Shown: positions 1 to 64,000 of the stretch, piece by piece | How the letters are laid out: every line of letters starts with the position of its first letter | Position numbering within the stretch: the stretch's first letter is position 1 | Source: Vicinamibacterales bacterium | GTDB lineage: Bacteria > Acidobacteriota > Vicinamibacteria > Vicinamibacterales > UBA2999 | Reading direction: 5' to 3' | DNA length: 64,000 bases | Assembly: GCA_044347565.1 (NCBI GenBank) | Contig: JBIKUN010000002.1 | Span: 13,118-77,117 of the forward strand | Made by a program: the position numbers and the translations under genes | Notes under the pieces: generated by a model | Told to the model about the DNA's origin: nothing | The model's input: only the letters and a program-made list of their open reading frames with translations | The model's database searches: none

Positions 1-485
1 CTCAGGCGCGCGCCCATGCGCGGATCGGCGCCGGTGGCGCTCACGAGCACCGGGAGCGTCGCGCCCATGAGCGACGTGGGCACCACGAGCACGGCGGTCG
101 CGAGCACGAACCGCACCGCCGTGAGGAGCGCCATCGATTCCGGCAGGCGCGGCCCGAGCGCGGCGTAGCTGGCTGTCATCCAGGTGACGAGCGGCGCCGC
201 CAGCAGCGCCGTGGCGCCGACCGCGAGTTCAATGGCCGCGAAGGCCACGAAGGCCTGGCGCACGTCGAGCCGCAGCCGGCCGGCAAGCGCGCTGCCCACC
301 GCGAGGCCGGCCATGAATCCGGCCAGCACCGTGCTCGCGGCATGCACCGTGACGCCGAAGACGAGCGACAGCGACCGCAGCCAGACGACCTGGTAGATGA
401 GGGCGGCGAATCCGGAACCGAAGAAGAGGAGACAGACAACAGGCAGGAGCCACCGGGTGGCGGCGCCACGGGAGGGAACAGACAT
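1..485 (-). CDS. Fused MFS-like membrane / spermidine synthase family protein, N-terminal part (runs off the window edge)
   Basis: Manual translation from the ATG at 485 gives MSVPSRGAATRWLLPVVCLLFFGSGFAALIYQVVWLRSLSLVFGVTVHAASTVLAGFMAGLAVGS...PTSLMGATLP, the typical N-terminus of this family. Not in the ORF track because it has no stop in the window. Confidence 0.8.
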   Translation of the reverse strand, partial: MSVPSRGAATRWLLPVVCLLFFGSGFAALIYQVVWLRSLSLVFGVTVHAASTVLAGFMAGLAVGSALAGRLRLDVRQAFVAFAAIELAVGATALLAAPLVTWMTASYAALGPRLPESMALLTAVRFVLATAVLVVPTSLMGATLPVLVSATGADPRMGARL

Positions 486-551
486 GGACGATGGGAGAAT
501 AGTGGCCGACTCGACGTCGAATTGTCTAGATATTCCCGATGAGAGCCATGG

Positions 552-1352
552 CTATTTTCTTGGCATCATCGGGACGAAGGCCGAGGTGCGGCGTACGTAC
601 TCGGCGTAGCCCGGCTTGGTCGACGTGAGGCCCCTTTCGAGCATAGCGACCCCCGACACCTTGAGGAGCAGCCACGTCATGATGCACGGGCTCACGACGG
701 TGGTCCAGCCCGACGGCGTGCCGGCCGCCACGAGGAAGAGCCCCCACCACACGACCGACTCGCCGAAGTAATTCGGATGCCGCGAGTAGCGCCAGAGCCC
801 GACGTCGCAGATGGCGCCCTTCGGCGCGGTCTGCTTGAAGCGGCGGAGCTGCGCGTCGGCCACGGTTTCGAAGAGGAACCCGCCGACGGCGATCGTGAGG
901 CCGGCGAGATCGAACACCGTGGGGAAGGCGGGCGAGGGCGCGAGGGCGGCGCCGATCGGCCACGACACGATCCACGCGATCGTGGCCTGGAGGAAGAACA
1001 CCTTGACCCAGCTGAACCACCACCACGACGCGCCGTTCTGCTGACGCCATAGCGCGTAGCGCGGGTCTTCGCCGTGCCCCACGTTGCGCCGGCCGATGTG
1101 CCAGGCCAGACGCAGCGCCCACGCCGTCACCACCGCCAGCACGGCGAGGGCACGCGGCCCGACCTCGGGCCGGGCCGCGGCGTAGACCGCGCCGGCGAGC
1201 ACGAACGCCGGCCCCCACCACATGTCCACGATGCTGGCATTGCGGAGCGGCAGCGAGACGAGCCACAGCACCGTGAAGGCGCCGACGAGCGCCAGCCACG
1301 CCAGCGTGGCGCCAGGCACGAGGGCGCCGGGAGAGGGAGTCAGCAGGTCCAC
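552..1352 (-). CDS. DUF1295 / steroid 5-alpha-reductase family membrane protein
   Basis: Motifs NASIVDMWWG, GEDPRY, GLWRYSRHPNYFGE and YAEYVRRTSAFVP. Confidence 0.9.
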   Translation of the reverse strand: MDLLTPSPGALVPGATLAWLALVGAFTVLWLVSLPLRNASIVDMWWGPAFVLAGAVYAAARPEVGPRALAVLAVVTAWALRLAWHIGRRNVGHGEDPRYALWRQQNGASWWWFSWVKVFFLQATIAWIVSWPIGAALAPSPAFPTVFDLAGLTIAVGGFLFETVADAQLRRFKQTAPKGAICDVGLWRYSRHPNYFGESVVWWGLFLVAAGTPSGWTTVVSPCIMTWLLLKVSGVAMLERGLTSTKPGYAEYVRRTSAFVPMMPRK

Positions 1353-1385
1353 CCCAGAATCGACGCTCCCTGCGTCAGCAGCGGT

Positions 1386-1889
1386 TCAGCTGCCCCAGCG
1401 CGACGTCAGGTAGGCGACGAGCGCCGGCTTTTCCTCCGCCGACACCTTCGCGCCCCAGCGCACCATCTTGTCCACTTCACGGCCCCAGCCGGCGGCCGAG
1501 AGGCGCTGCTGCTCGGAAAGGTCGTCGTCGTGGCACATCCGGCAGGCTTCCTTGAACACCGCCTCACCCGCGGCGACCGCTGCCGCATCGTGCGACACGG
1601 CGGGCCGCACGCCGAACTGGCGCGTGAGGTAGCCGACGAGTGCGCGCCGCTCGTCGGCGGTGAGTGTGGCGCCCCAGCGTTCCATCTTTGCCACCTCGCG
1701 GTCCCACCCGGCGGGCGAGAGCCGCTGCGACACGATGAGATCCGCTTCGTGACAGCCGATGCACTTGGCCTGCGCCACCTCGACGCCGGCACTCGCCGGC
1801 AGCCCCGGGCTCTGCGCATGCAGCGCCGCGGTGCCGTGCAGCAGGCCGGCGGCGATCGCCGACACGACCGCGAGTGCGCGGACCGTCAC
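1386..1889 (-). CDS. Exported di-heme cytochrome c with two SorB-like domains
   Basis: GTG start overlaps the upstream stop (GTGA). Signal peptide, CIGCH and CRMCH heme motifs, internal duplication. Confidence 0.8.
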   Translation of the reverse strand: MTVRALAVVSAIAAGLLHGTAALHAQSPGLPASAGVEVAQAKCIGCHEADLIVSQRLSPAGWDREVAKMERWGATLTADERRALVGYLTRQFGVRPAVSHDAAAVAAGEAVFKEACRMCHDDDLSEQQRLSAAGWGREVDKMVRWGAKVSAEEKPALVAYLTSRWGS

Positions 1890-3067
1890 GCCTTCACCTC
1901 GATGCGGATGGTGTCGGGTGCGTTCCACAGATAGCCCGAGGGATTCCACTGCGGCACGACCGGCTGCGCCTGACCCTTCGCGTCCGTCGCGCGCGAGAGG
2001 ATGGTGCGCGTCTCGGGCGTCTTCGCCGTGAACGTGAACTCGAAGCGCCGCCACGCATACGGCACGGCCGCGCCCACGAGGCGCGCCGGCTGCCACGTGG
2101 CGCCGTTGTCGACCGACACGTCGACCTTCGCGATGGCCGTCTCGCCGGCCCACGCAAAACCGCCCACGGTAATCGCGCCGGGCGCCACGGTGGCGCCGTC
2201 GAGCGGTGTCGTGATGAGCGACTTCACGACCAGGCCCGTGAGCGGCGCCATGTCCTTCGCGTCCACCGCCGCCCCGGGCGCGACACGCTTCGTGGGATAG
2301 CGATAACCGGTCGCCACCCAGAAGCCGTCGTGTTCCTTCGTGGCCACGGTGATCTTGTTCAGCCACTTGATGGCGTAGGCCCCCTCCCACCCCGGCACGA
2401 CGAGGCGCAGCGGCGCGCCGTGCGCGGCGGGAATCGGCTGGTCGTTCATCGCCCAGGCGATGATCGTGTCGGCGTGGATGGCCTTCGCCATCGGCACCTG
2501 CCGCACGAACGGCGGCTGCGTGCCGAGCGGACGGTCGGCGCCGGCCACATAGAGGTGCGTGGCACCGGGCTTGAGGCCGGCCTGCTTCAGCACGTCGGCC
2601 ACGCGCACGCCCGTCCATTTCGCGGTGCCGACGGCCCCCTTCTTCCACTGAATGCCGGCCACCGGCGGATCGAAGAAGGCGCGGCCGTTGCCGGCACACT
2701 CGAGCGTGACGGTGACCGAGGCCTGCGGCAGGCGCTTCAGATCGGCCACGGTGAGCGTGGCGGGTGTCGAGACTTCGCCGTCGATCGCGAGCGTCCAGCC
2801 GGCCTCGGCCGTGTTTGCCGGCACGGGCATGTGACAGCGCACGTAGAACGCATCCACCGGCGTGAGCAGGTGGTCGAGCAGGGCGACCGGCGTTTCGTAG
2901 TCGGGCGGCCGCGTCGAGAGCGCCCGGAGCTGCGGATGTTTGCCGGCGAGGGCCTGGGCGGAGAGATCCGCCGGCCACAGCGCGGCTACCGCCGCGCCGG
3001 CGCCGAGCTCAGCTGCAAGCATGAGGACCTCGCGGCGCGAGAGCGAGAGACGGTCGATGCGTGACAT
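1886..3067 (-). CDS. Sulfite oxidase family molybdoenzyme (SorA/SoxC-like), Tat-exported
   Basis: SRREVL Tat motif, FYVRCH, LECAGNGR Moco cysteine, HGAPLRLVVPGWEG..IKWL, C-terminal dimerisation domain. Confidence 0.9.
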   Translation of the reverse strand: MSRIDRLSLSRREVLMLAAELGAGAAVAALWPADLSAQALAGKHPQLRALSTRPPDYETPVALLDHLLTPVDAFYVRCHMPVPANTAEAGWTLAIDGEVSTPATLTVADLKRLPQASVTVTLECAGNGRAFFDPPVAGIQWKKGAVGTAKWTGVRVADVLKQAGLKPGATHLYVAGADRPLGTQPPFVRQVPMAKAIHADTIIAWAMNDQPIPAAHGAPLRLVVPGWEGAYAIKWLNKITVATKEHDGFWVATGYRYPTKRVAPGAAVDAKDMAPLTGLVVKSLITTPLDGATVAPGAITVGGFAWAGETAIAKVDVSVDNGATWQPARLVGAAVPYAWRRFEFTFTAKTPETRTILSRATDAKGQAQPVVPQWNPSGYLWNAPDTIRIEVKA

Positions 3068-3073
3068 GCCGGG

Positions 3074-3079
3074 ATTATA
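3074..3079 (-). promoter_or_regulatory. Consensus -10 box (TATAAT) 6 nt upstream of the ATG; probable leaderless promoter
   Basis: Minus strand reads TATAAT-cccggc-ATG with no Shine-Dalgarno. Confidence 0.6.
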
Positions 3080-3094
3080 GGTCCGGACCGGGCG

Positions 3095-5122
3095 CTACTG
3101 GCGCACGCGCGGGTAGCTGCCGGTGGCGGCCCGGAGGAGCTTCACGAAGACGTCGGTGTTGTCGTAGACACCGGTGAACTGCCAGGCCCCTGGCCCGTCG
3201 GCCGACAGCGGCACGTCGCTCGCCGTATGGCCCGCGATATCCACCGGATTGGCGCGGGTGTCGTCGGGGCAGCCGTCGGCCGCGAGGCACCCCGTGGCGT
3301 TGTTCTCGATGGCGCCGGAGACGAGGAAGCCGGGATACGCCTTGCGGTCCACGCCGAGGTTGTCGGTCTGGCCCGACGGGCCGTCGCGGCGCGGGTTGGC
3401 CACGGCGATGCGGCTGGCCGGGTCGGTGATCGTGGCCTTCTGCGCCAGGCGGTTCGAGAGCCAGTTCTCGTAGCGATCGGGGCCGGCGGCAAAACCGAGG
3501 AGCAGCTTGCGCGAGGGATCGGGATCGGTCGGGAAGCCCTTGGCGTCCACGGTGTAGTTGGTGAAGAAGTTGAGCGTCTGCGCCGGGATGAAGCGGAAGG
3601 TGGCGGCGTAGTCGCGCACCGACTTGCCGATGGCCGCGGGCGCGTAGCGTTCGTTGCCCACGCCGATGATACCCAGGCCGCCGCTCTCGTGGTCCGCCGT
3701 GACGATGACGAGCGTGTCGTTGGCCGGGTCCGCGTCCGTGTTGGTGCCGCGCGCGAACTCGAGCGCCACCTTCACGGCATTGTCGAATTCGATCGTGTCC
3801 CAGATGGTGCGGTCGGCGTCGGATTCGTGCGCCTGCTTGTCGATCGAGGCGCCCTCGACCATCAGGTAGAAGCCGCGCGGCGAGTGCGCGCTGAGCGACT
3901 TGAGCGCGAGCGATGTCATGTCGTCGAGCATCGGCTGGTCGCGCAGGTCCTTGTTCGCCTCGAGCGCGAGCTCGTCGCTGTAGCGGCCGGCGCCGACCTT
4001 GTCGAAGGCCACCGACATGTGGCGCGGGTGGAAGAGCCCGAGCAGGGCCTTCGGGGCGGGCCCCGCGAGCTTCGCCGTGACGTCGGCGCGCGTGCGCAGC
4101 ACGTCATAACCCTCGGCCGCGTAGGCGGCCACGAGATCGCGCGAGTCCTTGCGCGTGCCGCCCTGGCTCGCCGGCGAGAAGTAGGTGGCGCCGCCGCCCA
4201 TGAGCACCGTGACGCCGTTCGTGGCGCGTTCGTCGAAGAGCCGCGCCGCGATGTCGTAGTAGGCGTCGCGGAAGGAGGTGTGCACGGCGTTACCGGCCGG
4301 TGTCGCGTCGATGACCGAGGCGGTCGTCACGAGGCCGACGTTGAAGCCGCGGCCGCGTGTGCGCCGCAGCATCTCGCCGATGTACTCGACGCGCGGGTTG
4401 TCGAAGTGATCGGGTGTGTTGTCGGGATAGACGCCGACGTGATTGTTATTGGCCTTGTGGCCGGTGGAGTAGGACGACATGCCCGGCGCCGAATCGGTGA
4501 CCGTGGCGTTCAATGACGAGGTCATGACGAGGCCGGTCACGCCGAGGGTGTCCATGGCGAGCGGACCGTTGGTCTTGCCGTAGGTCTGGCCGCGCGAGAC
4601 GATCCGCGCCGCCGTGCGGTGCTGGATGCCCATGCCATCACCCACGAGCATGATGATGTTCCGCGCCGGCCGTGTGCCGGCGCGCGGCGTCTGCCACGCC
4701 GCCACGTCGTAGCTGGCGGTGAGCGTCGCGCCGTCGTTCGTGCGCACCACCACCTCGTGCCGGCCCGGCGTGGTGAAGCGCTGATCGCGCACGAGGAAGT
4801 TGGAGCTCGTGGCGCCGGCCGGCGCCGTGGCGCGGGCGCTGGCATCGGGCGCCGTGCCGGTGCCGCCCACGCCGAGTTCGCCGTTCAGGCCGGGCGCGAG
4901 CACGTTGCGGGTGGTGATGTCGCGGCCATCGAGCGTCACACTCAGCCCGCGCGGCGCCGTGCCGTCACCCTCCGCTTCCACCCGCAGATCGAACCGCTGG
5001 CCAACGGCCATCGTCGCGCCCGAGGGCGGCATGATCCGCAGCCGCGTCGCGGCGAAGACGGGGCCTGTCACGGCCGGCAGGAACGAGCTCAGCACCAGGG
5101 CGGAGACGGCGAACACGCGCAT
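3095..5122 (-). CDS. Alkaline phosphatase (PhoA family) with an N-terminal extension
   Basis: Signal peptide; NIIMLVGDGMG, VTDSA (catalytic Ser), DATPA, LMVEGASIDKQAH, VTADHE and GHTASDV motifs. Confidence 0.9.
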   Translation of the reverse strand: MRVFAVSALVLSSFLPAVTGPVFAATRLRIMPPSGATMAVGQRFDLRVEAEGDGTAPRGLSVTLDGRDITTRNVLAPGLNGELGVGGTGTAPDASARATAPAGATSSNFLVRDQRFTTPGRHEVVVRTNDGATLTASYDVAAWQTPRAGTRPARNIIMLVGDGMGIQHRTAARIVSRGQTYGKTNGPLAMDTLGVTGLVMTSSLNATVTDSAPGMSSYSTGHKANNNHVGVYPDNTPDHFDNPRVEYIGEMLRRTRGRGFNVGLVTTASVIDATPAGNAVHTSFRDAYYDIAARLFDERATNGVTVLMGGGATYFSPASQGGTRKDSRDLVAAYAAEGYDVLRTRADVTAKLAGPAPKALLGLFHPRHMSVAFDKVGAGRYSDELALEANKDLRDQPMLDDMTSLALKSLSAHSPRGFYLMVEGASIDKQAHESDADRTIWDTIEFDNAVKVALEFARGTNTDADPANDTLVIVTADHESGGLGIIGVGNERYAPAAIGKSVRDYAATFRFIPAQTLNFFTNYTVDAKGFPTDPDPSRKLLLGFAAGPDRYENWLSNRLAQKATITDPASRIAVANPRRDGPSGQTDNLGVDRKAYPGFLVSGAIENNATGCLAADGCPDDTRANPVDIAGHTASDVPLSADGPGAWQFTGVYDNTDVFVKLLRAATGSYPRVRQ

Positions 5123-5178
5123 CCGGCGATGCTAGCACGCGGGTCCGCGGCGGCCGTGTCACGTCGGCGTGACATCGG

Positions 5179-5967
5179 TCACGCTTCGAGCTGGTCGAGC
5201 AGCGGACGCCAGCGGCGCCGCGAGACTTCCACCGTCGTGCCGTTCACGAGCACGAGCTGCCCGGTGCCGTCGGTGTGCGGCTTGGCCTCGCGCACGGCGT
5301 CGAGATGCACGACCACCGAGCGCGAGATCTGGAAGAAGCGGGCGCCGTCGAGCCGCCGCAGGAGCTGCGCCAGCGTGGGCTGCATCAGCAGTTGTTCGGT
5401 GGCGGTGTGCAGGCGCGTCTGACCGTCGTCGAAGCTGAAGGCGATGACCTCCGCCACCGGCACCACGAGGTAGCGGGCGCCGCGGCGGGCGAGGAACCGT
5501 GTGGGCGGCCCGCCGGGGAGCGGCGCCTCGGTGTTGCTGGCCTCGTCGTCGGCGCCGTCGTCTCCCGACGGTTCGGCGGCCGGGGCAGGGGCGGGCGCGA
5601 CGGGCGGCACGACGGGCCGCGTCACCCGCGCGATCGCGGCATCAAGCCTGGCGCGCGTCACGGGTTTCAGCAGGTAGTCCACGGCCTGCAGTTCGAAGGC
5701 GTCCACGGCGTGCTGGTCGAACGCGGTGCAGAAGATGATGGCCGGCCGCGGCTGGCCAAGCGACGCCGCGACTTCGAGGCCGCTGCAGCCCGGCATCTGG
5801 ATGTCGAGGAAGACCACGTCGGGCGCGAGCGCCTGAATGCGCTCCACCGCCTGCACGCCGTCTTCGGCTTCGCCGACGATGGTGAGGTCCGTGCGCTCCG
5901 AGAGGAGCTGGCGCAGGCGCGCTCTGGCCGGCGCTTCGTCGTCCACGAGCAGGGCGGTCAGGGTCAT
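5179..5967 (-). CDS. LytTR-family response regulator
   Basis: MTLTALLVDDE...FLDIQMPG...DYLLKP receiver plus FFQISRSVVV..VSRR LytTR domain. ATGA overlap with the upstream gene. Confidence 0.9.
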   Translation of the reverse strand: MTLTALLVDDEAPARARLRQLLSERTDLTIVGEAEDGVQAVERIQALAPDVVFLDIQMPGCSGLEVAASLGQPRPAIIFCTAFDQHAVDAFELQAVDYLLKPVTRARLDAAIARVTRPVVPPVAPAPAPAAEPSGDDGADDEASNTEAPLPGGPPTRFLARRGARYLVVPVAEVIAFSFDDGQTRLHTATEQLLMQPTLAQLLRRLDGARFFQISRSVVVHLDAVREAKPHTDGTGQLVLVNGTTVEVSRRRWRPLLDQLEA

Positions 5968-7058
5968 GCCGTTCTCCGCAGGACGAACACGGTCACGTCG
6001 TCCTGTGTCTGATCGCATCCGCGATGGTCGCACACCGCGGCGACGATGGCCGCGGCGAGCACCTCGCAGTCGCCGCCGTGCCGGGCCACGAGCGTGGGGA
6101 TGTGCGTGAGGTCCCAGTCGGTGCCAGCCACATCGCGCGCTTCGGTCACGCCGTCGCTCACGACGACGAGCGTGTCGCCCGGCGCCAGCACGTGCCCGGC
6201 GTCGGCGAACACCGGCGCGTCGAGCAACCCCACGGCCGGCGCGGTCACGTCGAGGCCCACGGTCGGCGCGCCGTCCGGCCCGATGACGAGCGGGGCGGGA
6301 TGGCCCGCGTTCACGTAGCGCACGGCGCCGCTTGCCGGATCGAGCAGCGCGTGCACGAGGGTCGCGTAGCGCGAGCCTTCCGTAGAGGCGAGGATGTCGC
6401 GATTGAGCGCCGTCATCATCTCCGTCGCCGTGAGGTCGCGCTGCCGCATCGCCGCCTGCCAGCGCGCCTGCACGCTCGAGGCGATGAGCCCGGCCGCCAT
6501 GCCCTTGCCGGAGACGTCGCCGAGCACGAAGGCGAGCCGGCCTTCCACGATCGTCGCGTCGTAGAAGTCGCCGCCCACGGCGCGGGCCGGCAGCGTGCGG
6601 GCGGCCATCGTGTAGCCGGGCACGTCGGGCAGCGAGCGCGGCAGCAGATGCGCCTGGGCGCGCGCCGCCGCCGTCCATTCACGTTCAGTGTCGCGGCGGG
6701 CGGCGAGCTTCGCGCGCAGGCGGTCGAGCGTCTGCGCCAGACGCTGGCGGTTCACCGGCTTCAGCAGGTAATCGGCCGGGTCGTACTGGAAGGCGTCTAC
6801 CGCGAACCGTTCGTAGGCGGTGGCGAAGACGACGAACGGGCGCGGCTCCGGCAGCGAGGCCGCGAGCTCCGTGCCGCGTTCGGCCGGCATCTCGATGTCG
6901 AGGAACACGACGTCGGGCGCCACCTGCGCGATGACCGCGCGCGCCTCGTCCGCATTGGCCGCCTGGCCCACCACGGTCACGCCGCCCGCTTCGACGAGCA
7001 GCGCCGTGAGACGCGCCCGCGCCGGCGCTTCGTCGTCCACCAGCACGACGCGCATCAT
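5964..7058 (-). CDS. Receiver domain fused to a PP2C/SpoIIE phosphatase
   Basis: REC (VDDE, FLDIEMP, DYLLKP) followed by VGGDFYD, GDVSGKG, NAGHP, SDGVTE and QDDVT. Confidence 0.9.
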   Translation of the reverse strand: MMRVVLVDDEAPARARLTALLVEAGGVTVVGQAANADEARAVIAQVAPDVVFLDIEMPAERGTELAASLPEPRPFVVFATAYERFAVDAFQYDPADYLLKPVNRQRLAQTLDRLRAKLAARRDTEREWTAAARAQAHLLPRSLPDVPGYTMAARTLPARAVGGDFYDATIVEGRLAFVLGDVSGKGMAAGLIASSVQARWQAAMRQRDLTATEMMTALNRDILASTEGSRYATLVHALLDPASGAVRYVNAGHPAPLVIGPDGAPTVGLDVTAPAVGLLDAPVFADAGHVLAPGDTLVVVSDGVTEARDVAGTDWDLTHIPTLVARHGGDCEVLAAAIVAAVCDHRGCDQTQDDVTVFVLRRTA

Positions 7059-9028
7059 GCCGTGGCCGCGGCGACGGGACGCTGGTCGGCGCCGACGAAC
7101 GGCATGTCGATGCGCGCGATGGTGACGTGCCGCAGCGGATCGCGCGTGAGGGTGAAGGTGGCGGCCTCGCCGAAGTGGCCGCGCAGGCGGTCGCGTACGC
7201 TGCGCAGGCCGAACTGCTCACCGGCGCGGCGGGCGAAGGCGGCGCGTTCGGGCGTCTGCTCGAGGCCAGGGCCGTTGTCGCAGATGTCGATCGTGAGCCG
7301 GTCGCCGGCCGCCGTCGCCATGACGTCCAGCGTGCCGTGGCCGCGCACCTGCGCGATGCCGTGTTTCACGGCGTTCTCGACCAGCGTGTGCACGAGCATC
7401 GCCGGCACGTGGGCGCGGCGGGCGGCGGCATCCGCCTCGATCGTGTAACGCAGGCGGGCGCCGAAGCGCGCCTCCTCGACGTCGAGGTACGCGGCGGCGA
7501 ACGCCAGTTCCTGGTCGAGCGGCGCCCACTCGCTGTCGGACCGGCGCAGCGTGTGGCGGAACACCTCCGAGAGCTGCTCGACGGCGCGGTCGGCGCGTAC
7601 CGGATCGCTGTGGATGAGTGAGGCCACCGTGTTGAGCGCGTTGAAGAGGAAGTGCGGATTGATCTGCGCCCGCAGCGCCTTCAGTTCCGACTGGCTCGAC
7701 TGCAGGCGCAGCTCCTGCGCCAGCAGGTCCTGCTCCTGGCGCCGCTGCTGCAGGCGCACGTTCTCGACCAGGTAGGTGATGACCGTGCCGAGCGAACGCA
7801 GCAGCGTGAGATCTTCGCTGAGCAGCACGCGCTCGCCATGCACGACCGGCACGATCACCCACAGGCTCGGGTCGGCGGCGCTGCCGTCGATCTTGAAGGC
7901 GGTGCGGACGTTGACCGGCGGATCGTCCACGGTGCTCAGGCGCACGGTCACGCCGAGCACCTCCTTGAGGCTGGCTTCTGACAATGCGATGAGGCTCGCT
8001 TCGTCCGTGGCGGTCTGCAGTGACGCGAGCACCGTGGTGACGGCGCTCACGGGCGTGTAGTGACGGCCGAACCAGGCGCGATCGAGCTGCTGGCTGAGCC
8101 AGCGCGACAGGCGCGGCGCCACCATCATGAGCGGCACGGCGGCGAGCGCGAAGAGCCACGGCCGCGCCCCATCGCGCGGCAGCACGTCGAGGAGCGGCAG
8201 CACCACGACGTAGAACCCGCCGAGGGCGAGCAGCGTCGCCAGCAGCATCGCGCCGCGCTTCACGAGCAGGTCGTAGAACTCGAAGCGGTTCTCGTAGTAG
8301 GTCGTGGCCGAGAAGAAGAGCAGCGGCGTGACGCTCATGAGCTTGCCGAGCATGCCGAAGGAGAACGTCGACTCTGACGCGAGCACCGGCACGAAGTTCA
8401 TGAGCGCCAGCACGAAGAACAGCCCGTTCAGCACCCGGCGCAGCTTGTCGCCCTCCGGCGTCCGGGCGCCGCGCGGATTGCGGTGCAGCACGACGCCCGA
8501 AAAGATGCCCGAAATCGTGAAGAGCATGGCGATCGTGAACCCCACGGTGAAGTCGGCATTCGGCAGGCGCCAGATCCGCACCGCGGCCCCGACGGCGACG
8601 AGGCCGGCGGCGGCGGCCAGCACGTAGCCGGCCCCCAGGGCGCGGGTGGCCCACGTGCGCGAGGGCTCGGGCCATTCGCTCACGTGCGCCTCGCGCCGCG
8701 TGGTGTGCATGATGAGCGGCGGGAAGCCGAACACCAGCGCGAGCTGCAGCAGGTCGAGCCAGCTCCGGCGGCTGGGCCCGGTGGCCATGTCGATGAACTG
8801 ATCGAGGGCCAGCACGATGAACCACACGGCCGACCAGGCGAAGAGGGCCACGCCCGACGGATCGAGCCGTCCCGTGGAGCTGCCGCCATGGGTGTGGTGC
8901 GGCGCCCACACGGGCGCCGCCTGGCGCACCGAGAGGGTGAGGGCGGAGCCGTACGCGAAGGCGCCCAGCACGTAGACGAGCAGGAACGCGATGTCGATGG
9001 CGGTGGACATGGCCGGCATCAGGAGCAT
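7055..9028 (-). CDS. LytS/YehU-type membrane sensor histidine kinase
   Basis: Multiple TM helices; LKALRAQINPHFLFNALN, LVENAVKHG, DNGPG. The true start may be 9019 or 9010. Confidence 0.9.
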   Translation of the reverse strand: MLLMPAMSTAIDIAFLLVYVLGAFAYGSALTLSVRQAAPVWAPHHTHGGSSTGRLDPSGVALFAWSAVWFIVLALDQFIDMATGPSRRSWLDLLQLALVFGFPPLIMHTTRREAHVSEWPEPSRTWATRALGAGYVLAAAAGLVAVGAAVRIWRLPNADFTVGFTIAMLFTISGIFSGVVLHRNPRGARTPEGDKLRRVLNGLFFVLALMNFVPVLASESTFSFGMLGKLMSVTPLLFFSATTYYENRFEFYDLLVKRGAMLLATLLALGGFYVVVLPLLDVLPRDGARPWLFALAAVPLMMVAPRLSRWLSQQLDRAWFGRHYTPVSAVTTVLASLQTATDEASLIALSEASLKEVLGVTVRLSTVDDPPVNVRTAFKIDGSAADPSLWVIVPVVHGERVLLSEDLTLLRSLGTVITYLVENVRLQQRRQEQDLLAQELRLQSSQSELKALRAQINPHFLFNALNTVASLIHSDPVRADRAVEQLSEVFRHTLRRSDSEWAPLDQELAFAAAYLDVEEARFGARLRYTIEADAAARRAHVPAMLVHTLVENAVKHGIAQVRGHGTLDVMATAAGDRLTIDICDNGPGLEQTPERAAFARRAGEQFGLRSVRDRLRGHFGEAATFTLTRDPLRHVTIARIDMPFVGADQRPVAAATA

Positions 9029-9153
9029 ACGACGCCGGGGAGGCTGGCGGGGCGAAGCAGCTGGCCGGACGGTGGTGACGGAGCGTCGACCGGCGGGGCG
9101 GCGTCACCGAGCGGACGCGCCAGGAGCCCGAGTCCGTGAGGCACAATGCGGGC

Positions 9154-10044
9154 GTGCCGCCGCTGACACGGTTCGCCCCCGCGCCCACGGGCTACCTGCA
9201 TCTGGGCCACGTGGTGAACGCGCTGCACGTCTGGGGCCTGGCCCGCGCGCGCGGCGGACGAGTGCTGCTGCGCATCGAAGACCACGACCGCCAGCGCTGC
9301 CGGCCGGAATACGAAGCGGCGCTGCTCGACGACCTCGACTGGCTCGGCGTCGTGCCGGACGTCTTCCCCACGGGGGCCTTCCGCGCCGGACGCTGCGACG
9401 GGCGACAGTCAGACCGTCACGCGCACTACGCCCGCGCCGCCGAGACACTCGCCGCCCGCGGCCTCGTCTACGCCTGCGCCTGCACGCGGCGCGAGATCGA
9501 AGAGGCCACGTCGGCTGCGCCGCACGCAGGCGAGCTCCGCTACCCGGGCACGTGCCGGCATCGCGGCCTGCCGCTCGCGGACGGCGTCGGCTGGCGCCTC
9601 GTGCTGCCCGACGACACCATCACGTTCGACGACCTCGCACACGGCCCGACCACGCAGACGCCGGCAGCGCAGTGCGGCGATCTGCTCGTGCGCGACCGGC
9701 TCGGCAACTGGACGTATCAGCTCGCGGTGGTCGTCGATGATCTGCTGCACGGCATCGACCTCGTCGTGCGCGGCGACGACCTGTTCGCCTCCACCGGGCG
9801 CCAGGTCCTGCTCGCGCGGCTGCTCGGCCGCGAGTCGCCGCCGGCGTTCTTCCATCACAGCCTCGTGATGCAGACGCCCACACAGAAGCTGAGCAAGTCG
9901 GATGGCGCCCGCGGCGTCCGCGACCTGCGTGCCGCCGGCTGGACGCCGGCGCGGGTGCTCGGCCACGCCGCCCACCTGGGCGGCCTGATGCCCGCACCGC
10001 GTGATCTCACGACCGCGGACGTGCCGGCTCTCTTCGCGCGCTGA
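9154..10044 (+). CDS. gluQ: Glutamyl-Q tRNA(Asp) synthetase-like protein (GluRS catalytic domain only)
   Basis: TRFAPAPTGYLHLGH, LRIEDHD, CACTR..YPGTC zinc site, YQLAVVVDD, VRGDDL, KLSKS. No anticodon-binding domain. Confidence 0.8.
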   Translation: MPPLTRFAPAPTGYLHLGHVVNALHVWGLARARGGRVLLRIEDHDRQRCRPEYEAALLDDLDWLGVVPDVFPTGAFRAGRCDGRQSDRHAHYARAAETLAARGLVYACACTRREIEEATSAAPHAGELRYPGTCRHRGLPLADGVGWRLVLPDDTITFDDLAHGPTTQTPAAQCGDLLVRDRLGNWTYQLAVVVDDLLHGIDLVVRGDDLFASTGRQVLLARLLGRESPPAFFHHSLVMQTPTQKLSKSDGARGVRDLRAAGWTPARVLGHAAHLGGLMPAPRDLTTADVPALFAR

Positions 10045-10118
10045 CTCGCGCGGCCCCCACGCCGATGGCGGCTACCGCGCCGCATGGGCCGGAGTATCGC
10101 CGCGCATCCCGCGACCGG

Positions 10119-10165
10119 GACAGACGCGGTGACAACTCGTGACCGTGACAGACCCGTCTACAATT
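10119..10165. repeat. GTGACAGACCC-type repeat, closely similar to the 29423-29460 arm
   Basis: acaactcgtgaccgtgacagacccgtctacaatt here versus the reverse complement acaagtcgtgaccgtgacagaccccgttacaatt at about 29423-29456. Confidence 0.75.
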
Positions 10166-10172
10166 GGGCGCT

Positions 10173-10613
10173 GTGACCCTTGCGATCTCGCCCGCCACGT
10201 GGCGCCTGCCGCTCTTCCGGCGGACGACACCCGCAAGCAGAGATGCCGGCGAGCGTCTCGGCGTCATCGTGAAGGACGTGGAGTCGCCGCAGGGGCCGGC
10301 CGTGCTCACCGTGCGCCGCACGGCGAAAGACGATGTCCAGGACCGGCAGGTCTACCTCAGCCTCGACGGCGAGGAGTGGGGCACGATCGTCTACGGCACG
10401 GAGATTTCGCGCGAGATTGCACCCGGCCGCCATACCCTCAAAGCCAACAACACGCTCGTCCGCAAGTCGGTGGTCTTCGACGTCAGACCCGGCGAGCACG
10501 TACGCTACCAGTGCATCAACAAGGCGCACTGGACGGCCATGATGTTCATGGCGTTCCTGGGCGCGGCGTTTCTCACCGTACGGCTCGAGCGTCTGCCGGC
10601 CGACCGCTCGTGA
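10173..10613 (+). CDS. Hypothetical protein with a small beta-rich domain and a C-terminal TM helix
   Basis: GC3-rich codons from about 10269; VYLSLDG...IAPGRHTLKANNT. The start (10173 or 10269) is uncertain. Confidence 0.6.
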   Translation: MTLAISPATWRLPLFRRTTPASRDAGERLGVIVKDVESPQGPAVLTVRRTAKDDVQDRQVYLSLDGEEWGTIVYGTEISREIAPGRHTLKANNTLVRKSVVFDVRPGEHVRYQCINKAHWTAMMFMAFLGAAFLTVRLERLPADRS

Positions 10614-10734
10614 TACGTACTGACGAGAAGCGTAACGCGGGTGTGCCGAAACGAGGCACGATGACCGGGCTCGACGCGCCAGCTGCACGCGGAACAGCCA
10701 GCCGCACAGTCACTTAGGCGGAGGCTCCCGCAGC

Positions 10735-10750
10735 TGGCCCGGTCCTTGCT
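10735..10750 (+). promoter_or_regulatory. Sigma54 (-24/-12) promoter upstream of the pilin cluster
   Basis: TGGCCC-GGTCC-TTGCT has exact GG-N10-GC spacing. The predicted +1 is about 10761, next to the ATG at 10762. Confidence 0.65.
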
Positions 10751-10761
10751 CTACGACCGGT

Positions 10762-11331
10762 ATGCATGCCTTTCACCGTGCCGAACGCGGCTTCTCGCTC
10801 ATCGAGATGCTCGTGATCGTCGGCATCATCGGGGTGCTCGCGGCAGTCGCCATCCCGGTCACGACCGGCCAGATCCACCGCGCCCGGGCCGACAGCGGCT
10901 CCGAAGTCGCCATCCGGGCCATCGCCAACGCCCGCGCCCGGGCCATCGCGGAGCGCCGCAACGTCGAACTCACGCTCTCGCTGCCCAATCGCGTGCAGCT
11001 GACCAGGCAGGACGTCAACGCCTCTGGCGTGACGACCGGCACGACCATCGTCGGCGACTGGAACCTCGAGGGTGGTCAGGAGTTCCTGCGCTTCGCAGGA
11101 CAAGGCGACACACCGGACCTCTTCGGTGGCTCCGGGGTAATCAACTACGGCGGCATACCGCCGGTGATGTTCACGAGCGATGGCAGCCTGGTTGATTCAG
11201 CCGGCGACGTCGTCAACGCCACGGTATTCCTCGGAGTCGAACATCAGCCATCCACGGCGCGCGCCGTGACCATCCTCGGCGTGTCGGGGCTGATGCGGAC
11301 CTACAAGTGGAGCGGGACGCAATGGCAATGA
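10762..11331 (+). CDS. Prepilin-type protein (FimT/FimU/GspH-like minor pilin)
   Basis: ERG|FSLIEMLVIVGIIGVLAAVAIP class III signal; ARARAIAERR. Confidence 0.85.
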   Translation: MHAFHRAERGFSLIEMLVIVGIIGVLAAVAIPVTTGQIHRARADSGSEVAIRAIANARARAIAERRNVELTLSLPNRVQLTRQDVNASGVTTGTTIVGDWNLEGGQEFLRFAGQGDTPDLFGGSGVINYGGIPPVMFTSDGSLVDSAGDVVNATVFLGVEHQPSTARAVTILGVSGLMRTYKWSGTQWQ

Positions 11332-11897
11332 TGACGCCACGTCGACGCGACGTCGCCGGCACCGCCGCCGGCTTCTCGCTCATCGAGCTCATGGTGTCGA
11401 TGGGCATCCTCACCGTGGGCGTGCTCTCGCTTGCCGGAGCCCTGACCGCCGGTGTGCGTGCCATCTCCGGCTCGTCGGCGCGCCTCATCGCGCGCGAGAA
11501 GGCGCGCGAGGCCATCGAGAGCGTCCATGCCGCCCGCGATACCGGCCAGCTCTCGTGGAACAACATCCGCAACGTGCCCGATGGCGGCATCTTCCTCTCG
11601 GGTCCGCAGCCGCTCCGTCAGGCGGGCGCCGATGGCATCGTCAACACGGCCGACGACACGTCCGCGCAGTACGAGACACAGCGCTCGCCGGGCGCCGACG
11701 GCATCCTCGGCAACGGCGACGACGTGATCGCCTCGCTGGGCGACTCGTTCACACGCGAGATCACGATCGAGTCGCTGCCGGGTTCCGGCGGCCAGCCGAA
11801 TCCCAGCCTGCGACAGATCACCGTGAGCATTCATTACCTGGTGGAAGGCACGTGGCGGAACTATCAGATCCGCACCTACATCTCGTCGTTCTCCTAG
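11328..11897 (+). CDS. Prepilin-type protein (PilV-like)
   Basis: AAG|FSLIELMVSMGIL; ATGA overlap with the previous gene. Confidence 0.85.
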   Translation: MMTPRRRDVAGTAAGFSLIELMVSMGILTVGVLSLAGALTAGVRAISGSSARLIAREKAREAIESVHAARDTGQLSWNNIRNVPDGGIFLSGPQPLRQAGADGIVNTADDTSAQYETQRSPGADGILGNGDDVIASLGDSFTREITIESLPGSGGQPNPSLRQITVSIHYLVEGTWRNYQIRTYISSFS

Positions 11898-11905
11898 GAT
11901 CCGAC

Positions 11906-13006
11906 ATGACTCGCTCACACGACACCGCGCGCGGCTCCGATGCCGGCTACACCCTCATCGAGCTGCTGATCTCGATGGGCATCTTCGGCGTGGTGATGGC
12001 CGCCACGATGGGCGGCCTCGTCAGCGCCACCAGGGCGAACGAGGCGGTGCTGAACGTGTCGACGATGAACACGTCGGTCCGTGCCGGCATGGACCTGATG
12101 ATCCGCGACATGCTGCAGGTCGGTTCGGGCCTGCCGCCCGGGCACGTGATCGAGATTCCCAACGGCACCGGCTCGTCGCCGATCCGGCAGCCGGGCCCTC
12201 CGGGCACGACCTGGACGCGGCCGGCCGGTAGCGTCAACCTCCCGGCTGTGCTGCCGACGCCGGGCGGCGGACCGACGGTCAACGGTGTTCCCACGGACGT
12301 GCTCAGCGTGATGATGGCCGACAACTCGTTCGTGGACATCTCGCTGACCGCCATCACCGGCACGACGGTGACAATCGCGGCCGGGCCGACGCTCGACAGC
12401 GGCCCCGACAGGGTGTCGGCCGGTCAGTTGATGATGGTCACGAAGGGTTCGACGACGACGCTCGTGCAGGTCACATCGGTCGATCTCGCCGCCCGCAAGC
12501 TCACGTTCGCCGCCGGCGACTCGCTCAACCTCAACCAGCCGTCGGCCGCCAACGGCACCCTGAACGATCTGAACAACACGCCGCCGGCCAATACGCCGGC
12601 GCTCACGCGCATCTCGCGCGTCCGGATGGTCACCTACTACCTCGATGCGACCACCGATCCCACGCACCCGCGGCTGGTGCGCCGCATCAACAACGGCGAC
12701 CCGATGACGTTCGACAACGCCTCGGGCAACGCGGTGGCGATCGACGTCGAGAACCTGCAGTTCAGCTTCGATGTCGTGACCGGCACCACGAACCCCTCGG
12801 GCGTGCGCATGACCGACGCCGACAAGACCTCGGCGGGGGCGTGCAGTCCCAACCCATGTTCCGAGCAGCAGATCCGCAAGGTCAACCTCGCCCTGACCGG
12901 ACGCTCGCGCAGCGTCGGCGCGACTGACCGCGTGTTCCGCAACACGCTCTCGTCGCAGGTCAGCTTTCGCGGCATGGCCTTCCTCGATGAATACAAGGCG
13001 CCGTAG
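11906..13006 (+). CDS. Prepilin-type protein (PilW-like)
   Basis: DAG|YTLIELLISMGIF; IRDMLQVGSG; VENLQFSF. Confidence 0.85.
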   Translation: MTRSHDTARGSDAGYTLIELLISMGIFGVVMAATMGGLVSATRANEAVLNVSTMNTSVRAGMDLMIRDMLQVGSGLPPGHVIEIPNGTGSSPIRQPGPPGTTWTRPAGSVNLPAVLPTPGGGPTVNGVPTDVLSVMMADNSFVDISLTAITGTTVTIAAGPTLDSGPDRVSAGQLMMVTKGSTTTLVQVTSVDLAARKLTFAAGDSLNLNQPSAANGTLNDLNNTPPANTPALTRISRVRMVTYYLDATTDPTHPRLVRRINNGDPMTFDNASGNAVAIDVENLQFSFDVVTGTTNPSGVRMTDADKTSAGACSPNPCSEQQIRKVNLALTGRSRSVGATDRVFRNTLSSQVSFRGMAFLDEYKAP

Positions 13007-13048
13007 GCGCCGCAGACCAGGCCCTTCACAGTTGACGGACACGACATC

Positions 13049-16000
13049 ATGACTCGCATGGCGAAATGGAACAGGGAAGAGGGCGTCGCGCTGGTCGCGA
13101 CGCTGCTGGTGCTGATGCTCGTCAGCGCCCTGATGGCCGGCGCGTTCGCCGCCATCCAGTCGGACCTGCGCGACAGCGCCACCGACCGCGACCAGACACA
13201 GGCCTACGCCGCGGCGCACGCCGGACTCGAGCAGCTCACCTCGAGTCTGGCGCAGATCTTCATGACGGACGTCAGCCCCTCGGTGTCGCAGATCACCGCG
13301 GTGACCTCGACGCCGCCGTCCATCCCGGGCTTCACCTACTCGGCGCCCGGCAGCCCGGGCACCGCCGGCGATACCAGCGGCTTCACGATCGACTACGTCG
13401 ACACGGTGGCGCCGATCGGTCAGCCCGACGTGCTGTCGAACATGGCCATCACCTCGGGGCCGTTCACCGGGTTCATCGGTCTCATCACGCCGTACACCAT
13501 GACCGTGACGGCGCGGTCGTCGACCGGCAAGTCCGAGGTGCGGCTGCGCCGCAGCCTGCAGACGGTGGCCGTGCCGGTGTTCCAGTTCGGCATGTTTTCC
13601 GAGACCGACCTCTCAATCCTGGCCGGCGGCGGGTTCAGGTTCGGCGGCCGCGTGCACACCAACGGCAACCTGTTCGTGGCCGCGCAGACCAACGCCAGCC
13701 CCGCCATCAACGTCACGTTCAACGATCGCATCACCGCAGTGGGTGAGGTGATACGAAACTACCTGGCGAACGGCCTGCTGAACAGCACCACCGCGCCGAG
13801 CTTCAACAACGAGGTGCGGATTCCGACCTCGACGGCGACCACCGACGTGCTGCGGCACTCGCCGAACATGGGCAGCGTCACCGCCATGCCGGGCTCGGCC
13901 CCGAACCCCAACTGGTTCTCGATCTCCACCGGCACCTTCAACAGCTACGTGCGCACGGCCGCCACCGGCGCCACGCGCCTCGACCTCCCCCTGGTGTCGC
14001 AGGGCGCCCAGCCGATTGACCTGATCCGGCGGCCGCGATTGAACTCGGCCGAGAACGTCGCCAACGCGCGGGTCTTTGCGCAGCGCTTCTTCAGTCAGGC
14101 CAGTCTGCGCATCCTGCTCTCGGACCGCCAGTCGGACATCACCGACCTGCCGACGGTCACCGCCACGGCCCCCGTGAGGCTCGATGGCCCTGATGGAGCG
14201 GCCGGGAACTGGACCGTTGCCCCGCCGGCCGGCTATGGCCCGGTCGACGCGACGCATCCGCCCATCGCCCGCGCCATCGGGCCGGCGTTCACCACCACGC
14301 ATCCCACGCAGGTCAGCCTCTACACGGCGGTTGGCAGCTGGACCCAGATCTACGTGCCCGACGCGGCGACGGGGATCCCCGACGTCTACAAGCTGCCGGC
14401 GAATCTCAGCATCTTCTCGCCGGGAGGTGTCTTCCAGCAGTCCGTCTTCTGCGCAGGCAAGACGGGGCCGCAGGCGGTGGCCGCCGACGGAACCGGCGCG
14501 GCCATCGCGGCCAACGTCTTCCACCAGTGCAGCGCGGGCACGCCGGCCGCCCCGGTGGCCCTCGCCGCGATTCCGGTCGGCTCCACCGTGCAGGCCACGA
14601 TCGACGGGCGCCTCGTGACTGCGACCATCGGCACCGCAGTGGTGGCGGGCACCAACAGGGACTTGCCGGTGGGGGCCGGCCAGACCGCCCCGTTCTCGCC
14701 CGGACTGCTGTGGATCAACAACCCCAATGCGGCGGTGGCCAACACAGCCACACCCGTGTCGTGCCAGGGCTACTCCGACACCGCGATTACCAAGGGGGGA
14801 GCCACGCTCCGCCGTTTCCTCAACTGCCGCGGGCTCACGGCGGCGCCGGCGATCAACATCGGCATCACCACGTCGTCGCTCCAGGCGCGTGACACCGGCA
14901 CCATCGGCGGCTTCATCAAGATCGAGAAGCAGGACGGCGGTGGCACCTGGACCGACGTCACGATGGAGATCCTGAACCTCGGCATCGGCGCGCCCAACTC
15001 GGGCGGTGCCATCTGTGCCGACCCGACGCCGAACGCAGTGCTGCGCATCCAGCGGCTGCGCGACAACCGCGGCGCCTGCGACTACGCGCAGAGCCAGAAC
15101 TCGTACGACTGGTGGCCACAGGGCCTCTTCGACGCGCGGGAGGGCAGCGTCCGCGACGCGGGCACCGGTTTCCACGACCAGACGTCGCCGATGATGATGT
15201 CGGGCGTGATGCAGTACGTCGCGCTCGATGTCGGCAACCTCAAGCGCTGGCTCTCGGGCGCGATCGGCGCGACCGGCAACACGGCCCGCAACGACAACGG
15301 CGACGGCTTCATCGTCTACTTCTCCGATCGCCGTGGCAATCACGATCCGGGCAACGCCGACGAGGAAACAGGCGAGTACGGCTACGAGGACTTCGTGAAC
15401 TCGACGACCGGCAACGGCGCCCCCGACAGCACGCTGCAGGCCGGTGAAGACGTCAACGCCGGCGATCCACGCTGGCCGGCGAACTCACAGCAGCGCTACG
15501 GCGCCAACGTGTGGAACGACCCGAGCTTCATGCCCACCGGCCCGGTACCGGCCGTGGCCAACAGCCTGTATACGGTGGCTAACGCCCATCCGTGGACGGT
15601 GATTCCCATCGGCAACACCGCGCTGCTGCCCGGCGCCGGTCAGGCCCTGGTCAACAAGCAGCTGCTGTTCCGTCGCGCGCTCAAGGTCGTCAATGGCGGC
15701 ATCACCGGCGGCGTCAACAGCCTGCCCGATGCCGGTCTGACCATCGCGACCGAGAACCCCGTCTACGTGCACGGCAACTACAACGCGAACGAGACGGCAC
15801 CCAACGACACCTGGGGCAACATGGAGCCCAACCGTCCGGCCGCCATCATCGCCGACGCCATCTCGCTGCTGTCGCGCAACTGGTCGGACGCGCTGTCGTT
15901 CGAAGCGCCGAACGCCATGTGGTCGCGCGCGGCGGCGACGACCAGCTACCGCTTTGCGGCGATTGCCGGCAAGGGCCTGTCGTTCCCCTATTGCGGCACG

Positions 16001-16321
16001 GCCTGCGGCAACCCCGGCCATCTGTTTGGCACCGACGGCGGCGCCGCCAATTTCTTCCGCCTGCTCGAGAACTGGAGCGCCCCCGGCGCGGCGCCGGAAG
16101 GCATCCGCTACCGCGGCTCGATCATCTCGCTGCACGTGAATCGCCAGGCGGTCGGCGCCTTCAAGTTCGCGGCAGCGAACAACCACATCTACAACGGTGG
16201 TCCTCGCAATTTCACGTATGACGTGGACTTCCTGATTCCGGACGAATTGCCGCCCGGGACGCCGATGTTCCGCGATATCAACACGCTGCAGTTCAGGCAG
16301 ATTCTCCGGCCCAACCAGTAG
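13049..16321 (+). CDS. Very large PilX-like minor pilin (1090 aa)
   Basis: EEG|VALVATLLVLMLVS lacks Glu5, as in PilX/GspK; QAYAAAHAGLE; GRVHTNGNL; long C-terminal domain. Confidence 0.8.
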   Translation: MTRMAKWNREEGVALVATLLVLMLVSALMAGAFAAIQSDLRDSATDRDQTQAYAAAHAGLEQLTSSLAQIFMTDVSPSVSQITAVTSTPPSIPGFTYSAPGSPGTAGDTSGFTIDYVDTVAPIGQPDVLSNMAITSGPFTGFIGLITPYTMTVTARSSTGKSEVRLRRSLQTVAVPVFQFGMFSETDLSILAGGGFRFGGRVHTNGNLFVAAQTNASPAINVTFNDRITAVGEVIRNYLANGLLNSTTAPSFNNEVRIPTSTATTDVLRHSPNMGSVTAMPGSAPNPNWFSISTGTFNSYVRTAATGATRLDLPLVSQGAQPIDLIRRPRLNSAENVANARVFAQRFFSQASLRILLSDRQSDITDLPTVTATAPVRLDGPDGAAGNWTVAPPAGYGPVDATHPPIARAIGPAFTTTHPTQVSLYTAVGSWTQIYVPDAATGIPDVYKLPANLSIFSPGGVFQQSVFCAGKTGPQAVAADGTGAAIAANVFHQCSAGTPAAPVALAAIPVGSTVQATIDGRLVTATIGTAVVAGTNRDLPVGAGQTAPFSPGLLWINNPNAAVANTATPVSCQGYSDTAITKGGATLRRFLNCRGLTAAPAINIGITTSSLQARDTGTIGGFIKIEKQDGGGTWTDVTMEILNLGIGAPNSGGAICADPTPNAVLRIQRLRDNRGACDYAQSQNSYDWWPQGLFDAREGSVRDAGTGFHDQTSPMMMSGVMQYVALDVGNLKRWLSGAIGATGNTARNDNGDGFIVYFSDRRGNHDPGNADEETGEYGYEDFVNSTTGNGAPDSTLQAGEDVNAGDPRWPANSQQRYGANVWNDPSFMPTGPVPAVANSLYTVANAHPWTVIPIGNTALLPGAGQALVNKQLLFRRALKVVNGGITGGVNSLPDAGLTIATENPVYVHGNYNANETAPNDTWGNMEPNRPAAIIADAISLLSRNWSDALSFEAPNAMWSRAAATTSYRFAAIAGKGLSFPYCGTACGNPGHLFGTDGGAANFFRLLENWSAPGAAPEGIRYRGSIISLHVNRQAVGAFKFAAANNHIYNGGPRNFTYDVDFLIPDELPPGTPMFRDINTLQFRQILRPNQ

Positions 16322-16427
16322 ACCCGGCACCGCTGCCATCAGCCCGCCTCGCGACAGCGGACGGAACGCGGGCCGGCGGTCGGCTGCGGGCCTTCCGCCC
16401 GTGCTCCGTCCGGCGACGGCCCCGCAG

Positions 16428-18632
16428 TCAGGCCCAGCGGTAGCCGTGCGCGCTGAGCGGCAGCGAGCGGACGCGGTGGCCGGTGAGGCTGAAGATGGCG
16501 TTGCAGACGGCCGGCAGAATCGGCGGCAGCGCCGGCTCGCCGAGGCCGGTGGGCGCGTGATCGCTCCGCACGAAGTGCACGTCCACCACCGGCGGCGCCT
16601 GACGCATGCGCAGCAACTGGTAGTTCGTGAAGTTCGACTGCACCGTGCGCCCCTTCTCGATGGTGATGGCCTGCGTCATCAGCTGGCTCAGGCCGTCGAT
16701 GACGCAGCCCTGCGCCTGGTTCTCGGCGCTGCTCGGGTTGATGATCTGGCGGCCGATGTCGCCGACCACCCATACCGTGTGCACCCGCACGGCCTTGTCG
16801 GCGCCGACGCTCACTTCGGCGACGTGCGCGAAGTAGCCGCGGTGGCTGTAGTAGAAGGCCACGCCCTGCGCCGTGCCTTTCGGCAGCGTCTTCGTGCCCC
16901 AGCCGGCGCGCGCGGCCACGGTCTCGAGCACCCGTGCCATGCGCGGGCCGTCGAAGCCGTCGTTCATGACGCCGGCCGGCAGGCTGCGCGGCACGCGCAG
17001 CAGGTCGAGGCGGAACTGCACCGGGTCCGTGCCCGCGGCGTGCGCCAGTTCGTCGAGGAACGACTGATAAACGAACGCCACGGCGTTGCTGCGCGGCGCC
17101 CGCATGGCGCCGGTGGGCACGCCGCACGGCTGCGTCGAGGCGCCGAGGTGCCATGTGGGCACGAAGCCGGCCGGGAACTCCGTGCCCGGCATGTTGGCCG
17201 ACTGGATGAACGTCTGACCTTCGCCGTAACTCACGAAGTGGCCGCTCCACGCGGCGAGGCGTCCGCTCGCGTCGAGTCCGCCCGTGAGCTTGTGGAAGCC
17301 GCCGGGGCGATAGAAGTCGTGGCGCATGTCGTCTTCGCGCGTCCACTGGAGCTTCACCGGCACGCCGATGCTCTTCGAGATCCACGCCGCTTCCACCGCG
17401 AAGTCGTTGGTGAGGCGGCGGCCGAAGCCGCCACCGGCGCGCAGCAGGTGTGTCGTGACCTTCTCGGGTGCGATGCCGAGCGTCTGCGCCACGGCCTGAC
17501 GTCCACGTTCCGGCGTCTGGCTCGGCGACCACAGCTCCACCGCGCCGTCCTTGAAGGAGGCGAGGCAGTTCTGCGGTTCGAGGGGCGCGTGTGAGATGAA
17601 GGGGTAGGCGTAGGTCGCCTCCACCTTCTTCGCCGCGCCGGCGAGGGCGGCATCGCTGTCGCCCAGGCGGCTCAGCGTGAAGGCGGGGCCCTTCGCGAAG
17701 AACTCGTCGGCCTTTGCCGCAAACCCCGCCGAGCTCTGCGTCGCCGTCAGACCTTCGTTCCACGTCACCACGAGCGTCTCGCGCGCGGTCTTCGCCTGCC
17801 ACCACGTATCGGCCACGATGGCGACACCGCCGGCGAGCGCCGTGAGATCGCCGCGCGGCTCCACGGTGAAGGCGTGCCGCACGCCGGGCATGGCCTTCAC
17901 CACGTCGAGATTCGCCGAGGCGACCGTGCCGCCGTGCACCGGGCACTTCTCGAACACCGCCCAGAGCATCCCGGGCAGCGTGAAGTCGATGCTGAAGATG
18001 GGCTTGCCGACCACGATGTCGGGCACACCCACGGCTTTGATCGGCTGCCCGATGATCTTGTAGTCCTTCGGGTCCTTGAGCGTGACCGTGTTCGGATCGG
18101 GCACGGGCAGCGTGGCGGCTTTCGCGGCGAGCTCGCCGTAGCCGAGTGAGCGGTTCGAGGCCCGGTGGTGCACGCGGCCCGACGCGGTCGTGCATGCGCT
18201 CGCGGCGACGTTCCACGTCTGCGCCGCCGCCTGCACCATGAGGTGCCGCGCGACGGCGCCGGCCTTGCGCAGCGGATCCCAGTTGGTGGGCGTGGCGGTG
18301 CTGCCGCCGGCGTTCTGGCGGCCGTAGACCGCTTCGTTCAGGTCCGCCTGTTCGAGGCGGATGGCCGTCCAGTCCACGTCGAACTCGTCGGCGAGGATCA
18401 TCGGCAGCATCGTCTTGATGCCCTGACCCACTTCGGGATTCTTCGCCACGATCGTGACGAGGCCGTCGGCCGTGACCGTGATGAACGCGTTCGGCATGAA
18501 CTCGCCGGCGGCCTCGAGCGCTGGCGCGAGCGGCCCGGCGAGCGGTTCGAGGCAGGTGGCGAGCAGCAGGCCGCCACCGGCGAGCGACGAGACACGGAGG
18601 AACGAACGGCGGTCGAGTGTGGGCGGCGCCAT
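16428..18632 (-). CDS. Xanthine dehydrogenase family molybdopterin subunit (isoquinoline 1-oxidoreductase beta-like), Tat-exported
   Basis: DRRSFL Tat motif; [35 protein letters not shown]. Confidence 0.9.
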
Positions 18633-18635
18633 CGC

Positions 18636-19130
18636 TTACTCCTGGTCCTGCGCCCGGGGCGCGGCGGTGGCCGTGGCGGTCATGGCCGCGGCCTTGTGGA
18701 TGGCCTGACGGATGCGGATGTAGGTGGCGCAGCGGCAGAGGTTGCCGTTCATCGCCTGGTCGATGTCCGCATCCGTGGGGGCGGGCTTCTGCGCGAGCAG
18801 CGCCGCCGCCGACATGATCTGCCCGGCCTGACAGTAGCCGCACTGCGGCACGTCCACATCCACCCACGCGCGTTGCAGCGGGTGCGAGCCATCGGGCGAG
18901 AGCCCTTCGATGGTCTTCACCTGCGCGCCGGCGAGTGACGAGGCGCGCGTCTGGCAGGCGCGCACCGCGCGGCCGTTAAGGTGCACCGTGCAGGCGCCGC
19001 AGGCACCCACGCCGCAGCCGTACTTCGTGCCGCGCAGCGCGAGCACGTCGCGCAGCACCCAGAGCAGGGGCATCTCGGAAGGCACGTCGACCGTGCGGGA
19101 CGTGCCGTTCACCGTGAACGTGATGGCCAT
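18636..19130 (-). CDS. (2Fe-2S)-binding subunit (IorA-like)
   Basis: [27 protein letters not shown]. Confidence 0.92.
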
Positions 19131-19264
19131 GACCATCGATTTGACCGGAAGTGCCGCCCGGCGTGCAAGCGGGCCATCACGATTATCCGCTCCGCAGTGA
19201 CACAAACCCCGCCGCGCCCTCGTCTCTCCCCCAGTCCCGCCCTGCCGGCGGGCAGGGGAGGGCG

Positions 19265-19620
19265 CGTGCGGCCCGACAGTCCCGGGAACCTCAGGACGTC
19301 GCTGCCGGCCCTCGGCATCGCGTTCGATGCCACCGTGTTCGGCGTGTTCGACGCGCTGATGTTCGCCGGGCGTCCGTGTGCCGCGCCCGACGAGATCGTG
19401 CAGGTGTCTTCCCGCCACACGCAGGAGGTGGACTCGTAGCGGGCGTTCTTTCACGGCGCCTTCGAGGTGCTGGCTGCGCGGCGCGACGTCTTCGCCGGCG
19501 TGACCGCGCACACGCTCGACACGGTGGGCGTGCGCGAGACGCCGCAGGGGGATGCCCGGCGCACGTGCGCGGGCTTCGTGGCCACGAGTGTCTTCGACAT
19601 GCTCGGCGTGGGGTCGCTAG
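19265..19620 (+). pseudogene. Decayed N-terminal fragment of an ADOP/MacB-like ABC permease
   Basis: ...SPG...[20 protein letters not shown]...PDEIVQV...[26 protein letters not shown]...[13 protein letters not shown] resembles the LALGIGANTAIFSVVNAVLL...VSANYFDVLGV pattern. In-frame TAG at 19437-19439, no start codon, no C-terminus. Confidence 0.6.
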
Positions 19621-20864
19621 GGACGCTGACCGGCCCGTGGCTGCCATGGCGCATACACCGTGGTGTCCGGGTGGTACTCGTGCCAGTCGAACCAGTAGTC
19701 CGAGAGGTGCGGCACGCGGGTCAGCTGCCGGCCGGCGAGTGGCCCCGTCATGGCGCGTCCCGTGAAGTCGAACTCCGAGCCGGTGTGTTCGTCGATGAAC
19801 CGCACCGGCGTCGCGTCCACCTTCCGGAGCAGGTCCACGGTCTGTCCGTCCACGCGGCGTGAGAACACCCGTACGGAGTGTTTGTCGTCGGCCTCGACGA
19901 CCGCGATGGGCGTGCCGGCGAGCTCATCCAGAATCACGCCCGACGCCGCCAGCGTCTCGCGCTTGTAGGCGCGGGCGGCGCCGTCCATCGCCACCCCGAT
20001 GACGAGCGTGCGCGGCGGCAGCGGGTCGTCTGCGCGCACCGGCGTGACGACACGCGCCTTCGCCGTGCGTTCTTCCCATGTGGCGTCGATCTGCGAGGCC
20101 TGCGCGTCGAGCCCGAGCACGCGCGTCGCCGGGTGTTCCTGGCGCCACAGCCCGAAGGTCACTTCATCGTGCAGCACCGGCGTGAGCGTGCGCCCGGTGA
20201 GCGGCCCCGAGATCGCGCGGCCCGTCACCTGCTGCCACCACGAGCCGGTCTCCAGATCCTCCATCAGGAAGTTCTGGTTGTTGATGCCGATGAGACGGAA
20301 CTGCAGCGTGCGTCCATCGAGTGTTCGCTCCCACACCAGACCGGTGTGACAGAGCGTTCAATACGTGGCGACGATCGGCACGTCGGCGAGCGCCGCGTTT
20401 ACCAGGTGGTGATACCCGAGGCGGGTGATGGGGAACGCGAGCGACGCGGCGGCGTTCGCCACGCCGAGCACCGGCGCCTCCGCGGGCACGTCGGTGGCCT
20501 CGGCCGCGGCGACGAAGCGCGGGTCGGGAAACGGCCGGAACATCCACTCGAAGTGGTTCTGCCGGGCGAACCACGCCGTGCCGGCCGTGAGCACCACGAG
20601 CAGCACGAGGCCCGGTCGGCGCAGGGCCGTGCGCCAGCCCGGCGCTGACGGGCGCGGCCAGAGCCAGGCGACGGCCGCGAGCGCGACGAGAGTCATGGCG
20701 AGGGTGACGCGCGGCGCCAGCTGCCGCAGCTGCCACGACCAGGCGACGGCGTCGGGCGTCTGCGGCGCGAACGGCTGGATGAGCCACACCGGCAGGCCCA
20801 CGACGGCTGCCGCGACGATGAGCGCGCCGCCGCCGACGATCCACGGCGTGGCCGGGCGCGTCAT
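19617..20864 (-). CDS. DUF3179-family selenoprotein candidate (membrane-anchored, UxxC motif); in-frame TGA at 20358-20360 read as Sec
   Basis: Two listed ORFs share one frame. The read-through gives VPIVATY-U-TLCHTGLVW, matching the DUF3179 YCxLC motif. A hairpin follows the TGA directly. ETGSWWQQVTG and WFDW...HPDT motifs are present. Confidence 0.8.
20326..20356 (-). promoter_or_regulatory. Candidate bacterial SECIS hairpin
   Basis: mRNA UGA-A-CGCUC-UG-U-CACACC-GGUCU-GGUGUG-G-GAGCG: a 5-bp lower stem, a 7-bp upper stem including one U.G pair, and an apical loop starting with G. Confidence 0.7.
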
Positions 20865-21733
20865 CGTGTGTTCGGGGCCGGCCCGGCGCAGCGGAACCCC
20901 ACGGTGGGCTGCGCGGTGTCTGGCGCCGTGAAGTTCCGGTAGTAGACGGTGCCGAGGCGCGTCTCGGTATCCGCCCAGCTGCCGCCGCGGATCACCTTGT
21001 AGCGGCCGGTCGCCGGCCCGGTGGGCTGCTCGACCGGACTCTCCGCGTAGTAGTGGAGGTCGTACCAGTCGGCCGTCCACTCCCACACGTTGCCCGACAC
21101 GTCGTAGAGGCCGAAGGCATTCGGCGCGAACGACCCCACGGAACGCGGGCCGGTGCTCGAGCCGCTGTGCGCGCGTTTCGTGGCCGTGCCGTCGGGTGTC
21201 GAGTCCGTGTAGTCGTTACCCCACGGATAGTCGAGATCGGCCACACCGCCGCGGGCGGCGTATTCCCACTCGGCTTCGGTGGGCAGGCGTCCGCCCCGCG
21301 CCGCGCAGTACTTCACCGCGTCGTGCCAGGTCACGTTGTAGACGGGCAGTCGGCCCTTGCCGGCGGGCGGCGTGCGCCCGCCCCAGTGATACGGCGGCTC
21401 AACACCCGCACCCGGCGTGGCCACGAAGGCGGCGTAGTCGTCGTTCGTGATTTCGTGCGTGTCAATGGCGAAGGCGGCCAGGCGCACGCGATGCACCGGC
21501 CGATCATCCGCGCGCTCGCGCACCTGCCAGCCGATTTCGTCCATCAGCCACAGGCGCGTGCGGCCCATCCAGAACTCGTCGGCTGCGAGCGGTATGCGTG
21601 CGGGTGCGGCTGTCGCGGTCGCGGATTGCGCAGCCGGCGGCTGCGCCGCCGACGAGCCGCCCAGCACGAGGCCGGCCACGAGGCCGAAGGCCGCGGCAAC
21701 ACGCAGGAGGGAGCGCGACACGGGACGGCTCAC
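20861..21733 (-). CDS. Exported FGE-sulfatase (SUMF1/EgtB/PvdO) domain protein
   Basis: FWMG, RLPTEAEWEYAARGG, PNAFGLYDVSGNVWEW, RGGSW, VGFRC. GTGA and ATGA overlaps with its neighbours. Confidence 0.9.
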   Translation of the reverse strand: MSRPVSRSLLRVAAAFGLVAGLVLGGSSAAQPPAAQSATATAAPARIPLAADEFWMGRTRLWLMDEIGWQVRERADDRPVHRVRLAAFAIDTHEITNDDYAAFVATPGAGVEPPYHWGGRTPPAGKGRLPVYNVTWHDAVKYCAARGGRLPTEAEWEYAARGGVADLDYPWGNDYTDSTPDGTATKRAHSGSSTGPRSVGSFAPNAFGLYDVSGNVWEWTADWYDLHYYAESPVEQPTGPATGRYKVIRGGSWADTETRLGTVYYRNFTAPDTAQPTVGFRCAGPAPNTR

Positions 21734-23133
21734 GCGAAGAGATCGCCGATCTCGTCGGCTTCCATCATCGCCGCGCCGCCCAGGCTCACCGTGTCCACGT
21801 AGTGATACGCACGGCCCGAGGGCGTGTTCTCGACCACCTTCGTCCAGTCGATGCCGAGCGCCGAGTAGATCGTGGCGACGGTGTTGTCCATGAAGGGCTG
21901 CGTCTTGTGGCGCCAGCCGGTGTCGACCACGGCGCTGCCGTCGGCGGTCGTGCTGCCGAGGATGCGTCCGCCGGCGATACCACCGCCCACGTAGAGCCCG
22001 GTGTAGGCGCCCTTCCAGTGATCGCGGCCGTTCACCGGGTTCATGCCGGGGGTTCTGCCGAACTCGCTCTGGCAGACGATCATCGTCTCGTCGAGCAGCG
22101 TCTTGCCGGCGGTGCTGCCGGGCGCCTTCGCGAGGTCGTGGATGAGGCTCACGAGGCCTTTGTCGAGCCGCGTGCAGGTGCGGTAGTGATTCCACTCCGC
22201 GGTCTTGTCGAAGATGCCGGCGTGATGATCCCAGCGGTCGCCGTCGTAGATGTAGATCATCCGCGTGCCGGCCTGCTGGCCGAGCAGGTTGCGGGCGAGG
22301 ATGCAGCCCAGACCGAACTCGTCGTCACCGTAGCGGGCGCGGTCGTCGGCCGAGGCCTGGAACACCGACGGCCAGCGCGCATCGGTCAGAAGCCGGTGCG
22401 CGTCGTCGTAGAAGGTCTGGTAGTCGGCCGCCTTCTGGCCCATCGCCTGCCGCTGGCCTTCGTTGATCTTGGAAAGCGCCGTCAGCAGTTCCCAGCGCTC
22501 CGAGAGCACCGCATTGGCGCCGGTCATGTCGCCGCCGAAGGCCGCGAACACGGTGCTCGGGTCGAGGTCGAGGCCCGTCGTCCACGTGGGCAGGAAGCCC
22601 GAGCCGATCGAGCCGGCGCGCGCCTTCGTGAGATTGGTGCTGATGTAGGTGGGGAAGGTGTCGCGCTCGCGGCGCTGCTTCGCGAGTTCGAAGGCCACGA
22701 CCGACCCGAAGGCGGGAATCTCGCGCGCGATCGCCGGGTTGAGCGCGCGGCCGGCCTGCGTGTGGTACTGGCCGTTGAAGTGGATGAGCTCAGGCGCCTG
22801 CATCGAGCGCACGAGGCCCACGCGGTGCATCTCTTTCGAGAGCTGCGGGAAGAGCGTGCGCGAGAGATACAGGCCCTTCGACACCTCGGTCACGTCGAGG
22901 TCCTGCGGCGTCCAGCGCGTCTCCTTGAAATCCCAGCAGTCCATCGGGCTGATGGCGCCGCCGAGTTCGATGAAGATGACGTTCTTCGCCGTGCCGCGCG
23001 GCGTGACCGCGGCGCCGCTGGCGCGGATGTCGAGCGGCCACACGAGGCCGTCCACCCAGGTGCCGGCCAGAGCCAGGCCACCCCAGCGGAGGAGGTCTCG
23101 GCGCGAAGGAACGAGGTCTGTCAGTCGGCGCAT
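21730..23133 (-). CDS. DUF1501 domain protein, Tat-exported
   Basis: SRRDLL Tat motif; KNVIFIELGGAISPMDCWD, WDHH, SEFGRTP, GRDHW, GGGIAGG. Confidence 0.9.
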   Translation of the reverse strand: MRRLTDLVPSRRDLLRWGGLALAGTWVDGLVWPLDIRASGAAVTPRGTAKNVIFIELGGAISPMDCWDFKETRWTPQDLDVTEVSKGLYLSRTLFPQLSKEMHRVGLVRSMQAPELIHFNGQYHTQAGRALNPAIAREIPAFGSVVAFELAKQRRERDTFPTYISTNLTKARAGSIGSGFLPTWTTGLDLDPSTVFAAFGGDMTGANAVLSERWELLTALSKINEGQRQAMGQKAADYQTFYDDAHRLLTDARWPSVFQASADDRARYGDDEFGLGCILARNLLGQQAGTRMIYIYDGDRWDHHAGIFDKTAEWNHYRTCTRLDKGLVSLIHDLAKAPGSTAGKTLLDETMIVCQSEFGRTPGMNPVNGRDHWKGAYTGLYVGGGIAGGRILGSTTADGSAVVDTGWRHKTQPFMDNTVATIYSALGIDWTKVVENTPSGRAYHYVDTVSLGGAAMMEADEIGDLFA

Positions 23134-23147
23134 GGCGGGCCCCGGGA

Positions 23148-25031
23148 TCAGCGGTTGACGAGGAACTCGGGACTGTTGACGAGCGCCCAGAGCAGGTCTT
23201 CGGTGCCGCGGCTGCGGTTGCCGGCGAGCGTGCGGCGGGCCACGCCGCGTTCGGCGGGTGAGGGCGTGCGCGCGCCGGTGCTCATGTAGAGCTCGTCGAT
23301 GATTTCGTCGTCGGTGCGCGTCGAGCCCACGAGCGTGGCGACGGTGCCCTGCGCGGACGCCAGCACACGATCGTTCACCACGGTCGACTTCATCATGAGC
23401 AGCGCCTGCAGCGTGGACGGGCGGTTGCCGCTCTGCGGCGGCGTGCGGCGGTTGCTCTGGAAGAAGCTCTGCAGCATCGCGTCCACGGCCATGGACTCTC
23501 CGGCGCGGCCGATGTCACCAGGTGTGGCGAGCTGCTTCACACGTGTCATGGTTTCGCCGCCGAGCGTGAACTTGAGCGGCACGCCGGTGACGACGGCGAG
23601 CGAGTCGAGCACTTCCGGCCCGGTGAGCACGCGCGCGTAGTGGCGCGGATAGAGCGGCAGGTAGTCGTCTTTCCACGTGCCGGGGAACGACGACGAGAGC
23701 TGATAGGCGCTCGACTGCAGAATCGTGCGGATCGTGTGCTTGAGGCGGAAGCCGCTCTTCGTGAAGTCTGCCGCCATCGCCTCGAGCAGCTCGACGTTCG
23801 AGGGCTGGGCGTCCTTGCCCGAGAGGCGCAGCATGTCGAACGCATCGTGCGGCTCGACGAAGCCCACGCTCATCAGCCGGCCCCAGAGCAGGTTCACCGT
23901 AGCGCGCGCAAACTGCGGATGCGCGGTGATCATGCGGGCAAGAGCCGCCCGCGGCGCTTCACCCGCGCGCGGCCTTTCGCCGGTGAGGATGAAGGCCGGC
24001 TCGTGCGAGCCCTTCGGCCGCGGAAACTGGCTTTCGGCGAGTGTCAGGAACGGCGCGTCGTTGCCGCCGTCGTAGCCGGGGCCGAGGTCGTCCACGTGCA
24101 GGTCGCGATCGACGTTGCGCGACTTGTCGTTCCAGTTGCCGATGAGGCGTGTCGTGCCGAAGAAGGCCGACATGGCGAAGAACTCGTCGCGCTTCCGTTC
24201 GGCGAGGTACTTGTTGACGTCTTCCAGGTGGTACTCGCCGTCGTGGCACGAGATGCACGACGTGTTGAGTCCCAGGAACACGCGGCTCACGTCGATGGTG
24301 AGCGCGTCGATGTGGTCGAGGCGATTCGAGATGCGGTAGTCGTCCACGCTCTCGACGAAGCGGCTCTTGAGCTGGTTGCTGCGGCCGATGACGGCGAGCG
24401 ACGGGATGGTGGCGTGCACCTTCGACGACGGCGTGAGGACGTCGTGCACGAAGCGGTCGTAGGGCCGATCGACCTTCAGCAGTTCCTTGAACCAGTAGTG
24501 GAAGGCGTTGGCGCCCGGGCCGGCTTCGCCCGACATGCGCAGCAGATCGCCCCAGTGCCACGCCCACTGCTCGGCGAATTCGTCGGAGGCGAGCAGGCGG
24601 TCGATCAGGCGGTCGCGCTTATCCGCGGCGCGGTCGGCCGCGAAGGCACGGACGTCCGCAGAGGACGGCGGCAGGCCGGTGACGTCGAGGTAGACGCGGC
24701 GCACGAACTCGTCGTCGCCGGCGAGCGGCGCGTGCGGCACGCCGGCCTTGGCGAGGCGGTCGAAGATGAGCGTGTCGATGTAGTTGCGCCGCGGCACGGG
24801 CCGCGCCGCGGCTGCGGGATCCACCGGCCGGGCCACCGCCGCCGTGAGCCGCGCCGTGTCGCGGGTTTTGTCGTCGCCGCGCAGGCCTTCATGCGCCGCT
24901 TCCACGCGGTCGTGCGTGCTGGGCGCCGGTGCCGGCGTGGGCTGCGTCTGCGTCCAGACGGTGGCCGAGTAGAGCGACGTGGCGGCGACGAGGAGCGCCG
25001 AGGGACGGCGCAGCCAGCACAGCACGGACAT
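23148..25031 (-). CDS. DUF1549/DUF1553 (PSCyt2/PSD1) domain protein
   Basis: NYIDTLI, FVRRVYLDVTGLPP, DRPYDRFV, FLGLNTSCISCHD, FARATVNLLW, EDLLWALVNSPEF. Confidence 0.9.
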   Translation of the reverse strand: MSVLCWLRRPSALLVAATSLYSATVWTQTQPTPAPAPSTHDRVEAAHEGLRGDDKTRDTARLTAAVARPVDPAAAARPVPRRNYIDTLIFDRLAKAGVPHAPLAGDDEFVRRVYLDVTGLPPSSADVRAFAADRAADKRDRLIDRLLASDEFAEQWAWHWGDLLRMSGEAGPGANAFHYWFKELLKVDRPYDRFVHDVLTPSSKVHATIPSLAVIGRSNQLKSRFVESVDDYRISNRLDHIDALTIDVSRVFLGLNTSCISCHDGEYHLEDVNKYLAERKRDEFFAMSAFFGTTRLIGNWNDKSRNVDRDLHVDDLGPGYDGGNDAPFLTLAESQFPRPKGSHEPAFILTGERPRAGEAPRAALARMITAHPQFARATVNLLWGRLMSVGFVEPHDAFDMLRLSGKDAQPSNVELLEAMAADFTKSGFRLKHTIRTILQSSAYQLSSSFPGTWKDDYLPLYPRHYARVLTGPEVLDSLAVVTGVPLKFTLGGETMTRVKQLATPGDIGRAGESMAVDAMLQSFFQSNRRTPPQSGNRPSTLQALLMMKSTVVNDRVLASAQGTVATLVGSTRTDDEIIDELYMSTGARTPSPAERGVARRTLAGNRSRGTEDLLWALVNSPEFLVNR

Positions 25032-25140
25032 CTGAGCCTCCGGGGACCTCCGGCCCGCGCGCCGGAATGGCGCACAGTCTAGCAGTCCGGACGCCTCGCC
25101 GGACGGCTATTCCAGCGGTCTGCCGGGGGAGCCGCCGGCT

Positions 25141-25389
25141 CCGCCGGACGGCGGGACGCGGTCCGGTCGTCGGCTCCGCTTCGCGCGTCGGTCACTCGCA
25201 CCTCCCGGCGACTTGCGCCTGTACAAGCCCTTAGGGGGCCCCCATGCCGGGGCCCCCGACGCGCGGACTGTGCGCGTTGGGGTGGCGTCCCCTGCCCAAA
25301 AGAGGCCCGCACTCTCGGTGCGAGTGTCGCAATCGGAAGCGCCGCGCTCAGAGTCGCCGCCGCCCGGACCGCGTCCCGCCGCCCGGCGG
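25141..25389. repeat. Structured element, copy A (249 nt, 26-bp closing stem)
   Basis: 25141-25166 pairs with 25364-25389 at 25 of 26 positions. The core is an inverted homolog of 25936-26143. Confidence 0.85.
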
Positions 25390-25559
25390 GTGTGGCCATT
25401 GCAGCAAAGTCGATACGTCCGGAGCACTTGCTCGAGATGCGAGAGACGGGCACAATGCCCAACCGTGTGGCGGCTCCCGTTCAAGCTTGGGGAGGCGTCG
25501 TGTGCCCCCTCGGAGCGACTCCTGCCGCCCATCGCGAGTCAGGCGGAGTGGAGGTCGTC

Positions 25560-25820
25560 GTGGATGTCGTCGAATACGGCCGTCTCGTCGAGGTGATACT
25601 GCTGTTCGCCGGGGCCTTCGGCTCTGCCTGGATCCTGCGAGGCGAAGATGCGTCGGTCGAGCGCAACGCTCGCGCGCTCATTCTGGCGGCGGTGGCGGTT
25701 CTACAGGTCGGCGGGCTCGCGCAGCTTCCACCCTCCGGTGGGTGGGCCCTGTGGTGTGTCTCGGGCAGCATGATTCTGACTGCGGGTGTCCTGGTCTCCA
25801 GGAAGGACCGAGCGCGTTGA
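25560..25820 (+). CDS. Small hypothetical membrane protein (about 86 aa, 3 hydrophobic segments) between the two structured elements
   Basis: GGAGG followed by GTG at 25560; MDVVEYGRLVEVILLFAGAFGSAWIL...SRKDRAR. Codon usage is less GC3-biased than the flanking genes. Confidence 0.5.
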   Translation: MDVVEYGRLVEVILLFAGAFGSAWILRGEDASVERNARALILAAVAVLQVGGLAQLPPSGGWALWCVSGSMILTAGVLVSRKDRAR

Positions 25821-25935
25821 CGTCGAGTTGGGCGTCGAATGGTGGGGCGGGAGTTCGCGCCAGTCGCGAACGCCAACCCACGGATTGTCGTGGCGCAGCA
25901 GCCCGACGTGCTCAGCGGGCAGTGACACTGGCGTT

Positions 25936-26143
25936 GCCGCTGGGCGGGCCGGCACCGTCCGGGCGGCGGCGACTCTGAGCGCGTCGTGAACGGATCCGAC
26001 ACTCGCACCGGGAGTGCGGGCAACTCCAGGGCAGGGAATGGGGGCTCCCTAAGGGCTCGTACAGGCGCAAGTCTCCGAGAGGTGCGAGTGACCGACGCGC
26101 GAAGCGGAGCCGACGAACGGACGGTGCCGGCCCGACCAGCGGC
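25936..26143. repeat. Structured element, copy B (208 nt, 26-bp closing stem), inverted relative to copy A
   Basis: 25936-25961 pairs with 26118-26143 at 25 of 26 positions. It shares long near-identical blocks with the reverse complement of copy A. Confidence 0.85.
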
Positions 26144-26173
26144 GAACTGGCACCCTCCGTCAGCGGCGCAGCG

Positions 26174-28774
26174 TTACTTGGCCGTCTTCAGCCACGCCGT
26201 GAGCGGGGCGCTCTGCCTGGCGTCGATGGCGGCGCAGGCCTCGATGCGTTCGATGGCCTGACGCAGGCTGCGCGCGGCGGCCGGTTCGTGGTGCTTCTCG
26301 AAGAATGCCTTCACCTCGTTCGCGCGCTCCGTGCTGCAGAAGGCGCCGAGTCCGCCCACGATGGCGGGCACGCCCTGGAACACGCCCACCTTCGTCGTGA
26401 TCGCCTCCCACTGCTGCTGCACGAACGTCCAGGCCGCGTCGCCTTGGGCGCCGCCGAAGAGCTGCGCGAGCACGGTGGGTACGTCCTGCGAGCGGACCTC
26501 GTCCGTCAGTGTCGAGGCCAGCGTGCGCTGCACGAGCGCCGGGTCGCGGAAGGCCGGCAGCGCGCCGAAGAGGCGGTAGTAGATGTCGGGGGTGGCGGCG
26601 GATGCCTGCATCTTCGCGCGAAGGCGGTCGTAGAGCGCGGCATCACCAGCGCCCGCCGCGATGTTGAGGGCGGCGCCGATGAGCGACGGCGACACCGAGT
26701 CCACGCGGTCGAGGTATGCCAGCGTAAGCGCGGTGGCCTTGGCGCGCACACGTTCGTCACCCGCGCTGCCAAGCAGCCCCATCAGCACGCCGCGGCGCGT
26801 CTGCACGTCGTCGCTGTCGCCAGGCGTCGGATCGACCCCGATGGCGTCGAGCGCCGGGCCGAACTTGGCGCGGATCCAGGCGTTCAGCGGCGCGCGATCC
26901 GCCTCGCCTGCGATGGCGCCGTTCACGAAGCCGACGCGTCCGGCGATGTCGCTCGTGACCGACGGCGTCGTGTCGCCCGCGAACGCCGCCGCCAGATCCA
27001 GGAACGTGCCCACGTCGTGACGGCCGGCGCGCACAAGGCGCCATTCGTCGCCGAGCAGGCTTACCTTCTCCGCGCCCGTGAGGGCCGTCTTGCGGGCGGC
27101 GAGCGCCGTGAGCGCCGCCGGCTCGTACTCCGTGATGTAGTAGCCGCGGGCATCCGCGTTCACCATCGCCGCACCGCACCCCGGCGCGTTGAAGCTCTGC
27201 GTCGAGTCGGACACCAGCTCGCAGGTGGTCTTGCCCGTGTCGGTCTTCACACACACCGGCAGCGACCAGGCCTGCGGCGCCGAGGGCTTCGCGCCAATGG
27301 TGCTGTCGAAGCGGCGCTGCCGCACCGTCACCTTCGTCTGCCCGCCGACGCACGACGTGCTCACCGAGAGCACCGGCGCGCCGGGCTGATCCACGAAGCT
27401 GCGCATCACGCGGTTCACGGGCTTTTCAGTGACGCGCGTCACTTCGTTCCAGAAGTCCTCGCCCGCGGCGTTCGACGACGAGTAGCGCGTGAGATACGCC
27501 GACACGCCCTTCCGGAACGCTTCGGGGCCGACAAACGCCTCCACCATGTTGATGACGCCCGACGTCTTCTCGTAGGCGATCGGATCGAACACCTCGTTGA
27601 TCTCGGCGGGCGTTTCGACCTTCGTGCGAATCGCCCGCGTGGAGCGCAGCACGTCGAGGCCGAGGGCCGTCTGCGTTTCCTCCGCCGCATTCACGTCCAT
27701 CTGCCACTCGGGCTTCCACGCCGCCAGCGGCTTGTTGGCGGCCCAGGTGGCGAAGCCTTCGTTCAGCCAGATGTCGTCCCACCACTTCATCGTCACGAGG
27801 TTCCCGAACCACTGGTGTGCGAGTTCGTGTGCGATGACCGAGGCGACCGCCTTGCGGACGCCGATCGAGGCCGTGGCTTCCTCCACGAGCAGCATGCGCT
27901 CGCGGAAGGTGATGGCGCCGGCGTTCTCCATGGCGCCGGCCGCAAAATCCGGGATGCCGATGATGTCGAGCTTGCCGAATGGATACCGGATGCCGAAGTA
28001 GTCGTTGAAGAACTTTACTTCGTACTGCGCGGCTTCCATCGCGAAGCCGGTGAGGTCTTTCTTGTCCGGCGTGGCGCAGACGCGGATCGCGATGCCGTCG
28101 CTTGTGCCCTCGCGGCACACGAAGTCGCCCACGAGCAGCGCCACGAGATACGTGGACATCTTCGGCGTCGTGGCGAAGCGCACCGTGTGCGTGCCGGCGT
28201 CCGGGCCGGGGGTGTCTGCCACCTGCGCCCCGTTCGAGATCGCCATGTCGCCGGCGGCGATCGTCATCGCGATGTCGAAGGTGGCCTTCTTCGCGGGTTC
28301 GTCGAAGCAGGGGAAGGCGCGGCGGGCATCCGTGGCTTCCATCTGGCTCACCGCGTAGTTCCGCGTCGCGCCCTTGCTCAGGTAGAAGCCGCGCAGCTTG
28401 TCGTTCAGGATGCCGCGGTACGTCACGTGGATGGTCGCCGTGCCGGCCGCGAGTGGCGCCGGCGCGGTGAAGGTGACCATCTCGTCGTTCGTGTTCTCGG
28501 CCACCGTGGCGGGCACGGTCTTCCCGCCCGCCTCGATCGTGACCGTGTCGAACGCGATCTCCGCCGCGTGCAGCGTGATGGCCGCCGTGGGCTGCTCGAT
28601 GCGCACGCGGATGTCGACGGTGCCGCGGAAGGTGGCCGCGGCGATGTCGGGTGCGACCCAGAGCGTGTAGTGCTCGGGGGTGACGCCGCCGGGCAGCCGC
28701 TGGGCGGCCACGGGCGAGGCAAGGGCCGCGACGGCCAAGGCGAGCAGGAGGACGAGGGTGACGCGCATCCGCAT
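26174..28774 (-). CDS. pepN: Exported M1-family aminopeptidase with an ERAP1-like C-terminus
   Basis: GAMEN, HELAHQW...WLNEGFA, AYEK; signal peptide. Confidence 0.92.
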   Translation of the reverse strand: MRMRVTLVLLLALAVAALASPVAAQRLPGGVTPEHYTLWVAPDIAAATFRGTVDIRVRIEQPTAAITLHAAEIAFDTVTIEAGGKTVPATVAENTNDEMVTFTAPAPLAAGTATIHVTYRGILNDKLRGFYLSKGATRNYAVSQMEATDARRAFPCFDEPAKKATFDIAMTIAAGDMAISNGAQVADTPGPDAGTHTVRFATTPKMSTYLVALLVGDFVCREGTSDGIAIRVCATPDKKDLTGFAMEAAQYEVKFFNDYFGIRYPFGKLDIIGIPDFAAGAMENAGAITFRERMLLVEEATASIGVRKAVASVIAHELAHQWFGNLVTMKWWDDIWLNEGFATWAANKPLAAWKPEWQMDVNAAEETQTALGLDVLRSTRAIRTKVETPAEINEVFDPIAYEKTSGVINMVEAFVGPEAFRKGVSAYLTRYSSSNAAGEDFWNEVTRVTEKPVNRVMRSFVDQPGAPVLSVSTSCVGGQTKVTVRQRRFDSTIGAKPSAPQAWSLPVCVKTDTGKTTCELVSDSTQSFNAPGCGAAMVNADARGYYITEYEPAALTALAARKTALTGAEKVSLLGDEWRLVRAGRHDVGTFLDLAAAFAGDTTPSVTSDIAGRVGFVNGAIAGEADRAPLNAWIRAKFGPALDAIGVDPTPGDSDDVQTRRGVLMGLLGSAGDERVRAKATALTLAYLDRVDSVSPSLIGAALNIAAGAGDAALYDRLRAKMQASAATPDIYYRLFGALPAFRDPALVQRTLASTLTDEVRSQDVPTVLAQLFGGAQGDAAWTFVQQQWEAITTKVGVFQGVPAIVGGLGAFCSTERANEVKAFFEKHHEPAAARSLRQAIERIEACAAIDARQSAPLTAWLKTAK

Positions 28775-28852
28775 GCGCTCACGGTAGCAGAGGCGGCGCC
28801 CCTGCGTGACGGCGAGGTGCGGCGGGCGAGGACGAGCGGCGGGACGGGCCCC

Positions 28853-29416
28853 TCAGGGCCGCCGGCGCGTGGGTTCGGTTTCCACCTCCGCCCGCTCGCT
28901 CTCGCTGATGTAGACGCGGGCGCGTCGGATGCGGCCGCCGTCGAGCTGCAGGAACACGGCGCCCGGCGCCGCGAACCGCTTCTTGGTGGCGGTGTCGGTG
29001 TAGGTGGCGATGAGCTGCACGGCGATGGCGGGACCGCCCCAGGGGCCGGTGGTCTCGTGCAGCAGGCTCGCCGTGTTCTCGCGCGCGGTTTCGGTCTCGA
29101 GCCGGTAGATGCGGCGCTCTTCGCTCGCGGCGAGTCGCGACGCCATCACGCGGATGCCGGCGTGCCCGCGGTAGGTGGCGGTGCCGCGCTGGTCGGCGGT
29201 GGGCCCGGCGATGTGGAGCGCGTCGGGCGCGTAGAGCGCCACGAAGGCGTCGAGCGTGGCGGGGGCGTCGCTGAGCGCGTTCAGGCGCTCGAGCCACTGC
29301 CGCACGAGGGCGGCGGGGGAGGGGTCCGCGGCGGGCGCCGGGACGGGCGTCTGCGCGCGGAGCACCGCGGGTGAGGAGCACGCGCACAGGAGGACGAGCA
29401 GGGCCACGCGTCGCAT
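28853..29416 (-). CDS. Exported SnoaL/NTF2-like protein
   Basis: Signal MRRVALLVLL; LVRQWLERLN, ALYAPDA, YRGHAGIR, GGRIRRARVY. Confidence 0.7.
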   Translation of the reverse strand: MRRVALLVLLCACSSPAVLRAQTPVPAPAADPSPAALVRQWLERLNALSDAPATLDAFVALYAPDALHIAGPTADQRGTATYRGHAGIRVMASRLAASEERRIYRLETETARENTASLLHETTGPWGGPAIAVQLIATYTDTATKKRFAAPGAVFLQLDGGRIRRARVYISESERAEVETEPTRRRP

Positions 29417-29425
29417 GTCGGGAAT

Positions 29426-29534
29426 TGTAACGGGGTCTGTCACGGTCACGACTTGTATCGGGGTCTGTCACGGTTACATCCGGTGACGGTGACAGACCCG
29501 GTGACATATGGTGTTGGTGACAGACCCCGTTACA
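29426..29534. repeat. Nested inverted repeat built from four GTGACAGACCC units (REP/BIME-like)
   Basis: Perfect 18-bp outer inverted repeat (29426-29443 / 29517-29534) and 11-bp inner inverted repeat (29461-29471 / 29489-29499). Confidence 0.85.
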
Positions 29535-29580
29535 TTTGGGCGGGCATCGGCTATCGTCTCTGTTCGTCCAAGGAGGTTCC

Positions 29581-30576
29581 GTGCGCCATTTCGTTGCTCT
29601 TGCGCTCCTGTCGGTCACCGCTTTTGGCGGCTTCGTCGCCGCGCAGGCGCCGAAGGCCCGCCACAACCGCGTCATCGCGCTGCTCGAGGCGAAGCAGCCG
29701 GTGTTCGGGCTGTACGCCCCGAGCAACCGACGTTTCCCCGGCGCCCAGGGCGCCGCGCCCGCCGCGCCGCCGAAGTCGCCGGCCGAACTCGCGCAGGAGG
29801 CCGCCGGCTACAAGCTGAGCGACTTCGTGTTCGACGGCAGCATGGAAGGTGACTTCGACAAGGCGTATCCCGTCTTCGCCGACTTCGCGAAGGGGCTCGC
29901 CGGCGCCGGCATCATCGCCCGTCAGCCGTCGCTGCACCTCACGCACCCGATGATCGTGAAGACGCCGGAACTGCGGCCCGACCTTGCCGCCGCGCAGGTG
30001 GCCATCGGCAAGCAGCTCAACCTCGGCGTGAGCGGCGTGATGCTCGTCACGGTCGAAACCGCCGCGGAAGCCCGCGCCGGCATCGCCGCCATGCGCTTCA
30101 AGTCGAAGGGCGGCGTGCGTCCGGACGACGTGGGCGGCGCGCCGGCTGTGTGGGGCATGAGCGAGGCCGAGTACCGCCGCAAGGCCGACGTGTGGCCGCT
30201 CAATCCCGAAGGCGAACTCATCAACTGGACGATCGTCGAAAGCAAGACCGGCCTTGCCAACCTGAAGGAAATCGCGGCGGTGCCCGGCATCGGCGTGTTG
30301 TGGCCCGGCGCCGGTACGCTGCGTGGCATCTTCTCCACGGCGGGCGCCGACGGCAAGCGTGTGCTCGACGAAGCCGCGTGGGAAAACGCCATCCAGTCGG
30401 TGCTCGCCGCCTGCAAGGCCAACAACATCGCGTGCGGCTTCCCGGCCAATGCCACCGACATCGAGACGCGCATGAAGCAGGGCTTCAACGTGTTCGTGAT
30501 GAACTGGGGCGACGCTGGTTTCAAGACCGTCGAAGCCGGCCGCAAGATCGCCGGCCGCACCGACACCTCGCGATAA
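29581..30576 (+). CDS. HpcH/HpaI aldolase-family protein with a signal peptide
   Basis: AAGGAGG followed by GTG; KQLNLGVSGVML..VETAAEA...AMRF, IVESKTGLANLKEIAAVPGI. Confidence 0.8.
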   Translation: MRHFVALALLSVTAFGGFVAAQAPKARHNRVIALLEAKQPVFGLYAPSNRRFPGAQGAAPAAPPKSPAELAQEAAGYKLSDFVFDGSMEGDFDKAYPVFADFAKGLAGAGIIARQPSLHLTHPMIVKTPELRPDLAAAQVAIGKQLNLGVSGVMLVTVETAAEARAGIAAMRFKSKGGVRPDDVGGAPAVWGMSEAEYRRKADVWPLNPEGELINWTIVESKTGLANLKEIAAVPGIGVLWPGAGTLRGIFSTAGADGKRVLDEAAWENAIQSVLAACKANNIACGFPANATDIETRMKQGFNVFVMNWGDAGFKTVEAGRKIAGRTDTSR

Positions 30577-30636
30577 CGCTCCGCGCGGCGGGGACGCTGA
30601 CACGCGTCTCCCGCCGCCGCCGGCCCTGAGCCGTTC

Positions 30637-30967
30637 ATGACCACCTTCGACGATCCGGCCTTCGTCGCCGCCTTCCGCGACACCACGCTTCCGACGAGCG
30701 CGTTCCATCATCGCGACCACGTGCGCATGGCGTGGCTCTACGTGCGCGAGCATGGGCCGATGGACGCGGCGCCGCGCTTCGCCGCGGACCTGCAGGCGTT
30801 CGCGTATGCCAAGGGTGTGCCCGGCCTCTATCACGCGACCATCACCGGCGCCTACATCGCCCTCATCGCCGAGCGGCAGCTCGACGCGCCAGCGGACACC
30901 TGGGACGCATTCGCCGCCGCGCGCGCAGTTCCTGCTGCCCGACCGTCTCGCCGCGTCCCCCGACTGA
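30637..30967 (+). pseudogene. Conserved hypothetical gene (FHHRDH / YHATIT family) with an apparent internal deletion and frameshift
   Basis: One frame reads ...DTWDAFAAA. The family-like C-terminus AQFLLPDRL* follows directly in another frame at about 30915-30925. Confidence 0.55.
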
Positions 30968-31022
30968 CGCCTTCCATGTCCGCCGCGAGCCGGATCGTCC
31001 GCGAAAAGTCTGGCCCCGCCTC

Positions 31023-31061
31023 GAATGGGGTCTGACCCCAAGAGTGCATAGGGACTCTCCC
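31023..31061. repeat. REP-like palindromes TGGGGTCTGACCCCA and GGGACTCTCCC
   Basis: Seen directly; same pattern as 34675-34720. Confidence 0.6.
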
Positions 31062-31144
31062 GGGATTCGTCACTCTCGCGTCATCGGGCTCGGCTACTCT
31101 CGCGATGCCGTACGCATTTCCTGCGAACAGCGAGGGAGACCGTC

Positions 31145-34100
31145 ATGACATTCGGAACGAACATCCGGCGCATGGCCGGACGCGCCACCGCGCTCGCCGC
31201 CACGCTGGGCATCTGCGCCGCCGTGCTGCCGCTGCTCGCCGACGGCACGCCGCAGAACCTGCCGGTCAGCCAGAACTGGAACAACGCCGCGCTCATCACG
31301 GTGAACGACACGTGGAGCGGCGTGCCCGGGTTCGAGGGCTTCCGGGGGGACGGCATCACCAGCGCGACGGGCGTCGATCCGCAGACGCTGCTGGTCGACG
31401 GGGCACCCGACGTCGTGAATGTCATCGCGAATCAGCTGAATCCCAACACACTCACAACCGGCGGCGTGGCCGAGTTCGGGATCACCGATCCGGTGGTCGC
31501 GCTCAATGGCTCGGGCACCGCCGATGCGCCGTATCTGCGCCTTTCGATCTCCACCACCGGCATTACCGGCGTGCGCGTGCGCTACACGCTGCGCGACCTC
31601 GACGGCTCGGCCGACAACGCCGTGCAGCCCATCGCGCTCCACTACCGTGTGGGCACGACCGGCCTCTGGACCAACGTGCCGGCGGCCTTCGTGGCGGATG
31701 CCACGACCGGGCCCAGCCTGGCGACGCTGACGACTCCGGTGGACGTGACGCTCCCGGCGGCGGTGGACAACCAGCCCATCGTGCAGCTCCGCGTCATGAC
31801 CGCCAACGCCGTCGGCAACGACGAGTGGGTGGGCATCGACGACATCGTCGTGGAAGCGGCCACTGCGCCGACCGCGCCAACGATCACCGGCGCCACCGGC
31901 ACGCCGGGCACGGTCGAACACGGGCAGACGCTCGTCATCGCGGCCACCGCGGCGGCGGGCTCGAATCCGGCGAGCACCACGCTCAGCGTGACGGCCGACG
32001 CCACGGCGGTGGGCGGCGCGACCGCGCTGCCGCTGCTCGACGACGGCGTGGCTCCCGATGCAACGGCCGGTGACCGCATCTTCACCGGCCAGACGATCGT
32101 GGCCGCATCGGCCGGCAGCGGCCCGCGCACCATTCCGCTGACGGTGACCGACGAGTTCGCCCGCACCGGTGGCGGCACGCTCACCGTGACCGTCATCGCG
32201 CCGATTCCAACCGTGACGATTCCCGAGATTCAGGGCAGCGGCGTCGCCTCATCGCTCACCGGCCAGGTCGTGCGCACGCGCGGTGTCGTCACGGCGCGCA
32301 AGTTCAACGGGCTCTACCTGCAGAGCGAGCCCGGCACCGAGGATGGCAATCCCGCGACCTCCGACGGCATCTTCGTCTTCACGAGCAGCGCGCCGAACGC
32401 GGCCTACCAGCCCGGCGACGTGCTGAGCGTCGTCGGCACGGTCGTGGAGTTCGTGCCGAGCGTCGATCCGCAGAGCCCGCCGCTCACCGAGCTGTCCTTC
32501 GCGACGTTCGTGGAAGTGGGCACGGCGGCGCTGCCCGCGCCAGTCGCCATCACACCGGCCCTGGCCGATCCGAACGGCGGCCTGCAGCAGCTCGAACCCC
32601 TTGAGGGCATGCGCGTGTCGATCGCGTCACTCACGGCGGTGTCGGGCTCGGACGGTAACGTGAACGAGCCGAACAACACCGGCTCGAACACCGGCGTCTT
32701 CTACACCGTACTCACCGGCACGCCGCGGCCGGTGCGTGAGGCCGGCATTCCGGCGATGGACCCGGTGCTGGTGTGCGCGGCCGGCACGGGCTGCACGATT
32801 CCCGTGTTCGACCAGAATCCGGAACTGCTGCGGGTGGACGCGGATGCCATTCAGGGCGTGACGGCGCCGGTCGTCACGACCGGCGCGCTGATGACCGACG
32901 TCACCGCCATCGTCGACTACGGCTTCCGCAGCTACACGCTGCTGCCGACGGCTCCGCTCGTGCCCGCGGGGCTCAGCGTGGGCGTGCCCGCCCGCCCGCG
33001 CGCGGCCGGTGAGTTCACGGTGGCGTCGTACAACTTGCAGCGGCTCTTCGACACGGTGAACGATCCGAATGTCGGCGATCCGGTGGTGACCGCCACGGCC
33101 TACGCCAACCGTCTCATCAAGATCTCGGCGGCCGTGCGCGGCTTCCTGCACACGCCCGACATCCTCGGCGTGCAGGAAGCGGAGAACCTCACGGTGCTGC
33201 AGGACCTGGCGGCGCGCATCGACGCCGATGCCACGGCGGCGGGCCAGCCGGCGCCTGGCTACACCGCGTTCCTCCTGGAAGGGAACGACGTCGGCGGCAT
33301 CGACGTCGGCTTCCTCGTGACCTCGCGTGTCACCGTGCAGAGCGTCGTGCAGCACGGCCTCACCGACACCTATACCAATCCCGTGAACGGCCTGCAGGAG
33401 ACGCTGAACGATCGGCCGTCGCTGTCGATTCGCGCCACCGTGGCCGCCGAGCCCGGCACGCTGCCGGCCGAGGTCGTGGCGGTCGTGCACCACCTGCGAT
33501 CGCTCAACGGCGTGGACGAGGCCGATGGCCGCGTGCGCGCCAAGCGTCTCGCGCAGGCCGAATACGTCGCGCGGACACTCGATGGCCTGCGCGCGAGCTA
33601 CCCCGGGGTGCCGGTCGTCTCGGTGGGCGACTACAACGCCTTCGAAGTGAACGACGGCTATGTCGATGTGCTGGGGGTGGCGCGCGGCGTGCCGGCGCCG
33701 GCCAGCGACGTGGTGCTCTTCGGGGCCGACCTGCTGGCCTCCGACTTCCTGCTCGCGCCGGCGGTGGCGGCGACGCCGGCCGGCCAGACCTACTCCTACG
33801 TCTTCGAGGGCAGCGCGCAGTCGCTCGACCACGTGCTCGTCTCGGCCGAAGCGGCCGCGGCGCTCGCGGCGTTCGACCACGCGCGCATCAACGCCGACTT
33901 CCCCGAGATCTACCGCGGCGATGCCACGCGCGTCGAACGCACGAGCGACCACGATCCGGCGATCGCCTACTTCCGCTTCCCGCGCGACCTGATGCCGCCG
34001 GTGGTCACGGTGCCGGCCGACCAGCAGGTCACCGCGCAGGGGCCCTTCGGCGCGCTCGTCACCTACACGGCGTCGGCCACCGATGACATCGATGGCAGCG

Positions 34101-34660
34101 TCGCGGTCACCTGCGCGCCGGCGTCGGGTTCGCTCTTCGCCGTCGGCGCGACACTCGTGAGCTGCACGGCAACCGATGCCGTGGGCAACGTGGGCAGCGC
34201 GACGTTCACGGTCACGGTGGTGAATCCGAACACGGCCGGACTGCTGGCCGGCGCCACCGTGCAGGGCCTCGGCCCGGCCGGCACGCGTGTGGTCTTCAGC
34301 GCCGCCCGCACGACCGGCGGGCAGTCGGGCGCGAGCGTGCTGGCGATTGGCCGGCTCGGCTCGGGCGCCCCGGCGCTCTTCGTCGCCACCGGCATCGGCG
34401 CGGTGAGCTTCTACAACGACCCGGCGTCGTCGCCCGGCCCGTGGCCGGCGAGTGGCGTGGACACGACGCGGGTCGTCGGCACGGGCTGGCTGAACGGTGT
34501 CGCCGGACACACCTTCGAACTCGTCGCGGTCGATCGCGGTGAACCGGGGCGTGGCCGCGACGGCGTGCAGCTCACCGTGCGCACCGCCCAGGGCGTGGTG
34601 GTGCTGCAGACGACCGGCGTCATCGACGCAGGGAACGTCGACTCGCTGCCCATCTGGTAG
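31145..34660 (+). CDS. Large extracellular nuclease (ExeM/NucH-like: N-terminal beta domain, OB folds, EEP domain, HYR domain)
   Basis: TIPEIQG, TSDGIFVF, LEGMRV, ASYNLQRLFD, GVQEAEN, VGDYN, YSYVFEG..LDHVL, SDHDP and a HYR repeat (TASATDDIDG..C.PASGS.F.VG.T.V.CTATD). Confidence 0.85.
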   Translation: MTFGTNIRRMAGRATALAATLGICAAVLPLLADGTPQNLPVSQNWNNAALITVNDTWSGVPGFEGFRGDGITSATGVDPQTLLVDGAPDVVNVIANQLNPNTLTTGGVAEFGITDPVVALNGSGTADAPYLRLSISTTGITGVRVRYTLRDLDGSADNAVQPIALHYRVGTTGLWTNVPAAFVADATTGPSLATLTTPVDVTLPAAVDNQPIVQLRVMTANAVGNDEWVGIDDIVVEAATAPTAPTITGATGTPGTVEHGQTLVIAATAAAGSNPASTTLSVTADATAVGGATALPLLDDGVAPDATAGDRIFTGQTIVAASAGSGPRTIPLTVTDEFARTGGGTLTVTVIAPIPTVTIPEIQGSGVASSLTGQVVRTRGVVTARKFNGLYLQSEPGTEDGNPATSDGIFVFTSSAPNAAYQPGDVLSVVGTVVEFVPSVDPQSPPLTELSFATFVEVGTAALPAPVAITPALADPNGGLQQLEPLEGMRVSIASLTAVSGSDGNVNEPNNTGSNTGVFYTVLTGTPRPVREAGIPAMDPVLVCAAGTGCTIPVFDQNPELLRVDADAIQGVTAPVVTTGALMTDVTAIVDYGFRSYTLLPTAPLVPAGLSVGVPARPRAAGEFTVASYNLQRLFDTVNDPNVGDPVVTATAYANRLIKISAAVRGFLHTPDILGVQEAENLTVLQDLAARIDADATAAGQPAPGYTAFLLEGNDVGGIDVGFLVTSRVTVQSVVQHGLTDTYTNPVNGLQETLNDRPSLSIRATVAAEPGTLPAEVVAVVHHLRSLNGVDEADGRVRAKRLAQAEYVARTLDGLRASYPGVPVVSVGDYNAFEVNDGYVDVLGVARGVPAPASDVVLFGADLLASDFLLAPAVAATPAGQTYSYVFEGSAQSLDHVLVSAEAAAALAAFDHARINADFPEIYRGDATRVERTSDHDPAIAYFRFPRDLMPPVVTVPADQQVTAQGPFGALVTYTASATDDIDGSVAVTCAPASGSLFAVGATLVSCTATDAVGNVGSATFTVTVVNPNTAGLLAGATVQGLGPAGTRVVFSAARTTGGQSGASVLAIGRLGSGAPALFVATGIGAVSFYNDPASSPGPWPASGVDTTRVVGTGWLNGVAGHTFELVAVDRGEPGRGRDGVQLTVRTAQGVVVLQTTGVIDAGNVDSLPIW

Positions 34661-34674
34661 CAGTTCCTGCGACG

Positions 34675-34720
34675 GGGGACCGTCCCCATTCAAGGCGGGC
34701 CTTGAAAAGGGACCGTCCCC
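34675..34720. repeat. Pair of REP-like GGGACCGTCCCC palindromes between convergent genes
   Basis: ggggaccgtccccattc and gaaaagggaccgtcccc. Confidence 0.65.
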
Positions 34721-34767
34721 CGATACGTTTCCCCGGGGGGACGCAGGCAGAGCCCGAAGCGTCCGCC

Positions 34768-35958
34768 TCAGAGCGGCGGGGCGGCGCCCGACATCCGCGC
34801 GATGGCGGCCTCGCCGTATCCGAGCGCCTCGAGCACCGCCGCCGTATGCTCGCCGAGCAGCGGCGCGCGCCGGCTCGGATCGAGCGGTGTCTCGGACATC
34901 TTGATTGGCGTGCCGATCGTGCGCACGCGGCCGAGCACCGGGTGGTCCACCTCCACGGCCATCTCCCGCGCCTTCGCCTGCGGCTGGTCGAACGCCTCGG
35001 CGTAGTCGAGGATCGGCCCGCAGGGCACGCCCGCCGCCTCGAGGCGCGCCAGCCACGCGTCGCGCGTGCCGGTCACCGTCACCGCTTCGATCGCCGCAGC
35101 GAGCAACTCGCGGTGCTCCACCCGTGTCGTGTCGGTGGCAAAACGCGGATCGGTGATCCACGCGCGATGGCCGAGCACGTCGGCCACCTTCTCGAACGTC
35201 TTCTGGTTCGCCGCGCCGAGGGTGATGTAGCCGTCGGCGCAGCGCACCGCCTGATACGGCGCGCTCATGCGGTGGGCCGAGCCGAGCGGCCCTGGCACGC
35301 CGCGTCCGCCGAAGTACTCCGTCGCCTCCCACACCGACAGCGCCAGGCCCGCGTCGCCGAGCGACGTGTCGATGTGCTGCCCGCGGCCGGTGCGATCGCG
35401 GTAGTGCAGCGCGGCCAGGATACCCGACAGCGCGAAGAGCCCGGCGCCGAGGTCGGTCACCGGGATGCCGGCCTTCACCGGCGGCCGGCCCGGCTCGCCG
35501 GTGACCGACATGATCCCCGACACGCCCTGCGCGACCAGGTCGAAGCCGCCCTTCATGGCCCACGGGCCCGTCTGGCCGTAGCCCGAGATCGAGGCGTAGA
35601 TGAGATGCGGGTTCTCGCTCACGAGCGCACGGTAGTCGAGGCCGAGCGAGGCCATGACGCCGGGACGGAAGTTCTCGATGAGGATGTCGGCGGTGGCGAC
35701 GAGCTTGTGGAAACCGTCGCGCGCTTCGTCGCGGCGCAGATCGAGCACCACACCAAGCTTGCCCCGGTTGACGGCATTGAAGGCGGCGCTCTCGGTGCCG
35801 GTGCTGCCGGCCATGTGGCGCGTGGAGTCGCCGCGGGGCGGTTCCACTTTGATGACCCGCGCGCCCATGTCCGCCAGTAACATCGCGCAGTAGGGTCCCG
35901 CCATCACCTGGGTGAGGTCGAGTACCACTATGCCTTCGAGTAACGTTGTCCTGGACAT
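34768..35958 (-). CDS. CaiB/BaiF family (class III) CoA-transferase
   Basis: LEGIVVLDLTQVMAGPYC..LADMGARVIKVE, NRGK, ENFRPG, ISGYGQTGP, APLLGEHT. Confidence 0.92.
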   Translation of the reverse strand: MSRTTLLEGIVVLDLTQVMAGPYCAMLLADMGARVIKVEPPRGDSTRHMAGSTGTESAAFNAVNRGKLGVVLDLRRDEARDGFHKLVATADILIENFRPGVMASLGLDYRALVSENPHLIYASISGYGQTGPWAMKGGFDLVAQGVSGIMSVTGEPGRPPVKAGIPVTDLGAGLFALSGILAALHYRDRTGRGQHIDTSLGDAGLALSVWEATEYFGGRGVPGPLGSAHRMSAPYQAVRCADGYITLGAANQKTFEKVADVLGHRAWITDPRFATDTTRVEHRELLAAAIEAVTVTGTRDAWLARLEAAGVPCGPILDYAEAFDQPQAKAREMAVEVDHPVLGRVRTIGTPIKMSETPLDPSRRAPLLGEHTAAVLEALGYGEAAIARMSGAAPPL

Positions 35959-36703
35959 CGACGGACCTGTCGCCACGGTCACCCTGGCGCGGCCGTCGGC
36001 GAAGAATGCCCTGACGTGGGAGATGTACGACGCCCTCGTCGAAGCGTGTGACGCGCTCGCCGGCTCGGGCGCGCGCGTGGTCATCATACGAGGTTCGGGC
36101 GGCGTGTTCTCGGCCGGCACCGACATCCATCAATTCGACGCCGTGCGCACGGGCGCCGACGGCGTCGCCTACGAACGGCGGATTGGCGCCGTCATCGACC
36201 GGTGGGAGGCGCTCGACGTGCCCACGATCGCCTCTGTCGAGGGGCCGGCCGTGGGCGGCGGCTGCGCCCTGGCGCTCGCCTGCGACCTGCGCGTCGCCGC
36301 CGACACCGCCAGCTTCGGCGTGCCCGTGGCGCGCACGCTCGGCAACTGCCTGTCGGTCGAGAACCTGGCGCGGCTCGCGGACCTCATCGGGCCGGCCCGC
36401 GCCACCGAGCTGATGCTCACCGGCCGGCTCGTCTCGGCCGACCAGGCGCTCGAGTGGGGGCTTGTCACGAAGGTCCTGCCCACGAGCGAACTCGAGACCG
36501 AGACGCTGGCCCTTGCGCTCGAGCTGTCGCGCCGCGCGTCGAGCACCGTGCGCGCCACCAAGGCGATGCTGCGCCGCCTGCGCGCGGCCCGGCGTCTGCC
36601 CGCCGGCGCCGGCGACGATCTCATCGCCGCCTGTTACGAGAGCGCCGATTTCCGTGAAGGTGTCGAGGCCTTCACTGCGCGGCGCAAGCCGGTGTTCAGC
36701 TAG
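35930..36703 (+). CDS. Enoyl-CoA hydratase/isomerase family protein
   Basis: VATVTLARP..KNALT, FSAGTDI, AVGGG..LALACDLR, DFREGVEAF..RKPVF. Confidence 0.92.
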   Translation: MPSSNVVLDIDGPVATVTLARPSAKNALTWEMYDALVEACDALAGSGARVVIIRGSGGVFSAGTDIHQFDAVRTGADGVAYERRIGAVIDRWEALDVPTIASVEGPAVGGGCALALACDLRVAADTASFGVPVARTLGNCLSVENLARLADLIGPARATELMLTGRLVSADQALEWGLVTKVLPTSELETETLALALELSRRASSTVRATKAMLRRLRAARRLPAGAGDDLIAACYESADFREGVEAFTARRKPVFS

Positions 36704-37973
36704 GGCCGGTCACCACACCGCCGCCCTGCCCCTTGCTCTCGTAGAGGCGGCCGTCGGCCGTGCGCAGCAGATCGCGCAAGGTCGTGCCGTCGGCGGGATA
36801 CGTCGCCAGACCGATGCTGACCGAGGCGGGCGCCCACGGCGCGCGCGGCTCGGCCGCCGCGCTGGCGGCGTGTATGTTGTCGGCCAGGCGGTCGGCGAAG
36901 ATCCGCGCCGCCGTTGCATCGGCGTTGGTCAGGATGACCACGAACTCGTCGCCTCCGTACCGGCATGCGGCGTCCGACGTCCGCACCATCTGGCTGATCT
37001 CCCGCGCGACCGCGCGCACGAGATCGTCGCCCGCCTGGTGGCCGAAGCGATCGTTGGCCATCTTCAGGCGGTCGATGTCCACGAGCGCCAGGCTCATCTG
37101 GTGGCGGGCGCGGTCTGCGTGGGCGAGCTGTCGTGGCGCGACTTCCTCGAAGTAGCCGCGGTTGTAGAGTCCGGTGAGGGCATCGCGGGCCATCAGGGTC
37201 CGCGCCTCCTCGTAGCGCTGCCGGTAGGTCAGCCACGCGAAGACATCGCCGCGTCCGACGGTGCCGCCGGCCGAGGACGGCGGCTGCTCGAACCGCTTCA
37301 CGTACCACGCTGTGAGCGCGGCATAGAAGGTCGCGCCGGCCACCTTGGCGACGAGTCCAGAGGCGAGGATGCTCCAGGACGAGCGCCCCGGCGCGAAGGC
37401 GAGCGTCGTGAAGAGCACGCTGTCGAGCACCATGACCAGCGCCGCGGTGGTCCAGAGGCGCAGGAACAGGCTGCGCACGCGCCGGCTGAGCGCTTCGAAG
37501 AGCACGATGGCGCCGACGAGGTCGGCGACGACGGCGAGCGAACTGGCGACGATGAGGCGCCCCGGCTGCTGCACCGCGTCCGGCGCCAGACCCAGTACGC
37601 TGTCGTGGCCCGGATAGCGCAGATGCTGTCCGGCCATCGTCGTCACGGCATAGAGCGTGAGATTGCAGATGACGATGCCGTAGGCGAGCGACCGCGTGGC
37701 CTCGGCGTCGTCCTCGACGTAGGTGAGCAGCACGACCATCACGGTGAGCGGGAAGAGCACCGCCGTGGCCGGGCTGATCCAGAAGCCCGGCGCGATCTGC
37801 ACACGAATGGACGTGGCGAACACGAACTGCGCGAACTGGAGCGTGCCGAGCACCAGGTAGAGCGGGCCCAGCCCGACCCGCCCTCGCTGATGGAACAGCG
37901 CGAGCAGCACGCCGCCACAGAATACGGCCTGCGCCGCGAGGAAGATGGCGTGGAACAGCATACCGGCCCTCAC
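36696..37973 (-). CDS. Membrane diguanylate cyclase with an N-terminal multi-TM domain resembling VUT/YhhQ transporters
   Basis: RDALTGLYNR, DIDRLKMANDRFGHQAGD, RTSD I-site, RYGGDEF. The TM region ends in VLDSVLFTTLAF. Confidence 0.85.
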   Translation of the reverse strand: MRAGMLFHAIFLAAQAVFCGGVLLALFHQRGRVGLGPLYLVLGTLQFAQFVFATSIRVQIAPGFWISPATAVLFPLTVMVVLLTYVEDDAEATRSLAYGIVICNLTLYAVTTMAGQHLRYPGHDSVLGLAPDAVQQPGRLIVASSLAVVADLVGAIVLFEALSRRVRSLFLRLWTTAALVMVLDSVLFTTLAFAPGRSSWSILASGLVAKVAGATFYAALTAWYVKRFEQPPSSAGGTVGRGDVFAWLTYRQRYEEARTLMARDALTGLYNRGYFEEVAPRQLAHADRARHQMSLALVDIDRLKMANDRFGHQAGDDLVRAVAREISQMVRTSDAACRYGGDEFVVILTNADATAARIFADRLADNIHAASAAAEPRAPWAPASVSIGLATYPADGTTLRDLLRTADGRLYESKGQGGGVVTGPS

Positions 37974-38018
37974 ATCATCGGCACCCGCGCCGCCCAGCCC
38001 AGCCGGGTCGCGCAGGCA

Positions 38019-39263
38019 TCAGAAAAGCAGCCAGCAGGCCAGTGTGCCGACGACGGTCATCGACATGCCCCAGGCCAGCAGGTGATTGAAGAGACGGCGC
38101 GATTCCGCGGCGTGGTGGCCGGGAAGCGCTGCGATGCAGAGCGCGCCGATGGTCGAGAGCGGCGACAAATCCACGAGGTGGCCGCCCACCACCATCGACG
38201 AGGCAATCGCCATCGGGTCGCCGCCGCCGAGCCGCTCGACGAGGCCGGGCACGGTGGGCAGGAAGGCCGGCAGCACGACACCCGACGTGCTGCTGTAGAC
38301 CGAGACGATGCCGGTCGCGAACGCCACGACGGCCGTGACGGTGGACGGCGACGAGACGCTGGCGAGGATGTCGGTGAAGAGCGACATGCCCTGCGTCTTC
38401 TCGAGCACCCCGATGAGCACCGTGACACCGCACACCATCAGCACGACGCCCCACGGCATGCGCTTGATGGCTTCCTTCTCGTCGCCGGCCTTCACGAGCG
38501 ACAGGAACGTGGCGCCGGTGAGGGCCGCCATGCCCACCTGGAACTCGAACAGGATTACGCCGAGCACGACCGACGCCAGCACGCCGAGCGTGAGCCAGTG
38601 TCTCGTCTCGAAGGGCTCGTGCGGGGTCAAAGCCGCGCCGTCCCCCGCCTTGTGATTCGTGAAGAGCCGCCAGCCGCCGAGGCACAAGTAGGCGATGAAG
38701 GTCACCACCACGTGGGCCAGGAGGTTGTTGCCGTAGGTGGTCCACTCATGCCCGGCGAGGCCGATCTTCGCCATGACGCCGTTGACGATGACGCCGGTGG
38801 GCGCAAACGGCGAGACGGCGCCGGCCTGGGCGCCGTTGCCGAGCATGAGCGCGCTCAGGAAGGGCGGCACGCCGGCCTGCGCGCCCACCGCCATGCCCAT
38901 CGGCGCGAGCAGCGCCGCCGTGGCGATGTTGCCGGGCCCGATCGAGGAGAGCACGAGCGCGACGACAAAGAACATCACCGGGATGATGCCGGCATTGCCG
39001 CGGCAGACGGCGACCGCGCGCGCCGCCAGGCGCTGCAGCGTGCCGTTCACGTTGGCCATGCCGAAGAGCAGCGTGACGCCGGCGAGGGTGATGAAGAGCG
39101 GCACCGGGAACGCGCCGATGACGTCCGCGTACTTCATGCCGCCCAGGTAGACGCCGACGATCCAGGCGAGCGCCAGCGACACCACGCCGACATTCACCTG
39201 GCTCACCATACTGAGTGCCACGGCCGTGAGCAGGGCGGCGAGCGAGATCCACGCGATGTTCAT
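38019..39263 (-). CDS. SLC13/IT-superfamily (di)carboxylate permease
   Basis: Many TM helices; ANVNGTL, SPFAPTG, SSTSGVVLP, SPLSTIGA. Confidence 0.8.
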   Translation of the reverse strand: MNIAWISLAALLTAVALSMVSQVNVGVVSLALAWIVGVYLGGMKYADVIGAFPVPLFITLAGVTLLFGMANVNGTLQRLAARAVAVCRGNAGIIPVMFFVVALVLSSIGPGNIATAALLAPMGMAVGAQAGVPPFLSALMLGNGAQAGAVSPFAPTGVIVNGVMAKIGLAGHEWTTYGNNLLAHVVVTFIAYLCLGGWRLFTNHKAGDGAALTPHEPFETRHWLTLGVLASVVLGVILFEFQVGMAALTGATFLSLVKAGDEKEAIKRMPWGVVLMVCGVTVLIGVLEKTQGMSLFTDILASVSSPSTVTAVVAFATGIVSVYSSTSGVVLPAFLPTVPGLVERLGGGDPMAIASSMVVGGHLVDLSPLSTIGALCIAALPGHHAAESRRLFNHLLAWGMSMTVVGTLACWLLF

Positions 39264-42142
39264 CTGGGCTCCTCTGCCAGCGCCCGCAGCAGCACGGCGG
39301 GATGACTGGCCTTCACATCCGCGAAGTCGTGCACCTGGTGGCGGCACGACGTGCCGGCGGCCACGAGCACGCCGCCGGGTCCGAGGGCGCGGGCGGCCGG
39401 CATCAGCTTACGCTCGGCGATGGCGCGCGAGACGTCATAGTGTTCGACGCCGTAGCCGAACGATCCCGCCATGCCGCAGCAGCCGGCCTCGAGGTCCGTC
39501 ACGGTGGCGCCTGGAATGCGGCGCAGCAGCGCCGCCGCCTCGGCGGCCGCGCCCATCGCTCGCTGATGGCAGTGCGGGTGGAGGGCGATCTGTGACGGCC
39601 CCGGCCGGAGCGTGAGCGCGGCGCGTCCGGCCGCGAGCTCCTGTTCGAGGAACACCTCGAAGAGCACGCTCTGCCGGGCCACGGTCTCCGCGCGTTCGCG
39701 CTGGCGCCCGCGCAGCAGCGCCGGCACGTCTTCGCGCAGGGCCGACAGGCAGCTCGGTTCCAGGAACACGATCGTCTCGCCGCGCGCGGCGTGCTCGTGC
39801 AGCGCGTTCATGGTGGCGCGGCCGACCGTGCGGGCGTCGTCGAGCAGCCCCTGCGAGATGAGCGGCCGGCCGCAGCAGCCGTGCGGCACGAGGCGCGTGC
39901 CGATGCCGGCGCGGTCGAGCACCTCGACGGCGGCGACGCCGATCTCGGGATCGCTGTGTTCGGTGAAGGTGTCGGCGAAGAGCACGGCGCGCGTGGGGGA
40001 TGACGGCTGCCAGCCGCGCAGGCGACGCGACAGCGTCTCGCGCGCCCAGGATGGCAGCGTGCGGCGGCGATCCACGCCGAGCAGCGCCTCGTTCACGGCC
40101 CGCCCGAGGCGGCTCGTCGTGACGGCGTTCACGAGCGGCGCAAAGCGGCTGCCGAGCGAGGCGATGCTGCGCACGTTGCCGAAGGCGCGCACGCCGAGCG
40201 GCGTGCCGTGCGCATCCCACCGTGCCGCCAGCACCTCGCTCTTGATGCGCGCCATGTCCACGCTCGTGGGGCATTCGCTCTTGCAGGCGCGGCACTCGAG
40301 ACAGAGATCGAGCGCCTCATGCACGCCGGGCGCGTCGAGCCCCCCGGGGCCGAGCTGGCCGCTCATCGCCAGGCGCAGCACGTTGGCGCGGCCGCGCGTC
40401 GTGTCGGTTTCATCGCGCGTCGCCATGTACGACGGGCACATCGTGCCTTCGCGCGTCTTGCGGCAGAGGCCCACGCCGCTGCAGTTCTCGACCGCGCGGC
40501 CAAGGCCGCCGTCGGCCCCGAAGTCGAAGTACGTCACCGGCTCCGGCGTGCGGTAGGTGGTGCCGAAGCGCAGGTGCGCGGTGATGGGCGGCGTGTCGAC
40601 GATCCGCCCGGGATTGAAGATGCCCTGCGGATCGAACGTGCGCTTCACCTGGCGGAACGCCTGGTAGAGCGTTGCGCCGAACATCTGCTCGTTGAAGGCG
40701 CCGCGCACGAGACCGTCGCCATGTTCGCCCGAGAGCGCGCCGCCGAATTCGAGCACGAGCTCGGCGACATCGCGGGCGATGGCCTCGAACTGCGCCAGGC
40801 CCTCGGCGGTCTTGAGGTTGATGACCGGCCTGACGTGCAGGCAGCCCACCGAGGCGTGCGCGTAGACGCCGGCGTGGGTGCCGCGGCGGGCGACGATCTG
40901 CTGGAAGCGGGCGATGTAGTCGGCAAGACGCGCCGGGTCGACCGCCGTGTCCTCGACGAACGAGATGGCCTTGGCGTCGCCCTTCATGCCCATCGAGAGG
41001 CCGAGCGACGACTCGCGCACGTGCCAGACGCGGGCCTGCGCGGCGGCGTCGGTGAGCTGGCGGACGTGGCAGTGCACGCCGGCGCCGGCCAGGTCGCGTT
41101 CGAGCGCCTGCATGCGCGGCACGATCTCGTCGAGGTGGGCGCCGTAGAACTCCACGCAGAGCAGCGTGGGCTGGTCACCGCGCACGATCTGGCGCAGCGC
41201 GCCGTCGAGTGTCGGGTGGCCTTTCGCGTGGCCGAGGATGAACGCGTCCATCACCTCCACGGCCGACGGCCCGTGCGTGAGCACGGTCGGCGTGGCGGCG
41301 AGCGCGTCGAGGAGGTTGTCGAACTCGAGCGTGACGAGCGCCTTGGCCGCCGGCAGTGGCACGAGCCCCACGGTGGCGGCGGTGACGAAGCCGAGTGTGC
41401 CCTCCGAGCCGATCATGATCCGGGTCAGATCGACCGCGCCGTCCGTGCCGGTGAAGGCATCGAGCGCGTAGCCGCCCACGCGGCGCATCACCTTCGGAAA
41501 GCGGGCGTCGATCTCGGCGGCATGCGCGCGCGCGATTGCCGGCACCTCGCGATAGGCCCGCGCCAGGATGGCGTCGCCGGCCGACGCGCCGGCCAGCGCG
41601 TTGCCGCGCAGGGGCGCCAGGTCCGCCGTGTGGCCATCGGCCAGCACCACCTGCTGCGCGCGCACATGATCGCCGGTCTTGCCGTAGACGACCGACCGCG
41701 CGCCGCTCGAGTTGTTGGCCATCATGCCGCCCACCGTGGCGCGGCTCGATGAGCTCACATCGGGGGCGAAGCGCAGGCCGTGCGCCTTCACGGCGGCGTT
41801 CAGGTCGTCGAGCACGAGGCCCGGCTCGACCCGGGCTGTCCGCGCATCGACATCCACCGCCAGCACACGGTTCAGATACTTCGACGTGTCGAGCACGAGG
41901 CCGGCGCCGATCGACTGGCCGGCCTGCGACGTGCCGCCACCGCGCGGCGTGATGGGCACGCCGTAGCGTGCCGCCACCGTGACGGCGGCTTCGACGTCGT
42001 CACGCGAGCGCGGCAGCACGACGCCGAGCGGCTCGATCTGGTAGACGCTGGCGTCGGTGGCGTAGAGGGCGCGGGTGGCGCGATCGAAGCGCACCTCGCC
42101 AGCGAGGGCCTTGCGCAGATCCTGTTCGAGCGTCGCGACCAT
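39260..42142 (-). CDS. FAD-binding and Fe-S-binding oxidoreductase (YdiJ / GlcD-GlcF type 2-hydroxyacid dehydrogenase)
   Basis: YATDAS, PRGGGTSQAGQ, GSEGTLG, SGEHGDG, CSGVGLC, CLECRACKSECP and CCG motifs. Confidence 0.9.
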   Translation of the reverse strand: MVATLEQDLRKALAGEVRFDRATRALYATDASVYQIEPLGVVLPRSRDDVEAAVTVAARYGVPITPRGGGTSQAGQSIGAGLVLDTSKYLNRVLAVDVDARTARVEPGLVLDDLNAAVKAHGLRFAPDVSSSSRATVGGMMANNSSGARSVVYGKTGDHVRAQQVVLADGHTADLAPLRGNALAGASAGDAILARAYREVPAIARAHAAEIDARFPKVMRRVGGYALDAFTGTDGAVDLTRIMIGSEGTLGFVTAATVGLVPLPAAKALVTLEFDNLLDALAATPTVLTHGPSAVEVMDAFILGHAKGHPTLDGALRQIVRGDQPTLLCVEFYGAHLDEIVPRMQALERDLAGAGVHCHVRQLTDAAAQARVWHVRESSLGLSMGMKGDAKAISFVEDTAVDPARLADYIARFQQIVARRGTHAGVYAHASVGCLHVRPVINLKTAEGLAQFEAIARDVAELVLEFGGALSGEHGDGLVRGAFNEQMFGATLYQAFRQVKRTFDPQGIFNPGRIVDTPPITAHLRFGTTYRTPEPVTYFDFGADGGLGRAVENCSGVGLCRKTREGTMCPSYMATRDETDTTRGRANVLRLAMSGQLGPGGLDAPGVHEALDLCLECRACKSECPTSVDMARIKSEVLAARWDAHGTPLGVRAFGNVRSIASLGSRFAPLVNAVTTSRLGRAVNEALLGVDRRRTLPSWARETLSRRLRGWQPSSPTRAVLFADTFTEHSDPEIGVAAVEVLDRAGIGTRLVPHGCCGRPLISQGLLDDARTVGRATMNALHEHAARGETIVFLEPSCLSALREDVPALLRGRQRERAETVARQSVLFEVFLEQELAAGRAALTLRPGPSQIALHPHCHQRAMGAAAEAAALLRRIPGATVTDLEAGCCGMAGSFGYGVEHYDVSRAIAERKLMPAARALGPGGVLVAAGTSCRHQVHDFADVKASHPAVLLRALAEEPR

Positions 42143-42147
42143 CGCGT

Positions 42148-43239
42148 CTACTGGCTCTTGCCGCGGGCGGCAATCGACCATACAGCCTCGACGTCGTCGC
42201 CGCGCAGGGCGTGGATCTCGTCGTAGAGGTTCACCGTGGGATCGCAGTGCGGGGCGCGGAACTCGAGGCGGTCGCCCACGGCGAGGCGGCGGGTGGCACG
42301 CCGCATGTCGAGGCGGCCGTGTTCATCGCCGGCCCACGCATACGTCAGGTCGGGCCGATCGACGGGCAGCGGCGGGAACGGGCGATCGGTCGCGAATGCC
42401 TTGTAGCCGCCGTCGACGATGGCCTCGTCGCCCTGCACGCTCACGACCGTGGTCATGACCGAGAGCGACGGGCGGAAGTCGTCGTAGGCGGTGCCGGCCG
42501 GACCGCCGATCTGCAGGTAGTCGGTGTCCATGAAGATGAAGCTGCCTGGCTGCAGTTCGGTCAGGCCGTCGATTGCGGCATCCACGCGGTAACTGCCGGT
42601 GGAGCCGGCCGACACCAGCGGACAGGGGATGCCGTACGCCTCGAGCAGCGTCCGCGTGGCCACGGCCTCGCCCATGGTGCGCGTTGTGCGCGCCCGGCGC
42701 GCCTCGACGCCGACGGTGTGCGACGCGGTGGCGTCGTAGGCCTGGAGGCCGGCGAAGGCGAGGTGGGGTGATGCGGCAATCGCCTGCGCCACGGCCAGCG
42801 CCGGTGCGCCGGGCGCGACGCCCGTGCGGCCGAAGTAGAGGTCCACCGCGACGCGCAGCCGCACGCCGGCGTGGCCGGCTGCGCGATCGAGCACCGCCAC
42901 CTGGCCCACGTCGTCGGCCACGACGATCGTGTCCGGCGCGAGGCGGGCGAGCGACGCGGCGCGGGCGGCTTTCGCGTCGCCGACGACGGCGGTCGTCACG
43001 AGCAGGCCGCGCACGTCGTGGGCGGCGAACACTTCCGCTTCACCGAGTTTCGCGGCGCAGGCGCCCACGGCACCGGCGCGCACGAGGCGGCGCGCGATCT
43101 CGGGACACTTGTGGGTCTTGGCGTGCGGGCGGAGGGCCTTGCCATGGTCCGCCACGTAACGGGTCATGGCCGTGACGTTCGCATCGAAGGCGTTGAGATC
43201 GAGCAGCAGGGCGGGCGTCGGAATCTCGGCGCGGATCAT
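42148..43239 (-). CDS. DSD1-family PLP enzyme (D-threonine / 3-hydroxy-D-aspartate aldolase-like)
   Basis: TPALLLD, LRPHAKTHK, RTGV, ELQPGSFIFMD, GDEHG, HCDPTVN. Confidence 0.9.
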   Translation of the reverse strand: MIRAEIPTPALLLDLNAFDANVTAMTRYVADHGKALRPHAKTHKCPEIARRLVRAGAVGACAAKLGEAEVFAAHDVRGLLVTTAVVGDAKAARAASLARLAPDTIVVADDVGQVAVLDRAAGHAGVRLRVAVDLYFGRTGVAPGAPALAVAQAIAASPHLAFAGLQAYDATASHTVGVEARRARTTRTMGEAVATRTLLEAYGIPCPLVSAGSTGSYRVDAAIDGLTELQPGSFIFMDTDYLQIGGPAGTAYDDFRPSLSVMTTVVSVQGDEAIVDGGYKAFATDRPFPPLPVDRPDLTYAWAGDEHGRLDMRRATRRLAVGDRLEFRAPHCDPTVNLYDEIHALRGDDVEAVWSIAARGKSQ

Positions 43240-43409
43240 CGTCGGCGCGATGCTAGCAGATGCGGCCGGTGCCGCATACCCGCGCGCGGCAGACGGCACG
43301 TCCGACCCGTGGCACGCGGCCACGAGCCGGACACCAGCGGGTGACGGCCTGGTGGCGAACGGCGCGGCTCGGGGGGCCGAGCGGCGACTCGGCGATGCAC
43401 GCGTGCGTC

Positions 43410-43731
43410 TCCACGGGTTGGGGTGTAGTCGCCGGGACCACGAAGCGCTGTGAGTTGCCGCGCTTCGGATCGATGACAAGACGGGAGCTGGCGGGCTGGA
43501 GCGCCGTCAGCTTCGCGCGCATCTCGCGGCCCGTCACCGCCGCCGGGGCAGCGGGGCCTCGTTGCGCAGGATGCGTGTGTCGCTCCGGACGCCCGAACCG
43601 ACGAGGACGACCTGGCCCCGGGCGGCATCGTGACGCGCGCTGAACACCGCGAACGACTGCGCGAGGGCCGGGCTCGCGGTGAGCGCCAGCAACGCGCAGA
43701 AGATGAGGAAGAGACCAATGACTCGCGGCAT
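43410..43731 (-). pseudogene. Frameshifted remnant of an exported protein (signal peptide plus IPT/TIG-like beta domain)
   Basis: MPRVIGLFLIFCALLALTASPALAQ...VVLVGSG...ILRNEAPLP, then a frame change at about 43545 to VTGREMRAKLTALQPASSRLVI. Confidence 0.45.
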
Positions 43732-43807
43732 GCCGGGGGAACGCATGCCCCTGATAGCAGCAGCGCCAGACGCGGCGCGAGTGCGGGGCTGTACAGCGGA
43801 CGCGACG

Positions 43808-44200
43808 CTACTTGGCGGCCGGTGCGCAGGCCGACGACACCATCGTGACCGACGTCACGTTCACGCGGCTGACCGGCGTGGCCTTGATGAGCAGCCCCTT
43901 CACGAGCACGGTGTGGCCCTTGTGCGCCGGCAGGTCGAATTCCGACACACCGATGAGGCGGTAGGACGCGGTGCCCGACGTCGGCCCCTTGATGGCTTCG
44001 CCGGCCGGCGGGCCGTTGGCGATGCTCGGCACGGGTTCGGTCGCGTTCGTGAGCGACCAGTTCGTGCCCTGCTCGGCCAGGCAGCCGGTGACGGCGACGA
44101 TCGGCACCTTCTGCGCCGGTGCCTGCGCGCGCACGCCGACGGTGGTCGCGGCGGTGATCGCCACGGCCGCGGCCAGGGTCGCGAGAGAAGAACGCGTCAT
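43808..44200 (-). CDS. Small exported hypothetical protein (VTGCL...HKGHTVLVKG...C type)
   Basis: Signal peptide, two Cys, ATGA overlap. Confidence 0.75.
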   Translation of the reverse strand: MTRSSLATLAAAVAITAATTVGVRAQAPAQKVPIVAVTGCLAEQGTNWSLTNATEPVPSIANGPPAGEAIKGPTSGTASYRLIGVSEFDLPAHKGHTVLVKGLLIKATPVSRVNVTSVTMVSSACAPAAK

Positions 44201-44811
44201 TTCGAAGACTCCTTGCGCCACCACGGATTCCCGTAGTTGGTGAACGCCCCGCCATCCACCGAGAGGGTGTACTGCGTGCGGTAGTTGAGCGGCGAGAGCA
44301 GCCGCATGACGCTGTTGAGGCGCACGCTCTGGCCCTTCACGGTGAAGGGCGCACTTTCGAGGCGGATGGTGAACTGGCCGCCGAGATCGCCGTTGACCGT
44401 GCCCTTCTGCGTGTACGAGAAGCCGCGGCTGTCGGTCACCGTGCGGGTGAGTGCGTGCCCCTCGCGGTCGTACTCGAACACCTCGGTGATGGTGACGGCG
44501 CCACCGGTGTGTTCGGCCTTCGTCACCGCCTCGAACGTCGTCGGGCTCTTCTGCGTGTAGACGGTCGTGCCGCTCAGCACGTCGGCCGGGCCGAGCGGAC
44601 CTTCGGGGTAGTCCCACGTGACGTTCCAGCTGCCCTTGAAATACAGCCAGAAGTCGAGCAGCGGCGCCGGGTCGTCGGGTTTCGTCGGCCGCCCGAGCGT
44701 CGGCACCTGACTCTTCAACTGTTCCTGCGGCGTCTGCGCGCCGGCCGGTGCGGCCAGGCCGAGGCCGACGAGCAGCGCGGCGGCGCCCTGAGCGATGCGA
44801 CGTGTAGTCAT
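44197..44811 (-). CDS. Exported hypothetical beta-barrel-like protein
   Basis: Signal peptide, YFKGSWNVTW, host-like codon usage. Confidence 0.7.
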   Translation of the reverse strand: MTTRRIAQGAAALLVGLGLAAPAGAQTPQEQLKSQVPTLGRPTKPDDPAPLLDFWLYFKGSWNVTWDYPEGPLGPADVLSGTTVYTQKSPTTFEAVTKAEHTGGAVTITEVFEYDREGHALTRTVTDSRGFSYTQKGTVNGDLGGQFTIRLESAPFTVKGQSVRLNSVMRLLSPLNYRTQYTLSVDGGAFTNYGNPWWRKESSK

Positions 44812-44840
44812 GCCTGCAACGGAGCCTCGAACACGCGCGG

Positions 44841-46283
44841 TCACTGCCGCTGGCGGGGCTGTTCGCTCGTGGGCCGCTTCACGGCCTTTGTCAGATCCTG
44901 GCTGTCGACCGAGAACTGCGTCGTCGGCTGGTACATCTCATCCCAGCTCTGTTCCGACCAGTAGACTTCCTTCTCGGGCGCCGGGTTCCACTTGTTGTTG
45001 ATCGAGTTGTCGTAGATGGCGACGTTCGTGATCTTGCTGCCGGCCGGAATCTTCAGCGGCGCCGCCAGTTCGTACTGGATCTGCCAGTTGAAGTCGAAGT
45101 TCGGCACGTCGAGGATGACCTCCTCGCGGCCGTCCGGATACGTCACCCACCACTTCATGCTCCTGCCGCGCAGGTGCATGTGCGGCGTGAGCGCGTAGAG
45201 CGTGATCGGCTCGTTGACGGGCGTGATGCCCATCATCTTGTAGTCGGCCACGTACGGCGGAATGGTGGGCGTCTTGCCGCGCCGGCCGGTCGTGTCGTCC
45301 GATTCGTAGAGCACTTCCTTGCCCTGCGCGAAGTAGAGGCCGCGGCCGCCGCTGCCGGGCACGGGATCGCCGGCCTGCAGGTTCAGCACTTCCTGACGCA
45401 CCGGGCCCTTGGCCCACCACAGCCCGAGCTTGCTGCGATCGGTCTCGGGCTGACCGGTGGGGTTGTAGTGCATCACCCAGCGCACGTACTTCCCGGCGGG
45501 CACGCGCTTGGCGTAGCCGTCGGGATACCGCTCGTAGCCGCGGCCGGGCACGTAGGAAATGATCTTGTCGGCACCGGCGAGCGGCGTGCCGTCGCCCGAG
45601 GTGGCCTTCTTGCCCATCGGCACGTTCGGCGGCACCTGCTTGCCGTCCGGGTCGTAGAGATAGCCGTCCTTCGCGGTGTAGCCGTCGGGGATGTCGACGA
45701 TGTAGACGCCCGAGTGGTGCACGACGCTGAAGTTGCTCGGCCGGATTTCGACGCCGGTCGCGAACTTGTCTTCGCTGAACGGAATCTTCTCGTAGAAGTA
45801 GAGGTAGGGTTCCTGCGCGTCGGGCTTCACCGTCCACGCCACCGGCTGCTCGAAGACGAAGTCGGGTTCGCCGAGCTGCCAGCCCGAAGCGAAGGTGGGC
45901 GCGGGTGGCAGATCGGCCGGGTTGCCGCGCGGCGCGCCGCTCGTGGCCCAGGCGACGAGCGTGTCGATCTCGGCCTGCTGCAGACTGCGATCGTTGCCCA
46001 TCTTCATGCTGTGCGCGGCATCGGCGGCCCACGGCGGCATCTCGCGCTTCACGACCTTGTCCTTGATCGAGCGCGCCCAGGGCCGCGTGGTTTCGTAGCT
46101 CTGGAATGACATCGGGCCGATCTCGCCGGGCCGATGACAGCTCACGCAGTGCTTGTTCAGGATGGGTGCGACGTCCTTCGTGAACGTCGGACCGGCCGGG
46201 GCCGTGCCCTGCGCCGCGACATCAGTCGTCAACCCACACGAGAGGACCCACGCACCCGCCAGCACGCTCAGCGTACGCTTCAT
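44841..46283 (-). CDS. Exported cytochrome c fused to a copper type II ascorbate-dependent monooxygenase (PHM)-like domain
   Basis: DVAPILNKHCVSCHRPG, MPPW, VVHH, MHY, PHMHLRG, FDFNWQ, WDEM. Confidence 0.8.
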   Translation of the reverse strand: MKRTLSVLAGAWVLSCGLTTDVAAQGTAPAGPTFTKDVAPILNKHCVSCHRPGEIGPMSFQSYETTRPWARSIKDKVVKREMPPWAADAAHSMKMGNDRSLQQAEIDTLVAWATSGAPRGNPADLPPAPTFASGWQLGEPDFVFEQPVAWTVKPDAQEPYLYFYEKIPFSEDKFATGVEIRPSNFSVVHHSGVYIVDIPDGYTAKDGYLYDPDGKQVPPNVPMGKKATSGDGTPLAGADKIISYVPGRGYERYPDGYAKRVPAGKYVRWVMHYNPTGQPETDRSKLGLWWAKGPVRQEVLNLQAGDPVPGSGGRGLYFAQGKEVLYESDDTTGRRGKTPTIPPYVADYKMMGITPVNEPITLYALTPHMHLRGRSMKWWVTYPDGREEVILDVPNFDFNWQIQYELAAPLKIPAGSKITNVAIYDNSINNKWNPAPEKEVYWSEQSWDEMYQPTTQFSVDSQDLTKAVKRPTSEQPRQRQ

Positions 46284-46470
46284 CTGGAGCTCCTTCGCCG
46301 GACCTGGCCGACCCCGGGGGGGCGCCGCCGGTCCTGCGACAATCCGCCACACCGCCCTAGCCTCCACATTTCGCGGGCGAATGGCAAGCGAAAACCCCGC
46401 GCATGGGTTGCGGCTGAATCCTTTTCCGGCCGGCCGGCTCTATGTCTCGTGAACGACGGAGGAGGAACCC

Positions 46471-46683
46471 ATGGCGAGCTTCTTTGCGGTGAACGAACAT
46501 CCGGTGGAACGTGTGGCGCGGGTCGGCCTGGGCGTGGCGCTCGTGGCGCTGGCGGCCATGGGCACGATTGGCCCCTGGGGCTACATTGGCGTGGTGCCCA
46601 TCCTGACCGGCCTTGCCGGGACGTGCCCGCTCTATTCCGTGCTGGGATTCTCGACGTGTCCGATCCGGAAGCCGGGCGCGTAA
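46471..46683 (+). CDS. DUF2892 (YgaP-like) small membrane protein
   Basis: NEHPVERVARV...LTGLAGTCPLYSVLGFSTC; GGAGG Shine-Dalgarno. Confidence 0.9.
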   Translation: MASFFAVNEHPVERVARVGLGVALVALAAMGTIGPWGYIGVVPILTGLAGTCPLYSVLGFSTCPIRKPGA

Positions 46684-47246
46684 GCGACGAGGCGCTGCTC
46701 GCGCGCGCGGCCGGCGGCGACCGCGCCGCGTTCGACGACCTGGTCGTGCGCCACGCGCCGGCCGTGCTCCGCCTCATCCGTGTGCACGTCGGCCGGCCGG
46801 CCGAGGCGGAGGATGTGCTGCAGCAGACGTTCCTTGCCGCGTGGCGCGGGGCGACGGCCTTTCGTGGCGCGTCGAGCGTGCGCACGTGGCTCTTCACGAT
46901 CGCCCGGCACAGCGCGTGGCGGCGCCGCGACGACGTCCGCCGGCACGACGCGGCCGAAGTGCCGCTCGACGAGCTGGGCGTGCGGGCGGGATGGGGCAGC
47001 GAGGATCCGGAAACGCTGGCGCTCGCCGCCGAGCGGCGCGACCTGCTGCGGACGGCCTTCGAGGCGCTCGACCCGCTCGACCGCGAAGTGCTGACGCTGC
47101 GCGACCTGGAAGGGCAGTCGGGTGAGGAGACGGCGGCGCTCCTCGGTCTGAGTCTCGCGGCGATGAAGAGCCGGCTGCACCGCGCGCGGATGACGCTCGC
47201 GGCGCGTGTGAACGAGGAGGTGGCCCGTGCGACCCGACGAACGTGA
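46656..47246 (+). CDS. ECF RNA polymerase sigma factor
   Basis: GDRAAFDDL, AEDVLQQTF, TWLFTIA, KSRLHRAR. GTG start inferred. Confidence 0.9.
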   Translation: MSDPEAGRVSDEALLARAAGGDRAAFDDLVVRHAPAVLRLIRVHVGRPAEAEDVLQQTFLAAWRGATAFRGASSVRTWLFTIARHSAWRRRDDVRRHDAAEVPLDELGVRAGWGSEDPETLALAAERRDLLRTAFEALDPLDREVLTLRDLEGQSGEETAALLGLSLAAMKSRLHRARMTLAARVNEEVARATRRT

Positions 47247-47490
47247 GGTGGCGGGACTGACGTGCGCGCAGGTGATGCACGCGCTCAGCGACTACGCCGA
47301 GGGCGACGTGCCGGCGGACCTGCGGGCCCGCATCGAGGCGCACGTGGCCGGCTGCCGCCAGTGCGAGCAGTTCGGCAGCGGGTTCACGGCGCTGCTGGCC
47401 GGCATGCGGCGCGCACTCGCGACACCTGATCCGCTGGATGACGACGTGGTGGCGCGGCTGCGCCGGGTGGTCGCGACGTCGCCGGCGTGA
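47227..47490 (+). CDS. Zinc-finger (zf-HC2/ZAS) anti-sigma factor, cytoplasmic
   Basis: LTC...LSDYAEG...HVAGCRQC. Confidence 0.85.
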   Translation: MRPDEREVAGLTCAQVMHALSDYAEGDVPADLRARIEAHVAGCRQCEQFGSGFTALLAGMRRALATPDPLDDDVVARLRRVVATSPA

Positions 47491-47545
47491 ACGTGGCGCG
47501 GCGAGCCGCGCCGTGGCGCGTGCGGTTGGGTATGATGCCGCCACG

Positions 47546-48991
47546 ATGACGATCCGCCGCGCCGTGCTGTTCACGCTCCTGCTCCTGACATCGGCCTGCG
47601 GACGCGCCAGTGAGGCGCCGCCCCCGTCGGTAGAGCCGGCCGCCGCGGCCGCGCCGGTGCTGGCGTCGCTCGCGGTGGCCGACCTCGACGCGTTCATCAG
47701 CGCCACCGTGGCCGCGCAGCGCGCCATCGGCGTGAGCGTGGGCGTGATGCAGAACGGCCAGGTGATCTTCGCCAAGGGCTACGGCCTGGCGCGCGTGGCC
47801 GACAAGACGCCGGTGGCGGCCGACACGCTCTTCGCCATCGGCTCGGTCACCAAACAGTTCACGTGCGCCGTGGCGCTGCAGCTCGAACAGGAGAAGAAGC
47901 TGTCGTTCGACGATGCGGTGGCGCGTTACGAGCCGGGGCTGACGCGGGCGGCCGACATCACCGTGCGCGACATCGGCGGCATGGTGTCGGGGTATCGCGA
48001 CTACTATCCGCTCGACTTCGTGGACCGGCCGATGGCGGCGCCGCGCGCGAGCCTCGACATCGTGCGCGACTTCGCGGCGCGTCCGCTCGACTTCGAACCG
48101 CGCGCCCGCTATTCCTACAGCAACACCGGCTACCTGCTGCTCGGCGCGATTGCCGAGCGGGCCGGACGGGAGCCGTTCGCGGCGCAGCTCGACCGTCGGC
48201 TCTTCACGCCGCTCGGCCTCGCGCACACGCGGTACGAACCGGCGCGCGGCGGCGCCGGCATGGCCGAAGGCTACACGCCGCTCGGCCTTGGCGATGCCGA
48301 ACCGGCGGTACCCGAAGGCACGGGCTGGATCGGCGCCGCCGGCGGCATCTGGTCTACGCCGGGCGATCTGCTCACGTGGGATCTCGCGCTCATGGACGGC
48401 CAGGTGATGTCGCCGGCGTCGTGGGCCACGATGACCACGCCGCGCCGGCTCACCGACGGGCGCACGAGCGGCTACGGCTGCGGGCAGTCGATCCGCGACC
48501 GCGGGCCGGCGCTCGTGCTGCAGCACGGCGGCGCGGTGAGCGGCTTCGGCGCGCGCAACGCCATGGTGCCGTCGTCGCGCTCGGCGGTCGTGGTGATGGC
48601 GAATGCCGACTGGGCCGGCGGCGTGCTCGACACGATCGAGAGCGCCGTGCTCGCAAAGCTCATGCCGGTGGCCGACGCACCCACGGTCAGCGGGGGGCCG
48701 GCGCGCGAGGTGGCGCTCGACCTGCTCGCGCAGATCCGCAAGGGCGAGGTGAATCGCGCGCTCCTCGGCGACGAATACAGCGCCTTCCTGACCCCGGCGC
48801 GCCTGGCGGTCATGTCGACGTCGCTTGCCGACGCCGGTGACGTGCGCGACGTGCAGCCCGGCGCGATCCGCGAACGCGGCGGCATGGAGGTCTCGACCCT
48901 CGCGCTCACGGTGGGCACGACGCCGGTCACGACGCTCATGTACCGCACGCCCGACGGCAAGGTGCAGGAGTTCCTCTTCAGCCGCCGCTGA
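47546..48991 (+). CDS. Serine hydrolase / beta-lactamase class C-like lipoprotein
   Basis: LTSAC lipobox; IGSVTK (SxxK), YSYSN, HGG. Confidence 0.9.
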   Translation: MTIRRAVLFTLLLLTSACGRASEAPPPSVEPAAAAAPVLASLAVADLDAFISATVAAQRAIGVSVGVMQNGQVIFAKGYGLARVADKTPVAADTLFAIGSVTKQFTCAVALQLEQEKKLSFDDAVARYEPGLTRAADITVRDIGGMVSGYRDYYPLDFVDRPMAAPRASLDIVRDFAARPLDFEPRARYSYSNTGYLLLGAIAERAGREPFAAQLDRRLFTPLGLAHTRYEPARGGAGMAEGYTPLGLGDAEPAVPEGTGWIGAAGGIWSTPGDLLTWDLALMDGQVMSPASWATMTTPRRLTDGRTSGYGCGQSIRDRGPALVLQHGGAVSGFGARNAMVPSSRSAVVVMANADWAGGVLDTIESAVLAKLMPVADAPTVSGGPAREVALDLLAQIRKGEVNRALLGDEYSAFLTPARLAVMSTSLADAGDVRDVQPGAIRERGGMEVSTLALTVGTTPVTTLMYRTPDGKVQEFLFSRR

Positions 48992-49010
48992 AGACTCGTG
49001 TCAGACCCCG

Positions 49011-50084
49011 TCATGCAGAGGGGACGGGCGGTGGCAGCTGGGCGAAGTGGGCGCCGCTCGCCTCGACGACGCCCATGACCGCGAGCAGCACCTCCTGGCG
49101 CGCGACGCGGAAGGCGTCGTAGTCGGTCGTCGCGATCCAGCAGAGGATCTCGATGTCGATGGTGGCCGGGCCGAGGTTCGCGAGTTTCGCCACGACGACG
49201 TCGGGCCACACGAGCGGATGCGCGGTGAGCGCCTGCTCGATGCCGGTGATCACCTGGCGCACCTGCGCGGCGCTCGCGCCGTAGCCGAGCGTGATGGTCG
49301 TGCCGAGGCGGATGCGATCGCGCGGCGCGTACGACTCGATGCGCGAGTCCGCCAGGCGCCCGTTCGGGATCGTGACGAGCGTGCGGTCGAGCGTGCGGAT
49401 GCGCGTCGATCGCGCGCCGATGTGTTCGACGGTGCCGACGATGTCGTCGACCTTCACCGTGTCGCCGACGCGGCACGGCTGGTCGGTGGCAAGCGCAATC
49501 GACCCGAAGAGGTGCTCGACGGTCTTCTGGGCGCCGAAGGCGAAGGCGATGCCGCCGATGCCGAGCCCGGCCACGACCGTGGTGACCGGATAGCCGAAGG
49601 TGGCGGCGGTGGTAACCGCCCCCGTCACCATCACCGCCGCCTTGAGCAGATTGCCGCCGACGAGCAGCATCGAGCGGGCCGACGGGTCGCCGGCCGCCCA
49701 CGAGCGCTCGACGATCATCTCGATGAGCGTGTCGACCGACCGCCACAGCATCCAGAAGATGGCGATGACGCCGGCGGCCGTGAGCACGGCGACGGCAAAG
49801 CGCGACGCGCCGGCTGGCAGTTCGAGGAATGGCAGGGCGAGGGCGGCGACCGCCGTGGCGCACACGGCCGTGAGGGCCGGGCCGATCTTCTCCAGCCAGC
49901 GTTCGTCCCATGCCGAACTCGTGCGGCGCGCCACGCGCATGAGCAGCCCGCGCACGAGCGCCCCGAGCACGCGCCCGGCTGCCCACGCGCCGGCCACGAG
50001 CAGCGGCAGCGCCAGCCACTGCCACCAGAGCAGGCCGCGCGGGCCCACCGAGTGCCACACATCCGGCAGAGTCATCGAGGTCAC
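49011..50084 (-). CDS. MscS-family mechanosensitive channel
   Basis: GLGIGGIAFAFGAQ, GTVEHIGARSTRIRT, IPNG. Confidence 0.9.
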   Translation of the reverse strand: MTSMTLPDVWHSVGPRGLLWWQWLALPLLVAGAWAAGRVLGALVRGLLMRVARRTSSAWDERWLEKIGPALTAVCATAVAALALPFLELPAGASRFAVAVLTAAGVIAIFWMLWRSVDTLIEMIVERSWAAGDPSARSMLLVGGNLLKAAVMVTGAVTTAATFGYPVTTVVAGLGIGGIAFAFGAQKTVEHLFGSIALATDQPCRVGDTVKVDDIVGTVEHIGARSTRIRTLDRTLVTIPNGRLADSRIESYAPRDRIRLGTTITLGYGASAAQVRQVITGIEQALTAHPLVWPDVVVAKLANLGPATIDIEILCWIATTDYDAFRVARQEVLLAVMGVVEASGAHFAQLPPPVPSA

Positions 50085-50332
50085 ACGAAGTCTCGTCCGT
50101 AAGTCTACGACGCGGGCACGACGTGCGCGGCGGCGTCACGCCCGCCGAGGCGATGCCTTGGCGCCGGTCTCGGCAGCATCGAGTCCGGCACGCTGGCGGC
50201 CCCGATCGAGGCGCTCGTTGCCGGGCCGGTCCGGCGGGCGCCAGACCACAGTCAAGTCGCACGCGCTTCAGCCGATGTCCGTGAGGGGCGAACCCGGCAC
50301 CGGGGCGCCGTCTGTCAGGAGCACGTGTTCAG

Positions 50333-50722
50333 ATGTCCACGATCGCCCACGTCGGCACCAGTCATCACGTCGACTCGACGGCCGCCGGCGCCGAAGCCGC
50401 GGCCCTCGCCCTGGGGCCGCTTGCCGGCCGCGCGGCTGCGGTGGCGCCCGGCTTGGCCTCGGCGGATCACGATCGTGCCGCGCTGCTCGCCGCCGTGCAG
50501 GCGGCGCGGCCCGGCGTGCCGGTCGTCGGCTGCTGCTGTGAAGGTGTCATCGCGCGGAACGACTCGAATGACGGCACGGGACTCGGCCTCGCCATCAGCC
50601 ACGGGCTGCGCCGCCTGACGGGCAGCGTCATCACGGCCGAGGCCACGCTGGGACATGGCTCGACGTTCACGCGGCGCCTGCCGGCCGGCTGCACCGGCCC
50701 GCGTGAGGCGATGGCGCGATGA
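50333..50722 (+). pseudogene. Chimeric remnant: FIST N-terminus fused in frame to a HATPase_c C-terminus
   Basis: AGAEAAALAL...PGVPVVGCC.EGVI (FIST-like) is joined directly to GTGLGLAIS...GHGSTF (kinase G2 box). Confidence 0.65.
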
Positions 50723-51855
50723 ACGTCTCGCAGCTCCTCTGGACGGACGACACGGGCTGGACGGCCACTGCTGGCGGCCGTGCCTCCGCAGCCGCCGGTC
50801 TCGTCATGGTCTTCGGGGAGGGCCGCGCCCTGGCCGACGCGGCGGTCCTCGCGCCGCTGCGCGCGCGGTATCCCGAGGCCGTCGTCTTCGGCTGCTCGAC
50901 GTCTGGCGAGATTGCCGGCACGACTGTCCGCGAGGGCAGCGTGGTGGCGACGGCCCTCGACTTCGCGGGCACGCGCGCGCACCTGGCGTGCACGTCCCTC
51001 GAAAGCGAGGGTGACAGCTTCTTTGCTGGCCGGCGGCTCGCGCTGGACCTCACCGCGCCGGGTCTCACGCACGTCTTCGTGCTGTCGGACGGTCTGTGCG
51101 TGAACGGCAGCCAGCTGGCGGCCGGACTCGCGGCCGGCGTCGGCGCCGACGTCATCGTCACCGGCGGCCTCGCGGGCGACGGTACCGACTTCGCCCGCAC
51201 GTGGGTGGTGGCGGGGGATACGGTGAGCAGCGGCATCGCCGCGGCCGTCGGCCTCTACGGCTCGCGGCTGCGCGTCGGCTGCGCCTCGCTCGGCGGCTGG
51301 GAGTCGTTCGGCCCGGAGCGCACGGTCACGCGCGCCCGCGGCAACGTGCTCTACGAACTCGACGGGCAGTCGGCGCTCGGTCTCTACGCGAAGTATCTCG
51401 GCGCGCATGCGGCAGCGCTGCCCGCCTCGGCGCTGCTGTTTCCGCTCGCCGTCCGCGAGCCGGGGCAGGACGCGGTCGTGCGCACGGTGCTCGCGGTGGA
51501 CGAAGCGCAGCAGTCGATGACCTTCGCCGGCGACATCGCCGAAGGGGCGCAGGCGCGCCTGATGAAGGCCAAGTTCGACCGCCTCATCGACGGCGCCACC
51601 GGCGCGGCGCGCATCTGCCGGACGGCGACCGCCGAGGCGACCGCCGAGTTCGCGCTGCTCATCAGCTGCGTCGGCCGCAAGCTCGTGCTCAAACAGCGCA
51701 CCGAAGAAGAGGTGGAAGCCGTCCGCGAGGTGATCGGCCCGGACGCGGCGATGACCGGGTTCTATTCCTACGGCGAGATTTCGCCGTTCACTCCCGGGGC
51801 GGCCTGTCGTCTGCACAACCAGACGATGACCATCACCACGTTGTCGGAGGGCTGA
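50719..51855 (+). CDS. FIST-domain (NosP-like) sensor protein
   Basis: GCSTSGEI, SDGL.VNG, GGLAGDG, LYELDG, ISCVGR, GFYSYGEI, LHNQTMT. Confidence 0.9.
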   Translation: MNVSQLLWTDDTGWTATAGGRASAAAGLVMVFGEGRALADAAVLAPLRARYPEAVVFGCSTSGEIAGTTVREGSVVATALDFAGTRAHLACTSLESEGDSFFAGRRLALDLTAPGLTHVFVLSDGLCVNGSQLAAGLAAGVGADVIVTGGLAGDGTDFARTWVVAGDTVSSGIAAAVGLYGSRLRVGCASLGGWESFGPERTVTRARGNVLYELDGQSALGLYAKYLGAHAAALPASALLFPLAVREPGQDAVVRTVLAVDEAQQSMTFAGDIAEGAQARLMKAKFDRLIDGATGAARICRTATAEATAEFALLISCVGRKLVLKQRTEEEVEAVREVIGPDAAMTGFYSYGEISPFTPGAACRLHNQTMTITTLSEG

Positions 51856-51862
51856 GACGCCC

Positions 51863-53152
51863 GTGCACGCACTCCTCCAGCGGCAACTGCGACGGTATCT
51901 CGACGGCGTCGATCTCGCGGCAGCGCCGTGGCCGGCGTTTCTCGAGGCCGTCGACCGGAGTTACCTCGAGGCGGACATCGATCGCAACCTCGTCGAGACG
52001 GCGATGGAGATCAGCTCGCACGAGCTGCTGCAGGCCAACGCCGAACTGCGCGGCCTCGTGCAGGCCTTTCCCGATCTCATCCTGCACGTCGGCGCCGACG
52101 GCCGCATCACCTCGTGCCGCGGCCGCGCGACGCGCGCCTTCGCCGTGCCCACCGGCGGGCTGGTCGGGCACGAGCTGCGCGCCTTCTTCCGCGCCGGCGA
52201 GCAGGCGGCCTTCGATGACGCGATGGCCGCCGCCCGCCAGCCGGGCGCCGTCGTCACCGTCGAGCACACGAGCGACGACCGCCCGCCGAACGTGCACGAG
52301 ATGCGTCTGGCCGCCATCGGCGAGGGCAGCGTGGTGGCGATCGTGCGCGACGTGACCGACGCCCGGCGCAGCGAAGACCTGCGCCTGGCCAAGGAGGGCG
52401 CCGAAGCCGCCAGCCGCGCCAAGAGCGCGTTCCTCGCCAACATGAGCCACGAACTGCGCACGCCGCTGAACGCCATTCTCGGCTACAGCGACATGCTGGC
52501 CGAAGAGGCGCCGGCCGACATGCGCGAGGATCTGCAGCGCATCCACCGCTCGGGCCGGCACCTGCTCCAGATCCTGAACGCCATGCTCGACATCGCGCGC
52601 ATCGAGGCCGGCATGGCGCGCATCGAGATCGACGCCGTCGAGGTCCGCGCCTTCGCCGCCGAGGCCATCGCCGCCGTGCGCGGCGCCGCGACCCAGAAGG
52701 GCCTGACGCTCGATGTCGTCGTCGGGCCGGGGGTGCGCCTCATCCAGACCGACCGCGTGAAGCTGCTGCAGGTCCTGCTCAACCTGCTCGGCAACGCCGT
52801 CAAGTTCACCGAACAGGGCCACGTCACGCTCGACGTGCAGGCGGCCGACGCCGACGGGCAGCCCGGCGTGACGTTCGCGGTGCGCGATTCCGGCATCGGC
52901 ATCCCGGGCGAGATGCTGCCACGCCTCTTCCAGGACTTCGCGCAGGTGGATGAGTCGAACACCCGGCGATTCGGCGGCACGGGCCTTGGCCTGGCGCTCT
53001 GCCGGCGTCTGTGCGGGCTGCTCGGCGGCCGCGTGGGCGTCGACAGCACGCTGGGGTCGGGCTCGACCTTCTCGGTGTGGATGCCGCGTCACGGTGCGGC
53101 CGCGGCCGACCGCGCGGACACGCCGCCTGCGTCCGCGGAGCGTGTGGCATGA
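51863..53152 (+). CDS. PAS sensor histidine kinase
   Basis: MHALLQRQLRR N-terminus, FLANMSHELRTPLN, NAVKFT, GGTGLGL. Confidence 0.92.
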   Translation: MHALLQRQLRRYLDGVDLAAAPWPAFLEAVDRSYLEADIDRNLVETAMEISSHELLQANAELRGLVQAFPDLILHVGADGRITSCRGRATRAFAVPTGGLVGHELRAFFRAGEQAAFDDAMAAARQPGAVVTVEHTSDDRPPNVHEMRLAAIGEGSVVAIVRDVTDARRSEDLRLAKEGAEAASRAKSAFLANMSHELRTPLNAILGYSDMLAEEAPADMREDLQRIHRSGRHLLQILNAMLDIARIEAGMARIEIDAVEVRAFAAEAIAAVRGAATQKGLTLDVVVGPGVRLIQTDRVKLLQVLLNLLGNAVKFTEQGHVTLDVQAADADGQPGVTFAVRDSGIGIPGEMLPRLFQDFAQVDESNTRRFGGTGLGLALCRRLCGLLGGRVGVDSTLGSGSTFSVWMPRHGAAAADRADTPPASAERVA

Positions 53153-53529
53153 GCGCGCGTCTGCTGCTCGTCGAAGACAACGAAGCCAACGCCGACCTGT
53201 TGTCGCGCCGCCTGCACCGGCAGGGCTTCGACGTGCTCCTCGCCTCCGACGGCCTGCAGGCCGTGGACGTGGCGACGAGCGCGCAGCCCGACCTCGTGCT
53301 GATGGACATCAGCCTGCCGGAGATCGACGGCTGGGAAGCGACGCAGCGTCTGAAGGGCGCTGCCGCCACGGCTGCCATCCCGATCATCGCCCTCACCGCG
53401 CACGCGATGGTGGCCGACCGCCAGAAGTGCCTCGACGCCGGCTGCAACGAGTTCGAGACCAAGCCGATTGATCTGAAGCGCCTGCTCGCGAAGATACACG
53501 CCCTGCTCGGGGCGAGGACGACGCCATGA
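53149..53529 (+). CDS. Single-domain response regulator (DivK-like)
   Basis: LLVEDN, LMDISLP.IDG, ALTAHAM, TKP. Confidence 0.9.
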   Translation: MSARLLLVEDNEANADLLSRRLHRQGFDVLLASDGLQAVDVATSAQPDLVLMDISLPEIDGWEATQRLKGAAATAAIPIIALTAHAMVADRQKCLDAGCNEFETKPIDLKRLLAKIHALLGARTTP

Positions 53530-55640
53530 CTGCCTCCCGTGTCCTGCTGGTCGATGACGAAGCCGTGAACCGCGACATGCTGTCGCGCCGTCTCGAGCGG
53601 CGCGGCTACTCGGTGGGGACCGCCGCCTCCGGCGCCGAAGCCCTCGAGGCCATCGAGCGCGAGCCGTGGGCGGCCGTGCTGCTCGACGTGCAGATGCCGG
53701 GGATGAGCGGCCTCGAGGTGCTGCAGAAGGTGCGCGAGCGCTGGAGCGCCGCCGAACTGCCGGTGCTCATGGTGACGGCCAAGGACGGCAGCGAGGCCAT
53801 CGTGGCGGCGCTCGATCTCGGCGCCAACGACTACGTGACCAAGCCTGTGGACTTTCCGGTGGCCGTGGCGCGCCTGCGCACGCACATCGCCCGCAAGGAC
53901 GCCGAAGACCGCCTGCGCGCGAGCGAGGAGCGCTACGCACTGGCCGCCCGCGGTGCCAATGACGGGCTGTGGGACTGGGACATCGCCGCCGGGCAGCTGC
54001 ATCTCTCGGCGCGCTGGAAGGGCATCGTCGGCTGCGACGAGGCCGAGATCGACACCGGGCCACACGAGTGGTTCGACCGCGTGCATGCCGAGGACCTGCC
54101 CCGCCTGCGCCACGATCTCGACGCGCATCTGCGCAGCCGCACGCCGCATTTCGAGAACGAGCACCGCCTGCGCCACGCCTCCGGCACGTTCCGCTGGGTC
54201 GTGGCGCGCGGCATCGCCGTGCGCGATCGCCACAACACGCCGGTGCGCATGGCCGGGTCGCTCTCGGATATCACCGCCAACAAGGTGGTGGATCCGCTGA
54301 CCGGCCTGCCCAACCGCATGCTGCTGCACGACCGGCTCGAGCACGTGCTGAGCCCGAGTGAAGCCTCGGGGCTCGGGCCGTGCGCGGTGCTGCTGCTCGA
54401 TCTCGATGGCTACCAGCTCGTTGCCGACGGGCACGGCCAGGGCCATGCCGACGAACTGCTGCGGGCCGTGGCGCTACGGCTCGAGTCGTCGCTGCGGCTC
54501 ACCGACGCCGTGGCCCGGCCGGCCGACATCGCCGCCCATACGCTCGCCCGTCTCGGCGGCGACGAGTTCGTGCTCGTGCTGCACCAGGTGTGCGATGCGG
54601 TGGATGCCACGCGTGTCGCCGAACGCCTGCAGCGCGCGCTGGTGCGCCCCTTCGTCATCCACGATGTGGAGATCTTCATCTCGGCCAGCATCGGCATCGC
54701 CCTCGGCCGCCCCGGCGCCACGCCCGACGACCTGCTGCGGGATGCCGACACCGCGATGACGAAGGCCCGCGCGCACGGTCGCGGCCGCATCGAGGTGTTC
54801 GAAACCGGCATGCGCCGGCAGGTGCTTGAGCGGCTGCAGCTCGACGCGGCGCTGCGCATCGGCCTCGAGAACCACGAGTTCCTGCCGTACTACCAGCCGA
54901 TCGTCGACCTGGGCTCGGGCGCCCTCGTGGGCTTCGAAGCGCTGATCCGCTGGCAGCGCGCCGGCGGCCGTATCGTGTCGCCTGCGGTGTTCGTGCCGAC
55001 GCTCGAGGAGAGCGGTCTCATCGTGCCGGTGGGCCGGCAGTTCGTCGAAGACGTCTGCGCGCAGCTGCGCGCGTGGCGCGAACAGAGTCCCGAGAGCCGC
55101 CACCTGTGGGTGAACGTCAACTTCGCGAGCTCGCAGTTCGCCGAGCCTGACGTGCTCGGGACACTGATGGCCGCCATCGACAAGGCCGGCCTCGGGCCCG
55201 ACGACATCGTGGTCGAGATCACCGAGTCGGCGGCCATCGGCGACATCGATCGCGCCGCCGAAACGCTGCGGCAGTTCCGCGCCGCCGGCCTGCGGGTGGT
55301 GCTCGACGACTTCGGCACCGGCTACTCGTCGCTGTCGTGGCTCCACGAGCTGCCGATCGCCGGCATCAAGCTCGATCGCTCGTTCATCGCCGGCGAACGG
55401 TGCCATCCGGCCATCCTCGCCGCCGTCGTCTCGCTGGCCGCGCAGCTCGGGCTCACCGTGACCGCGGAAGGCATCGAGACCAACGCGCAGCACGCACAAT
55501 TGCGCGAGCTCGGCTGTGGCTACGCCCAGGGGGACCGCTTCGCCAGGCCGCTCGACGCCGAGGCCGCCGGCGCCCTCATCCGCCGCCAGCCCACGTGGCT
55601 GCCCGACGCCGCCGATGACGCGGCGGCGACTGCGGCGTAA
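53526..55640 (+). CDS. REC-PAS-GGDEF-EAL c-di-GMP enzyme
   Basis: REC domain; NDGLWDWD PAS; LGGDEF; FEALIRW, EITES, DDFGTGYSSL, AEGIE. Confidence 0.92.
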   Translation: MTASRVLLVDDEAVNRDMLSRRLERRGYSVGTAASGAEALEAIEREPWAAVLLDVQMPGMSGLEVLQKVRERWSAAELPVLMVTAKDGSEAIVAALDLGANDYVTKPVDFPVAVARLRTHIARKDAEDRLRASEERYALAARGANDGLWDWDIAAGQLHLSARWKGIVGCDEAEIDTGPHEWFDRVHAEDLPRLRHDLDAHLRSRTPHFENEHRLRHASGTFRWVVARGIAVRDRHNTPVRMAGSLSDITANKVVDPLTGLPNRMLLHDRLEHVLSPSEASGLGPCAVLLLDLDGYQLVADGHGQGHADELLRAVALRLESSLRLTDAVARPADIAAHTLARLGGDEFVLVLHQVCDAVDATRVAERLQRALVRPFVIHDVEIFISASIGIALGRPGATPDDLLRDADTAMTKARAHGRGRIEVFETGMRRQVLERLQLDAALRIGLENHEFLPYYQPIVDLGSGALVGFEALIRWQRAGGRIVSPAVFVPTLEESGLIVPVGRQFVEDVCAQLRAWREQSPESRHLWVNVNFASSQFAEPDVLGTLMAAIDKAGLGPDDIVVEITESAAIGDIDRAAETLRQFRAAGLRVVLDDFGTGYSSLSWLHELPIAGIKLDRSFIAGERCHPAILAAVVSLAAQLGLTVTAEGIETNAQHAQLRELGCGYAQGDRFARPLDAEAAGALIRRQPTWLPDAADDAAATAA

Positions 55641-55703
55641 CCGCGGCGGGCGGCACCCGCTGCGGACTTGGCCGCGGGGCGCGGGAGCGGTAGACTCGTC
55701 GCC

Positions 55704-56126
55704 ATGCGTGCGCTGCTCTGTGCTCTCGCGGTCGTGCTGAGTGCGTGGCCGGCCGGTCACGCCGCCCAGCCGGCGCCCTCGGCCGTCTCTGCCTGGGTGG
55801 CCGTGCCGGCCGCCGGCGCCACGACGGCTTCGGCCTACGTCGAGGTCTCCAACCCGACGATGTACGAGATCTACATCACCGGCGCCACGACGGATGCCGC
55901 AGCCAGGGTCGAACTGCGCGCCGGGGCGAGTGGCGGCGCCGAACCGGCCGTCGTCCCCGAGTTCCCGGTGCCGGCCTACGGCAGCACCCAGGCGGCCGCG
56001 ACCGCGCCGCACCTCCGGCTCGTCGGCCTCAGCCGGCCGCTCGCCCCCGGCGACACCGTGCAGCTCACGCTCACGACCGACGGCGGCGCTACGTTGAAGG
56101 TGGCCGCGCCTGTCCGCCAGCCCTGA
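55704..56126 (+). CDS. PCu(A)C-fold exported protein with degenerate metal ligands
   Basis: SAWV...TASAYVEVSN...AARVEL...HLRLVGL..PL.PGDTV.LTL. Confidence 0.75.
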   Translation: MRALLCALAVVLSAWPAGHAAQPAPSAVSAWVAVPAAGATTASAYVEVSNPTMYEIYITGATTDAAARVELRAGASGGAEPAVVPEFPVPAYGSTQAAATAPHLRLVGLSRPLAPGDTVQLTLTTDGGATLKVAAPVRQP

Positions 56127-56238
56127 CTGTCCCCACGCCTCGCGATTGACGCAGAATAGAGACCGTCGCCCGTCCGGCCGCGCCGTCATGGCTGGCCGGG
56201 GGCCGAATCCCGCAGTTCGATCCAGAGGAGTACAGCGC

Positions 56239-57150
56239 ATGAAGAAGTTGATGTTCGCTCTCGCGGCGGTGATCGTCGCGGCCGGGGCCTTCACGTCGGC
56301 TCAGCAGGGACAGCGCCGCGCGCCGGACCCGCGCTCGATGGGCGGCGGCGACTGCCGCGACAACACCTACAACTGTGCCGACACGCCGAATCCGCTGCCG
56401 GCGGCGTCGACCGTGTGGCTCGAAGAGATGACCTGGATGGACGTCCGCGACGCCCTCAAGGCGGGCAAGTCCACGGTCATCGTCTCGACCGGCGGCATGG
56501 AGCCGAACGGCCCGTGGCTCGTCACTGGCAAGCACAACTACGTGCTGCACACCAACTGCGAGGCCATCGCCCGCAAGCTCGGCAACGCCCTCTGCGCGCC
56601 GATCGTGAAGTTCGTGCCCGAAGGCGGCATCGAGCCGAAGACCGGCCACATGACGAGCCCCGGCACCATCACGGCGCGGGAAGAGACCTTCCAGATGCTG
56701 CTCACCGACATCGCCGAGAGCCTGCAGGCGCACGGCTTCAAGACGGTGGTCTTCATCGGCGACAGCGGCGGCAACCAGAAGGGCCAGCAGACGGTGGCCG
56801 ACGCGCTCACGAAGAAGTGGGCCGGCAAGGCCGTGGCCCTGCACATTCCCGAGTACTACACCTACAACGTGGTCACGAAGCACTTCGAGGACCAGGGCGC
56901 ACTGCCGAAGGATCGCAAGAGCGACGGCATGCACGACGATCCCGTCATCACGCTCAACATGTTCATCGACGACCCGAACTCGGTGCGCTACGACGCCCGC
57001 GTGAAGGCCGGCAAGGCGACGATCGACAGCGTGTCGATCGCCGACCGCGCCAAGTCGACGGATCTGGCGAAGAAGATCGTCGCCTTCCGCGCCGACTACA
57101 CCGTGGCCGCCATCACCAAGGCGCTCGCGGCGAAGTCGTCGATGCAGTAG
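56239..57150 (+). CDS. Exported creatininase-family protein
   Basis: [32 protein letters not shown]; signal peptide. Confidence 0.85.
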
Positions 57151-57242
57151 GTCCGCGTCCGGACGCGCCGGCGGCCCGCCGCCGGCGCGCGCCCGCCGCC
57201 GCGGCGGACCGTCCTCTCCCTTCGTCCCGAGGTGCCCCTGCG

Positions 57243-59759
57243 GTGATCGGCACGACCATCGGCCCGTATCGGGTCCTGCGTGAACTCGGGCAGGGCGGCA
57301 TGGGCACCGTCGTGGTCGCGGAAGACACGCGCCTCGGCCGCCACGTCGCCCTCAAGACCGTCTCCGGCGCCCGGGCCGGCACCTCCGGCGGCCGCGCGCA
57401 ACTGCTCGACGAAGCCCGCGCCGCCGCCGCCCTCACCCATCCCGCCATCGCCGCCGTCCACGACGTCATCGAACACGACGGCAACATCGCCATCGTCTTC
57501 GAACTCGTCGAGGGCGAGACGCTCGCCGCGCGCCTCGCCAGGGGCCCGCTGCCCGAGCCGCTCGCCGTCAGCATCGCCGTGCAGATCGCCGACGCCCTCG
57601 CCGTCGCCCACGGCGCGCGCGTGCTGCACCGCGATCTCAAGCCGTCGAACATCATGCTGGCGCCCGGCGGCATCGTGAAGATCCTCGACTTCGGCATCGC
57701 GCGTTTCCGCCCCGTGGGCCACGAGGCCCCGGCGGGGAAGGACGGCGACGAGGGCTTCATGGGCACGCCCGGCTACGTCGCGCCGGAGCAGTGGACCGGC
57801 AAGGCGGTGGACGAACGCGCCGATCTCTACGCCCTCGGCGTCGTGCTCTTCGAGATGCTCACCGGCAAACGCCCGTTTCCCGAGCGCGAGCCGTTCACGC
57901 TGGCGCTGGCCGCCATCGACCGCATCGCCCGCCGCGTGTCGTCGCTGCGCCCGGGCGTGTCGCCGGCGCTCGACAAGCTCGTGGCGCGGCTGCTCGCCGC
58001 TGACCCGGGGCTGCGGCCGCCGCGCGCGCGCGTTGTGGCCGACGAATTGCGGGCGCTCCTCGCGCCGCCGCCGGCGGCGCCGCCGCCGCCCTGGCAGGTG
58101 TGGGCGGGCGTGGCCGTGTTCGCGCTGGCCGTGACCGGCGGCGCGCTCTGGTGGTTCCTGCGCCCGGTGCGGCTCGACGTGCGCAACCCGGTCATCGCTG
58201 TGCTGCCGCTCGCCAACGAAACCGGCGACCCCGCGAGTGACTACCTCGCGGCTGGCGTCGCCGACAGCCTCGTCACGAGCCTCGCCTCGTTTCCGGCGGT
58301 GACGACGCTCTCGCGCGCGATGGTGGCCGAGGCCCGCGCGCGCGACTCGACGCCGAGCGCCATCGCCCGCGATCTCGGCGCCACGCTGCTCGTCGATGGC
58401 ACCGTGCAGCGGCAGGACGACAAGCTCAGCATCGCCATCAGCCTCGTGTGGCCGGATGGCCGCATCGCCTGGCGCGAAGCGGCGGAAGGCCCGGCGCGCG
58501 ATGTGTTCGCCATCCAGGCGCGGCTCGCGAGCGCGCTCGTGAGCGCGCTCAGCGTGCAGATGTCGGCCGACGACGAAGCCCGCCTCGAGACGCCGCCGAC
58601 GTCGAATGCCAACGCGCTCGATGCCTACTGGCGCGGCCGCGCGCTGCTCGAGCGGCGCGACACGCCGGGTAATCTCCAGCTCGCGGAGGTCGCCTTCCGC
58701 GAGGCGCTGCGGCTCGATGCGCGGTTCGTCGACGCGCACGTCGCGCTCAGCGAGACCTACTGGGAGCTCTACAACACGACGCGCGATCGGCGCTGGGTGC
58801 CGCAGGCACAGCAGGAATCGGCCACCGTGCTGGCACTGGCGCCGGACGTGGCCGCCGTGCGCCTCGCGCTCGGCATCACGCTCACGAACAGCGGCCGCTA
58901 CGGCGAGGCCGTGCAGGAGCTGCAGCGCGCGCTCGCCATCCGGCCGAACGATGACGAAGCGCGGCGCTATCTGGGCAAGGCGCTCGCCGCGGCCGACCGC
59001 ACCGACGAGGCGGTGGCCGAATGGCGCAAGGCGCTCACCATCCGGCCGAACAACTGGCAGGCCCTCAGCGACATGGGGCGGGCGCTCTTCGGCAAGGGCC
59101 GGCTCGCCGAGGCCGAAGCGACCTACCGGCAGCTCGTCGCGCTCAATCCCGACAACGTCATCGGGCACCAGGGGCTCGGCACCGTGCTGCACCGGCTGAA
59201 GCGCATTCCCGAAGCGCTCGAGTCGTACGAACGCGCTACCGCAATCACGCCCGCCGCGCAGACGCTCTCGAATATGGGCACGCTCTACTACGAGCGCCGT
59301 GAGTACGGGAAAGCGGTGGAGGCCTACCGCCGCGCGATTGCGATCCGGCCGAACTCGGCGCCGACACATCGCAACCTCGGCGACCTGCTCACGCAACTCG
59401 GCCGGCAGGACGAAGCGCTCGCGGCCTACCAGCGCGCCGTCGAGCTGGCGGAAGCGGCGCGCGAGGTGAATCCCGCGGATGCCCAGAACCTCGCCGAACT
59501 GGCCGTCTATACGGTCAAGACGGGGCGGATCCCGGACGCGCTCGGCTACGCGGCCGAGGCGACGCGGCTCACGCCCGAGGCGCCCGCGGTCTGGTGGCTG
59601 GCGTCGCACGTCTACGCGCTGGCCGGACGCCCCGAACCGGCCCTCGACGCCCTCTCGCGGGCGCTGGCCATGGGCCGCGCGAAGGCCGATGCCCGCGAGG
59701 CGCAGGAACTGGCGTCGCTGCACGGGCACCCGGCCTTTCAGCGTCTCGTGGCCGAATAG
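57243..59759 (+). CDS. Hanks-type Ser/Thr kinase with a TM helix, TolB-like domain and TPR repeats
   Basis: [31 protein letters not shown]; IAVLPL.N; multiple TPRs. Confidence 0.92.
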
Positions 59760-59839
59760 CCGGCGACGGGGCGGGGGGCGGTCCGGGCGTCGCTGGTGTA
59801 TCGTTACGGCGTCGTCCTTTCGGCAAGGAGCCGTTCACC

Positions 59840-60169
59840 ATGTCTCGACCCAGAGTGCGCTACGCGACGATCTTCGTCTTCCCGCCGCCCGCCAAAGGCA
59901 AGGCGCCGGTTGTGAGCACGTCGCCGGAACGCCTGACCGTCCGCGCGGGCGATTACGTCGAATGGACCATCGTCGATGCCAGCGGCATGGCCGGGCAGAT
60001 CTCGGTGGGCTGGGAGAAGCGCAACCCGCTCAAGGGGGCGTCCAGCAAGCCGTTTGAACGCCGCACGCGCGATGCCGTGCGCGCCAAGGTCGAACCCGGC
60101 ATCTACAAGTACAACGTGCTCATGGACGGTAAGGTCGTCTTCGATCCGGAACTCGAGATCATGAGCTAG
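59840..60169 (+). CDS. Small hypothetical beta-sandwich protein ending in YKYNV...DPELEI
   Basis: AAGGAG Shine-Dalgarno; SPERLTVRAGDYVEW. Confidence 0.75.
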   Translation: MSRPRVRYATIFVFPPPAKGKAPVVSTSPERLTVRAGDYVEWTIVDASGMAGQISVGWEKRNPLKGASSKPFERRTRDAVRAKVEPGIYKYNVLMDGKVVFDPELEIMS

Positions 60170-60174
60170 GGCCG

Positions 60175-60546
60175 ATGTCCGCAGTGCGCCGTCATCTGCG
60201 CCGGGGCGTCGTCGCGTGGCTCGTGTGCCACGCGCTGACGTTCACCGCGCTCATGCCGCGCGACTGCTGCGCCGCGCACGCGCATGCCGCCCGCGCCGAG
60301 GCGGCGCCGGAAGGCGACGCCGGCTGCCCGATGCACGACGGCGCCGCGCCCGAGGCCGACTGTGCGATGGCCGGCACCTGCCAGGCGCCCGGCGCGGCCC
60401 TGGCCGCGGTGCTGCTCCAGGTCGCGGTGCTCGAGCCGGTGACGCACGTCACCCCACACCTGTCGCCGGTCGCGCGTCCGCATCCGCGCACGGCCTCCCC
60501 CCGCACGCTCGCCAGCCCGCCCGACGCACCACCTCCACGCCTCTGA
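60175..60546 (+). CDS. Cys/His-rich exported leader protein with a C-terminal PPPR (CutF/CruR/DUF2946-like)
   Basis: Signal-like N-terminus; DCCAAHAH, GCPMH, CAMAGTC; ends PPDAPPPRL. Confidence 0.7.
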   Translation: MSAVRRHLRRGVVAWLVCHALTFTALMPRDCCAAHAHAARAEAAPEGDAGCPMHDGAAPEADCAMAGTCQAPGAALAAVLLQVAVLEPVTHVTPHLSPVARPHPRTASPRTLASPPDAPPPRL

Positions 60547-60620
60547 CACCACGCACTGCAGGGAAGACGGCGGAGCCGCGTGCGCGTGCTCCGCGTGGTG
60601 TGTCGTGTGGGATGAGGTGG
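60529..60620 (+). promoter_or_regulatory. Stem-loop sequestering the Shine-Dalgarno of the gene at 60624
   Basis: CCACCTC (60529-35) pairs with GAGGTGG (60614-20); CCACGC with GTGTGG (60605-10); ACACCACGC (60546-54) with GCGTGGTGT (60593-601). Confidence 0.65.
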
Positions 60621-60623
60621 GTC

Positions 60624-61988
60624 ATGAACAACTGGATACGGACGGCGGCGGCGTGTGCCGCCGTGATGGTGACGGGAATCGCCGTGGCGCGCGGGCAGAT
60701 GCCGCCGCCAGCGCCGGTGGCGTCGCAGCGGGATCAGGTGACACTGGCGGTGCCGCGGCACAACAACGCCGCGCCGTGGGTGGCCTCGGCGGGGCGGTTC
60801 GTCGCCGTCACCTGGGGCGCCGCGCTCGAGGGAAAGTGGGACATCTACGTGGCCACGAGTGCCGACGAGGGCCGGACGTTCGGCACGCCCGTGCGTGTCA
60901 ACACCGTGGACGGCGATGGCCGTGTCGGCGGCGAGATCCCGCCGCGCGTCGCGCTGCACCTGCCGAAAGGCGCCACCGTGCCGCAGGTAGTCGTGGCGTG
61001 GAACGCGAAAGACCAGGGCACGGAGATCAAGATCGCGCGCAGCCGCGACTTCGGGAAGACGTTCGCCGCGCCGGTCTCGCTGCAGGCGCCGGGGGCGGCC
61101 GGTGATCGCGGCTGGCACGCCCTCACGATCGACGCGCAGGGCCTGGCGCACGTCGTGTGGCTCGACCATCGCGGCCTCGCCGAAGCGAAGGCGGAAGCCG
61201 GCGCGAAGGCGGGCGGCGCCGCGGCGGCCCCCGCGGGTCACGCCAGCCATGAAGCCGCAGCGCTCGACGGCGTGGCGATGGCGATGAAGTCGCGCCTGCA
61301 CTATGCGACGTATGGCGAGCGTGCCACGCCCGAGCAGATGCTGGCGCCCGGCGTCTGCTATTGCTGCAAGACGGCGCTCGCTCCCACCGCGAAGGGCGTG
61401 CTCGCCACCTGGCGCCACGTCTACGACGGCAACATGCGCGACATGGCGTTCGCGCTCCTCGGCGCGCCCGGGGCCGCCGCCGCGCCGCCGCGCCTCAGCA
61501 CCGACGGCTGGTCGATCAACGGCTGTCCCGACGACGGCCCGGCACTCGCCGTTGACGCCGGCGACCGTGTGCATGCCATCTGGCCCACGGTGATTCCTGG
61601 CGACGAGCCGGTGGGCGCCTTGTTCTACGCGTCGAAGGCGGCCTCGGCCCAGACCTTCGGCGCCCGCCAGCGCATCACGACGCTCGGCTCGCCGAAGCCG
61701 TCCCACCCGCAGGTGGCGGTCGACGGCGCCGGCCAGCTGTTCGTGGCGTGGGACGAAATCGTGGGCGGCGTGCGCACGGCGGCCTGGTCTCACGGCACCG
61801 CCACCGATGGCGCGCTGCGCCTCGGTGCGCCGGAGCGCCTGGCCGCGGCCGGCCCCACGCAATATCCCGTGATGGCGCCCCTCGCCCGCGGCGTCGTCGT
61901 GGCCTGGGTCAGCGGGGCCCAGGGAACGAGCGTGATTCGCCTGCGACACCTCGTCGCAGCAGGCGCGGCCGTGACGGCCGCACGATAG
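60624..61988 (+). CDS. Exported BNR/sialidase-like beta-propeller protein with CYCC and GCP motifs
   Basis: Asp-boxes SADEGRTF and SRDFGKTF; VCYCCKT, WRHVY...RD, WSINGCPDDGP. Confidence 0.8.
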   Translation: MNNWIRTAAACAAVMVTGIAVARGQMPPPAPVASQRDQVTLAVPRHNNAAPWVASAGRFVAVTWGAALEGKWDIYVATSADEGRTFGTPVRVNTVDGDGRVGGEIPPRVALHLPKGATVPQVVVAWNAKDQGTEIKIARSRDFGKTFAAPVSLQAPGAAGDRGWHALTIDAQGLAHVVWLDHRGLAEAKAEAGAKAGGAAAAPAGHASHEAAALDGVAMAMKSRLHYATYGERATPEQMLAPGVCYCCKTALAPTAKGVLATWRHVYDGNMRDMAFALLGAPGAAAAPPRLSTDGWSINGCPDDGPALAVDAGDRVHAIWPTVIPGDEPVGALFYASKAASAQTFGARQRITTLGSPKPSHPQVAVDGAGQLFVAWDEIVGGVRTAAWSHGTATDGALRLGAPERLAAAGPTQYPVMAPLARGVVVAWVSGAQGTSVIRLRHLVAAGAAVTAAR

Positions 61989-61991
61989 GAG

Positions 61992-62678
61992 ATGACCATG
62001 ACACGCATGCAGATCGGCAGTCTTTGTGTGGCCGCGGTGCTCATCGCGGTGCCGGCCCGTGCCCAGCAGCACGGTGGGCAGAAGCCGGGCGCCATGGATC
62101 ACATGGACCACAAGTTCGACGATCCCGAACGCTACGCAAAGTCGTTCGACGATCCGGCGCGCGACGCCTGGCAGATGCCGGCTCGCGTGATCGAGGCGCT
62201 GGCCCTGAAGCCGGGGCAGAAGGTGGCCGACGTCGGCGCCGGCACCGGCTATTTCAGCGTGCGCCTGGCGCGCGCGGCGGCGGCGCCGAAGGTCTTCGCC
62301 GTGGACCTCGAGCCGAAGATGGTCGAGCACCTCACGAAGCGCGCCGCGGCCGAAGGCCTGAAGAACATCACCGCGGTGCAGGCCTCCACTACCAGCCCCA
62401 ATCTGCCGGAGCCGGTCGATGTCGTGCTCATCATCGACACCTACCACCACATCGGCAACCGTCCGGCGTACTTCGCCGCTCTGAAGTCGACGCTCACGCC
62501 GGGCGGCCGCATTGCCATCGTCGACTTCCGTAAGGGGGCACCGGGGGGCGGTCCACCCGACGCGTTCCGCTTCACGCCCGAGCAGATCACGGGCGAACTG
62601 GCCGAGGCCGGCTACGTCCTCGATGCATCGCACGACTTCCTGCCGCGCCAGCACTTTCTCGTCTATCGCATCAAGTAG
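61992..62678 (+). CDS. Class I SAM-dependent methyltransferase with a signal peptide and His/Met-rich N-terminus
   Basis: RDAWQ.P, VADVGAGTGYF, DTYHHI, FLPRQHF. Confidence 0.85.
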   Translation: MTMTRMQIGSLCVAAVLIAVPARAQQHGGQKPGAMDHMDHKFDDPERYAKSFDDPARDAWQMPARVIEALALKPGQKVADVGAGTGYFSVRLARAAAAPKVFAVDLEPKMVEHLTKRAAAEGLKNITAVQASTTSPNLPEPVDVVLIIDTYHHIGNRPAYFAALKSTLTPGGRIAIVDFRKGAPGGGPPDAFRFTPEQITGELAEAGYVLDASHDFLPRQHFLVYRIK

Positions 62679-62693
62679 TCACCTGGAGGCTCC

Positions 62694-63551
62694 ATGACCC
62701 GTTCGTCGCTCGCCCTGCTGTTCTCGTTCGCCCTCGCGGCGCCGGCCGCCGCGCAGGCGCCGTCACCCGTAAAGATCCGCTTCGCGATGACGGCCGCGGG
62801 TGCACCCGTGACGTGCGGCGCGAACATCAGTGGCGTGGGCACGACGAACTCCACGGTGAGCATCATCGACGCGCGGTTCTACGTGTCGCGGCTGCGCCTC
62901 GTGCGGGCGGATGGCGGCCAGGTGTCGGTGACCCTCACGCAGGACGGCCTCTGGCAGCTCGACGACGTGGCGCTGCTCGATTTCGAGAACGGCACAGGCG
63001 GCTGCGCGAACGGCACCGAGCAGACGCGCGATGTCATCGAGGGCACGGCGCCGGCGGGGCAGTACACCGGCGTGCGCTTCGACGTCGGCCTGCCGTTCGA
63101 GAAGAACCACCGCGACCAGACGCTGCAGCCGTCGCCGCTCAACCTGAGCCGGCTCTTCTGGAGCTGGAACGCGGGCTACAAGTTCATGCGCATGGACATC
63201 AGGAGCACCGGTCAGCCGCGCGGCTGGCTGCTGCACCTCGGCAGCACCGCGTGTTCCCCCACGGGCAGCCCGTCCACCGTGCCGGTCTCGTGCGCGAACC
63301 GAAACGTGGTGACCGTGGACCTGCCGGGCTTCTCGGCGGCCCGCGACGTGGTCGAACTCGACTTCCTGGCGCTCTTCGCCGGCAGCAATGTGGACACGAA
63401 TACCGACAAGACCGCCCTCGGCTGCATGTCGGGTGGCAGTGACCCCGAGTGCCACGGGCTCTTCGGACAGCTCGGGCTGGCGATTGCCGATAAGGCCGCT
63501 GGTCCGCAGCAGGTCTTCCGCGTGAAGCCCGCCGCGACGCTCGCCCGGTAG
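62694..63551 (+). CDS. mbnP: MbnP-family copper-binding protein (four-Cys 'metallo-mystery pair' protein)
   Basis: DARFYVS, ALLDFENGTGGC, NH, LFWSWNAGYKF (WxW), HLGSTAC, GCMS...DPEC. Confidence 0.85.
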   Translation: MTRSSLALLFSFALAAPAAAQAPSPVKIRFAMTAAGAPVTCGANISGVGTTNSTVSIIDARFYVSRLRLVRADGGQVSVTLTQDGLWQLDDVALLDFENGTGGCANGTEQTRDVIEGTAPAGQYTGVRFDVGLPFEKNHRDQTLQPSPLNLSRLFWSWNAGYKFMRMDIRSTGQPRGWLLHLGSTACSPTGSPSTVPVSCANRNVVTVDLPGFSAARDVVELDFLALFAGSNVDTNTDKTALGCMSGGSDPECHGLFGQLGLAIADKAAGPQQVFRVKPAATLAR

Positions 63552-63562
63552 GAGTGTCACGC

Positions 63563-64000
63563 GTGCGGGTCCGGTCTGCGCTCGTTGCCGCCACGGTGCT
63601 CTGGGGCGGCGTGTTCGCCGCCCACGTGGCGGGGCGGCAGGAGCACGTGCATCATGCGCCGGCGCAGGCGCGGATGCTCACGAGTCCGCTCGAACTCTCT
63701 GAGGCGGACCTGACCGCGGGGCAGACCACCTACGAGTCACGCTGTGCCGGGTGCCACGGCCGCGCCGGCACGGGCGGCGCCGCGCCGGCGGGCGGCCGCC
63801 CCGCGCCGTCCGACCTGACGCGTCCAGACCTCCGCACACACACGGACGGGGAGATCTACTGGGTCATCGCCAACGGCATCCCCGCCAGTGGGATGCCCGC
63901 GGCGTCGGGTCTGTCAGAGACCGCACGCTGGCAGCTCGTGGCGTGGGTGCGCAATCTCGGCGGCATCAAGCCGCCGGTGCGCGCCGCCGACGGCGGCGCC
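63563..64000 (+). CDS. Exported c-type cytochrome, partial; possibly the N-terminal domain of an MbnH/MauG-like di-heme enzyme
   Basis: Manual translation after AGGAG: signal peptide, QEHVHH, YESRCAGCHG, DGEIYWVIANGIPASGMP, WQLVAWVR. The frame stays open to the window end. The MbnH link is inferred from position only. Confidence 0.7.
   Translation, partial: MRVRSALVAATVLWGGVFAAHVAGRQEHVHHAPAQARMLTSPLELSEADLTAGQTTYESRCAGCHGRAGTGGAAPAGGRPAPSDLTRPDLRTHTDGEIYWVIANGIPASGMPAASGLSETARWQLVAWVRNLGGIKPPVRAADGGA

What the first reader, a model, noticed from the sequence alone, without database searches (positions are those of the whole stretch)
25141..26143. Two inverted copies of an unrecognised 208/249-nt structured element, with a covarying closing stem, bracketing a small membrane ORF
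Seen: copy A (25141-25389) and copy B (25936-26143) are inverted homologs. Each is closed by a 26-bp stem with one defect at the same position. Aligning ccgccgggcggcgggacgcggtccg (A, minus) with ccgctgggcgggccggcaccgtccg (B, plus) shows 7 substitutions, and every one is compensated in the partner arm. The cores are nearly identical: gcggcggcgactctgagcgcg; cgacactcgcaccgRgagtgcgggc; atgggggcYccctaagggctYgtacaggcgcaagtcKccgRgaggtgcgagtgaccgacgcgcgaagcggagccgacga. They contain a perfect 10-bp long-range pair (cactcgcacc/ggtgcgagtg), GNRA-type loops (GCAA; GGGA in A versus GAGA in B) and a GCGAAGC mini-hairpin. Copy A has an extra ~43-nt insert that is itself a hairpin. Inference: selection acts on the fold. 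This could be an undescribed multicopy ncRNA, or a non-autonomous element moved as ssDNA (REPIN/MITE-like), with the pair possibly acting as a composite unit carrying cargo. I cannot match it to any RNA class I know, and G.U pairs do not settle the functional strand.
Basis: partly seen in the sequence, partly recalled or inferred. Interest (0 to 1): 0.88.

Follow-up and report, generated by a model that had tools for sequence, protein, structure and literature searches.

The report
Structured hairpin repeats bracketing swappable genes
The two inverted copies belong to a previously undescribed family of about 210-base, strongly folded repeats in soil Acidobacteria that occur alone or in outward-facing pairs enclosing short, variable stretches of foreign-looking genes, so they look like the boundary sites of a gene-swapping system whose enzyme is still unknown.

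Summary
Copies A (25141-25389, minus) and B (25936-26143, plus) are inverted homologs. Their closing stems differ at 7 positions, all compensated.

They belong to a family ("E"): 5 copies in this genome and 3-14 per genome in 6 relatives. It occurs in two genera of one Vicinamibacterales-type family. It has no Rfam, plasmid, phage or viral match.

On 79 non-redundant copies the fold is strongly supported: 96.8% of cells are paired, against 36-45% when partners are slid, and 0 of 500 shuffles reach this. The fold is strand-specific (G-T 322 versus A-C 26).

E occurs solo, as direct pairs around single small cassette-like genes, or as inverted pairs. The inverted pairs always have their 5' ends inward (18 versus 0). 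They enclose 0.2-4 kb of lower-GC, variable cargo, including TIR, Mrr, CAP12, HicB, Arr and nucleotidyltransferase genes.

At the pepN/DUF1549 locus the pair is inherited across species while the cargo differs. Four genomes lack the whole unit.

An IS110 element inserts at one apical position. The genome's RAYT belongs to a different repeat. No transposase recurs nearby. Integron integrases are present but never adjacent.

Best reading (0.5): a non-autonomous element that folds as a single strand and acts as a recombination site bounding exchangeable cargo. The main rival is a structured RNA (0.3).

The parts
25141..25389 (-). Copy A of element E (249 nt). Its folded strand is the minus strand. 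It carries the optional ~43-nt apical module.
   Evidence: covariance model R1 scores 123.5 bits on the minus strand for 25162-25368
25936..26143 (+). Copy B of element E (208 nt). Its folded strand is the plus strand.
   Evidence: R1 scores 159.4 bits on the plus strand and 11.7 bits on the reverse strand
25246..25288 (-). Optional apical module of three small hairpins. It is present in 11 of the 79 aligned copies. It is gained or lost within orthologous copies.
   Evidence: at the C151 locus only the G015 ortholog has it
25390..25935 (.). Cargo between the 5' ends of A and B (546 nt, 66% GC against 70% for the genome). It holds an unverified 142-aa ORF (25392-25820, plus strand) with hydrophobic C-terminal stretches.
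   Evidence: no Pfam or NCBIfam hit. The same locus holds different cargo in relatives.
25995..26095 (+). Conserved long-range helix of B (25995-26009 with 26081-26095). It encloses the apical domain, whose GGGG/CCCC hairpin is the IS110 insertion point in relatives.
   Evidence: I13; helix 6; IS110 junctions
23148..25031 (-). Left flanking core gene (PSCyt2/DUF1549 + PSD1/DUF1553). A lies 110 nt upstream of its start. A also lies beyond a conserved -10-like box.
26174..28774 (-). Right flanking core gene (M1 aminopeptidase, pepN-like). Its 3' end faces the 3' end of B.

Best explanation
A and B are two members of a lineage-specific family of ~200-260-bp non-autonomous DNA elements ("E"). One defined strand of E folds into a long branched hairpin. 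The fold has these parts:
- a 25-35-bp closing stem that differs from copy to copy;
- conserved purine-rich symmetric internal loops;
- an almost invariant 10-12-bp helix;
- an apical domain.

I propose that the folded single strand is the form recognised by an enzyme acting in trans. The logic would be that of integron attC sites, IS200/IS605 ends and REPINs. I further propose that E acts as a portable recombination or boundary site. Two copies with their 5' ends facing each other delimit a slot in which short pieces of foreign DNA (defence, toxin-antitoxin and resistance-like genes, and many orphans) are gained, lost and replaced. Solo and truncated copies would be products of spread and decay.

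Shown: the family, the fold, its strand specificity, the pair geometry, cargo turnover at a fixed locus, presence/absence polymorphism, and targeting by an IS110.

Inferred: that the active form is single-stranded DNA, that E is a recombination site, and that an unidentified trans-acting enzyme exists.
For: 1. Family. There are 5 copies in G000. BLAST finds matches in 16 of 18 other genomes of the genus. Model R1 finds matches in 17 of 101 family genomes: g1 6/6, g24 5/6, and weaker matches in g41, g37 and g23.
2. Fold. On 79 non-redundant copies, 59 pairs are predicted and 33 show compensatory changes. 96.8% of cells are paired, against 36-45% when partners are slid. There are 588 double-change cells against 182 in shuffles, and 0 of 500 shuffles reach this.
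3. Strand specificity. G-T 322 versus A-C 26 overall, and 157 versus 20 in the outer stem. The bias holds in all nine gene-context classes. Where both neighbours would transcribe the antisense strand it is still 58 versus 6. That argues against read-through RNA as the sole cause.
4. Geometry. There are 18 inverted pairs with 5' ends inward (about 16 unique, about 11 independent loci by my reading) and 0 of the opposite kind. There are also 4 direct pairs.
5. Subfamily. In the pairs I compared, both members belong to the same subfamily.
6. Cargo. It is 63-70% GC against 70% for the genome. The 5' side of paired copies is 66.6% GC against 70.5% on the 3' side (n=27, Wilcoxon p=0.002), while solos show no difference. 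Contents:
- Mrr_cat+TIR_2, DUF4062+pYEATS, CAP12 TIR, YetF, PQQ dehydrogenase, YndJ;
- glyoxalase, nucleotidyltransferase, Arr-ms;
- HicB-like.
7. pepN/DUF1549 locus. The pair is present with the same A-type and B-type stems in G000, G015 and G007, but the cargo is 546, 1790 and 1288 nt. It is 194 nt in G006. The pair is decayed in G013 and G017. It is absent, with a 17-160 nt intergenic region, in G016, G005, G004 and G012.
8. Orthologous solo copies keep the stem through compensated changes. G013 lacks the copy.
9. G000 lacks E at loci filled in relatives, some with arm remnants.
10. An IS110 (DEDD_Tnp_IS110 + Transposase_20) sits at an identical apical position in two copies. IS110 elements are known to target REP-type repeats (abstracts of PMC1525189 and PMC11208160).
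11. There is no match in viral contigs, plasmids or phages.
Against: - No enzyme was identified. No recombinase recurs next to copies, and no pair encloses a transposase. The 454-aa orphan in one pair occurs in 1 of 19 genomes.
- No target-site duplication or clean insertion junction was found, so movement is inferred only from presence/absence.
- Conserved G.U pairs favour RNA: 63/79, 44/79 and 45/79 at three positions. So does long in-situ maintenance of the fold in orthologs.
- There is no local GC-skew bias among solos (19 versus 19), so no replication-strand signal was seen.
- A conserved non-coding module with an AT-rich promoter-like box lies just 5' of five copies, pointing into them. 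That would fit sense-strand transcription.
- Many counts include orthologous loci and related genomes, so they overstate independence.
Confidence: 0.5

Rival explanations
1. E is primarily a structured RNA. It could be an independently expressed non-coding RNA. It could instead be a cis element (processing site, stabiliser or insulator, for example an RNase III substrate) carried on transcripts that leave the cargo. Its genomic spread would be secondary.
For: - The fold is strongly covarying and strand-specific, with conserved G.U pairs.
- Tandem G.A-type symmetric internal loops are visible in the folds.
- Structure is maintained in orthologous copies across species.
- In every inverted pair, and in 3 of 5 direct pairs, the cargo genes next to a copy are followed by that copy in sense orientation.
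- A promoter-like AT-rich module points into five copies.
- AT-rich 8-mers lie within 400 nt on the 5' side of 12 of 70 copies, against 2 of 70 on the 3' side.
Against: - There is no Rfam match at E<=10.
- There is no conserved promoter directly at the variable 5' arm and no U-tract terminator.
- For solos the upstream gene is co-oriented in 23 cases and opposed in 21. The downstream gene is convergent in 41 and co-oriented in 14, so neighbours would mostly transcribe the antisense strand.
- The G-T bias is equally strong in those contexts.
- An RNA role does not explain the exclusive 5'-inward pair geometry, the same-subfamily pairing, or cargo turnover.
Confidence: 0.3
2. E is a non-canonical, oversized attC-like site used by the lineage's integron integrase acting in trans. 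The E-bounded genes would then be dispersed cassettes (CALIN-like).
For: - A bona fide integron integrase exists: G000:C192 scores 436 bits against a cut-off of 265. 13 of 19 genus genomes are over the cut-off, and 0 of 14 controls are.
- All 12 strong-E genomes have an integrase match at E<=1e-60, and 10 are over the cut-off.
- Three direct pairs enclose single small co-oriented genes of classic cassette types.
- The fold is single-strand-specific and varies in sequence, as attC does (abstracts of PMC3053210 and PMC5027507).
- Module M lies next to E and also ~500 nt upstream of intI in G006.
Against: - E is 198-272 nt. The attC range of about 57-141 nt is recalled, not from a call.
- There are no conserved RYYYAAC/GTTRRRY boxes at the stem base.
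- No copy lies within 10 kb of intI in 6 genomes, or on the intI contigs of 5 more.
- Most copies are solos or inverted pairs, which attC x attC recombination would invert rather than excise.
- The folded strand is the coding strand in 3 of 3 direct cassettes, whereas attC uses the bottom strand.
- The integrase is widespread without E: 45 of 101 genomes and 27 of 41 genera.
- G016 has intI but no E match.
- G015 and G009 have many copies but a split or stop-interrupted intI.
- The co-occurrence rests on only two genera.
Confidence: 0.12
3. A plain MITE or REPIN moved by a RAYT or a classical transposase. Pairs would be chance neighbours or composite transposons.
For: E is palindromic, intergenic, multicopy, polymorphic and long-lived. 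REPINs share these properties (abstracts of PMC3116915 and 10.1101/2021.07.10.451892). MITE pairs can mobilise intervening DNA (listing for PMC6382973).
Against: - The RAYT of G000 is flanked by another repeat.
- Y1_Tnp is in 42 of 61 family genomes regardless of E, and G013 has none.
- No target-site duplications were seen.
- No autonomous relative was found.
- Chance neighbours would give both inverted orientations, not 18:0.
- The ~100-nt conserved asymmetric core is unlike a REP doublet.
Confidence: 0.06
4. A local inverted duplication with no wider significance.
For: A and B are each other's closest relatives within G000.
Against: There are three further copies in G000 and about 100 across relatives. 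Covariation far exceeds the controls.
Confidence: 0.01

Closest known systems
REPINs / REP sequences with RAYT transposases
   Same: Both are palindromic, intergenic and multicopy. Both fold as a hairpin, persist at orthologous sites for long periods, and are targets of IS110-family elements (abstracts).
   Different: E is 2-3 times longer and has a conserved asymmetric branched core. Its copy number is low (3-14 per genome). The genome's RAYT is flanked by a different repeat. Recurrent inverted pairs enclose kilobases of cargo.
Integron attC sites and gene cassettes
   Same: Both have a single-strand-specific fold with structure conserved and stem sequence free. Both sit next to small promoterless-looking genes of cassette type. 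An integron integrase is present in the genome. IS110/IS1111 targeting of attC is a recalled parallel.
   Different: E has the wrong size and no R boxes. It is not adjacent to intI. It occurs mostly as solos or inverted pairs. The folded strand equals the coding strand in the direct cassettes.
dif modules bounded by inverted pdif (XerC/D) sites in Acinetobacter plasmids
   Same: In both, short accessory modules (resistance and toxin-antitoxin genes) are bounded by recombination sites in inverted orientation and shuffled between contexts (abstracts of PMC6449649 and PMC13141974). This is the closest match to the pair geometry.
   Different: pdif sites are 28-bp double-stranded Xer sites on plasmids (recalled). 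E is a ~210-nt folded element on chromosomes. No Xer-type core was looked for or seen.
MITE-flanked composite units (e.g. MITEAba12; integron mobilisation units)
   Same: Two copies of a non-autonomous repeat flank cargo (listing).
   Different: Those have transposase-type terminal inverted repeats, target duplications and a parent IS. None of these was found for E. Compensatory stem evolution and strand bias are not expected for them.

Membership tests
Any Rfam 15 family | Covariance-model match | tested here: not met
   0 matches at E<=10 over window 24800-26500. Only sub-threshold chance hits over module M plus a copy.
REPIN/RAYT system | A cognate single-copy RAYT gene flanked by the repeat | tested here: not met
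   G000's Y1_Tnp gene (C85:6738-7088) is flanked at 6606, 6634 and 7367 by a different repeat and has no E copy near it. G013 has 10 or more E copies and no Y1_Tnp match.
REPIN/RAYT system | Two short REP sequences in inverted orientation with a short spacer | tested here: not met
   E is 198-272 nt with a ~100-nt conserved asymmetric core.
REPIN/RAYT system | Long vertical persistence at orthologous sites with the hairpin kept | tested here: met
   C151 locus in 5 species and pepN locus in 5 or more species, with compensated stems.
MITE | Target-site duplication flanking the element | tested here: inconclusive
   No recurrent direct repeat at the ends of 77 copies. Empty sites are too diverged or too imprecise to call.
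MITE | A parent autonomous IS sharing the ends | tested here: not met
   No transposase between any pair. No recombinase among recurrent neighbours. The only IS seen interrupts the element.
Integron attC | Imperfect palindrome of about 57-141 nt with RYYYAAC / GTTRRRY boxes at the stem base (definition recalled) | tested here: not met
   Lengths are 198-272 nt. Stem bases are variable without these boxes.
Integron attC | Direct arrays adjacent to intI/attI | tested here: not met
   nhmmer at E<=1 finds no copy in 11 intI loci. Direct pairs exist elsewhere.
Integron attC | One strand folds and is the recognised form | tested here: inconclusive
   Strand-specific fold is shown. Recognition by IntI is not testable here. 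The strand is opposite to the attC convention in 3 of 3 direct cassettes.
IS110 bridge/seek RNA | Non-coding RNA encoded within the IS next to its DEDD recombinase | tested here: not met
   E copies lack an adjacent recombinase. In G009 the IS110 is inserted inside E.
dif (pdif) modules | Cargo bounded by inverted 28-bp XerC/XerD sites | not tested
   Only the inverted-site geometry is shared. No Xer core search was done.

The most novel reading that the evidence does not exclude
E is the site of a previously unknown cassette-exchange system. A ~210-nt element is read as a folded single strand. Two copies facing each other define a chromosomal slot whose gene content is swapped by a trans-acting recombinase. 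That enzyme could be the lineage's integron integrase working on a non-canonical substrate, or an enzyme not yet recognised. The geometry fits: on either strand of the unit, the sense-folded copy lies at the 3' end. So whichever strand becomes single-stranded carries a folded site, or priming hairpin, at its 3' end.
Probability: 0.2. Interest if true: 0.9.

Novelty: new variant of a known kind. Interest (0 to 1): 0.7.

Why it matters
Acidobacteria are among the most abundant soil bacteria, yet their mobile-DNA biology is barely known. This is a well-defined family with about 100 copies in hand. It has one of the clearest covariation signals one can get without experiments. It also has a reproducible architecture in which outward-facing pairs enclose exchangeable defence, toxin-antitoxin and resistance-like genes.

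If the element is a folded-DNA recombination site, it adds a third kind of cassette system beside integrons and dif modules, and it gives a handle for finding its enzyme. If it is an RNA, it is a new large structured RNA class tied to horizontally acquired genes. Either way the element marks integration hotspots that can be used to mine variable gene content in uncultured Vicinamibacterales-type genomes.

Tried and rejected
RNA evidence. One search for RNA runs listed 5 runs. Laying 4 of them gave only short (151-200 nt), low-depth contigs of relatives' copies in one soil metatranscriptome, and pieces in a run that is probably DNA. This gives no verdict on transcription, strand or ends.

RAYT. 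Y1_Tnp is present in 42 of 61 family genomes whether or not E is present. Rejected as the partner enzyme.

Integron adjacency. No copy near intI in 11 loci. No repeat array next to intI in G007 except a tandem of the other repeat.

Orphan proteins. The 454-aa ORF inside one pair is found in 1 of 19 genomes. It has no Pfam or NCBIfam hit. Rejected as a general enzyme.

Target-derived stem idea. Two empty sites in G000 (C212, C67) keep a stretch like the 5' arm. I considered that the stem is copied from the target. I rejected this because the retained motif is shared by arms of copies at other loci and is not enriched in the genome (13 occurrences against 50 for the reversed control). These sites are better read as deletion remnants.

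Low-GC cargo beside solos. No difference was seen (68.8% versus 69.2%, n=38).

Replication-strand bias by local GC skew. None was seen (19 versus 19).

Flank motif search. Only weak 5-mer enrichments were found, partly stop codons and orthologous flanks.

Neighbour clustering. The first run was dominated by frames reading through E. It was repeated without them.

Other collections. Plasmids, phages and viral contigs gave no match. The pattern also hit 35 of 108 genome stretches and 27 of 43 metagenome stretches that nhmmer does not confirm. These are chance hits of a GC-rich word.

Literature. Searches listed no description of this element. Only listings and abstracts were read. Supplements were not consulted and could hold repeat catalogues that include it.

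Unpublished genomes. The tally includes G044 and G113. The tallies include G117. No other claim rests on them.
Full report
**1. The observation**

The repeat finder gives A and B as inverted homologs: 108 nt at 87% and 100 nt at 79% complementarity. Each copy is self-complementary over its outer ~50 nt.

The 5' arms of A (read on the minus strand) and B differ at 7 of 25 positions. The 3' arms carry the matching changes. The single defect lies at the same place in both (sequence).

B folds at -134 kcal/mol, against -99 +/- 4.7 for shuffles. The reverse strand folds almost as well, as expected for a palindrome.

A has ~43 extra nt at the apex.

The flanking genes are a PSCyt2/PSD1 (DUF1549/DUF1553) protein and an M1 aminopeptidase.

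**2. It is a family**

The window's genome is 4.66 Mb, 70% GC, in 262 contigs. It holds three further copies, on contigs C151, C77 and C112. The C112 copy has an internal deletion. Each copy has a closing stem of different sequence.

BLAST finds the element in 16 of 18 other genomes of the genus.

A scan of one genome per GTDB species with a conserved 20-base pattern gave 108 stretches. nhmmer confirms 73 of them. Of the 80 stretches listed with titles, the confirmed ones are titled Acidobacteria, Acidobacteriota or Vicinamibacterales. Three are exceptions, on contigs of 3.4, 3.7 and 35 kb labelled as other phyla. I suspect these are binning errors.

A covariance model built from 51 trimmed copies finds the family in 17 of 101 genomes of the taxonomic family. 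The hits are in genus g1 (6/6) and genus g24 (5/6), with weak divergent matches in g41, g37 and g23. Per-genome matches in that call were 3 to 14.

Nothing matches in Rfam, in viral contigs, or in plasmid or phage records.

**3. The fold**

I aligned 79 non-redundant full copies with MAFFT, without reference to structure. RNAalifold predicts 59 pairs, and 33 have compensatory changes.

Counting that structure gives the following:
- 96.8% of 4655 cells are paired, against 83.6% for shuffled partners and 36-45% when partners are slid by 1-3 columns.
- There are 588 cells with changes on both sides, against 182 in shuffles.
- 0 of 500 shuffles reach any of the five measures.

In the outer stem, 23 of 24 pairs change on both sides, with up to six pair types each. 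One pair of the otherwise invariant long-range helix switches among A-U (43), G-C (31) and C-G (3).

The copies are related, so the shuffle test overstates significance. The slid controls and the orthologous comparisons below do not share that weakness.

On the strand of B, G-T pairs outnumber A-C pairs 322 to 26, and 157 to 20 in the outer stem alone. So one strand is the folded one.

Three G.U positions are conserved.

The architecture has these parts:
- a rod with two or three symmetric purine-rich internal loops;
- a 10-12-bp conserved helix;
- an apical domain with a GGGG/CCCC hairpin;
- in 11 of the 79 aligned copies, an optional ~43-nt module.

This optional module is present or absent among orthologous copies.

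**4. Where the copies sit**

Copies are intergenic.

For solos, the gene on the element's 3' side is convergent in 41 cases and co-oriented in 14. The gene on the 5' side is co-oriented in 23 and opposed in 21. These counts include orthologous loci.

The G-T excess is the same in every context class. It holds even where both neighbours would transcribe the antisense strand (58 versus 6).

Local GC skew shows no bias.

**5. Pairs and cargo**

Among neighbouring copies, 18 are inverted with their 5' ends facing each other and none has the opposite arrangement. By my reading these are about 16 unique pairs at about 11 independent loci. Four pairs are direct and three are split copies. A further 5'-inward pair occurs in genus g24 and one more on a metagenome contig.

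In the pairs I compared, both members belong to the same subfamily.

The enclosed 0.2-4 kb is 63-70% GC and shares little sequence between loci. The 5' side of paired copies is 66.6% GC against 70.5% on the 3' side (n=27, p=0.002). Solos show no such step.

Cargo genes found in inverted pairs:
- Mrr_cat plus TIR_2
- DUF4062 plus pYEATS
- a CAP12/Pycsar-type TIR protein
- YetF
- a PQQ dehydrogenase
- YndJ

Cargo genes found between direct copies:
- a glyoxalase/bleomycin-resistance-like protein
- an aminoglycoside-nucleotidyltransferase/AbiEii-like protein
- an Arr-type rifampin ADP-ribosyltransferase
- a HicB-like antitoxin

Many cargo ORFs have no family.

**6. One locus through the genus**

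At the pepN/DUF1549 junction the pair is present in G000, G015, G006, G007 and G009. The cargo is 546, 1790, 194, 1288 and about 2600 nt. The B-type stem stays on the pepN side and the A-type stem on the DUF1549 side in G000, G015 and G007.

G013 keeps one full copy and a 3' remnant of the other. G017 keeps only the outer arms of both.

G016, G005, G004 and G012 have no element and only 17-160 nt between the genes.

The intergenic flanks are too diverged to define a junction or a duplication.

At the C77 locus, G000 has a solo copy. G007 has a pair with 3.8 kb of cargo. G011 has two direct copies around the glyoxalase gene. G015 has a full copy abutting a partial inverted one.

At the C151 locus, five species share an orthologous solo copy whose stem differs by compensated changes. 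G013 lacks it.

G000 has the fewest copies among its close relatives. It lacks the element at seven loci that are filled elsewhere. Two of those retain ~16-20 nt of the 5' arm.

**7. Enzymes**

A 1.44-kb IS110-family element encodes a 437-aa protein with DEDD_Tnp_IS110 and Transposase_20 domains. It is inserted at the same apical position in two different copies of G009. The two insertions are 99.9% identical. So E is its target, as REP sequences are for other IS110 members (abstracts).

The RAYT-type gene of G000 is flanked by another palindromic repeat. That repeat is abundant: its 19-mer occurs 63 times, against 0 for the reversed control. So the RAYT belongs to that family and not to E.

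Y1 transposases are found in 42 of 61 family genomes and do not track E.

I clustered 1240 ORFs within 3 kb of copies. The recurrent families that Pfam could name were housekeeping ones, and 5 of the 10 cluster representatives had no Pfam hit.

Integron integrases are present. 13 of 19 genus genomes are over the curated cut-off, including G000:C192, and 45 of 101 family genomes are. No copy of E lies near any of 11 intI loci.

All 12 strong-E genomes have an integrase match, but they represent only two genera. Several genomes rich in E have a split or stop-interrupted intI. G016 has intI without E.

**8. A second module**

A non-coding segment of 200-290 nt with an AT-rich box lies immediately 5' of E, in the same orientation, at five copies. 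A related stretch lies ~500 nt upstream of intI in G006. It has no Rfam match. It might be a promoter or leader for sense transcription of E, or another mobile piece. I could not decide.

**9. Reading**

The data establish a structured, strand-specific, long-lived and polymorphic repeat family whose inverted pairs bound exchangeable cargo.

Four points favour a folded single-stranded DNA site over an RNA:
- The strand bias is independent of neighbouring transcription.
- The pair geometry is exclusive.
- Pair members share a subfamily.
- Cargo turns over between the copies.

Three points keep the RNA reading alive:
- There are conserved G.U pairs.
- The fold is maintained in situ.
- Module M could drive sense transcription.

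The two readings are not exclusive. No enzyme is identified and no junction is clean, so the mechanism remains inferred.

I rate the DNA-site reading 0.5, the RNA reading 0.3, the integron-integrase substrate reading 0.12, a plain MITE/REPIN 0.06, and a local duplication 0.01.

**10. Novelty**

No description was found in two literature searches (listings and abstracts only). No curated RNA family matches. In kind the element sits between REPINs, attC sites and dif-module sites, and it fails a defining test for each of the first two. I class it as a new variant of a known kind. There is a 0.2 chance that it marks a distinct cassette-exchange system.

Noticed in passing
window 29424-29536 (G000:C9:42541-42653); also G000:C9:1164-1257 and 26 other contigs: A second, unrelated palindromic repeat. 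Its 19-mer occurs 63 times in G000, against 0 for the reversed control. It usually forms inverted pairs 50-110 nt apart. Copies flank the genome's RAYT-type gene (C85:6738-7088), which is the classic REP/RAYT arrangement. Tandem copies lie ~800 bp upstream of intI in G007.
   Followed up: partly
G000:C192:384-1328 (outside the window): An integron integrase scoring 436 bits against a cut-off of 265, on a 2969-bp contig. In several relatives intI also sits at a contig end. No classical cassette array was seen next to intI in G007.
   Followed up: partly
L071:2084-3526 and L108:3511-4954 (G009): A 1.44-kb IS110-family insertion sequence (437-aa DEDD recombinase). Its two copies are 99.9% identical. 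Each interrupts a copy of the element at the same apical position, without evident duplication.
   Followed up: yes
L047:4985-5270 and 9709-9990; L129:128-307; L107:353-548; L071:358-503; L198:8579-8770: A conserved non-coding module of 200-290 nt with an AT-rich box and two small hairpins. It always lies just 5' of an element copy and is co-oriented with it. It also lies ~500 nt upstream of the integron integrase of G006. It has no Rfam match.
   Followed up: partly
L044:1935-4067; L045:2149-3132; L039:1684-2544: Defence-type genes inside pairs. L044 has Mrr_cat next to a TIR_2 protein. L045 has a DUF4062-pYEATS fusion. L039 has a CAP12/Pycsar-type TIR effector. L044 and L045 appear to be one locus in two species, with shared cargo ends and different centres.
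   Followed up: partly
window 25075-25091: A motif conserved across the genus upstream of the DUF1549 gene, with a -10-like hexamer on the minus strand. Copy A lies beyond it, so A is not in that gene's leader.
   Followed up: no
L255:8801-18383 (G129) and L256:5567-11932 (G152): In genus g41, divergent weak matches to the model (40-48 bits) lie as three or four direct copies, 2-4 kb apart. The G129 copies are on the opposite strand to most neighbouring genes, and two of them sit just past a gene's 3' end.
   Followed up: partly
G008:C84:711-8444: At the pepN/DUF1549 junction G008 has 7.7 kb between the two genes, with no element detected by BLAST. The content was not examined.
   Followed up: no

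Follow-up and report, generated by a model that had tools for sequence, protein, structure and literature searches.

A candidate metal-sensing arrest-peptide leader family in Acidobacteria with a tail predicted to mask the next Shine-Dalgarno sequence

Gene content of the leader locus

We analysed a 64,000-nt stretch of a Vicinamibacterales genome (GCA_044347565.1, contig JBIKUN010000002.1, positions 13,118 to 77,117; the whole stretch is hereafter the window), near the end of which a short open reading frame (ORF) with cysteine motifs and a proline-rich C-terminus precedes a run of genes that includes one for an MbnP-family copper-binding protein. The features of this locus, in window coordinates, are as follows.

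59840-60169, + strand: conserved 109-aa gene of unknown function (ORF; weak sub-threshold Pfam match alone)
60175-60546, + strand: leader ORF, 123 aa, ATG to TGA (no named family; not Pfam DUF2946)
60175-60255, + strand: export-like N-terminal segment, residues 1-27, RRHLRR followed by a hydrophobic helix (near-invariant VRRHLRxG..WL.CH.L.F.AL)
60265-60381, + strand: Cys/His sensor-like region, C31 C32, H35 H37, C51-P-M-H54, C63 and C69 (homolog alignments)
60382-60528, + strand: spacer from C69 to the first Pro of PPP, P119 lying 50 residues after C69 (length fixed, sequence variable)
60480-60560, + strand: C-rich, G-poor tract, C/G 2.3-3.7, the 5' strand of a predicted long-range helix with the Shine-Dalgarno (SD) region
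60517-60546, + strand: putative arrest motif PPDAPPPRL and stop, with PPP codons CCA CCT CCA at 60529-60537
60547-60623, + strand: intergenic region, 77 nt (66-83 nt in 25 of 33 loci)
60570-60594, + strand: GC-rich hairpin within the intergenic region (minimum free energy (MFE) structures; a hairpin lies at the same relative place in other loci)
60593-60622, + strand: G-rich 3' strand including the SD sequence GAGGTGG at 60614-60620 (fold prediction)
60624-61988, + strand: first putatively controlled gene, an exported BNR-like protein of 454 aa (BNR_2, sub-threshold)
61992-62678, + strand: class I SAM methyltransferase with an N-terminal signal-like segment (profile search)
62694-63551, + strand: MbnP-family copper-binding protein (PF20243, 2.9e-41; TIGR04052, 8.4e-82)
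63554-64000, + strand: cytochrome c domain, cut by the window end (profile search)

Since the conserved 109-aa gene ends 5 nt upstream of the leader, the leader is not the first gene at this locus; among 26 related loci searched by tblastn, 15 have the same gene immediately before the leader. Searches of the surrounding sequence returned no Rfam family (59700-60800, E<=1), and a promoter and terminator scan of 59500-60800 found no promoter-like site and no terminator-like site on the + strand; the single terminator-like site detected lies within the upstream gene, on the minus strand. Coverage by RNA-library contigs of four runs (X15, X16, X17 and X19) is limited to the upstream gene and the initial portion of the leader, and one RNA-library contig of a relative bridges 60140-60308; none of these contigs falls on the leader 3' end, the intergenic region or the start of the BNR-like gene, and they are uninformative with respect to absence, transcript ends or level.

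Downstream of the leader, the BNR-like gene starts with the ATG at 60624, 6 nt after the GAGG of the SD sequence. In a relative (L021), the cytochrome c domain that is truncated in the window corresponds to the N-terminus of a 502-aa protein joining cytochrome c to a di-haem, MbnH-like peroxidase (CCP_MauG, 1.1e-43). Across 33 non-redundant loci, the gene following the leader encodes a TonB-dependent receptor in 27 and the BNR-like protein, as in the window, in 6. In the latter loci the leader precedes a BNR-like/methyltransferase/MbnP/cytochrome operon. MbnP and a di-haem peroxidase lie further downstream, and members of the BNR-like family were also found to follow the TonB-dependent receptor in other loci.

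The leader protein and its relatives

All of the protein features on which the original prediction was built are present in the 123-aa ORF, namely a signal-like N-terminus, CC (31-32), HAH (35-37), CPMH (51-54), Cx5C (63-69) and a PPDAPPPRL end. The N-terminus consists of the basic RRHLRR and 17 hydrophobic residues, with no canonical AxA site visible. Homology searches identified 100 close homologs, as well as 493 cluster representatives at E<=1e-3, and placed the family in a group of soil and lake Acidobacteria. Alignment of the homologs revealed that C31, C32 and C69 are invariant, with H35, H37, H54 and C63 nearly so, and that the PPP residues are likewise invariant while their codons vary. 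Given the number of relatives, and the fixation of the PPP residues but not of their codons, the leader is a real translated gene under amino-acid selection. A second, weak match to the leader was also observed in the source genome (C49, E=0.007), and contains an internal TGA.

The conservation of PPPR that had been expected was found in the homologs, 99 of 100 of which end in PPP[R/K], exactly one further residue and a stop codon; the same tail occurs in 121 of 147 further representatives. In sequence, this PPPRx-stop tail resembles an arrest motif. The spacer that precedes it contains a conserved AALAAVLLQ helix. Of 99 homologs, 91 place PPP 50 residues after the last conserved Cys and 4 place it 51 residues after, and a distance of 49 or 50 was found in 108 of 124 wider representatives. 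The CC-to-PPP distance, unlike this fixed one, varies from 77 to 135 among leader homologs. The 50-residue distance would serve as a ruler, and parallels the CXXC-RAPP spacing (45) of CruR, a copper-sensing leader of Bordetella pertussis in which that spacing is conserved and functionally required (PMC9426467).

A PPP motif alone is able to pause ribosomes, as reported in the preprint on CutF, a copper-sensing leader of Rhodobacter capsulatus (bioRxiv 10.1101/2025.02.05.636593), which would be in keeping with constitutive rather than metal-sensing stalling. Under such a scheme the pause would set a fixed coupling ratio between the leader and the downstream gene, or would monitor export or EF-P capacity as SecM does. 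We consider this highly improbable given the invariant Cys/His motifs at a fixed distance from PPP, and given that the next genes (MbnP, the MbnH-like peroxidase and the TonB-dependent receptor) are of copper-type uptake.

An AlphaFold2 model of the leader predicts helices at residues 2-26 (pLDDT 94-96) and 67-80, with no compact fold (pTM 0.35). The conserved Cys/His motifs and hydrophobic helix would also suit a small functional protein that is anchored in the membrane and binds metal, for example as a chaperone or receptor partner, and for which PPPRx is a protein-level motif and the SD complementarity reflects at most ordinary translational coupling with no regulated pause. Arguing against a working protein are the lack of a compact fold in the model, the placement of the stop exactly two codons after PPP in 99 of the 100 homologs, and a spacer that is fixed in length and free in sequence; furthermore, CutF itself was undetectable as a protein in vivo (PMC9973294). 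Together with the codon and pairing evidence described below, these features make such a role decidedly doubtful.

Pfam and NCBIfam profile searches with the leader protein identified no family, with no Pfam match at E<=1, and PF11162 (DUF2946) matched none of 33 family members at E<=10 and none of 79 at E<=1. Profile comparison with hhalign against seven DUF2946-like ORFs of other Acidobacteria gave a probability of 10%, confined to the signal segment, and a comparison with one of the seven gave 1.9%. As neither a PF11162 match nor homology by profile comparison was found, the leader family appears to be separate from DUF2946, but it is built like CutF and CruR, consistent with the earlier description of the system as analogous to these two but divergent. 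In a protein atlas, the leader lies nearest to unnamed Acidobacteriota and Gemmatimonadota clusters, with DUF6660, DUF6769, DUF2946 (26% of that cluster's members) and CzcI scoring 0.93-0.94; we regard both observations as leads rather than evidence.

Codon choice and predicted Shine-Dalgarno masking

The A-P-P-P-R-L tail of the window leader is encoded by GCA CCA CCT CCA CGC CTC. The codons of PPPR had been described as unusual, which codon counts over 1373 long ORFs of the source genome bear out: CCA and CCT account for 4.3% and 2.7% of Pro codons, respectively (7% for the pair), and GCA for 3.3% of Ala codons. Since all three are rare genome-wide, the codon choice in this tail is far from chance. 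Across the family, CCA or CCT was found at 49 of 99 PPP codons, compared with 7 of 54 neighbouring PP codons and 48 of 400 Pro codons (12%) elsewhere in the same ORFs. This distribution points to nucleotide-level selection on the putative stall codons, and the confinement of the rare codons to PPP is difficult to reconcile with a working protein. Slow decoding could be an alternative use of the rare Pro codons. Pro codons (CCN) and the SD sequence (GGAGG) are also complementary by nature.

Within the window, CCACCUC (60529-60535) is a perfect complement of GAGGUGG (60614-60620), and 60546-60554 and 60593-60601 are perfect 9-nt complements, as the original prediction had it, but neither helix is part of the predicted MFE fold. 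When the two helices were forced, the resulting structure reached -53.7 kcal/mol, ~10 kcal/mol worse than the optimum, with an ensemble probability of ~0, and the exact fold first proposed is thereby ruled out as the dominant structure. Its topology is retained, the C-rich 3' end of the upstream ORF (uORF) pairing with the G-rich SD region and enclosing a hairpin, but through other base pairs. In the MFE structure of 60500-60640 (-63.7 kcal/mol; z = -1.31 against dinucleotide shuffles, 18 of 200 of which were as good), the SD segment 60616-60622 pairs with GCUCGCC at 60507-60513, and the PPP codons, within 60522-60532, pair with 60595-60605. Opening the SD sequence in the free mRNA costs about 13.3-13.6 kcal/mol, a native value no better than 17% of synonymous recodings. 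A modelled ribosome on PPP produced no unmasking at this locus (13.3 to 14.1 kcal/mol; 13.6 to 12.5 kcal/mol in a second calculation), since the role of anti-SD strand can be taken over by other C-rich segments lying further upstream. The window locus is a weak example of the RNA signal of its family. Its lack of a significant RNA signal, and the partly compositional nature of CCN/GGAGG complementarity, are the two RNA-level observations that favour the leader being a working protein.

Across the family, RNAalifold returned 0 pairs and no consensus structure for a MAFFT alignment of 27 leader 3' ends and intergenic regions, an alignment with an unreliable middle and with pairing registers that differ between lineages. 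The register that was expected to be conserved, PPP codons with GAGGUGG, showed no covariation over the 27 loci, with 68.1% of cells paired and 214 of 500 shuffles equalling this value. Anti-SD pairing was instead recovered in a register one codon further 3', in which the third Pro, Arg and last codons form a helix with the SD core and its 5' flank. For this helix 69.3% of cells are paired, a value reached by 0 of 500 shuffles and compared with 38-52% in slid controls, and two of its pairs change on both sides in 5-6 sequences. Furthermore, in 25 of 33 loci the uORF end forms better pairing with the SD sequence of its own locus than with unrelated SD sequences. The covariation of this register weighs against the working-protein explanation.

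Synonymous recoding was used to examine the contribution of codon choice to masking. With the codon usage of the one source genome applied to all loci, the native SD-opening energy exceeded the mean of the usage-weighted recodings in 25 of 27 loci, and the native value was reached by at most 10% of recodings in 13 of 27 and by at most 2% in 9 of 27, although such locus counts overstate independence because the loci are related. The effect shrinks when codon composition is kept and order alone is permuted, the native value then exceeding the permuted mean in 20 of 27 loci, with at most 10% of permutations reaching it in 7 of 27. Introducing a modelled 30-nt ribosome footprint lowered the mean SD-opening energy from 11.9 to 8.0 kcal/mol only when the P site was placed on the codons from PPP to the last, a position that also held the energy minimum in 17 of 27 loci. 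In 20 of 33 loci, a ribosome modelled on PPP decreased the opening energy by 3 kcal/mol or more, and on average ~8 kcal/mol of masking is left in the family with the ribosome in place. These models predict that the SD sequence of the next gene is masked by the last codons of the leader across the family.

The same leader and stall could also have a transcriptional output, with the last ~80 nt of the leader acting as a Rho loading site that is covered by a ribosome paused on PPP, relief of the pause leading to Rho termination before the downstream gene, and SD pairing being secondary. Base composition would permit this (C/G 2.3-3.7 over 60480-60560; median 1.95 over the last 80 nt of all 33 leaders), no intrinsic terminator was seen on this strand in the 59500-60800 scan, and CruR, which also precedes a TonB-dependent transporter, is described as working through Rho (PMC9426467). 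Conversely, the intergenic region is only ~77 nt long, compared with 162 in cruR, and this G-rich interval is predicted to fold strongly; the models place the C-rich tract in a helix with the SD region, and it is specifically the masking of the SD sequence that codon choice improves. On balance, we view an output through Rho as unlikely.

A proposed mechanism and its relation to known leaders

Considering the observed anatomy, how well it is conserved, the bias in codon use, and the predicted pairing together with the statistics obtained across the family, we favour, with a probability of roughly 55%, the interpretation that the leader is a cis-acting, metal-sensing arrest-peptide leader in which a pause on PPP sets downstream translation through SD unmasking. 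The N-terminal signal or anchor would take the nascent chain to the Sec translocon, and the Cys/His motifs (CC..H.H, CPMH and Cx5C) would reach the periplasmic side as the ribosome arrives at PPDAPPPR, with timing set by the 50-residue ruler spanning the exit tunnel and translocon. The ribosome would then pause on Pro-Pro-Pro, two codons before the stop. In its absence, the C-rich last codons of the leader would pair with the G-rich SD region of the next gene, and a ribosome dwelling on PPP-R-x-stop would hold the C-rich strand and leave the ribosome-binding site exposed; pause length would therefore set downstream translation. In most relatives the proposed output is the TonB-dependent receptor; in the window it is the set of BNR-like, methyltransferase, MbnP and MbnH-like genes. 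The metal state of the nascent sensor, the metal probably being copper, would lengthen or shorten the pause. Because the genes under control resemble uptake genes, the logic is most likely that of CruR, in which a long pause without metal would keep the genes ON and release upon metal binding would turn them OFF. Within this scheme we infer export, stalling, metal binding, the identity of the metal (copper) and the direction of control from sequence features.

The leader family looks like an unnamed counterpart of the copper-sensing, ribosome-stalling CutF and CruR. A more specific interpretation, which we offer tentatively, is that these leaders constitute an independently evolved Acidobacteriota family of metal-sensing arrest peptides (at least 493 representatives) with its own sensor module, 50-residue ruler and D-x-PPPR-x-stop tail, and with rare CCA/CCU stall codons dual-coded as the anti-SD of a TonB-receptor/MbnP copper-uptake operon. 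Were the dual coding true, sensor, timer and RNA switch would overlap within ~20 nt. To our knowledge, control of metal genes by arrest peptides is documented so far for two proteobacterial DUF2946 proteins. Acidobacteria are abundant in soil and lake water, and an unrelated-looking family with the same architecture in this phylum would show the design to be of general occurrence, perhaps through convergence. With its different arrest motif, a ruler of 50 rather than 45 residues and an anti-SD inside the stall codons, the family would also be a natural set for comparative study of how a metal signal in the periplasm is relayed back to the peptidyl-transferase centre. At the level of gene content, the leader would mark the receptor and the BNR-like, methyltransferase, MbnP and MbnH-like genes as belonging to a single regulated uptake unit, with copper the probable substrate.

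Comparison with CutF (cutFOG; DUF2946/'CutF-like'; PMC9973294) reveals a shared arrangement of a small exported-type leader with a Cys motif and PPP near the stop, RNA pairing that covers the downstream SD sequence and would be opened by a paused ribosome, and a copper-related operon. The two lack sequence or profile similarity, and CutF carries CxxxC where the leader family has CC..H.H, CPMH and Cx5C. Furthermore, the anti-SD is described as an intergenic stem-loop in CutF, whereas in most loci here it is predicted to lie in the last codons of the leader itself, and CutF controls a detoxifying oxidase, whereas the genes here are of uptake type, so that control probably runs in the opposite sense. 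CruR (Bp2923; DUF2946/PF11162; PMC9426467) shares with the family its position before a TonB-dependent transporter, operon types that also hold MbnP/MbnH-like genes, a fixed spacing between Cys motif and arrest motif (45 in CruR, 50 here), and a C-rich segment containing rare codons towards the 3' end, described in CruR as a C/T-rich unstructured stretch in its second half. The CruR tail places RAPP, in frequent codons, three residues before the stop, whereas the leader family has D-x-PPPR-x-stop in rare codons; and CruR has a 162-nt intergenic region with Rho-dependent termination, compared with ~77 nt, predicted to be structured, here. Neither the CXXC metal motif of CruR nor the CXXXC of CutF is present in the leader, the conserved cysteines of which lie in CC, CPMH and Cx5C, and RAPP is absent from the family, its PPP repeat two residues before the stop being of the CutF rather than the CruR type. 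SecM-secA of Escherichia coli, as outlined in the CutF preprint, is comparable in combining the C-terminal arrest peptide of an exported leader with a helix that masks the SD sequence until a stalled ribosome disrupts it, but SecM monitors export rather than metal, uses another arrest motif and is without a Cys/His sensor.

In the literature consulted, the main text of PMC9973294 does not contain the word 'Acidobacteria', the CruR paper alone was found to join an arrest peptide with MbnP, and, going by titles and abstract openings, none of the listed papers on DUF2946 and copper concerns Acidobacteria or a PPPR tail. Also identified were DUF2946-like RAPP leaders in other Acidobacteria (L050-L057), which resemble the present family in phylum, size, N-terminal RxxR and helix, Cys motif and Pro tail at the stop, but differ in possessing HCxxCH, in ending with (A/S)R(A/S/G)PP and in matching PF11162 at 19-29 bits.

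A conserved family of putative leaders and its genomic neighbourhood

The original prediction proposed a 123-codon ORF with a signal-like N-terminus, Cys/His motifs and a proline-rich tail as a leader. Both the reading frame (ATG to TGA) and every motif claimed for it (CC, HAH, CPMH, CxxxxxC and the PPDAPPPRL tail) were recovered upon translation. The locus comprises the following features:

59840-60169, + strand: 109-aa gene, ending 5 nt ahead of the leader
60175-60546, + strand: leader; N-terminus MSAVRRHLRR followed by 17 hydrophobic residues; Cys/His motifs C31-C32, H35-x-H37, C51-P-M-H54, C63 and C69; C-terminus P115-P-D-A-P-P-P-R-L123
60614-60620, + strand: Shine-Dalgarno (SD) sequence of the next gene, GAGGTGG
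60624-61988, + strand: BNR-like exported protein, its ATG at 60624 leaving a 77-nt gap after the leader
61992-62678, + strand: SAM methyltransferase
62694-63551, + strand: MbnP-family copper-binding protein (TIGR04052 at 8.4e-82)
After the MbnP gene: cytochrome c, cut by the window end

A word-indexed search identified 100 leader homologs of 81-170 aa, the few named ones being labelled hypothetical proteins from Acidobacteria or Vicinamibacterales; matches occurred in 18 of 61 related genomes, and a profile search of 1.84 billion representatives returned 493 hits (E<=1e-3), 212 of them with E<=1e-10. On this conservation the ORF is a genuine gene, and the conserved family to which it belongs has no name. 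Aligning 33 and 79 members shows C31, C32, C69, P120 and P121 to be invariant, while an N-terminal VRRHLRxG..WL, H54, C63, P119 and R122 are nearly so. The PPPR ending central to the original prediction is likewise retained, with PPP[R/K], exactly one further residue and a stop in 99 of the 100 homologs (most frequently PPDAPPPRL, 28, and PPDSPPPRL, 23); the sole exception has a C-terminus of another kind. Of 147 further representatives, 121 share this ending and 3 carry two or three residues beyond it; the other 23 deviate, several by ending in PxPPRA or by a 4-5-residue extension, and some by truncation. The CC motif and PPP are 77 to 135 residues apart, whereas the last Cys lies ahead of the first Pro of PPP by 50 residues in 91/99 homologs and 51 in 4/99, the remaining four having an extra Cys within the linker. 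The spacer is therefore fixed in length and free in sequence. From 79 sequences, AlphaFold2 modelled a confident helix at residues 2-26 (pLDDT 94-96) and further helices at 30-41 and 67-80, the rest being coil; the pTM of 0.35 indicates that the leader has no compact fold.

We gathered 49 loci, of which 33 were non-redundant. In 27 of these, the leader is followed by a TonB-dependent receptor gene (23 called by N-terminal motif, 4 by eye), and in the other 6, including the window and its nearest relatives, by a BNR-like gene. Pfam searches on two of the receptors identified OMP_b-brl_4 (1e-102/1e-103), CarboxypepD_reg and TonB_dep_Rec_b-barrel. At receptor loci the BNR-like gene comes after the receptor, and loci extending far enough downstream continue with methyltransferase, MbnP and peroxidase genes. 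In a close relative, the counterpart of the window cytochrome c is a 502-aa fusion of cytochrome c to a di-haem peroxidase (CCP_MauG 1.1e-43), an MbnH-like protein. In 25/33 loci, 66-83 nt separate the leader from the next gene; the longer gaps hold inserted palindromic repeat units.

Several additional arrangements were also observed. At four loci (L028, L029, L030 and L016) tandem REP-like palindromes (GTAGGGCGGAGCTTCAGCTCCGCC-type) expand the normally ~77-nt gap between leader stop and receptor start to 148-240 nt, with the conserved last ~25 nt ahead of the receptor start codon retained. One genome (G016) possesses two paralogous leaders, L006 and L020, one preceding a BNR-like gene and the other a TonB-dependent receptor. 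In one relative (L031:5777-7309) methyltransferase and MbnP form one fusion protein of 510 aa, which suggests that the two act together.

The 109-aa gene occupies the same upstream place in 15 of 26 related loci examined; its product has no signal peptide and matched no family beyond a weak, sub-threshold AMPK1_CBM-like hit. RNA-library contigs of two lake-water runs match this gene at 99-100%, coverage by contigs of four RNA libraries is limited to it and the first part of the leader, and one contig of a relative spans the junction between the two. These contigs neither support nor contradict the leader-switch model. On the opposite strand, open frames run from 60166-60552 (-, 128 aa) and 60192-62654 (-, 820 aa); no evidence for gene status was found for either, and long antisense open frames are usual in 70% G+C DNA.

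Relationship to CruR, CutF and DUF2946

Bordetella pertussis CruR (Bp2923) and Rhodobacter capsulatus CutF are described as DUF2946 proteins (PMC9426467; PMC9973294; bioRxiv 10.1101/2025.02.05.636593). In the account of CruR, CXXC and RAPP motifs lie 45 residues apart, a spacing conserved in >2000 family members and required for regulation; an export signal is reported for >95% of DUF2946 proteins; and RAPP arrest prevents Rho-dependent termination ahead of a TonB-dependent transporter gene until copper relieves the arrest, in operons led by CruR-type genes that also contain MbnP/MbnH-like genes (PMC9426467). CutF is reported to combine a CxxxC motif with a C-terminal PPP (bioRxiv 10.1101/2025.02.05.636593; PMC9973294). 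The leader family possesses the same list of parts, yet has no recognisable DUF2946 membership: PF11162 matched 0/33 members at E<=10 and 0/79 at E<=1, and the description of the switch as analogous but divergent was therefore apt. Across genomes, PF11162 scored above cut-off in 0/41 related genomes and 2/301 of the phylum.

Also identified in related Acidobacteria were the loci L050-L057, with small ORFs of 94-128 aa bearing HCxxCH and ending in ARAPPxA, SRSPPA or TRGPPA. They are typical RAPP-type leaders and, scoring 19-29 bits on PF11162, mostly under cut-off, would escape annotation pipelines. They align with the leader family over the signal segment only, and the hhalign probability was 10% against seven of these ORFs and 1.9% against a single one. 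In a protein atlas, DUF2946 and CzcI clusters are among the leader's nearest named neighbours (0.93-0.94), which fits a resemblance in kind and serves as a lead only.

Putative stall codons and predicted masking of the Shine-Dalgarno sequence

The A-P-P-P-R-L codons of the window leader are GCA CCA CCT CCA CGC CTC. Across 1373 long ORFs in the genome (70% G+C), CCA and CCT account for 4.3% and 2.7% of Pro codons and GCA for 3.3% of Ala codons, such that the PPP codons are indeed unusual, as claimed, and their choice far from chance. Over the 33 loci, CCA or CCT is used at 49/99 PPP positions, compared with 7/54 in the preceding PP-D prolines and 48/400 in prolines elsewhere in the same ORFs; CCA falls mostly at the first Pro (12/17), and CCT at the second and third (24/32).

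Upon folding each locus, the SD region was predicted to pair with the leader's last codons in most, for example CGCCUCGCCUG with CAGGCGAGGUG (L034), CGCCUCCGCG with CGCGGAGGUC (L048), CCUCGAAUC with GAUUGAGG (L005, where a rare CGA Arg codon and an Ile codon match the SD flank) and CCUCCUCCCCGC with GCGGGGGCAGGAG (L045, where the SD is AGGAG). To ask whether this pairing goes beyond the natural CCN/GGAGG complementarity, we recoded the last 14 codons synonymously, by the window genome's codon usage, in two runs with differing flank lengths and sample sizes, at 27 loci (the 6 with long repeat-bearing gaps being excluded). The native SD-opening energy exceeded the recoded mean in 25/27 loci, a count whose independence, like that of the other locus counts, is overstated since the sequences are related; the native value was reached by <=10% of recodings in 13/27 loci and <=2% in 9/27. 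Permuting codons among identical residues, which keeps composition, gave a weaker signal, with native above the permuted mean in 20/27 loci and reached by <=10% of permutations in 7/27. Further, when a 30-nt ribosome footprint was slid over the leader's last 72 nt, mean SD-opening energy stayed at 10.9-11.7 kcal/mol until the P site was at the codon preceding PPP, and dropped to 8.0-8.2 kcal/mol with the P site on PPP, Arg or the last codon, where the minimum lay in 17/27 loci; when 60 nt upstream were included, the opening energy dropped by at least 3 kcal/mol in 20/33 loci.

A family-register helix starts with the final two bases of Pro2, continues through Pro3 and Arg and takes in two bases of the last codon, facing the SD core plus its 5' flank. 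Of its alignment cells, 69.3% are paired (slid controls 38-52%), and 0/500 shuffles reached its pairing percentage or covariation score; at two of its pairs both partners change, in 6 sequences for one and 5 for the other. The originally predicted register, one codon 5' of this, did not stand out from shuffles, its 68.1% paired cells being matched by 214/500; three-base slides of it score nearly as high, as CCN periodicity predicts. In 25/33 cases the leader end paired more strongly with the SD of its own locus than with SDs from dissimilar loci (mean z -0.76); only 7/33 ranked in the best tenth.

In the window itself, CCACCUC (60529-35) and GAGGUGG are perfectly complementary, and so are the 9-nt segments 60546-54 and 60593-601, both as claimed. 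Forcing both helices nevertheless gave -53.7 kcal/mol, ~10 costlier than the -63.7 kcal/mol optimum of 60500-60640 (z only -1.31 versus dinucleotide shuffles), with an ensemble probability of ~0. The optimum instead pairs 60616-22, in the SD region, with GCUCGCC (60507-13), 60607-11 with 60516-20, and 60595-605 with 60522-32, these long-range helices enclosing a hairpin at 60570-94. The predicted topology, a C-rich, G-poor 3' part of the ORF opposite a G-rich SD stretch, was retained (C/G 2.3-3.7 over 60480-60560 versus 0.3-0.6 in the SD-containing stretch), whereas the exact pairs were not. Here the one-codon-shifted register forms 7/7 pairs and the family register 7/10, other C-rich segments are also predicted to hold the SD, and 17% of recodings reach the native opening energy. 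A ribosome on PPP produced no fall in this energy at the window locus (13.3 to 14.1; second run 13.6 to 12.5). By these models, the window's own locus is a weak example.

Proposed mechanism and alternatives

We propose that the nascent leader would be exported. With a ribosome at PPDAPPPR, some 50-90 residues would separate the Cx5C/CPMH/CC..H.H region from the peptidyl-transferase centre, and this region should then be appearing at the periplasmic side. Since PPD and APP rank with the stronger EF-P-dependent contexts for pausing, PPDAPPP would be a double pause site. A ribosome pausing on PPP would enclose the SD-masking codons, and the next gene could therefore be initiated. Metal bound to the nascent sensor might alter pulling or folding force and thereby pause length; given that the controlled genes are uptake-type (receptor, MbnP, MbnH-like), we favour CruR-like logic, in which metal would shorten the pause and turn the genes off. 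The RNA output would be CutF/SecM-like. A Rho-type output is also possible, as at every locus the leader's last 80 nt are rich in C and poor in G (median C/G 1.95). Alternatively, the conserved Cys/His motifs and hydrophobic segment could belong to a functional small metal-binding membrane protein subject to ordinary translational coupling only, or the pause on the conserved tail could be constitutive or export-monitoring. We hold the leader-peptide reading of the ORF with moderate confidence, and the exact RNA mechanism at the window locus with less. Arrest-peptide leaders are already known as a kind of device; the literature searched, at the level of main text, does not describe this leader family, its putative sensor motifs, arrest tail or 50-residue ruler, nor an anti-SD within stall and termination codons marked by rare codons.

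Among distant members (for example L040, L041, L046 and L044), a hairpin ~20-45 nt after the leader stop forms a near-perfect DNA palindrome around CACGTG (GGCACACGTGTGCC), its window counterpart being 60570-60594. This palindrome could act in the switch as an RNA hairpin; it could equally well be the operator site of a DNA-binding regulator.
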